From: Thermoplasmata archaeon | GTDB lineage: Archaea > Thermoplasmatota > E2 > UBA202 > JdFR-43 | DNA: 29,003 nucleotides | Direction: 5' to 3' | NCBI GenBank assembly: GCA_021158865.1 | Contig: JAGGSX010000122.1 | Coordinates: 1 to 29,003 of the forward strand | Shown: piece after piece, positions 1-29,003 of the stretch | How positions within the stretch are numbered: position 1 is the first letter of the stretch | Layout of the letters: every line of letters begins with the position of its first letter | Notes under the pieces: generated by a model | What the model was told of the DNA's origin: nothing | Database searches by the model: none | Seen by the model: only the letters and a program-made list of their open reading frames with translations | Made by a program: the position numbers and the translations under genes

Positions 1-150
1 TACAACAGCATAGCAGGATGCAACATTGTGCTGAGATGGAATAACAGCAAAAATGACTTTGATGTTTATGTTCCCAATGCTCCTGACTTTGTTATTGAGC
101 AAGGCAATGGCTTCTTTGTTTCAGTGAGCCAGCAAAGCCAGTGGCATGGA
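1..150 (+). repeat. Direct repeat copy A (matches 24433..24582)
   Basis: Manual alignment gives 13 mismatches in 150 nt and no indels. Confidence 0.92.
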
Positions 151-156
151 AGCTAA
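1..156 (+). CDS. 3' end (partial) of a secreted/surface protein, paralogue of 16564..24585 (C-terminal 'GWN' module)
   Basis: Frame 1 reads YNSIAGCNIVLRWNNSKNDFDVYVPNAPDFVIEQGNGFFVSVSQQSQWHGS* (TAA 154-156), almost the same as the last 50 aa of the 2673-aa ORF. Missing from the ORF track because the window edge truncates it. Confidence 0.88.
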   Translation, partial: YNSIAGCNIVLRWNNSKNDFDVYVPNAPDFVIEQGNGFFVSVSQQSQWHGS

Positions 157-181
157 ATCTTAATCACAAAATTAACAAAAA

Positions 182-189
182 TTTATGAA
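182..189 (+). promoter_or_regulatory. Putative TATA box for gatE
   Basis: TTTATGAA starts 29 nt before the ATG at 211, the same spacing as other promoters in the window. Confidence 0.4.
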
Positions 190-210
190 TGAAAAAAACA
201 TGCTTGGACA

Positions 211-2076
211 ATGGATTATAAAAAAATTGGATTTAAAGCTGGCTTGGAGATACATCAGCAGCTTGCTACACATAAGTTATTCTGCAAATGTCAATCTGTA
301 TTAGATGAAAACGTTAAATATGCTTTTTCCCGCCGCCTCCGCCCTGTTCAATCTGAGATGGGGGATATTGATAGAGCTGCTATGGAAGAGGCAAGAAGGG
401 GCAGAGAATTTTTATATTATGCTTCTGACCAGTCATCGTGTTTGGTTGAGGCTGATGAGGAGCCACCACATGAAGCCAATGAAGAAGCTGTTGATATTGC
501 TCTTACTGTTTCTTTGCTATTAAATGCTCATGTTGTTGATGAAATTCATTTCATGAGAAAGATTGTGATAGATGGCTCAAATACAACGGGATTTCAGAGA
601 ACTGCTTTGATTGCATTGGATGGTAAGATAGATGATGTTGGTATAGCTACAATATGCCTTGAAGAAGATGCTGCAAGGAAAATTGGAGAGGAAAACAAAA
701 AAATAAAATATGCTCTGGATCGCCTTGGTATTCCGCTGGTTGAAATTGCTACAGAGCCAGAAATTAAATCGCCAGAACGTGCAAAGCAAATTGCTGAAAA
801 AATTGGTCTTATATTGAGAGCTACAAAAAAAGTTAAGAGAGGTATAGGAACAATAAGGCAGGATTTGAATGTATCGGTGAAAAATGGGGCAAGAGTGGAA
901 ATAAAAGGAGTGCAGGAATTAAATAACATACCAAAAATTCTTGAAAATGAGGTTAAAAGGCAACTTGAATTGATAGAAGTCAGTAAGAAATTGAAAAAAG
1001 TTGAGAAGATAGAAATGGAGATAAAAAATGTTAGCAAAATTTTTAAGAATACAAAATCAAAATTTATAAGAAAAGCATTAGAAAATGGTGTTGTTCTTGC
1101 TTTAAAGCTACACGGCTTTAATGGGCTCATAAAAGGAATAAGATATAAGGAACATCGTCTTGGAAAAGAATTTGCAATGCACGCAAGAATGGAAGGCGGG
1201 GGTATAATGCATTCAGATGAACTGCCTGCTTATGGAATAAGCATTGAAGAAGTAAAAGAATTAAAAAAAATCTTGAATTGTGGCGATGATGATGCATTCA
1301 TTTTATCTACTGGAGATGAGATGACAGCAAGAAAAAGCTTGGAAGCTGTTTTTAAAAGAGCTTTACAGGCATTTGAAGGCGTCCCAAGAGAAGTTAGAAG
1401 AGCCATGCCAGATGGAACAACAGAATATATGCGCCCTATGCCGGGGGCGGCGCGCATGTATCCAGAAACTGATGTTCCTCCAATAAGAATAAAAAGGCAG
1501 AGACTGAAAAAAATTGAGAAGAGATTGCCCGAATTGCCGGATGAAAAAATTGAAAGGATGAGAAGAAATTATAATTTAAGCATTGAAGAAGCAAAGCAGC
1601 TTGTTTATAACGGTAAAGACGAAATTTTTGAGAAAATTGCTTTGAGACATAGAGGATATGAAAAAATTATAGCAAGAATTTTGCTTAACATAATTGTTGA
1701 GATGGAAAGAGAAGGATATGATGGAAAAATTGCAATTAAAAAGATTGACAGCGTTTTGGATGGATTGAAAAAAAATTTATTTGCAAAAGAAGGTGTGGAA
1801 ACTTTATTATTCTATTTTGCAGAGCATCCTGAAGCAAGTATAGAAGAAGCTATTGAAAAGAAGGGAATTAAAAAAATTTCTGATGATGAGATAAGGGAAA
1901 AAATAAAAAAAATTGTTGAAGGAAAGGTTGATTTCATAAAAGAGAAAAAGGAAAGAGCCGTTTCACCTTTAATGGGATTGGTGATGAAAGAATTTAGAGG
2001 AAAGGTGGATGGTTCAGTCATAAATAAAATTTTAAGAGAGGAAGTAAAAAAATTGATAAAAGATAAGTGTAGCTAA
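211..2076 (+). CDS. gatE: Glu-tRNA(Gln) amidotransferase subunit E
   Basis: GLEIHQQL, FQRTALIA, LDRLGIPLVEIAT, GIGTIRQDLNVS, RVEIKGVQ and PGAARMYPETD motifs; AspRS-like insertion (GGIMHSDELPAYGI); YqeY-like C-terminus; 621 aa. Confidence 0.97.
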   Translation: MDYKKIGFKAGLEIHQQLATHKLFCKCQSVLDENVKYAFSRRLRPVQSEMGDIDRAAMEEARRGREFLYYASDQSSCLVEADEEPPHEANEEAVDIALTVSLLLNAHVVDEIHFMRKIVIDGSNTTGFQRTALIALDGKIDDVGIATICLEEDAARKIGEENKKIKYALDRLGIPLVEIATEPEIKSPERAKQIAEKIGLILRATKKVKRGIGTIRQDLNVSVKNGARVEIKGVQELNNIPKILENEVKRQLELIEVSKKLKKVEKIEMEIKNVSKIFKNTKSKFIRKALENGVVLALKLHGFNGLIKGIRYKEHRLGKEFAMHARMEGGGIMHSDELPAYGISIEEVKELKKILNCGDDDAFILSTGDEMTARKSLEAVFKRALQAFEGVPREVRRAMPDGTTEYMRPMPGAARMYPETDVPPIRIKRQRLKKIEKRLPELPDEKIERMRRNYNLSIEEAKQLVYNGKDEIFEKIALRHRGYEKIIARILLNIIVEMEREGYDGKIAIKKIDSVLDGLKKNLFAKEGVETLLFYFAEHPEASIEEAIEKKGIKKISDDEIREKIKKIVEGKVDFIKEKKERAVSPLMGLVMKEFRGKVDGSVINKILREEVKKLIKDKCS

Positions 2077-2077
2077 A

Positions 2078-2085
2078 TATATAAA
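2078..2085 (+). promoter_or_regulatory. Putative TATA box for the HD-citE unit
   Basis: TATATAAA starts 28 nt before the ATG at 2106; no SD motif. Confidence 0.5.
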
Positions 2086-2105
2086 ATGTTAGCATATTTC
2101 TCTTC

Positions 2106-2609
2106 ATGGATTTAGAAAAAATATTTCCTTTGCTGGATGAAATAAAAAATGAGAAAATAAAAAATAAGGTTAAGAAATGTTATGAAATTGCAATGAAAAG
2201 AGGGAAATGGGATACTATGGATGAAATTCCTTTCACTTTATCTTTTCCAAACGCATATTCATATTCAAAGCATGTGAATAATGTCACTTCGATGGCATTT
2301 GCCATAGGGAAATTAAGGAATGATGTGAATATGGACATTTTGATAGCTGGCGCCCTGCTCCATGATGTTGGAAAACTTATGGAATACGAAAAAAAAGATG
2401 GTAAAGTCGTTAAATCATCAATTGGGAAGTATATTCGTCATCCTGCTATTGGTTCAGCTCTTGCTATGGAAGTTGGGCTTGATAATAAAATTGTTAATGT
2501 TATAATGGCTCATTCTAAAGAAGGAGAGCTGGTTGAAAGATGTAATGAAGCTATAATTGTTCATCATTGTGATTTTATAGATTTTGAAATAGCGAGAGGG
2601 AGAAAATGA
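2106..2609 (+). CDS. HD-domain metal-dependent phosphohydrolase
   Basis: H...LLHDVGK...RHPAIG...AHS...HHCD metal-ligand pattern; stop overlaps the next start (ATGA 2606-2609). Confidence 0.88.
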   Translation: MDLEKIFPLLDEIKNEKIKNKVKKCYEIAMKRGKWDTMDEIPFTLSFPNAYSYSKHVNNVTSMAFAIGKLRNDVNMDILIAGALLHDVGKLMEYEKKDGKVVKSSIGKYIRHPAIGSALAMEVGLDNKIVNVIMAHSKEGELVERCNEAIIVHHCDFIDFEIARGRK

Positions 2610-3727
2610 AGGTTATGGAAGAAGGATGTGCTGGAACAGAAAATAAAATGGATTGCATGGTTCATGTGAAGCCCGGGAACAAAATTATTGTAGAAGGCAA
2701 ATCGGCAGAACTTTTTGATAACCATATAAAAGAAATTGTTGAAAAAAAACTCGATGAATTGGATGTAGAGGCGAGTGTTGAAATAAAAGAAAATGGTGCT
2801 GTTGATTATGTAATCCTTGCACGCTTGGAAGCGGCTATTGCAAAGGCTACGAGAAGTGATATTCCTGATAAAAAATCGAGGAGAGGAAAAACTGCAAGAG
2901 ATAGAATGAGGAGAAGCAGGCTTTATCTGCCAGGAAACAATCCACGTTATTTGAATAATATTGTAATATATGGAAGTGATGCTGTAATTTTGGACATGGA
3001 AGATTCTGTTGCATTGGATTACAAATTTGATGTGCGTTATCTCGTTAAAAATGCTTTGAAAAGCCTTGATTTTGGAGGGAGTGAGACATGGGTTAGAATA
3101 AATAGAGAAACAGCAAATGATGACATAAAACAAATTTCTTATGGTATGCCGCACGGAATATGTATTCCAAAAGTAGAAAGCAAAGAAGATATAGAGGTTA
3201 TAGAAAAAATAATGGAAGAAGTTGGTGGTGATTTTCATTTGATGCCCATAATAGAAAGTGCAAAAGGGATTTTAAATGCCCATGAGATTGCTTCATCAAG
3301 TGATAAAATTGTTGCAATAGCATTTGGAGCAGAAGATTATACACATAGTATAGAAGCAAAAAAAAGCTGGGAAAATTTGTTATATCCAAGGCAGAAAATA
3401 TTGCTTGCTGCAAAAGCATCGGATGTGCAGGCTTTGGATACAGTTTATTCAAATGTTAATGACATTGATGGATTGAGGGCGGAAACAAAAAAAATAGTTG
3501 AAATGGGTTTTGACGGAAAAGGAGCAATTCATCCAAGTCAGATAGAAATAATTCATGAAAGTTTTAAGCCAGATAAGGAAGAAATAGAGGAAGCAAGGAA
3601 AATAGTAAATGCAATAGAAGAAGCAAGGAAAAAAGGACTTGGAGCTGTATCTCTAAATGGCAAAATGATTGATTTGCCTGTGGAAAAAAAGGCAAGGAGA
3701 ATATTGAAACTTGCATCTCTCTATTGA
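2606..3727 (+). CDS. citE: Fusion of a citrate lyase acyl-carrier-like (CitD) domain and a CitE/HpcH-HpaI aldolase-lyase domain
   Basis: The N-terminal ~85 aa (AGTENKMD...ENGAVDYVILARLEAAIAKA) are collinear with CitD (AGTLESGD...DKGALDCILRARLEA). The C-terminal part has RSRLYLPGNN, LDMEDSV, PKVE, IESAKG, FGAEDY, GKGAIHPSQ and GKMID of the CitE family. The substrate is not established. Confidence 0.88.
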   Translation: MKVMEEGCAGTENKMDCMVHVKPGNKIIVEGKSAELFDNHIKEIVEKKLDELDVEASVEIKENGAVDYVILARLEAAIAKATRSDIPDKKSRRGKTARDRMRRSRLYLPGNNPRYLNNIVIYGSDAVILDMEDSVALDYKFDVRYLVKNALKSLDFGGSETWVRINRETANDDIKQISYGMPHGICIPKVESKEDIEVIEKIMEEVGGDFHLMPIIESAKGILNAHEIASSSDKIVAIAFGAEDYTHSIEAKKSWENLLYPRQKILLAAKASDVQALDTVYSNVNDIDGLRAETKKIVEMGFDGKGAIHPSQIEIIHESFKPDKEEIEEARKIVNAIEEARKKGLGAVSLNGKMIDLPVEKKARRILKLASLY

Positions 3728-4062
3728 GAATATCTTTCAGCCATGTCTCCGACAATTGGCAATTTATATTTCTCTCCTTGGTAGGCCTTTATCATTAAAA
3801 CAACCCACAAAACAAACGAAAGAATGCTTAAAAGCCCTCCAAGAACCCATCCTATGAAAGGAATAAGAAATAAAATCCATATTATAATGGATAGTGGAAA
3901 AAATGTAAGAATTGATTGCATTGCATGAAATCTAATAAATTTATTCTCTTTTTCCAATAAATAAAAAATCAGTCCTGTAACCCAACCCAAAATATAGCAT
4001 AATAATGCTTCCAAATTTTCTTCAATTCCTAAAGATGTTTTTTTCCATTGGGGAAGACACAT
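3721..4062 (-). CDS. DUF4870-type small membrane protein; true start uncertain (see findings)
   Basis: KTSLGIEENLEALLCY, ENKFIRFHAMQS and KAYQGEKYKLPIVG motifs with three hydrophobic segments. Confidence 0.75.
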   Translation of the reverse strand: MCLPQWKKTSLGIEENLEALLCYILGWVTGLIFYLLEKENKFIRFHAMQSILTFFPLSIIIWILFLIPFIGWVLGGLLSILSFVLWVVLMIKAYQGEKYKLPIVGDMAERYSQ

Positions 4063-4066
4063 ACAA

Positions 4067-4074
4067 TATATAAA
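4067..4074 (-). promoter_or_regulatory. Putative TATA box for the DUF4870 gene
   Basis: TTTATATA on the minus strand, preceded by purine-rich ATAAAA. Confidence 0.5.
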
Positions 4075-4167
4075 TTTTATTTCGCATGAAAAATTCTGTC
4101 TTGTTGCAAAAACTTGGAGGGAATTTATAGTAATTAAAATAAATGAGAAATATTGTAAAAATGATAT

Positions 4168-5313
4168 TTACAAATCTTCAGCCACATATATGTTGTCCTT
4201 ATTCCTTTTTATTCTTATATCTGCATATTCTCCAATTTTCTTATTTGTATTTATTACCTGTATAATTCTATCTCTTGCAACTGCAAGCATTTCATTTTTA
4301 ATTCTTCCATACATTTCCAATTTAACTCTCAATTTTTCTCCAATTCTAAATTTTTTTGGCAATGACTTGCATTTAACAATATTAAAATCTGAAGAAGATA
4401 AAATAAGGTTTTCATCAATGCTTCTTAATTTTCTAAAAAATGTTGAAAAATCCATTTTCTTAATTTTTTTTGGATTTCTGCCAAACCTATATTTAACAAA
4501 TTTCTGTATTCCAAACGGCTTCCATCTTTTTCCTGCTCCTATCTTTGTGCCAAAATCTATTATTTTTTTTATATCATCATCATTGTAGTTAGGTAGCCAT
4601 ACTGGAGCAATCAATAAATCTATATTGCTTGAGGCAATCTCCTCTGAAATTTTTATGATATGGCTCAAATCATAATTTTTATTCCCTGCAATAATCTTTG
4701 CCATTTTTTCATCCATGCTGTGTAATGATAAATTTATTCTATCTAAATAGCCATCCAATCTTGCAATCATTTCTTTTGTCAATAAAGTTCCATTTGTTTG
4801 AATTGATACAATATCTACAATTTCTGAAAGCCTTTTTATCAACTTTTCGATGAAAGGATAAAGAAAAGGTTCTCCCTGTCCATCTATATGCGCTTCTATG
4901 CTTTTACAATATTTTCTCTTAAAATTTACTAATTTTTCAAATTCATCTAAAAGATAATCAACATCAACAAGATAATCTGTAACTCTTGTCCTGCTCATTC
5001 CTTCATCAACTGAACAAAATATACAATTTAAATTGCAACCTGTTATCGGACGAACTTGAATTAAGTTTGTTCCTCTATCAATCAATCCAAATGCATTATG
5101 GCCAATAAGAGGAAATCCACTTTCCTCACTTATATAATAAAGCCTTCTTTTGGTCAGAGCATTATATAATTCTTTTTCTCCATACTGAATTATTTCCTCA
5201 TCACTATATTTTTTCCTATATCTTTCATAAAATTTTTTTGGAACTCTCGCTTCTATTACCCCATAAATTGTAAAGATAACATACTTTTCATCGTATCTTT
5301 TTTCATACTTCAT
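4168..5313 (-). CDS. Radical SAM protein with a C-terminal TRAM-like domain (uncharacterised archaeal family, COG2100-like)
   Basis: CNLNCIFC (CxxxCxxC), IDGQGEP and QTNG motifs; beta-rich C-terminal ~60 aa resembling TRAM. Confidence 0.85.
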   Translation of the reverse strand: MKYEKRYDEKYVIFTIYGVIEARVPKKFYERYRKKYSDEEIIQYGEKELYNALTKRRLYYISEESGFPLIGHNAFGLIDRGTNLIQVRPITGCNLNCIFCSVDEGMSRTRVTDYLVDVDYLLDEFEKLVNFKRKYCKSIEAHIDGQGEPFLYPFIEKLIKRLSEIVDIVSIQTNGTLLTKEMIARLDGYLDRINLSLHSMDEKMAKIIAGNKNYDLSHIIKISEEIASSNIDLLIAPVWLPNYNDDDIKKIIDFGTKIGAGKRWKPFGIQKFVKYRFGRNPKKIKKMDFSTFFRKLRSIDENLILSSSDFNIVKCKSLPKKFRIGEKLRVKLEMYGRIKNEMLAVARDRIIQVINTNKKIGEYADIRIKRNKDNIYVAEDL

Positions 5314-6677
5314 TTAAGCCAGTTTTTATACTCTATCTTTGATACAACCAATGGCGTGGGCGACTGCGGGTTTTCATCTTTTATTTCATCCACTTCCTTT
5401 GCAACAACTTTAACCTTATGCTCAAATTTTTCTTCATATCTCTCCACAATCTTATCCTTAAGTTTATCTTTTGATGGACCCTTTCCATCCCCAAATACAA
5501 TCCAAACTTCTACCTCGTCGGGCTTATATTGGTGAAGCTGAAATCTTTTTATTTTTGTTGAATTCAATTCTGTGGCTACCTCTCCAGGAATCCACATCAC
5601 GGCAGAAGGCGGCACAAGTTTTCCATCTGGAAGAATTATTGAATTTCCGCTTCTTCCTTCTATTCTTTTTATTAAAGGTGTATCAATTCCACAATCACAT
5701 GCTTCATTACTTGGCGTTACAATATCATCTATACCAACATATCTTATAATTGGTGTCCCTTTTCCATACAACCTCGTCACTGCGATATGAGCTGGCTCAT
5801 TTTCAACATGGTTACCCTTATTATCTATAAATTCAAGATGGACAAAGTCGTAATGAATATGATATTTTCCACGCTCGCATTCAAATGCTATTGGACCAGC
5901 TTCAGTAGCTCCATATACATCAAATACGGGGGCATCAAAAGCCTTGCCAACTATTTTTCTCGTTTCTTCATCAAATGTTCCGCCACATGAGCCAACAAGA
6001 TTAACATTTATTTTATTTCCATATCCTTGCTCGCGCAGAAAAGCAAGGTGGCGAAGAGCCCCTGGATACCCAGCCAGCACTTCTGGATTAAATTCTTCTA
6101 TTTTTTTAATCATATTCCTTGGATCTTCGTTCACATTTAGCAATTGTATGTGATTTGTTCCAATTCCTGAACCTTTCATCAAACTCAATACAACATTATC
6201 ATAATATGGCTCCTGCATGCTTCCCGTATAATCTCCTATCAATGACATTCTTGTTTTTCTCCAGTTATATCCATGGGCTTTTAATTCTCTAACAGAACCA
6301 AATAATTGACGGAGAAAACCATAGCTATCTATCCAGAGTGCTACGGGTTTTCCTGTTGAACCCGATGTTATAAGAGTATGACCTTTAAATCCTTCTGGAG
6401 CAGATTTATCTGGATATGCGTTTCTCAAATCTTCTTTCGTTATGAATGGCAACTTATCCAAGTCGTCAAGGCTTTTTATTTTATCAACATCAACACCATA
6501 CTCTTTATATTTTTTTATATATAGAGGAACTTTTAGAGAATATCTGAAAATTTTCCTAAACATTTTATTTCTATATGCGTCAAGCTCCTTTCTATTTTCT
6601 CTAAAAATTCTATTCACATTGGTATAATAACCTATTGCTGCCCTTACTGCAAACACAGGATTAAGGAATGGGTTCAT
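5310..6677 (-). CDS. Phenylacetate-CoA ligase-like (PaaK/CapK family) adenylate-forming enzyme
   Basis: LPFITKEDLR, TSGSTGKP (P-loop), YGATEAG, PIIRYVGIDD and EGRS motifs; overlaps the radical SAM start by 4 nt (ATGA). Confidence 0.87.
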   Translation of the reverse strand: MNPFLNPVFAVRAAIGYYTNVNRIFRENRKELDAYRNKMFRKIFRYSLKVPLYIKKYKEYGVDVDKIKSLDDLDKLPFITKEDLRNAYPDKSAPEGFKGHTLITSGSTGKPVALWIDSYGFLRQLFGSVRELKAHGYNWRKTRMSLIGDYTGSMQEPYYDNVVLSLMKGSGIGTNHIQLLNVNEDPRNMIKKIEEFNPEVLAGYPGALRHLAFLREQGYGNKINVNLVGSCGGTFDEETRKIVGKAFDAPVFDVYGATEAGPIAFECERGKYHIHYDFVHLEFIDNKGNHVENEPAHIAVTRLYGKGTPIIRYVGIDDIVTPSNEACDCGIDTPLIKRIEGRSGNSIILPDGKLVPPSAVMWIPGEVATELNSTKIKRFQLHQYKPDEVEVWIVFGDGKGPSKDKLKDKIVERYEEKFEHKVKVVAKEVDEIKDENPQSPTPLVVSKIEYKNWLK

Positions 6678-6788
6678 GTTATTAAATATGGAAGTATTTA
6701 AAATTTTTTTAATGAAATTTGTGAAACCAAAAATAGTGTAGAAAGACTTAAGGAATTTTATAAATTTTTGATGTAAATAATTAGATTT

Positions 6789-6795
6789 AAAAAAA
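6789..6795 (-). terminator. Oligo-T terminator after tRNA-Leu
   Basis: A T7 run on the minus strand begins 9 nt past the discriminator base. Confidence 0.55.
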
Positions 6796-6803
6796 GGGAA
6801 TAG

Positions 6804-6933
6804 TGCAGGGGGCGAGATTTTCGAGCATGCTTGCGAGAAAATATGGCTTCACAAGTCATGCATTTGAACTCGCGAACCCCTACGGGACAGGCCCCTCAAG
6901 CCTGCGCCTTTGGCCTGGCTCGGCTACCCCTGC
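6804..6933 (-). tRNA. tRNA-Leu(GAG) with a 45-nt T-loop intron; CCA not encoded
   Basis: Minus strand: acceptor GCAGGGG/CCCCTGC plus A73; D stem GCC/GGC; anticodon stem CAGGC/GCCTG with loop TTGAGGG (GAG at 6897-6895); variable arm CCC-GTA-GGG; T stem GCGAG/CTCGC. Removing 6862..6818 gives the loop TTCAAAT and an 85-nt class II tRNA. Confidence 0.93.
6818..6862 (-). other. Non-canonical tRNA intron at position 59/60
   Basis: TGCATGACTTGTGAAGCCATATTTTCTCGCAAGCATGCTCGAAAA. Internal hairpin GCATG/CATGC plus CTTGTGA/TCGCAAG; BHB-like junctions AA|T on both strands. The exact boundary is inferred from BHB geometry because AAAT repeats at both ends. Confidence 0.85.
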
Positions 6934-6954
6934 TTATTTTAATAAGTATACTAT

Positions 6955-6970
6955 TATTTAAATCTATTTT
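6955..6970 (-). promoter_or_regulatory. BRE and TATA box for tRNA-Leu
   Basis: AAAATAGA-TTTAAATA; the TATA box starts 29 nt before tRNA nucleotide 1. Confidence 0.6.
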
Positions 6971-6973
6971 ATG

Positions 6974-8728
6974 CTATTGCTTTATCAATTCTTTAAATTC
7001 CTTTTCCATGTTTTTCTCTATGCTTTCAAATTTCTCCTCCCATTCCTCATTTGGAATTGTAGCCATTCTTGCTATTGCTTCGCTACTCTTCAATTCTTTT
7101 AATTTTTCAAAAGGAACTTTTTCAATGGCTTCTTTCATTAAATGATAAAACTTTATCATTATGCGAAGCATTTCATATTGTTTTTTGTATGGACAAAAAG
7201 TATCGACTTCATGATATGCATTTTGCTGAAGAAAATCTTCTCTTATAACACGTGCTCCTTCTAAAATAACTCTATCAGCTGGCGGCAGAGCATCTGGACC
7301 AACAAGACGTATGATTTCCTGTAATTCTTCTTCTTTCTGAAGCAAAGCCATTGCTTCATTTCTCAATTTAAGCCAGTCCTTACCGACATTTTCTTCCCAC
7401 CACTCTTTTACCCTCTCTAAATATAAAGAATATGAACGAAGCCAATTAACGGAAGGAAAATGTCTTCTATCTGCCAAATCAGAATCAAGAGCCCAGAATA
7501 CTTTCACAATGCGCAATGTATTTTGTGTAACTGGTTCTGAAAAATCTCCGCCAGGAGGGGAAACAGCCCCTATAACTGATATGCTTCCTTCTCTTTTACC
7601 GCTTGATAAAACAACCACTCTCCCCGACCTTTCATAAAACTGGGCAAGACGGGATGCAAGATATGCTGGATAACCTTCTTCACCGGGCATTTCTTCAAGT
7701 CTTCCAGAAATTTCTCTTAAAGCTTCAGCCCATCTACTTGTTGAATCTGCCATCAAAGCAACGCTATAACCCATGTCGCGATAATATTCTGCCAATGTAA
7801 TACCAGTATATATTGAAGCTTCTCTTGCAGCAACAGGCATGTTTGATGTGTTTGCTATTAATATTGTTCTTTCCATTAAAGGATGCCCTGTTTTAGGGTC
7901 TTTCAATTTTGGAAAATCACGCAGAACTTCTGTCATTTCATTTCCACGCTCCCCACATCCGATATAAATAACAATGTCGGCATCGCTCCATCTGGCGAGC
8001 TGATGTTGAGAAACAGTTTTTCCTGTTCCGAAGCCGCCGGGGATAGCTGCCGTGCCTCCTTTGGCGATTGGGAAAAATGTATCAAATACACGCTGCCCTG
8101 TTATTAAAGGCAAAATTGGCGGCAATTTTTCTTTATATGGACGAGCCTGCCTGACTGGCCATTTCTGAAGCATTTTTATCTCTTCTTCTTTTCCATTTAC
8201 CTTCACCATAGCAATTGTATCCTCAATTGTGAATTTTCCTTCCTCAATACTTGTAATAACTCCTTTTTCAATTTCTAATGGCAACATAACACGATGCTCT
8301 GCTATTGGTGTTTCTTTAACAACTCCCAAAATATCTCCACGAGTAACTTTATCATTTTTCTTTACTGAAGGAACAAATTCCCATTTTTTCTTTCTATCTA
8401 TCGGATATGCTTCAACACCACGCGTAATAAAATCACCGGTCTTTTTCATTATATCTGGCAATGGGCGTTGAATTCCATCATATATTGATGTTAGCAACCC
8501 CGGAGCAAGCTCAACGGCAAGAGGCATTCCTGTATTTATGACATCATCTCCAGGCTTAAGTCCTGTTGTATCTTCATAAACCTGTATTGTAGCTCTATCC
8601 TCTTTCAATTCTATTATTTCTCCTATGAGCTTTTCTTCCCCGACTTTGACAAGGTCATACATCTTTGCTCCTTTCATTCCCTTTGCCTTGACAACCGGCC
8701 CAGCAACATTAATTATTTTTCCTTTCAT
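6974..8728 (-). CDS. atpA: A-type ATP synthase subunit A
   Basis: Walker [44 protein letters not shown] and [12 protein letters not shown]. Start moved to MKGKII (8728) because GGGGAG SD precedes it and atpF stops at 8730. Confidence 0.97.
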
Positions 8729-8729
8729 T

Positions 8730-9038
8730 TTACTCCCCTGCATCAACTCCTACTGCCCTAATAATAAATTTCCTTATAATTTCTTTTCTCTCTTTTATCT
8801 TCCCTTTCTTATCTGGAATCTCAACTATGATTGGTTTATCATTTAAAAGCATGAACGAGAGAATTTTATCTCTAATTTTTTCGGCATATTTCTCATTTAT
8901 CACCAAAATCTCAACTTCTTCATTTTTAACTAATTCATCAAACTGCCTTGAAACATCATCAGCCACAACACAATGGCTGGCTCCAGCAAGGCGCAGCAGG
9001 GCAACAGTATCTTCGTCTCCTATACATGCAATTTTCAT
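8730..9038 (-). CDS. atpF: A-type ATP synthase subunit F
   Basis: [19 protein letters not shown] and PIIVEIP motifs; 102 aa; operon position. Confidence 0.93.
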
Positions 9039-10033
9039 TCAACCACCACCAATTGCATCGCCAGAGATGGCATATTTTCTTCTATTGCCTTTGCAACAAT
9101 CTTCAAATTTCTTGCTTCCATCTCTTTTTCAAATATAAATCTTATACCAGGTCCCAAAGCAAGAGGGTTTTCATTCGCTATTTCTCTCGAAACTTTTAGC
9201 AAATGCTTATCCAAAGCTCTTTCAAATGCTATCACCCCTTCTCTTTCAAAATCAGCTATTGCATTCCTCAGGCATGAAAAATATGATGTTCCTTCAAGTA
9301 TAGAAACAATTTCGCTTATTGAATCTATTTTCATTAATTCCTGTAATTTCCATATCGGCAATTCCCATCCTTCGCCATATAAGTATATGGGCAAATCATA
9401 ATATTTTCCTCTCAATATTGCTTTTAAATTTAAAAGGTCAATCAGAGTTTTTGCAAATCTATCCCTTGCCTTTATACATGATGATGGCAATTTAACTTCA
9501 ATCAAAAATTTTACAGCCTGCTTTTCAATGTCTCTTTCCACTTCTTCAATTGGTTTGTTTATATCTATATTCCATCCATATTCCTTAAAAATTAAATTAA
9601 TTTCTTCTTTTTCAGCCATTTTAATTTTATTAATCATTTCTTTTGTTTTTTCTAAAAATGCATTATTTTCTATTTCCTTTCCTTCAATAATGGCTCTTAC
9701 AGCATTTTTAATTGTATAACTATCAATTTTTTTTATATAAGCGTTGTAAAATTCTTTTACTTTTTTTGGAGAATCATCCCTTGCCATTTTTATTATTTTT
9801 ATAAGGCTTTCATCAATACTTTTCTGCAATTCATCCGCATTTTCTCCTTTTAGAATAAAATCCCTGCTAACTACATTATTTTTAAAATCTTCTATACTAC
9901 CGGATTCAAGTAACCTCGAAATTTCTTTTTCTTTTATAAAAGTGTTCGGTATGGCACTAAATTTTGCATTTGAATATGAAAATTTTGATGTTATAAATGG
10001 AATTCCTATCTCAAATATTTCAATCATTTCCAT
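9035..10033 (-). CDS. atpC: A-type ATP synthase subunit C
   Basis: 332 aa helical protein with DLLNLKAILRG, LEGTSY and KEMEARNLKIVAKAI motifs; lies between E and F. Confidence 0.9.
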   Translation of the reverse strand: MEMIEIFEIGIPFITSKFSYSNAKFSAIPNTFIKEKEISRLLESGSIEDFKNNVVSRDFILKGENADELQKSIDESLIKIIKMARDDSPKKVKEFYNAYIKKIDSYTIKNAVRAIIEGKEIENNAFLEKTKEMINKIKMAEKEEINLIFKEYGWNIDINKPIEEVERDIEKQAVKFLIEVKLPSSCIKARDRFAKTLIDLLNLKAILRGKYYDLPIYLYGEGWELPIWKLQELMKIDSISEIVSILEGTSYFSCLRNAIADFEREGVIAFERALDKHLLKVSREIANENPLALGPGIRFIFEKEMEARNLKIVAKAIEENMPSLAMQLVVVE

Positions 10034-10581
10034 AGTTTCTCCGCAATTTTGATTCTGATTTCTTCTTTTTTCCTTTCTAAAAGAAAATCAAAAGTTGCAT
10101 CAATTTCTTTACTGCCATCTTTGCTTTTTATTACAACCCCACCTATAGCGTTGATTTTTCCTTTTACCTCAATTCCAATTTTTTTTGCTATTTTTTCATC
10201 ATCTTTTCTGGAAGCCAAAATATAGCAATTTCCCAACTCTTTCTTTGCTTCTTTTATTGATTTTTTAACAAAATTTTCATATTTTTTCCCCTTCAAATTT
10301 TTAAGTTCTTTTTTCACTTTATCAATGCATTCTTGAATAGCTATTTCCTTGGCTTCTATTACATGCTTATTTGCTTTTCTCCTCGCCATCGCAAGAGTTT
10401 TTCCTTTGACAACACTTGCCTGCTTTTTTCCATCCTCTTCTATTTTCTTTGCTTCTTTCTTTGCTTCTTTCTTTGCTTCATCTACAATTTTTTTTGCTTC
10501 TTTTTTTGCATCATTTATGATTCCATCTATCTCTCTATCAGCCTGATTTTTTATCTCCTGAATTAAATCCTGCATTGCCAT
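10024..10581 (-). CDS. atpE: A-type ATP synthase subunit E
   Basis: N-terminal coiled coil and C-terminal IGGVVIKSKDGSKEIDATFD. Start trimmed to MAMQDL (10581), just after the atpK stop at 10589. Confidence 0.92.
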   Translation of the reverse strand: MAMQDLIQEIKNQADREIDGIINDAKKEAKKIVDEAKKEAKKEAKKIEEDGKKQASVVKGKTLAMARRKANKHVIEAKEIAIQECIDKVKKELKNLKGKKYENFVKKSIKEAKKELGNCYILASRKDDEKIAKKIGIEVKGKINAIGGVVIKSKDGSKEIDATFDFLLERKKEEIRIKIAEKLWK

Positions 10582-10588
10582 TATATTC

Positions 10589-11146
10589 CTACAGCAAGCC
10601 CAATCCACTCATCAACAATATAGCAACAAGCAAGCCAAATATTGCTATTGTTTCTGGCATAACTGTGAATATGATTCCACGGGCGGCAACTTCAGGATTT
10701 CTTCCTACAGATGCTATGGAGGCAGAAGCTATTGTTCCTTGATTTATAGCTGATAATCCAGTAAGCCCAACTGTTATTCCAATCCATATTGTAGCCATTC
10801 CAATCCAAGGAGTTAGAGTTACTTTGGCTGCTCCTCCAAGCAAGCCAGCACCCATCATGAGCAATATTGCAGTAAGCAATCCATATACAGATTGAGTCAT
10901 AGGCAAAACTTGCAGAACAAGCAGACGACCAAACAATTCTGGTTTTTCAGCTGTCACAGCAACAGCAGAACTTCCTGCTATAGCAAGTCCTATTGCCGAA
11001 CCAATTCCTGCTATTGCAACAGCAAACATACATCCCATGACAACATTTGCTTTAACATCTCCCTCGCTTTCTGCCGCTGAAGCAAACGGCATAGCCATCA
11101 GGAATGCTATCCCAAGCCATATAGCCAATATTTTCCATTTTCTCAT
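10589..11146 (-). CDS. atpK: ATP synthase proteolipid subunit K/c, duplicated four-helix type with N-terminal leader, Na+-site signature
   Basis: Two hairpins: LPMTQSVY, then NQG and MPETIAIFG; signal-like first ~25 aa; GGAGG SD upstream. Confidence 0.94.
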   Translation of the reverse strand: MRKWKILAIWLGIAFLMAMPFASAAESEGDVKANVVMGCMFAVAIAGIGSAIGLAIAGSSAVAVTAEKPELFGRLLVLQVLPMTQSVYGLLTAILLMMGAGLLGGAAKVTLTPWIGMATIWIGITVGLTGLSAINQGTIASASIASVGRNPEVAARGIIFTVMPETIAIFGLLVAILLMSGLGLL

Positions 11147-13086
11147 TTTACCTCCTCCGTATATTTTCTGGAAATTGAAAATGGTTTAAATCTTTTTCCT
11201 CCTCCTTCATAAAAACGGTTGAAAAACTCAACATATTGCAAGCGGAGAGCGTGAATTGCTGCTCCTAAGGACTGAATCAACAAGTTTGCAATATGGGTTA
11301 TTACAAGCAGAATGGGAGCAAGAATGATGCCGATATATGGTATGATTGTTGGCAACAATTGTGAAACAATATTGAAAGCAAGAGCCATTCCAGCTGTTGC
11401 AAGTCCTAAAGCAAGCAAACGAGCATAAGAAAGCCAATCTCCAATATAGCCAGTCAAATCAAAAAAGCCTAAAGCACCACCTTCTTTGAAAAGAAATATT
11501 AATCCAATGATAGTAAGCAATCCAGCAAAAATTTTTTCTGCAATACCGAGGTTCCATAAATTCAGTAAGAATTGCCCAATAAGCATGCCGCCGCCGATTT
11601 GCAGTAAAAACCATGGAATCTGCTGCTCAAATATTTTTTTTATATGCTTTCTTTTCCAGTTCTGATATGCTCCCAGCATAAAGCCTGTATTGAGATGAAT
11701 TAAACCAAGAAAAAGAGCTATTGCAAGTATGATAACAGGCTTGTGAATTGCATCTATTGGTAAAGATATGCCGGCAATAGAAATATTATATAGCTCTTTA
11801 TTAGGATTATTATATACAAAACGAGGAATAAAATCACCAAAAAATCCATTGAAAAGGAAACCAGTGCATAAATTTCCCAAGCCGAGCCATATCCCAACAA
11901 AAGACCATTTCTTCAATGATTTTCTCTTAAATTTTAAATAAGCGACCAACGAAAGCAATAATATGATAAGCCCGTAGCCGGCGTCTCCAAGCATGAAAGA
12001 GAAAAAGATTATGAAGGATATACCAATAAATATGGTTGGATTTACTTCATCATATTTCGGCAATGAAAATAGTCCAAGAAATGTTTCAAATGGTTTAGCC
12101 CATCTTGGATTTTTTAAATATATTGGAGCGTCTTCACTTCTATTAACTTTTTTGAAATGAAATGAACATTTTTTATTTGTAGCATTTTCAACAATTTTTT
12201 TCAACTTATTAACATTCTCAGTCAATGACCATCCTTCTATAATAAATGTGAATTCGCTCTCAGCAAAATTCTGCTGTATTTCCTTCTCTTTTTTTTCTAT
12301 TCCAATTTCCTCTTTTGCAGCAAGCAATTCTATTTTTTTATTTTTATAAATTTTTCTCATTTCATTTATTATTTCTTTTTTCTTTGCTTCTATGTCTTCA
12401 ATTTTTTTCTTTATATTTCTTATCAAATCAATTGCTCTTCCTTTTCCTTCAACAAAAATTTCTTCCATTTTTAATTTTGAAATTTCCTTCTCCATATAAG
12501 AAGGAGCAACAACAAGAAAAGCCCATTTGTCCTTTTCATTTTCAAGCGGTTTTTTATAAACCTGAATTTTATCAGAAATTTCCAAATCTTTTGATGATAT
12601 TCCAAATTTGATTATGGAATATTTTGATTTTCCAAGCCATGAGATATCGATATCAAAAATTGATAAATACTCTAATTTTTCGAGTTTTGAAATCAAAGAT
12701 TCTTTTTCTTCCTCTAATTTTTCGATTTCATTCTGCTTTGAAATAATTTCTTCTTCTACTTCATTTAAAATTTTTTTAACATCCTCAACCTTTTCATCAA
12801 AGCTTTTCTTCTTCACCTTTATTTTTTTGATTTCTTCTTCTTTTAGCATATCCCATAATTTCTTCTTTTTTTCATAGGATTTTAAAATTTCTATTATTCT
12901 CGCAAGCCTCAATTCATAATTTGCACATATCTCAACCAAAGGATTAATCCTGCTTTCTTTCAATTCCTCTATCCTTGCTTTTTCTATCTGCATAAGCCCA
13001 TTTTCATGCAATTTTTTTATAAGGTTATCACTATCTTTTTTGTGCAAAAGAATTGTAATTTTACTCATTTCTTGCGGAAGCAACAT
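11143..13086 (-). CDS. atpI: A-type ATP synthase subunit I
   Basis: Soluble N-terminal half; PKYDEVNPT, GDAGYG, DWLSYARLLALGLAT and HALRLQYVEFFNRFYEGGG motifs. Confidence 0.96.
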   Translation of the reverse strand: MLLPQEMSKITILLHKKDSDNLIKKLHENGLMQIEKARIEELKESRINPLVEICANYELRLARIIEILKSYEKKKKLWDMLKEEEIKKIKVKKKSFDEKVEDVKKILNEVEEEIISKQNEIEKLEEEKESLISKLEKLEYLSIFDIDISWLGKSKYSIIKFGISSKDLEISDKIQVYKKPLENEKDKWAFLVVAPSYMEKEISKLKMEEIFVEGKGRAIDLIRNIKKKIEDIEAKKKEIINEMRKIYKNKKIELLAAKEEIGIEKKEKEIQQNFAESEFTFIIEGWSLTENVNKLKKIVENATNKKCSFHFKKVNRSEDAPIYLKNPRWAKPFETFLGLFSLPKYDEVNPTIFIGISFIIFFSFMLGDAGYGLIILLLSLVAYLKFKRKSLKKWSFVGIWLGLGNLCTGFLFNGFFGDFIPRFVYNNPNKELYNISIAGISLPIDAIHKPVIILAIALFLGLIHLNTGFMLGAYQNWKRKHIKKIFEQQIPWFLLQIGGGMLIGQFLLNLWNLGIAEKIFAGLLTIIGLIFLFKEGGALGFFDLTGYIGDWLSYARLLALGLATAGMALAFNIVSQLLPTIIPYIGIILAPILLVITHIANLLIQSLGAAIHALRLQYVEFFNRFYEGGGKRFKPFSISRKYTEEVK

Positions 13087-13092
13087 TTTGAT

Positions 13093-13401
13093 TCAGCTTA
13101 TAATATATTCAACAATCTGTGTTGCAATTTCATTTATCTTATTTTTTGCTTCCTCACGCAGCATTGAAGCTTTTTTCTTTCCGTCCTCTTCTATTTTTTT
13201 TGCTTCTTTTTTTGCTTCATTTCTAACATTTTCAATAAATTCATCTGCTTTTTTCCTTGCATTTTCTATTATTTTCTCTGCTTCTTTTTTTGCATTCTCA
13301 TTAGCTTCCTTTATTATCTCCTCTGCCTTTTTCTCTGCCTTTTTTATGTTTTCCATTGCTTCTTTTTCTGTATCTTTCAAAATCCTTATTTCTTCAATCA
13401 T
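13093..13401 (-). CDS. atpH: A-type ATP synthase subunit H (G)
   Basis: About 100 aa E/K/A coiled coil directly upstream of atpI; start trimmed to MIEEIR (13401) to fit the promoter spacing. Confidence 0.85.
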   Translation of the reverse strand: MIEEIRILKDTEKEAMENIKKAEKKAEEIIKEANENAKKEAEKIIENARKKADEFIENVRNEAKKEAKKIEEDGKKKASMLREEAKNKINEIATQIVEYIIS

Positions 13402-13423
13402 TTTGTAGGGATAAAGAAAAAAT

Positions 13424-13440
13424 TGTTTAAAATCTTTTGG
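13424..13440 (-). promoter_or_regulatory. BRE and TATA box for the ATP synthase operon
   Basis: CCAAAAGA-T-TTTAAACA; the TATA box starts 30 nt before the ATG at 13401. Confidence 0.5.
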
Positions 13441-13488
13441 GGTCATTTTCTGCAGTAATAAATAATATATCAGAAATTTATTTACATC

Positions 13489-14034
13489 ATGGAAATAATA
13501 GTTGCAATAACAGGTGCTTCTGGGGCTATATATGGCTTACGCTTGATTGAAAAGTTAAAAAATGAAAATGTTTATCTTATTTTAAGTAATGAGGCAAAAA
13601 AGATAATAGGATATGAAACTTCCTATGACATAGAAAAAATTAAAGGAATGGTGAAAGAATATTACGAAGAAGAGCAAATGGAGAGCAAGCTGGCAAGTGG
13701 CTCATTTAATTGTGATGCAATGGTTATAGCGCCATGCAGTCTTAAAACAATGTCTGCTGTGGCAAATGGCTTTACATTTAATTTGATAGTGAGAGCGGCA
13801 ATATGCTGCTTGAAAGAGAATAAAAAGCTTATAATTGTTCCAAGGGAAACACCACTGGATGAAATATCTATAGAGAATATGCTAAAATTAAAAAAAGCGG
13901 GTGTTATAATACTTCCAGCAATGCCAGCATTTTATTATAGGCCCAGAAGTATAGATGATTTAGTCAATTATATCGTCGGGAAAATTATGAGCCAGTTAGG
14001 ATTAAAACACAACCTATATAGAAAATGGAAATAA
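13489..14034 (+). CDS. ubiX: Flavin prenyltransferase UbiX
   Basis: VAITGASGAIYG, LASGS, APCSLKT, PRETP and LPAMPAFY motifs. Confidence 0.95.
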   Translation: MEIIVAITGASGAIYGLRLIEKLKNENVYLILSNEAKKIIGYETSYDIEKIKGMVKEYYEEEQMESKLASGSFNCDAMVIAPCSLKTMSAVANGFTFNLIVRAAICCLKENKKLIIVPRETPLDEISIENMLKLKKAGVIILPAMPAFYYRPRSIDDLVNYIVGKIMSQLGLKHNLYRKWK

Positions 14035-14039
14035 TGAAA

Positions 14040-15134
14040 TCAAAGTTCTACTGGTGGCAATTCATTTCCATCAATTCCAGCAACCCAAGCTACGCTTCTC
14101 CTCACAATCCACCAGTTATATGATTGGGGTAAAAATTTTCTATCTCTCCACTGAAAAAGTCCCTTGAAAAATAAATGATTTGAATTTGTATCTATTTCGA
14201 AAATTTTTCCTCCCTCCCATACTGGATGTTCTGGATGGTTTCCAAATACTACAACAATGCCCTTTCCATATCTACCTTCCAATGCTGCTGGCCTGCCCGC
14301 AAGATGTGTTTTTATTATATCATCTGTCATATCCCAAGAATCAATGATACCAAATTTAAATCTCCATGCATGTATGGTTGTATTGGCATTATTAGATAAA
14401 TTTTGCAATGGATAGCGTGCAATTATTGTAACATTTTTGAATGGAATTAGAGCTGGACCGCCCACCCATCTTATTATCCTTTCATCATTACATCCATAAA
14501 AAATTGGATGATTTGTGTTTATCCAGCATTTATGACATACTCCAGTTCCATTTATAGAGAGATTATACCATATATATGCAGATTGTCCCAATCGGGAAGG
14601 ATTTTTCCATATTAGAGAGGAAGCAAATGGATCAGCCATATCTTGATAGGATTTAAATGGAAGGAGATGCAATGCCGATGCGTTCATGAAATACTCCCAT
14701 GCAGTCATTCGCTTCCATCCCCTCTCCTCTGCATTTAATAGCCCATAGCCGGCGAGGTTGGCGCCCCCACATGTGCCAAAATACCCTCCACCATTTCTAA
14801 CAAAATCCCTTATTTCATTTTTCCACAATGAAAGATTGCCATCGAAAATCCTCCAGAATTCTTTTCCTATGCCAGGAATAATGAGCGCATCGAAATTTTT
14901 TAATTCTCCATTACATATATCATAATCTGTTATCCATCTTACCTCAAATCTATAGCTTGTAGTTTTTGTTTGCCATGAGTATCCATTTAATATTTCCATC
15001 ATTTCCTTTGGAGATGTAAAACTTGGAATAGCGGAATTAAGAAGAGCAACTTTTATTGTAATGGTATTCTTTTCCATCATGCCTATAGATGAAAAATTTA
15101 TAATTAGAAACAGAAATATCAGGATTTTTTTCAT
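14040..15134 (-). CDS. Secreted class I glutamine amidotransferase-like (BPL-N-like) hydrolase
   Basis: Signal-like MKKILIFLFLIINFSSIG; LIIPGIG oxyanion strand; nucleophile elbow GTCGGA (Cys codon 14769-14771); GNHPE (14229-14237). Confidence 0.75.
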   Translation of the reverse strand: MKKILIFLFLIINFSSIGMMEKNTITIKVALLNSAIPSFTSPKEMMEILNGYSWQTKTTSYRFEVRWITDYDICNGELKNFDALIIPGIGKEFWRIFDGNLSLWKNEIRDFVRNGGGYFGTCGGANLAGYGLLNAEERGWKRMTAWEYFMNASALHLLPFKSYQDMADPFASSLIWKNPSRLGQSAYIWYNLSINGTGVCHKCWINTNHPIFYGCNDERIIRWVGGPALIPFKNVTIIARYPLQNLSNNANTTIHAWRFKFGIIDSWDMTDDIIKTHLAGRPAALEGRYGKGIVVVFGNHPEHPVWEGGKIFEIDTNSNHLFFKGLFQWRDRKFLPQSYNWWIVRRSVAWVAGIDGNELPPVEL

Positions 15135-15211
15135 ATTCCTGTATTCAATTTTTTATTAAATGCTTTTAGAAAAGTTTATAAATTAGCATTCGTTTCATTA
15201 ACGTTCAAAAT

Positions 15212-16522
15212 ATGAACGCTAAAAATATGAATAGAAAAATATTGTTAATCCAGCCCAGTAGCGATAGACATTTCAACAAAATTTTCGCAAAGTTATTCTT
15301 AATTCCATCTTTATCATTAGAGCAGGTTGCAGCATGCACCCCTCCCGAATATGAAGTCAAAATAATTGATGAGAGCTATGAGGAAATTGATTGGGATGGC
15401 AATTATAATTTGATTGGCATAACATCTTTTACAAAAGATGCTTTTCGTGCGTATGAAATTGCAGATGAATTTAGGAACTATGGCAAAAAAGTTGTATTAG
15501 GTGGCATACATCCAACTTTGTTGCCAAATGAAGCAAAAAGGCATGCTGATAGCGTTGTTATTGGTGAAGCCGAGGAAAGCTGGCCTACTTTATTGAAAGA
15601 TTTTGAAAAAGGAGAATTGAGACCATTTTATGAATGGAAAAGAAAAGTCCCACCAGAAAAAATCCCTCCAGCAAAAAGATATAATAAATTGATTGCTGGC
15701 GCCGTACAGGCGAGCAGAGGTTGCCCATATAGATGCAATTTTTGCCAGCTTACAGGATTAAAAGATACGATACATAGGAAAAGGCCCATAGAAGATGTTA
15801 TATATGAAATAAAGAATATGGATGAAAGAATATTATGGTTCCAAGATGCTTCTCTCACGATAAATCCAAAGTATACTAAAAAACTATTTAGGAAAATGAT
15901 TGAAGAAAGGTTAAATAAAAAATGGATTGCTTTTGGAAATGCAATTGTTCTTGGGAAAGATGATGAGCTGTTAAAACTGGCAAAAAAATCTGGCTGTATG
16001 GCATGGATGGTTGGGTTTGAAACAGTTTCTAAAAAAGATATAAGAAAAAATAAGGGCATAGATTTTTACAAGGTTGTTGAAAAAGTTGGGAAATATGGAA
16101 TGGGAGTATGGGCTTCATTTATTTTTGGATTTGACGAGGACAAGCCAGAAACATTTGATTACACTTATGATGAAATTTCGTCATGGGGAATTGAATCAGC
16201 TGAATTCAATATCCTTACTCCATTACCAAAGACGCCTCTATTTGAAAAACTGGAGAGAGAGGGAAGAATATTGACAAAGGACTGGAGTAAATATAATTTT
16301 GATAATGTTGTCTTTAAGCCAAAAAATATGACACCAATGGAATTAAAGCATGGCGTGGAGAAAATCTCGAGAAAATTTTATTCAATATCGGCTATCCTTA
16401 AAAGAATAATAAAGGTAAAAAATAAATCCAAAAATCCTCTTTCATTCTTATTCCGCATTTCGACAAATTTTGATTTGAGAATATTCCATAAAATGCGATT
16501 TACTTCGAGTGTGAATAAGTAA
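15212..16522 (+). CDS. Cobalamin-binding radical SAM protein (class B methyltransferase-like)
   Basis: N-terminal B12-binding fold (IGITSFT, VVLGGIHPT, VVIGEAE); SRGCPYRCNFC; FIFGFDED and LTPLPKTPL motifs. Confidence 0.9.
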   Translation: MNAKNMNRKILLIQPSSDRHFNKIFAKLFLIPSLSLEQVAACTPPEYEVKIIDESYEEIDWDGNYNLIGITSFTKDAFRAYEIADEFRNYGKKVVLGGIHPTLLPNEAKRHADSVVIGEAEESWPTLLKDFEKGELRPFYEWKRKVPPEKIPPAKRYNKLIAGAVQASRGCPYRCNFCQLTGLKDTIHRKRPIEDVIYEIKNMDERILWFQDASLTINPKYTKKLFRKMIEERLNKKWIAFGNAIVLGKDDELLKLAKKSGCMAWMVGFETVSKKDIRKNKGIDFYKVVEKVGKYGMGVWASFIFGFDEDKPETFDYTYDEISSWGIESAEFNILTPLPKTPLFEKLEREGRILTKDWSKYNFDNVVFKPKNMTPMELKHGVEKISRKFYSISAILKRIIKVKNKSKNPLSFLFRISTNFDLRIFHKMRFTSSVNK

Positions 16523-16563
16523 AATATATATATACGAAATTATTTAATTTTTGGAGGCATAAA

Positions 16564-19500
16564 ATGAAAAAGGAAGGAAAAAGAATTTTTATGCTGAGGA
16601 AGGGCTGGAATAAAATAGTTGTAATGGCAATTGTTGTAATGTTTATTGGAAGTGGAATGGCTACCATTGTGATAGCTGATGGAAATGCAAACAATGAAAA
16701 AGAGATTAAAAAAAATACAGAGAAAGACCATTCCTTAAATATAGTTACAAAAAGTTATGGTGGATGGCATCCTGAGACCACTAAAACTTGGTGGGCCGAA
16801 AATTATTCTTGGACATATGATCCGGATGGTGATGATGAATGGTATCATTATTCATCGTCTCCTTCAGGTCATGGTATGCATTGTGATGATTATTGGGATG
16901 TTTCTGATATGGATTATATTTATTATTATGTACATACAAATGAAGGAGTTAAACCGGGAAGTCTCAAAATAGGTGCTTATTTTGATGCAGATACTGTTCC
17001 TTGGAATGGAGGACCAGATCTATGGGCATATAATTATAACACAGAAAAATGGGTTAGAATAAAACAATCTATGGGCAGTCCTGATGGATATGTTTGGAAA
17101 TGGTATTCGGTAAGCAACGATTATTTAAATCCTATTGATCCAGGCGGTGTATATTTTTGTATAGTAAATGCAGCCGGTTGTCACACTATGCTAGATCTGG
17201 TGGGTTTAAAATTTATAGCGCCAGATGAAGAAATTTATAATGCTACTTATACTACTCGAGATGATAATAATGATGGCTATGATGATGGAGTAGATATTGC
17301 AATAGATGCAGATGTTGGCGATCCAAATGATGGGACCACAGTAGACGTTACTGCTGTTGGTAAACTTCTTGACCCAATCGGTTCTGTGATAGATACAGAT
17401 TCAGCGACTTGGACAATTACTGACTGGCAAACAGAATACGGTTATCTTACCCTTTCTGCATTAGGCGGAATTAATGGAGATTATACCATGCAAGTTACTC
17501 TTTATGATGAATATGGTAATAACGAAAGTTACGCATATGGAAGCGTTACTTTATATCCTGAGGGTGTAAATCAACCTCCTGTTGCTGATGCTGGTGGACC
17601 ATATAGTGGTAACGCCGGTGAAAGCATAAGCTTTGATGCATCTGGAAGTTATGATCCTGATGGAAGTATCACTGGCTATAGATGGGATTGGACAAATGAT
17701 GGAAGCTGGGATACTGGTTGGTTAAGCTCGCCATACGCTTCTCATACATATCCCACAGAAGGAACATATACAGTGAAAGTTCAAGTAGAAGATGATGATG
17801 GAGCTACAGATACAGATACTGCAAGCGTGAGTGTTGGAACAGGTATTCAATCTCCATCTGTAAGAACTGATCCCGCAAGTAATGTAGGGGCTGCATCCGC
17901 TACACTCAATGGTTATTTGATAAATGATGGAGGGGAATCTTGTCAGATAAGATTTAGAATAAGGGAAAGCGGGGGCTCTTGGTGGTATGTTTCAGGATGG
18001 CACGGCTCTTATACCTCAGGAATGGCATTTTCTGAGCAGGTTAATGGTTTAGACGAAGGAGTCATCTATGAATTTCAAGCAGGAGCAAAAAATAGTGCAG
18101 GAGAAGATTGGGGGTCTATAAAACAGTTTACAACTGCTCAACCTCCATCAATAATTAGTGTAGAGAGTTATTATGCAGATGGCTCTTCAGTTTCTGGAGA
18201 AAATGGTTTACTGTTAGCTGGGTTAGATTTGGAGAATACATATACTGCCATTATAGGAGGAGGGGGTGCTAATTGGGTGCGTTTTGACTTTGGAACTTTA
18301 AGTTATAATGATTCCAATCCATCAGATGGATGGTCTGCTGATTTTAATATGGAAGACATTGGAGATTCCAGCTGGTCTTTAACTGTCACTGCAGGAAATC
18401 AGTATGGAACAGATAGTGAAACATATTACCCAAGAATTATAATGATGCCAGATTGGCTTTCCTTATTTGTAGAATATACTCAAACGTGGAGTTATAAAGA
18501 TTATATCTCTTTTTCAGTTAGTGAAAATTATGTTCCTGGAGAAGGAATATATTTTACATTAGAAGCATCTGTAGATTTTTCAACTGGTTCCCCAGAGAAT
18601 GAAAATCAATCTCCAGTCAATGCAGATGTTCCAGGTGGTGTTCCAGTAAAGGATGTTGGTGGAGAATATGGATATTCTGGAGGAGTTGGTAGTTCAGTTA
18701 GTGTATGTTCAGATGGCACTATAGAGGTTAGTGGAGAATTTCATGCAGGAGTTAAGGCAAAGTCAGTTGGGGGAAGTATTGGTGCAACACTTACAGGGCA
18801 ACTTGTGTTTGATTATTCTTCCAATACAATTATATGGAATGGAATGTGGATTACTATAAATGGAGAAGTAACTATACCTGTATTTATGATTCCTTTGGAT
18901 ATATGTGGAATTGGGGTTGAAGCAGGAGTGTCTATAACTCCTTTTGTGGATATCACTTTTGAATTGGAGCCCACAGGAGATCCAAATGATGGAATAGTTC
19001 CATGTTTAGGCATAAAAATAAGGGATAATGGAGGGATAACAGGCGATGTTGGATGCATAGTCAGAGCATATGCAGAGGGAGATTTTGCTGTTGCAGATTT
19101 TTATACTGAGGCAGGAGGTTCTGGCACTCTTAGTTTTCAAACTCCTCCTAATCCAACATATTTTAAGGATTTTGTTCTTGCTTGCTGGATAGGAGGAAAG
19201 TTAAGGGTTGGTTTCTGGACACTTGAAGGATGGTATAGATACGAATGGAAATGGAGTGATTATAATCTTCAGATATATAATGCTACTTATAATGAAACTG
19301 GGTGGCATCCTTTAAATACTTCTTATCTAAATCAAAATCCATATGCCAATCTTCCTTGGACGGGTGGAAGTTTTTATAATGGAACCTTAGTAGAAAATGC
19401 ATTTCCTTACGCAAATCCAAGCATCGCTTATAATCCAAACTCAGCTCGTGGAAACGAAGCAATGGTAGTTTTTGCACATGATAACTCACAAAATAGAGGA

Positions 19501-22500
19501 GATCCACTTCAACAGATGGAATTGTTGTGGGGGATTTGGAACGAAAATACCGGGTTGGTTGAGATAAGCACAATTCCTTCAACTCATGATGATGGAAAAC
19601 TTCAGATAGACCCTCAAATTGCATATGATGCAAATGGTAATGTTGTTTGCGTTTTTATTCAAACAGACGACTCTGTTTCAATTAATACTTCTGTAGCAGA
19701 TGCATTTAATGCAACAGAAATAGCATACTGTGTGTATGACAAGGATAGTGGTGAGTGGGGGAACATAATTCAATTAACTAATAATACTAAAATGGATGTG
19801 ATGCCAAAATTATGCTCAAATAGTAATGGAGATATAATGCTCGTATGGGTTTCAGATGCTGATGCAAACTATAAGACTATAGATGACAGAACTTTTTATG
19901 CATCATTTTGGAATGGAAATGGATGGTCAGATCCGGTTATAATTTTACAAAATTATCCGGTTATATCAGGACCAAGTATAGCGATTTATAACAACAGCGA
20001 GGCAATATGTACATTTAGTAGCCCTGTTGGGAATAAAGAAAAAATATTTTATGTAAGAATGCATAATGGTGTTTGGGGAGATGTTACACAATTTACATAT
20101 GACGCCTTTTTCAATGAGACATCACCATCTGCAGTTTATGGAAATGACGGAACTCCATATATCGTATGGTTAAAACACAAATATTACCAAGAAAATATCA
20201 ATGCCACAATTTATGATGGGCATCTTTATTATCGTCCAGTTGGTTCAACAAGAGCAGGAACTGTTCTCCTTACAAACGGAAGTATTTATGATCCAATAGC
20301 AATTCCCTCTCAACCTAGTGGGAGAGGAGATATAGATTTTGCGGTAGGATGGAAGAGCGGCCCAGAATCTAATATTTTATTATATACAGAAGTAAGTGTA
20401 GGAAGTAGAACTGATTCCAGTAACGTTGTGTATTCGTCTAATAAAAAGTTATCTGAAGTTAAATGGTGTTTTATGCCCAGTGGTGTTGCAGTTGTTACCA
20501 CAGAAAGAGAAAATTTAACAAATGGAGGAATAGACTGTAATTTAACTTTTATCTATAGAAATTTGGCAGGAAATTCTCCGCCCAATACGCCAAGTAATCC
20601 CTCTCCAAGTGACGGAGAAGTAGCTGTTAATCTTAGCACTACCTTAAGTTGGATGGGTGGAGACCCTGACGGAGATATTGTAACCTATGATGTTTATTTA
20701 GAGGCAAATAATCCAGATCCTCAAATTTTAATTTCAAGTGATCAACAAAATACAAGCTATCATATTAGTGATTTAAATCCCGCGACTACATATTACTGGA
20801 AGATTGTTGCTACAGATAATCATAGCCATTCTACAGAAGGGCCAATTTGGAGTTTTACAACTGAAGAAATGGGAATAGAATTTATACCTCCGATTTTTGA
20901 GGGATTTGAAGATGGGATAATGCCCCCAGATAATTGGACAGTATATAATAACAATACCGATCATCCATGGACAATTGTTGATGCAGCAACATACCCCGAA
21001 TATGTGCATAATGGAGATTATGCAGCATGGATCAACTACGACATCTATAATTCATCAGATAATTGGCTTTATACTCCATACATTAATTTAACTGGCTTTA
21101 CAAATATGAACCTCAGTTTCTGGGCGATAACAGATACAAATTGGCCAAGTGCAACAATGAAACTCCATGTAATTGGAGATGGTTTTGATGATGTTATATG
21201 GGATTTAATCGCTGATGAAAACTGGCCAACTTTTGAATACCGACAAAAAACATTGAGACTAGATTCATATTGTGGACAGCTCATCAAGCTGGCTTGGCAG
21301 TATGTTGGGATAGATGGAGAAAGCTTTGGTTTAGATGACATATGGATAACTGGTGCAACTCTACCAGAGCCACCTGCGATACCGTCTCAACCCAGTGGAC
21401 CAACTTGTGGTGAACCGGGTGTCTCCTATCAGTATCAAACATCTACTACAGATCCAGATGGCGATGGCATATTTTACAAATTTGACTGGGATGACAACAC
21501 TGATGACGGATGGCTTGGTCCATATTCATCTGGAGAAACCGTGACAGCATCTCATTCATGGAATCAACCTGGTTTATATTATGTAAGGGTGAAGGCAAAG
21601 GATGAAAATGGTTTGGAGAGCGATTGGTCAGAACCATTGCCAGTAGAAATTGGCACAGTTCTTCTTTCAACAAGCTTTGAGGATGAATGGGTTGATGAGG
21701 ATCCGGATGGAGATGGATATCTGGTACCAGCAACTGGCTGGGATGTAGACGGAGAATGTAATAGCAATCAGTCGGGCTGGCCAAATCTCACCCATTATTG
21801 GAGCCAATATGATAACTCTGATTATCCACTTGCTAAATCTGGAAATTATTGCGCTGGATTGTGGTGGAGCGATGGAAACGGTGGAGATACATATCAGAAT
21901 GAATGGCTAATAACACCCGCTATAGATTGTAGCAACTATGAAGATGTTTATTTATCTTTTTATGGCATTTGGTACTGGGACACCTCTACTAAGGGCAAGG
22001 TAAGCGAAGGAAAGAATAGCATTTTTGGCAATCTTAGGAATAAGGGTGGTAATCATAATTATGTGAAGATATCCACAGATAATGGTAACACATGGACAAC
22101 ATTGGCGGATCTCCTCAATGATCCAGAATATGAACAGGGAATAGGCGGACCAGCTGGATACGGCTGGTGCTGGAATGAGTATAAAGTAATTTTGAATCTC
22201 TCTAGCTATGCAGATGGTGAATCGTGCGTGAAAATAGCTTGGCAAGCCGTTAATGACTCTGGCGGCACTTTACCAGCTATATTCATGATTGATGATGTGG
22301 CGATAGCGGGAATTTTTAGTCCTTCGGGACAACCACAACTTTCATATTCTCCAACATCTCATGATTTTGGAAATGTTCAAGAAGGGAAAATATATCAAAC
22401 AACATTTGAGATATGGAATAGCGGAACAGGAACACTCACATGGAGTCTGACTGATAGTTATTCATGGCTTACTTATAGCCCAACATCCGGCTCATCAACT

Positions 22501-24585
22501 GGAGAACATGATACAGTAACAGTAACTATTGACACCACTGGATTATCCCCCGGTTCATATAGTGGAAGTATTAGTATATCATCAAATGGAGGAGATGGAA
22601 CATTTACAGTAACATTTACCATACCCAGTAGCATATGGTCTGCTTCTACAACGGCTGAGGAAACAGGTGGATCAGGTGAAACATTTATATTTGGAGAAAG
22701 TGGTAGTGCTACTGATGGAAATGATGGTCCACCTTTAGATATTCAACATGCTCCATATCCTCCACCAGATTTAGTAATCTACTCAATGATGGATGGCACT
22801 AAATATGCTGTCGACACAAAATACGGACCAGATACCAGCAAGATATGGGATGTATACGTAGAATGGAAAGGCTCTGGTTCTACAACAGTTACACTAACAT
22901 GGGATGTTTCACAGATACCATCTGATGAATATGCCTCTGTGATTTTATATGACGTAGAGAGCGGAACATCTACCAATATGAGAAGTGAAAGTAGCTATGG
23001 TTTCACAATCAATTCTGATGAAACACATCATTTCAAAATTATATGCAGCAATAAAATGTATATTACTACTTTAACAAAGAAAGCGGGTGCATCATATGGT
23101 TGGAATTTATTTGGATTACCATTCAATCAATCGATAAATTTAGGCGATTTAGAATTCAATTATCAAGGAACAAGTTATACTTTCTATGAAGCTTCTTCAC
23201 AGGGATTAATCTATGGAGTAATATATGATTTCGATAGAGAAAGTCAGCAATACACATTTTTATATCAAAATACAGATACTATTAATCCAGGTTATGGATA
23301 CTGGATAAAAGTATTTGTTCAGGATATTGAGTTATGGTATCTTCCTTCGGGCACCATGAATAGAGAAAATAATACTCCTCGGTGGTCATCATGGACAGCT
23401 AATATCTCAGCTTTTGAAACAGGTGGATCAGGTGAAACATTTATATTTGGAGAAAGTGGTAGTGCTACTGATGGAAATGATGGTCCACCTTTAGATATTC
23501 AACATGCTCCATATCCTCCACCAGATTTAGTAATCTACTCAATGATGGATGGCACTAAATATGCTGTCGACACAAAATACGGACCAGATACCAGCAAGAT
23601 ATGGGATGTATACGTAGAATGGAAAGGCTCTGGTTCTACAACAGTTACACTAACATGGGATGTTTCACAGATACCATCTGATGAATATGCCTCTGTGATT
23701 TTATATGATGATGCAACTGGTGCTTCAGTAAATATGCGAAATGGGGTTAGTTATTCTTACTCATGTAGTGCAGGTGAATCTCGTGAATTTTATATAATGT
23801 GTTTACCGCCGACTACTGACTACATTCTCATCACATATAGACCTGGAGGCATTGAGATACCAAATCAAAGCATTTCTACAAACTTTGGCATAGATGCCTA
23901 TGCATCTGCCTATAATAACACATTTGGATATATTGGTCCAGTATCTGTGAACTGGAGCATTTTGAATTATGGCTCAAATGCTACAATAAATGCAACCCAA
24001 GGAAAATGCATTGAATTTAATTCTGGCAATAAAAATGGCATAGCAACATTAATAGCAGAATATAATGGATTAAATGACAGCATTGTTTTCAACATAAATT
24101 CAAGCATGTTTTCATTTATGTTACATCAAGGATGGAATTTTGTTACATTGCCTTGCGAGAATAACTATACTGCTTCTTCGTTATATAACAGCATACAAGG
24201 ATGCAATCTCATATTGAAATGGAATAACAGCAAAAATGATTTTGATGTTTATGTGCCTGGCTCACCGAACAATTTTGCTATTGAAAATGGCATAGGCTAT
24301 TTCATTTCTGTAGACTATGATACAATATTCTCCTTGCTATGTAATCCAATTCAAAGCGTTAACATAACCTTGCTGGTGGGATGGAATAGCCTTGGATGGT
24401 TTAAAGAAGAGCAAACAAATGCAAGCGATATATACAATAACATAGCAGGATGCAACATTGTGCTGAGATGGAATAACAGCAGGGACGACTTTGATGTTTA
24501 TGTTCCTGGAGCTCCTGACTTCGTTATTGAGCAAGGCAATGGATTCTTTGTTTCAGTGAGCCAGCAAAGTCAGTGGCATGGATAG
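16564..24585 (+). CDS. 2673-aa secreted multidomain surface/adhesin-like protein
   Basis: GGAGG SD; N-terminal hydrophobic signal (IVVMAIVVMFIGSGMA); PKD domains (NQPPVADAGGPY; PSGPTCGEPGVSYQY); beta-propeller-like repeats; Fn3-like segment (PPNTPSNPSP...YYWKIVATD); two cleaved-adhesin/choice-of-anchor-J-like domains; BACON-like domain; duplicated ATDG module; GWN modules; many DxDxDG motifs and N-x-S/T sequons. Domain names are by-eye assignments. Confidence 0.85.
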   Translation: MKKEGKRIFMLRKGWNKIVVMAIVVMFIGSGMATIVIADGNANNEKEIKKNTEKDHSLNIVTKSYGGWHPETTKTWWAENYSWTYDPDGDDEWYHYSSSPSGHGMHCDDYWDVSDMDYIYYYVHTNEGVKPGSLKIGAYFDADTVPWNGGPDLWAYNYNTEKWVRIKQSMGSPDGYVWKWYSVSNDYLNPIDPGGVYFCIVNAAGCHTMLDLVGLKFIAPDEEIYNATYTTRDDNNDGYDDGVDIAIDADVGDPNDGTTVDVTAVGKLLDPIGSVIDTDSATWTITDWQTEYGYLTLSALGGINGDYTMQVTLYDEYGNNESYAYGSVTLYPEGVNQPPVADAGGPYSGNAGESISFDASGSYDPDGSITGYRWDWTNDGSWDTGWLSSPYASHTYPTEGTYTVKVQVEDDDGATDTDTASVSVGTGIQSPSVRTDPASNVGAASATLNGYLINDGGESCQIRFRIRESGGSWWYVSGWHGSYTSGMAFSEQVNGLDEGVIYEFQAGAKNSAGEDWGSIKQFTTAQPPSIISVESYYADGSSVSGENGLLLAGLDLENTYTAIIGGGGANWVRFDFGTLSYNDSNPSDGWSADFNMEDIGDSSWSLTVTAGNQYGTDSETYYPRIIMMPDWLSLFVEYTQTWSYKDYISFSVSENYVPGEGIYFTLEASVDFSTGSPENENQSPVNADVPGGVPVKDVGGEYGYSGGVGSSVSVCSDGTIEVSGEFHAGVKAKSVGGSIGATLTGQLVFDYSSNTIIWNGMWITINGEVTIPVFMIPLDICGIGVEAGVSITPFVDITFELEPTGDPNDGIVPCLGIKIRDNGGITGDVGCIVRAYAEGDFAVADFYTEAGGSGTLSFQTPPNPTYFKDFVLACWIGGKLRVGFWTLEGWYRYEWKWSDYNLQIYNATYNETGWHPLNTSYLNQNPYANLPWTGGSFYNGTLVENAFPYANPSIAYNPNSARGNEAMVVFAHDNSQNRGDPLQQMELLWGIWNENTGLVEISTIPSTHDDGKLQIDPQIAYDANGNVVCVFIQTDDSVSINTSVADAFNATEIAYCVYDKDSGEWGNIIQLTNNTKMDVMPKLCSNSNGDIMLVWVSDADANYKTIDDRTFYASFWNGNGWSDPVIILQNYPVISGPSIAIYNNSEAICTFSSPVGNKEKIFYVRMHNGVWGDVTQFTYDAFFNETSPSAVYGNDGTPYIVWLKHKYYQENINATIYDGHLYYRPVGSTRAGTVLLTNGSIYDPIAIPSQPSGRGDIDFAVGWKSGPESNILLYTEVSVGSRTDSSNVVYSSNKKLSEVKWCFMPSGVAVVTTERENLTNGGIDCNLTFIYRNLAGNSPPNTPSNPSPSDGEVAVNLSTTLSWMGGDPDGDIVTYDVYLEANNPDPQILISSDQQNTSYHISDLNPATTYYWKIVATDNHSHSTEGPIWSFTTEEMGIEFIPPIFEGFEDGIMPPDNWTVYNNNTDHPWTIVDAATYPEYVHNGDYAAWINYDIYNSSDNWLYTPYINLTGFTNMNLSFWAITDTNWPSATMKLHVIGDGFDDVIWDLIADENWPTFEYRQKTLRLDSYCGQLIKLAWQYVGIDGESFGLDDIWITGATLPEPPAIPSQPSGPTCGEPGVSYQYQTSTTDPDGDGIFYKFDWDDNTDDGWLGPYSSGETVTASHSWNQPGLYYVRVKAKDENGLESDWSEPLPVEIGTVLLSTSFEDEWVDEDPDGDGYLVPATGWDVDGECNSNQSGWPNLTHYWSQYDNSDYPLAKSGNYCAGLWWSDGNGGDTYQNEWLITPAIDCSNYEDVYLSFYGIWYWDTSTKGKVSEGKNSIFGNLRNKGGNHNYVKISTDNGNTWTTLADLLNDPEYEQGIGGPAGYGWCWNEYKVILNLSSYADGESCVKIAWQAVNDSGGTLPAIFMIDDVAIAGIFSPSGQPQLSYSPTSHDFGNVQEGKIYQTTFEIWNSGTGTLTWSLTDSYSWLTYSPTSGSSTGEHDTVTVTIDTTGLSPGSYSGSISISSNGGDGTFTVTFTIPSSIWSASTTAEETGGSGETFIFGESGSATDGNDGPPLDIQHAPYPPPDLVIYSMMDGTKYAVDTKYGPDTSKIWDVYVEWKGSGSTTVTLTWDVSQIPSDEYASVILYDVESGTSTNMRSESSYGFTINSDETHHFKIICSNKMYITTLTKKAGASYGWNLFGLPFNQSINLGDLEFNYQGTSYTFYEASSQGLIYGVIYDFDRESQQYTFLYQNTDTINPGYGYWIKVFVQDIELWYLPSGTMNRENNTPRWSSWTANISAFETGGSGETFIFGESGSATDGNDGPPLDIQHAPYPPPDLVIYSMMDGTKYAVDTKYGPDTSKIWDVYVEWKGSGSTTVTLTWDVSQIPSDEYASVILYDDATGASVNMRNGVSYSYSCSAGESREFYIMCLPPTTDYILITYRPGGIEIPNQSISTNFGIDAYASAYNNTFGYIGPVSVNWSILNYGSNATINATQGKCIEFNSGNKNGIATLIAEYNGLNDSIVFNINSSMFSFMLHQGWNFVTLPCENNYTASSLYNSIQGCNLILKWNNSKNDFDVYVPGSPNNFAIENGIGYFISVDYDTIFSLLCNPIQSVNITLLVGWNSLGWFKEEQTNASDIYNNIAGCNIVLRWNNSRDDFDVYVPGAPDFVIEQGNGFFVSVSQQSQWHG
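22660..22952 (+). repeat. 293-bp intragenic direct repeat, copy 1
   Basis: GAAACAGGTGG...GATTTTATATGA; no mismatch with copy 2 found on manual reading; offset 756 nt, in frame. Confidence 0.95.
23416..23708 (+). repeat. 293-bp intragenic direct repeat, copy 2
   Basis: Same sequence as 22660..22952; encodes ETGGSGETFIFG...EYASVILYD. Confidence 0.95.
24433..24582 (+). repeat. Direct repeat copy B (matches 1..150)
   Basis: 137/150 nt identical to the window start. Confidence 0.92.
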
Positions 24586-25055
24586 AGCCTTTTCTTAGAA
24601 ACTCGACGACATGAATAAAATCCCTCCATAGATAAAGATATGCAGGAGAGAAAAATGAAGTATATGATGGATGCATAAGGAACTTCGTATTACCCCAGAA
24701 ATGAACAAAGAAGAAAATATATAGACTTTTCCAGATTACCCGTTAAACGCTGCAAAACATTTCGCTTTTTCCATTTTATTCCAGCTACTCTATACATTAT
24801 TTTATTCCAAAAAGCATAAAAGCAATTAACAGGCCTCCTGTTTTCTTTTAAACAGGGATTTGAAATAAAAAATTTCTGTTCCATAGCGAGAGCTCCAATA
24901 AAAAATGATTGAAAATGGCATTTCATTAATTTATTCCAGTTCCTATCTTGGTAGAAGCAGCTAATAAAATTATAACTTTATTCAAAAATTCGGTGAAATA
25001 ACCCAATTTTGGAAAATTCTGTCTAAGGAATAGATAGCCAAGGATTGTTAATTCT

Positions 25056-25958
25056 CTATCCAAATATCCTTCTTATCATCCAATCCGCTTTAAAAGGAAT
25101 TTGCTCATTATAACCTTGTCCAACCCCAATGAAAAATAGTGGCTTTTTTATCGCATAAGCTATTGAAATTGAAGCTCCTCCTTTGGCATCGGTATCAACT
25201 TTTGTTAATATAACTCCATCTATGCCAACTGCTTGATTGAATTTTTTTGCCTGTTCTATGGCATCATTTCCAGTTAAAGCATCTCCAACAAAAATTATCA
25301 TATCTGGTTTTGCCACTCTTTTTATTTTTTCCATTTCTTGCATCAAATTTATGTTTGTTTGCATTCTTCCTGCTGTATCAATTAAAACAAAATCTTTGTG
25401 ACGAGCTTTTGCATGCTCTATGGCATCATAGGCTACGGCAGCGGGGTCGCTACCAGATGGATGCTTTATTAATTTAACCCCAATTTTTTCAGCATGTCTT
25501 TCAAGTTGTTCTATTGCTCCAGCCCTGAATGTATCGCCTGCTGCTATAACACAGCTATAGCCACGATTTTTTAAATCATGAGCAAGTTTTGCTATTGCTG
25601 TTGTTTTTCCAGAGCCATTCACCCCAACAAACATTATTATTATGGGCTTATCAAATTTTTTAATTTCTTCATAAAAGTTCTTCTCACTTTTTTTGAGAAT
25701 GTTACTTATTGCTTCCTTCAATGCTTCCTCAATTTTTTTCTTTGCTTCTTTTCTTGGGCTTCCTACAAGATTTTCCTTTACAATACCTTTTATATATTCA
25801 ACAGCTTCAAGAGCAACATCTGATTCAAGCATATCCATTTCAAGTTCCCACAGCAATTCATCTATTTTTTTATCACTTAGTCCAAATACTTTCTTTTCTT
25901 CTTTTTCTTCAGCCTCTTCTTCTATTTTTTTTATCTTTTTTTTAAGAAACTTGAACAT
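25056..25958 (-). CDS. ftsY: SRP receptor FtsY
   Basis: [21 protein letters not shown] and [10 protein letters not shown] motifs. Confidence 0.97.
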
Positions 25959-26352
25959 TCTTATCCTTGAGCCTTTTTGTTATCGCATCCATTTTTTCTT
26001 TTATATCTCTCGCAGTTTTTACCAATGCTTCCTCATTTTTCTTCAGTTCTTCAATCCTTTTATTTACAAAATCTATCGCTCGATTTACATTTTTCTCCAT
26101 AAAAACTTTCCCTCCGACTTTTGCAACGACTTTCTTCGTTTCTTTTATTGAAGCATATAAAAAAACATTTCCTCCAACTGGCATCAAAGCATCCCTTCCA
26201 TTTTCAAATTTCTGTATTTCAATAAGAGTGTCAGCCGTCGTTTCATATTCCTTTATCAATCCTTCTATGATTTCAACCTGAGCATATATATCTTCCATCT
26301 GCTCCTGATGGCGACGCAACATATAAATATCCTTTTCAACTTCCTCGCTCAT
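25942..26352 (-). CDS. pfdA: Prefoldin alpha subunit
   Basis: Coiled coils flanking LMPVGGNVF...[12 protein letters not shown]; conserved position before ftsY. Confidence 0.93.
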
Positions 26353-26582
26353 TCTCCCACCTTTTCAATCATATATTTTACCATAGCATCCTGAATTTCT
26401 TCATTGCCAAGTTCCTTTACCTCCTTTATTTTTATCATTCTCCTTTTAACTCCATGTCTGCTTCCTATCGTCGAAAGCAATCTTTCCACAGCTTCATTTT
26501 CATCATTTCCTATAACTTCCTTACTAAAAGGTTGCCACACCTTACCCATTAAAAAAACACCTTTTATCTTATATGCTTTCAT
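26349..26582 (-). CDS. rplX: 50S ribosomal protein L18Ae/LX
   Basis: FSKEV and IGSRHGVKRRMIKI motifs; 77 aa; synteny. Confidence 0.93.
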   Translation of the reverse strand: MKAYKIKGVFLMGKVWQPFSKEVIGNDENEAVERLLSTIGSRHGVKRRMIKIKEVKELGNEEIQDAMVKYMIEKVGE

Positions 26583-26586
26583 TTTA

Positions 26587-27252
26587 TCACCCCAAATTTA
26601 AAGCTTCTTCAATCCTTCCCATTTCTATTCCAGTTGTATTCCTGCTTGCAATTGCCCCATTTTCATTTGCTATGACACCAGCTCCTACATAAGGCATTCC
26701 ATGGTTTACGGTTCCAGCATTAACTTCAACACCCATGACCTCCTCAACCATTTTTTTCTCATCCTCCCTAATTTTGGGATGGCACAGCACGCCCTTATTT
26801 GTTGCCACCGCCGCCATCCCGACTGTATTCAATCCAGCAATTGTTGATTTCCTTACTCCTACATCCAAAATTTCTTCTATTTTCTTCATTGTATCTTCCT
26901 TTATAAGAGGATGGATTATTGCTCCATAATCGTTAGCCAGTATGTTGTTTCCAGCAGCATTGAATCTATCATTTATTATCATAATTTCTCCATTAAAGTT
27001 TTTTTCTATTATCCTTAATTCTTCTTCACTTATAAAATCTGTTACTATAATTCCACTTGAATTCATTGCAATTAATGAGCCTGCTATTGTGCTTCCACCA
27101 ACAGTTATTTCAATTGCCTTAGTTTTCAAAATTTTTTTTACTCCATTTTTTTCTTTTTCATTCAAAAAAGATGGAATAAAAGCAATTTCATTATTTGCTC
27201 TACAATATACGCCTATATGAGGATTACCATTGAAATCTAACCTATCGAGCAT
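26587..27252 (-). CDS. eif6: Translation initiation factor aIF6
   Basis: GNPHIGVY, AGSLIAMNS, AAGNNILANDYGA, GVLCHP and GTVNHG motifs. Confidence 0.96.
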   Translation of the reverse strand: MLDRLDFNGNPHIGVYCRANNEIAFIPSFLNEKEKNGVKKILKTKAIEITVGGSTIAGSLIAMNSSGIIVTDFISEEELRIIEKNFNGEIMIINDRFNAAGNNILANDYGAIIHPLIKEDTMKKIEEILDVGVRKSTIAGLNTVGMAAVATNKGVLCHPKIREDEKKMVEEVMGVEVNAGTVNHGMPYVGAGVIANENGAIASRNTTGIEMGRIEEALNLG

Positions 27253-27259
27253 ATTAGCA

Positions 27260-27712
27260 CTATTTTTCCTCCTTTACTTTCTTGCCTTCCTCTTTTTCTT
27301 CTATTTCTTTCTCTTCTTCTATTATCTCTTCCGACTTTTCTTCAGCTACCTCTTTCTTGCCTTCTTCCTTTTCTTCAGATTTCTCTGCTTCAGTTGCTTC
27401 CTTCTCAACTTTAGTTACTTCTTCAGCTTTTTTCTTCTTTTCTTCCTTCTCCTCTATTTTAATTTCTGCTTCGGGAGTGTATGCCCATATTTCTTCTTCT
27501 CTTTTTACAGCTTTGACCCTTATCTTACTTGGTATTTTCTTTAATCCCCTATCCCAAACAGCCTCATTTAAGCTGCTGTCTATCTTAATATTTTCTGCTT
27601 TTGTATGTCTCGCAAGATATTCTTTTATTATTTTTATTGCCTTTTTAGCTCTCTTTGTTCTTGGAGCCATCTTCGCCTTCATTAACCTTATTGTATAAAT
27701 TTTCTCTTCCAT
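27260..27712 (-). CDS. rpl31e: 50S ribosomal protein L31e with a long Glu/Lys-rich C-terminal extension
   Basis: IYTIRL, RAKKAI and LNEAVWDRG...PSKIRVKAVK motifs, followed by a ~70-aa E/K tail; GAGGTGA SD. Confidence 0.93.
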   Translation of the reverse strand: MEEKIYTIRLMKAKMAPRTKRAKKAIKIIKEYLARHTKAENIKIDSSLNEAVWDRGLKKIPSKIRVKAVKREEEIWAYTPEAEIKIEEKEEKKKKAEEVTKVEKEATEAEKSEEKEEGKKEVAEEKSEEIIEEEKEIEEKEEGKKVKEEK

Positions 27713-27716
27713 TTTA

Positions 27717-27872
27717 TCACCTCTTTAAATTATTTCTTCTCCAATTCCTTCTCTTAGGATGTTGCATAAATCTCCTATTTGTTTTCAAAACAATCCATGC
27801 TGGAACTCTTCTATTACCTTTCATTGCCTTGAGTAATCTTTTTTTCCTTGCAATATGTTTATTTCTTGCCAT
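27717..27872 (-). CDS. rpl39e: 50S ribosomal protein L39e (51 aa, absent from the ORF track)
   Basis: Hand translation [51 protein letters not shown]; synteny before rpl31e. Confidence 0.95.
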
Positions 27873-27873
27873 T

Positions 27874-28197
27874 TTAAACCCTCCTTATTCTTATATCTCT
27901 TTTTTTTGGCATTAAATGCTTTATTAAAATTTTAAAACTTTCGTCATTTAATCTCTCCCTAATTCTTCCCATTTGATACAATCTTATAATTTGATTTTCG
28001 ATATATTCTGCTTCATCTGGTTTAGCCATCCTTATTCTCTCAAGCCTACTCCTCGCTTCAGAATCCATTATGTGTTTCAATAATGCTTTCTTTTGTGCAT
28101 CTATAATCTGTTTCTCAGCCTGTCTCTGTTGTTCTTCTTCCATCTGTCTTTGCATCTGTTCCATCATTCTTCTCTTTATTTCTTCTGTATCCTCCAT
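27874..28197 (-). CDS. PDCD5-family DNA-binding protein
   Basis: [22 protein letters not shown] and DIRIRR motifs; conserved position after rps19e. Confidence 0.92.
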
Positions 28198-28217
28198 ATA
28201 TTACCACATCTCTTTTG

Positions 28218-28652
28218 TTATATAAAATTTCCTATCTCTTTTGCCACTTCATGGGCAGTGTTATCAACAAATGACCTTCCTTTGGATGTTATTTTTCTTC
28301 CACTACCTTCCACTTTTTCTACTAAACCCACGCTTTCGAGCTGTTGCAGGGCTTTTCTTATTATAGATCCACTTCCTTTAACATGTCTATATGGTTTCGC
28401 CCTTCTATCCCGCCTGCCGCCATACATGTTCCTGAGCCTCGATATTCCTATTGGACCTTTGATGTATATCCGTCTCAATATGCTTGCTGCTCTGATATAC
28501 CACCAGTCTTCATTTTCAGGTGGGCGTTCTTTATGTATTCCTGTTTTAACCCATTTTGACCACTCTGGAGGTTCTATCTTAAATTCATTTTTAAGTTTAT
28601 CAGCCATTTTTTTTATTATCGGCTCAGCTGGAACATCATATACAGTAGTCAT
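28218..28652 (-). CDS. rps19e: 30S ribosomal protein S19e
   Basis: MTTVYDVPA, KTGIHKERPP, WWYIRAASILR and GSGSIIRKALQQLE motifs; start trimmed to MTTV (28652). Confidence 0.97.
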   Translation of the reverse strand: MTTVYDVPAEPIIKKMADKLKNEFKIEPPEWSKWVKTGIHKERPPENEDWWYIRAASILRRIYIKGPIGISRLRNMYGGRRDRRAKPYRHVKGSGSIIRKALQQLESVGLVEKVEGSGRKITSKGRSFVDNTAHEVAKEIGNFI

Positions 28653-28673
28653 CGCAACCCAATACAAAAGTTA

Positions 28674-28681
28674 TATATAAA
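28674..28681 (-). promoter_or_regulatory. TATA box for the rps19e operon
   Basis: TTTATATA starts 29 nt before the ATG at 28652. Confidence 0.6.
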
Positions 28682-28699
28682 AATAATTCTTATGGAAGT

Positions 28700-28990
28700 A
28701 GTTCCGAATGCATAAAAATGCCAAAGAATAGGGGGGCCTTTCTGTAACTTGACTTTGCCATTTTTCAATTGACAGAGTGCCATTGTATAATTTGCCAATT
28801 GCAATTTTTATGTCATTCTACCACCTAAAATTAAGGCTTTTGTCTTCGTAACAATATAAAATCCAGAGTTTTCCAAAATAACCTGTAAAAAATTTCATCA
28901 TGAGTGCAATTTCCATAGATAATTCTGGAAAAGTCTGTCTACTTTGTCTATTATTGCTATGCCGCCTAATGGATATGTTTTGTTATTCAT
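28700..28990 (-). pseudogene. Possible degraded gene fragment, perhaps transposase-derived
   Basis: Short ORF 28990..28898 (MNNKTYPLGGIAIIDKVDRLFQNYLWKLHS*) followed by stop-broken, protein-like frames. The resemblance to archaeal IS transposase N-termini is from memory only. Confidence 0.2.
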
Positions 28991-29003
28991 AATGAGATAT
29001 TGA

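Follow-up and report, generated by a model that had tools for sequence, protein, structure and literature searches.

The stretch of DNA analysed here (the window, 29,003 nucleotides in length) is contig 1 of G000, a MAG of 1.31 Mb in 216 contigs with 34% GC and 94.6% completeness. On its reverse strand it carries a class II tRNA-Leu(GAG) gene, the T loop of which is interrupted by 45 nt. The gene lies downstream of atpA at a spacing of 41 nt. The nearest relatives of AtpA were found in MAGs labelled Thermoplasmatales/Thermoplasmatota (78% and 67%), and it is on this protein that the placement of the genome in Thermoplasmatota rests; the host is an uncultured hydrothermal-vent Thermoplasmatota archaeon. 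The features of the locus are as follows.

6804..6933, reverse strand: class II tRNA-Leu(GAG) gene, 130 nt with the intron and 85 nt when spliced, CCA not encoded
6863..6933, reverse strand: 5′ exon, tRNA positions 1-59, by direct reading and by BLAST identity of 1-72 to relatives
6897..6895, reverse strand: anticodon GAG within the loop TTGAGGG, by direct reading
6818..6862, reverse strand: intron of 45 nt at 59/60, by family alignment and model R1 (72.5 bits; the model is described below)
6804..6817, reverse strand: 3′ exon, consisting of T60, the 3′ strand of the T stem (CTCGC), the acceptor strand CCCCTGC and discriminator A73
6865..6868, reverse strand: T54-A57 (TTCA), forming the 5′ side of the splice motif's central helix, by pair counts over 15 family members
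6955..6962, reverse strand: TATA-box-like TTTAAATA, -29 to -22 from the tRNA 5′ end, read directly, a putative promoter element
6789..6795, reverse strand: T7 run 8 nt past the tRNA 3′ end, read directly, a putative terminator signal of archaeal type
6974..8746, reverse strand: atpA, catalytic subunit of the A-type ATPase (Pfam), immediately upstream of tRNA-Leu(GAG)

The A-type ATPase gene run includes the C subunit (9035-10033) and the A subunit (6974-8746) and ends after atpA, where tRNA-Leu(GAG) follows; atpB and atpD are not adjacent to atpA in the window. Beyond the tRNA lies an AMP-binding-like gene (5310-6677), the Pfam match of which, at 28.4 bits, falls just below the curated cut-off of 29.9 bits. 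Elsewhere in G000, CRISPR-like arrays were noticed on contigs C178, C189, C207 and C195, a repeat starting GTTTCAATCCCTTATAGG being present on three contigs and another repeat type, starting GTCGCAATCCCCTCAAATC, on C195.

Direct reading of the tRNA gene gave the acceptor stem GCAGGGG/CCCCTGC, a 3-bp D stem, the anticodon stem CAGGC/GCCTG, a long variable arm, the T stem GCGAG/CTCGC and the discriminator A, with the T loop TTCAAA|T interrupted by the 45-nt insert. AAAT is present at both junctions, so that the cut can be written anywhere between 56/57 and 60/61, and we assigned the insertion point to 59/60 because the bulge-helix-bulge geometry fixes this ambiguous cut. ARAGORN reported no tRNA at the locus, neither in the run on the window nor in the whole-genome run with introns allowed, and Rfam reported none at gathering or at permissive thresholds, the permissive search giving chance-level matches only. 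When the 45 nt (6862..6818) were removed, ARAGORN called tRNA-Leu(gag), and excision of the insert indeed restores a complete canonical tRNA. An earlier note on this DNA, made from the sequence letters, had described a class II tRNA-Leu(GAG) gene split at 59/60 of the T loop by a 45-nt intron, equipped with its own promoter and T7 terminator and liable to be missed by standard scanners. Its description was borne out by the valid ARAGORN call after excision, by the equality of the spliced gene to intronless orthologues, by direct reading with the bulge-helix-bulge geometry and by the blank ARAGORN and Rfam results on the unspliced locus; the TATA-like element and the T7 run were read as well, in putative roles.

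Splice motif and integrity of tRNA-Leu(GAG)

The intron begins with U1, which is followed by a 12-bp hairpin with a bulged A (6861..6825) and by an unpaired U(-7) at 6824, while its 3′ part consists of CGAA (6823..6820), lying opposite T54-A57, and AA (6819..6818), lying within the 3′ bulge. In this arrangement a canonical 3-nt bulge (A, A, U60) adjoins the T stem, the central helix is made up of U54-A, U55-A and C56-G together with an A57.C mismatch, which amounts to 3 bp and not 4, and the 5′ bulge A58-A59-U1 is opposite the one unpaired U(-7). The junctions laid out in the earlier note (3′ bulge, central helix with A57.C, 5′ bulge and 12-bp hairpin) held on re-reading; absent from it were the bulged A of the hairpin and the unpaired U(-7) facing the 5′ bulge. 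Leu(GAG) does not form the strict hBHBh′ motif (two 3-nt bulges and a 4-bp helix). Its T stem, canonical 3′ bulge, central helix and 12-bp inner hairpin make up a relaxed motif of the hBH/BHL type, and the relaxation of the bulge-helix-bulge, likewise noted before, lies in the 3 bp with A57.C and in the extra U opposite the 5′ bulge. The bulge-helix-bulge-like fold has a calculated energy of -20.8 kcal/mol versus -21.5 kcal/mol for the MFE structure, in which the central helix is open, so that forming it costs 0.7 kcal/mol; in tRNA-Gly(UCC), a host with G57, the same type of intron gains 2 kcal/mol on forming the central helix. Strict 3-4-3 motifs were found in other members of the intron family, namely Gly(GCC) and Met(CAU), and several members, Leu(GAG) included, deviate from them.

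The spliced Leu(GAG) sequence shows 100% identity to the intronless gene of six relatives, three of them congeners (G001, G004 and G005) and three from further genera (G008, G012 and G020), and this equality to intact orthologues therefore excludes chance. When the gene was compared by BLAST with 40 related genomes, matches were confined to positions 1-72, and reading of the loci revealed an uninterrupted Leu(GAG) (...GCGAGTTCAAATCTCGCCCCCTGCA) in at least 27 relatives from two families. One may argue that the insert is an artefact of assembly or binning, as the MAG is fragmented and the intron family repetitive. However, in the source run a contig of 2760 nt spans 6650-6891, from the 3′ exon through the intron into the 5′ exon, with zero mismatches and a depth of 18.8, a second contig of this run spans 6883-7150 at a depth of 17, and three more runs contain 87-98% of the words of the region, which leaves an artefact with practically no chance of being the explanation.

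Searches of metagenome runs found DNA of the locus only in DNA-type metagenomes from hydrothermal vents and marine sediments, and among the four runs compared with the locus there was no spliced transcript of this organism. An 815-nt contig (X15) from another sample series was considered as a splice product, since it joins 6862 to 6816 with 45 nt skipped, but its flanks differ from the window, and it is best read as the intronless Leu(GAG) gene of a related organism.

The earlier note had regarded an intact Leu(GAG) gene elsewhere, coupled with the lack of a spliced product, as the mark of a pseudogene. No second Leu(GAG) gene was found in the 94.6%-complete assembly, and the exons of the interrupted one are 100% conserved. 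CTT, a major Leu codon, and CTC together account for 32% of Leu codons across five window genes, and a Leu(GAG) tRNA is therefore needed. From this need and the lack of a second copy we infer that the precursor must be spliced, unless a copy resides in the missing ~5% of the genome.

T-loop introns in the genome and across the order

The earlier note had proposed to look for the same intron in other tRNA genes, and this search was productive. Using BLAST and nhmmer within the genome, we found the T arm with its intron repeated on other contigs of G000. The scan from which the genes were counted retained only those candidates that ARAGORN accepts after splicing (a generic regular-expression scan was dropped as too noisy), and it gave at least 15 of the ~40 detected tRNA genes with related introns of 14-49 nt at 59/60; all 15 yield valid tRNAs in ARAGORN after the cut at this point. 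The host genes are those for Leu (GAG, UAG), Gly (UCC, CCC, GCC), Arg (CCU, UCU), Glu (UUC, CUC), Pro (CGG), Ser (CGA), Ala (GGC), Met (CAU), Lys (UUU) and Gln (CUG). An additional intron near the anticodon is present in 4 of the 15, and ~10 further anticodon-side introns were seen in ARAGORN calls or as long Rfam matches. Altogether roughly 25 of the ~40 detected tRNA genes are interrupted, a figure which is approximate, some ARAGORN calls being mis-registered.

Such mis-registered calls, reported as intronless, are Gly(GCC) at C43:1728-1802, Ser(CGA) at C11:4695-4778 and Ala(GGC) at C213:162-234, in each of which a false 3′ half was assembled from intron sequence; the Rfam tRNA scores at C43 and C213 are just 29-31 bits. 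Automatic annotation of the lineage will include mis-registered tRNAs of this sort, and as such genes are overlooked or wrongly called by ARAGORN and by the Rfam tRNA model, tRNA complements and tRNA-based completeness are understated for this lineage.

Over the 15 T arms, the T stem together with the pairs 54-57:(-3..-6) was found to be 96.8% paired, versus 84% when shuffled and at most 65% when slid. At position 57:(-6), six family members have A-U, four have G-C and four are other or unpaired, and this switch between A-U and G-C is how a genuine central helix should covary. These observations bear on whether the Leu(GAG) gene is dead, carrying a short repeat in its T loop while its function is supplied elsewhere. 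The splice motif is imperfect, and EndA was not seen in the assembly, with ~5% of the genome unassembled. Against this, the exons are those of working orthologues without a single difference, the promoter and terminator signals are intact, and inserts of the same type sit in 15 tRNA genes, which include the sole detected genes for several anticodons; moreover, CTT is a major Leu codon, and a second Leu(GAG) was not found. We therefore consider a dead gene to be very unlikely.

For the distribution among relatives we used R1, a covariance model built on the T arm and its intron, at thresholds of E ≤ 0.01 within the order and E ≤ 1e-4 in other families. R1 matched 24/24 genomes of f1 and 13/13 of f2, the two main families, that is 37 of the 38 other genomes of the order, with 1-11 matches in each genome outside G000. 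None of the 116 genomes from seven other families of the class was matched (0/116), a result which doubles as a control of specificity. Among members of the genus, matches numbered 11 in G002, 7 in G001, 3 in G003, 2 in G004 and 1 in G005; with the 15 genes of G000, counted by the combined scan, occupancy in the genus ranges from 1 to 15 genes, and the sets of host genes overlap only partly among its members. The T-loop introns of Gly(CCC) and Glu(UUC) differ in subfamily or length between G000 and its sister species G002 (a GCATG-type of 45-48 nt versus a CTGCAAC-type of 48 nt or a 30-nt form), and introns are being replaced as well as gained and lost, with a fast turnover.

G002 is ~90% identical to the window through atpA, and its contig (C59:5939-6010; L095, L192) stops exactly at the Leu(GAG) insertion point, ...GCGAGTTCAAAT, the 3′ exon being absent from the G002 assembly. 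A repeated intron that breaks the assembly would yield a contig end at this T-loop site, and the Leu(GAG) gene of G002 may share the intron. As to whether such introns are common and already catalogued in this lineage, a question which the earlier note had raised against its own reading, they are indeed common across the order, and no paper cataloguing them was found.

Splicing enzymes

RtcB is encoded in G000 (C3:756-2060). No EndA was recovered from the assembly (94.6% complete), in which PF01974, PF02778 and the EndA protein of a congener all remained without a match. BLASTN with the EndA locus of G004 recovered no EndA sequence from G000, the genes downstream of it matching contig C31 in a rearranged order, and the contig end closest to these downstream genes carries no EndA remnant. 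Because of the number of introns (roughly 25 genes), we read this absence as probably being an assembly gap. In 36 of the 40 other related genomes, EndA is a single ORF of 318-362 aa with two PF01974 repeats, which is the α′2 build. The congener enzyme aligns end to end, over residues 16-322, with the α′2 EndA of A. fulgidus and has zero extra residues at the site of the Crenarchaea-specific loop (CSL) grafted in PDB 3p1y; in congeners it is a single polypeptide of tandem repeats, with the catalytic Tyr/His/Lys located C-terminally and no CSL/ASL-type insert. The same layout was observed in nine genomes, comprising members of the order that are rich or poor in introns and two relatives from the class which lack T-loop introns.

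Enzymes of the α′2 type are classed as narrow (PMC6379350, PMC3239211), and cleavage of relaxed motifs has been tied to EndA bearing specificity loops (PMC6379350, PMC5829648, PMC3239211). A broadened EndA specificity could hence have been the innovation that allowed T-loop introns in this lineage, and besides the published narrowness of α′2 enzymes it would account for the several family members that depart from the strict 3-4-3 motif and for the restriction of T-loop introns, within the class, to this order. We regard it as rather unlikely, since the EndA of the order aligns over its whole length with the A. fulgidus enzyme and has no insert at the CSL site, its length and layout are as in class relatives without T-loop introns, and the strict-motif members, Gly(GCC) and Met(CAU), should be cut by any archaeal EndA. 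The unusually permissive EndA suggested in the earlier note thus received no support, and the classification of the enzyme that it had called for gave α′2, as read in congeners, built as in the intron-free relatives of the class; a subtler change in specificity may be present.

We consider it very probable that tRNA-Leu(GAG) is a working, apparently single-copy gene with a recently gained intron of the T-loop family which is removed by splicing. Transcription would start from a TATA-type promoter belonging to the gene and yield a precursor of 130 nt. Its T arm would take the fold of a canonical intron-bearing anticodon arm, with the outer helix supplied by the 5-bp T stem. T54-C56 would pair with the intron CGAA, A57 being mismatched, the intron hairpin would provide the inner helix, and A58-A59-U1 and A-A-U60 would form the two bulges. 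EndA would then cut after A59 and before U60, and RtcB would join the exons, thereby restoring the T loop TTCAAAT. The intron itself would be one copy of a T-loop-specific family that is spreading among the tRNA genes of the order.

Origin of the intron and comparison with known systems

The Leu(GAG) intron has no ORF, and a reverse transcriptase (PF00078) was not found in the G000 assembly. Similar sequences are present in non-orthologous tRNA genes, as found by nhmmer and alignments for 15 genes, and at the orthologous Leu(GAG) position the site filled in G000 is empty in G001, G004, G005 and no fewer than 24 other genomes; in addition, the introns of Gly(UCC) and Arg(CCU) of G000 are identical. 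The earlier note had offered the acquisition of a mobile intron as its other guess, and with a family in at least 15 genes, at least 27 empty sites and two tRNAs sharing an identical copy this guess stands. The Leu(GAG) intron appears from these comparisons as a recent gain. It may be argued that it was ancestral in Leu(GAG) and lost in the relatives, as intron loss is known in archaea and G002, with its contig ending exactly at ...TTCAAAT, may carry the intron too. However, this would require many independent precise losses in two families, with at least 27 empty sites, and a foreign origin is indicated both by the 3′ end of G57 type and by the A57.C mismatch, all of which makes an ancestral intron extremely unlikely.

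With a recent gain as the preferred reading, we looked at the possible source of the Leu(GAG) copy. Its 3′ end, ...GCTCGAAAA, recurs unchanged in Gly(UCC) and Arg(CCU) of G000, where C(-6) pairs with G57. Among the copies compared, the nearest match it at 38/45 positions (84%), Gly(UCC) of G000 being tied with Glu(CUC) of G011, and a copy nearer than 84% was not found in the 39 genomes of the order. We infer that a tRNA of the G57 type, Gly(UCC) for example, was probably the source of the copy, and the fact that the copies in Gly(UCC) and Arg(CCU) sit in G57 hosts with the same 3′ end fits the origin which the earlier note had surmised. Such copying would explain that C(-6) faces A57 in Leu(GAG), a copy which would still lack the compensating U at (-6) found in hosts with A57. 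Since Leu(GAG) retained A57 on the exon side, the insertion was precise within two or three bases, unlike a long gene-conversion tract. Arg(CCU) and Gly(UCC) of G000 (C140:3002-3063 and C33:10272-10333; L127, L128) share an identical 62-nt stretch of T arm and intron, and the orthologues of Arg(CCU) in G001 and G024 have orthologous flanks, another T stem (GCGGG) and an intron of another subfamily. It looks as if the T arm and intron of Arg(CCU) were converted whole from Gly(UCC), a pattern which, short of proof, points to exchange at the DNA level.

It is also conceivable that the T-loop family is a selfish RNA element, whose excised intron would be reinserted by EndA and RtcB into a new tRNA and later be fixed in DNA. 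In any tRNA the T loop TTCRAA is nearly palindromic and can pair with YGAAAA, the 3′ end of the family, and a bulge-helix-bulge could in this way be formed in trans; the Leu(GAG) copy would then be a fresh product of the process, precisely inserted and with a C brought from its former G57 host. We hold such a route, and the corresponding view of the Leu(GAG) copy, to be improbable.

Euryarchaeal-type archaea with α4 or α′2 EndA are described in reviews as having few tRNA introns, nearly all of them at 37/38, and non-canonical introns are there linked to loop-bearing enzymes. The vent Thermoplasmatota order contradicts this rule relating EndA type to intron position, as it combines an ordinary EndA with up to ~1/3 of its tRNA genes split at 59/60. 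In the literature we found no published account of such T-loop introns in Thermoplasmatota, nor any work dealing with the tRNA introns of Thermoprofundales, MBG-D or Aciduliprofundum. Leu(GAG) offers a filled/empty comparison among congeners, candidate donors within the same genome and an uncompensated mismatch as a tell-tale; it constitutes a datable gain event, and intron gain in archaeal tRNAs is thereby open to comparative genomics and simple cleavage assays.

Among known systems, non-canonical bulge-helix-bulge introns at 59/60 have been described in pre-tRNA-Cys(GCA) and pre-tRNA-Pro(GGG) of ARMAN-2 (Ca. Micrarchaeum) (PMC3239211), and introns at this position are catalogued in Crenarchaeota and Nanoarchaeota (PMC4090602). 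The introns reported here share with them the insertion point, a T arm shaped like an anticodon arm that holds a 37/38 intron, and the occurrence of relaxed copies beside strict ones. They differ in that those archaea have (αβ)2 or ε2 EndA with specificity loops, whereas here the host belongs to Thermoplasmatota and its congeners have a plain α′2 enzyme; and unlike the 13-nt Cys intron of ARMAN-2, the Leu(GAG) intron has 45 nt and belongs to a multi-copy family. With the canonical 37/38 hBHBh′ introns of Euryarchaeota the family has in common the presumed use of EndA and RtcB, a 5-bp stem, a 4-bp central helix and 3-nt bulges; it departs from them in its T-loop position and, for Leu(GAG), in the central-helix mismatch and the extra unpaired nucleotide.

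For Thermoproteales, copying of introns between tRNA genes has been proposed (Fujishima et al. 2010, as cited in PMC4090602 and PMC3239211). As far as these citing papers describe them, the transposed introns resemble those of G000 in that related sequences occur in non-orthologous tRNA genes and their presence varies between close relatives, which would imply gain by copying; on the same footing, the G000 family would differ in being found at 59/60 only, with a 3′ end fitted to the T loop, and in the phylum and EndA type of its host. In tRNA-Thr of Caldiarchaeum an intron was gained via integration of a mobile element (PMC3293823). There, as here, the intron content of one tRNA locus varies at the population or species level, but the Leu(GAG) locus has neither a recombinase-bearing element nor a tRNA fragment, and its insert is a precise one of 45 nt. 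The Leu(GAG) intron is hence of a known kind; new are the lineage, the ordinary α′2 enzyme and a family restricted to the T loop, together with a clean filled-versus-empty pair for which a candidate donor type is at hand.
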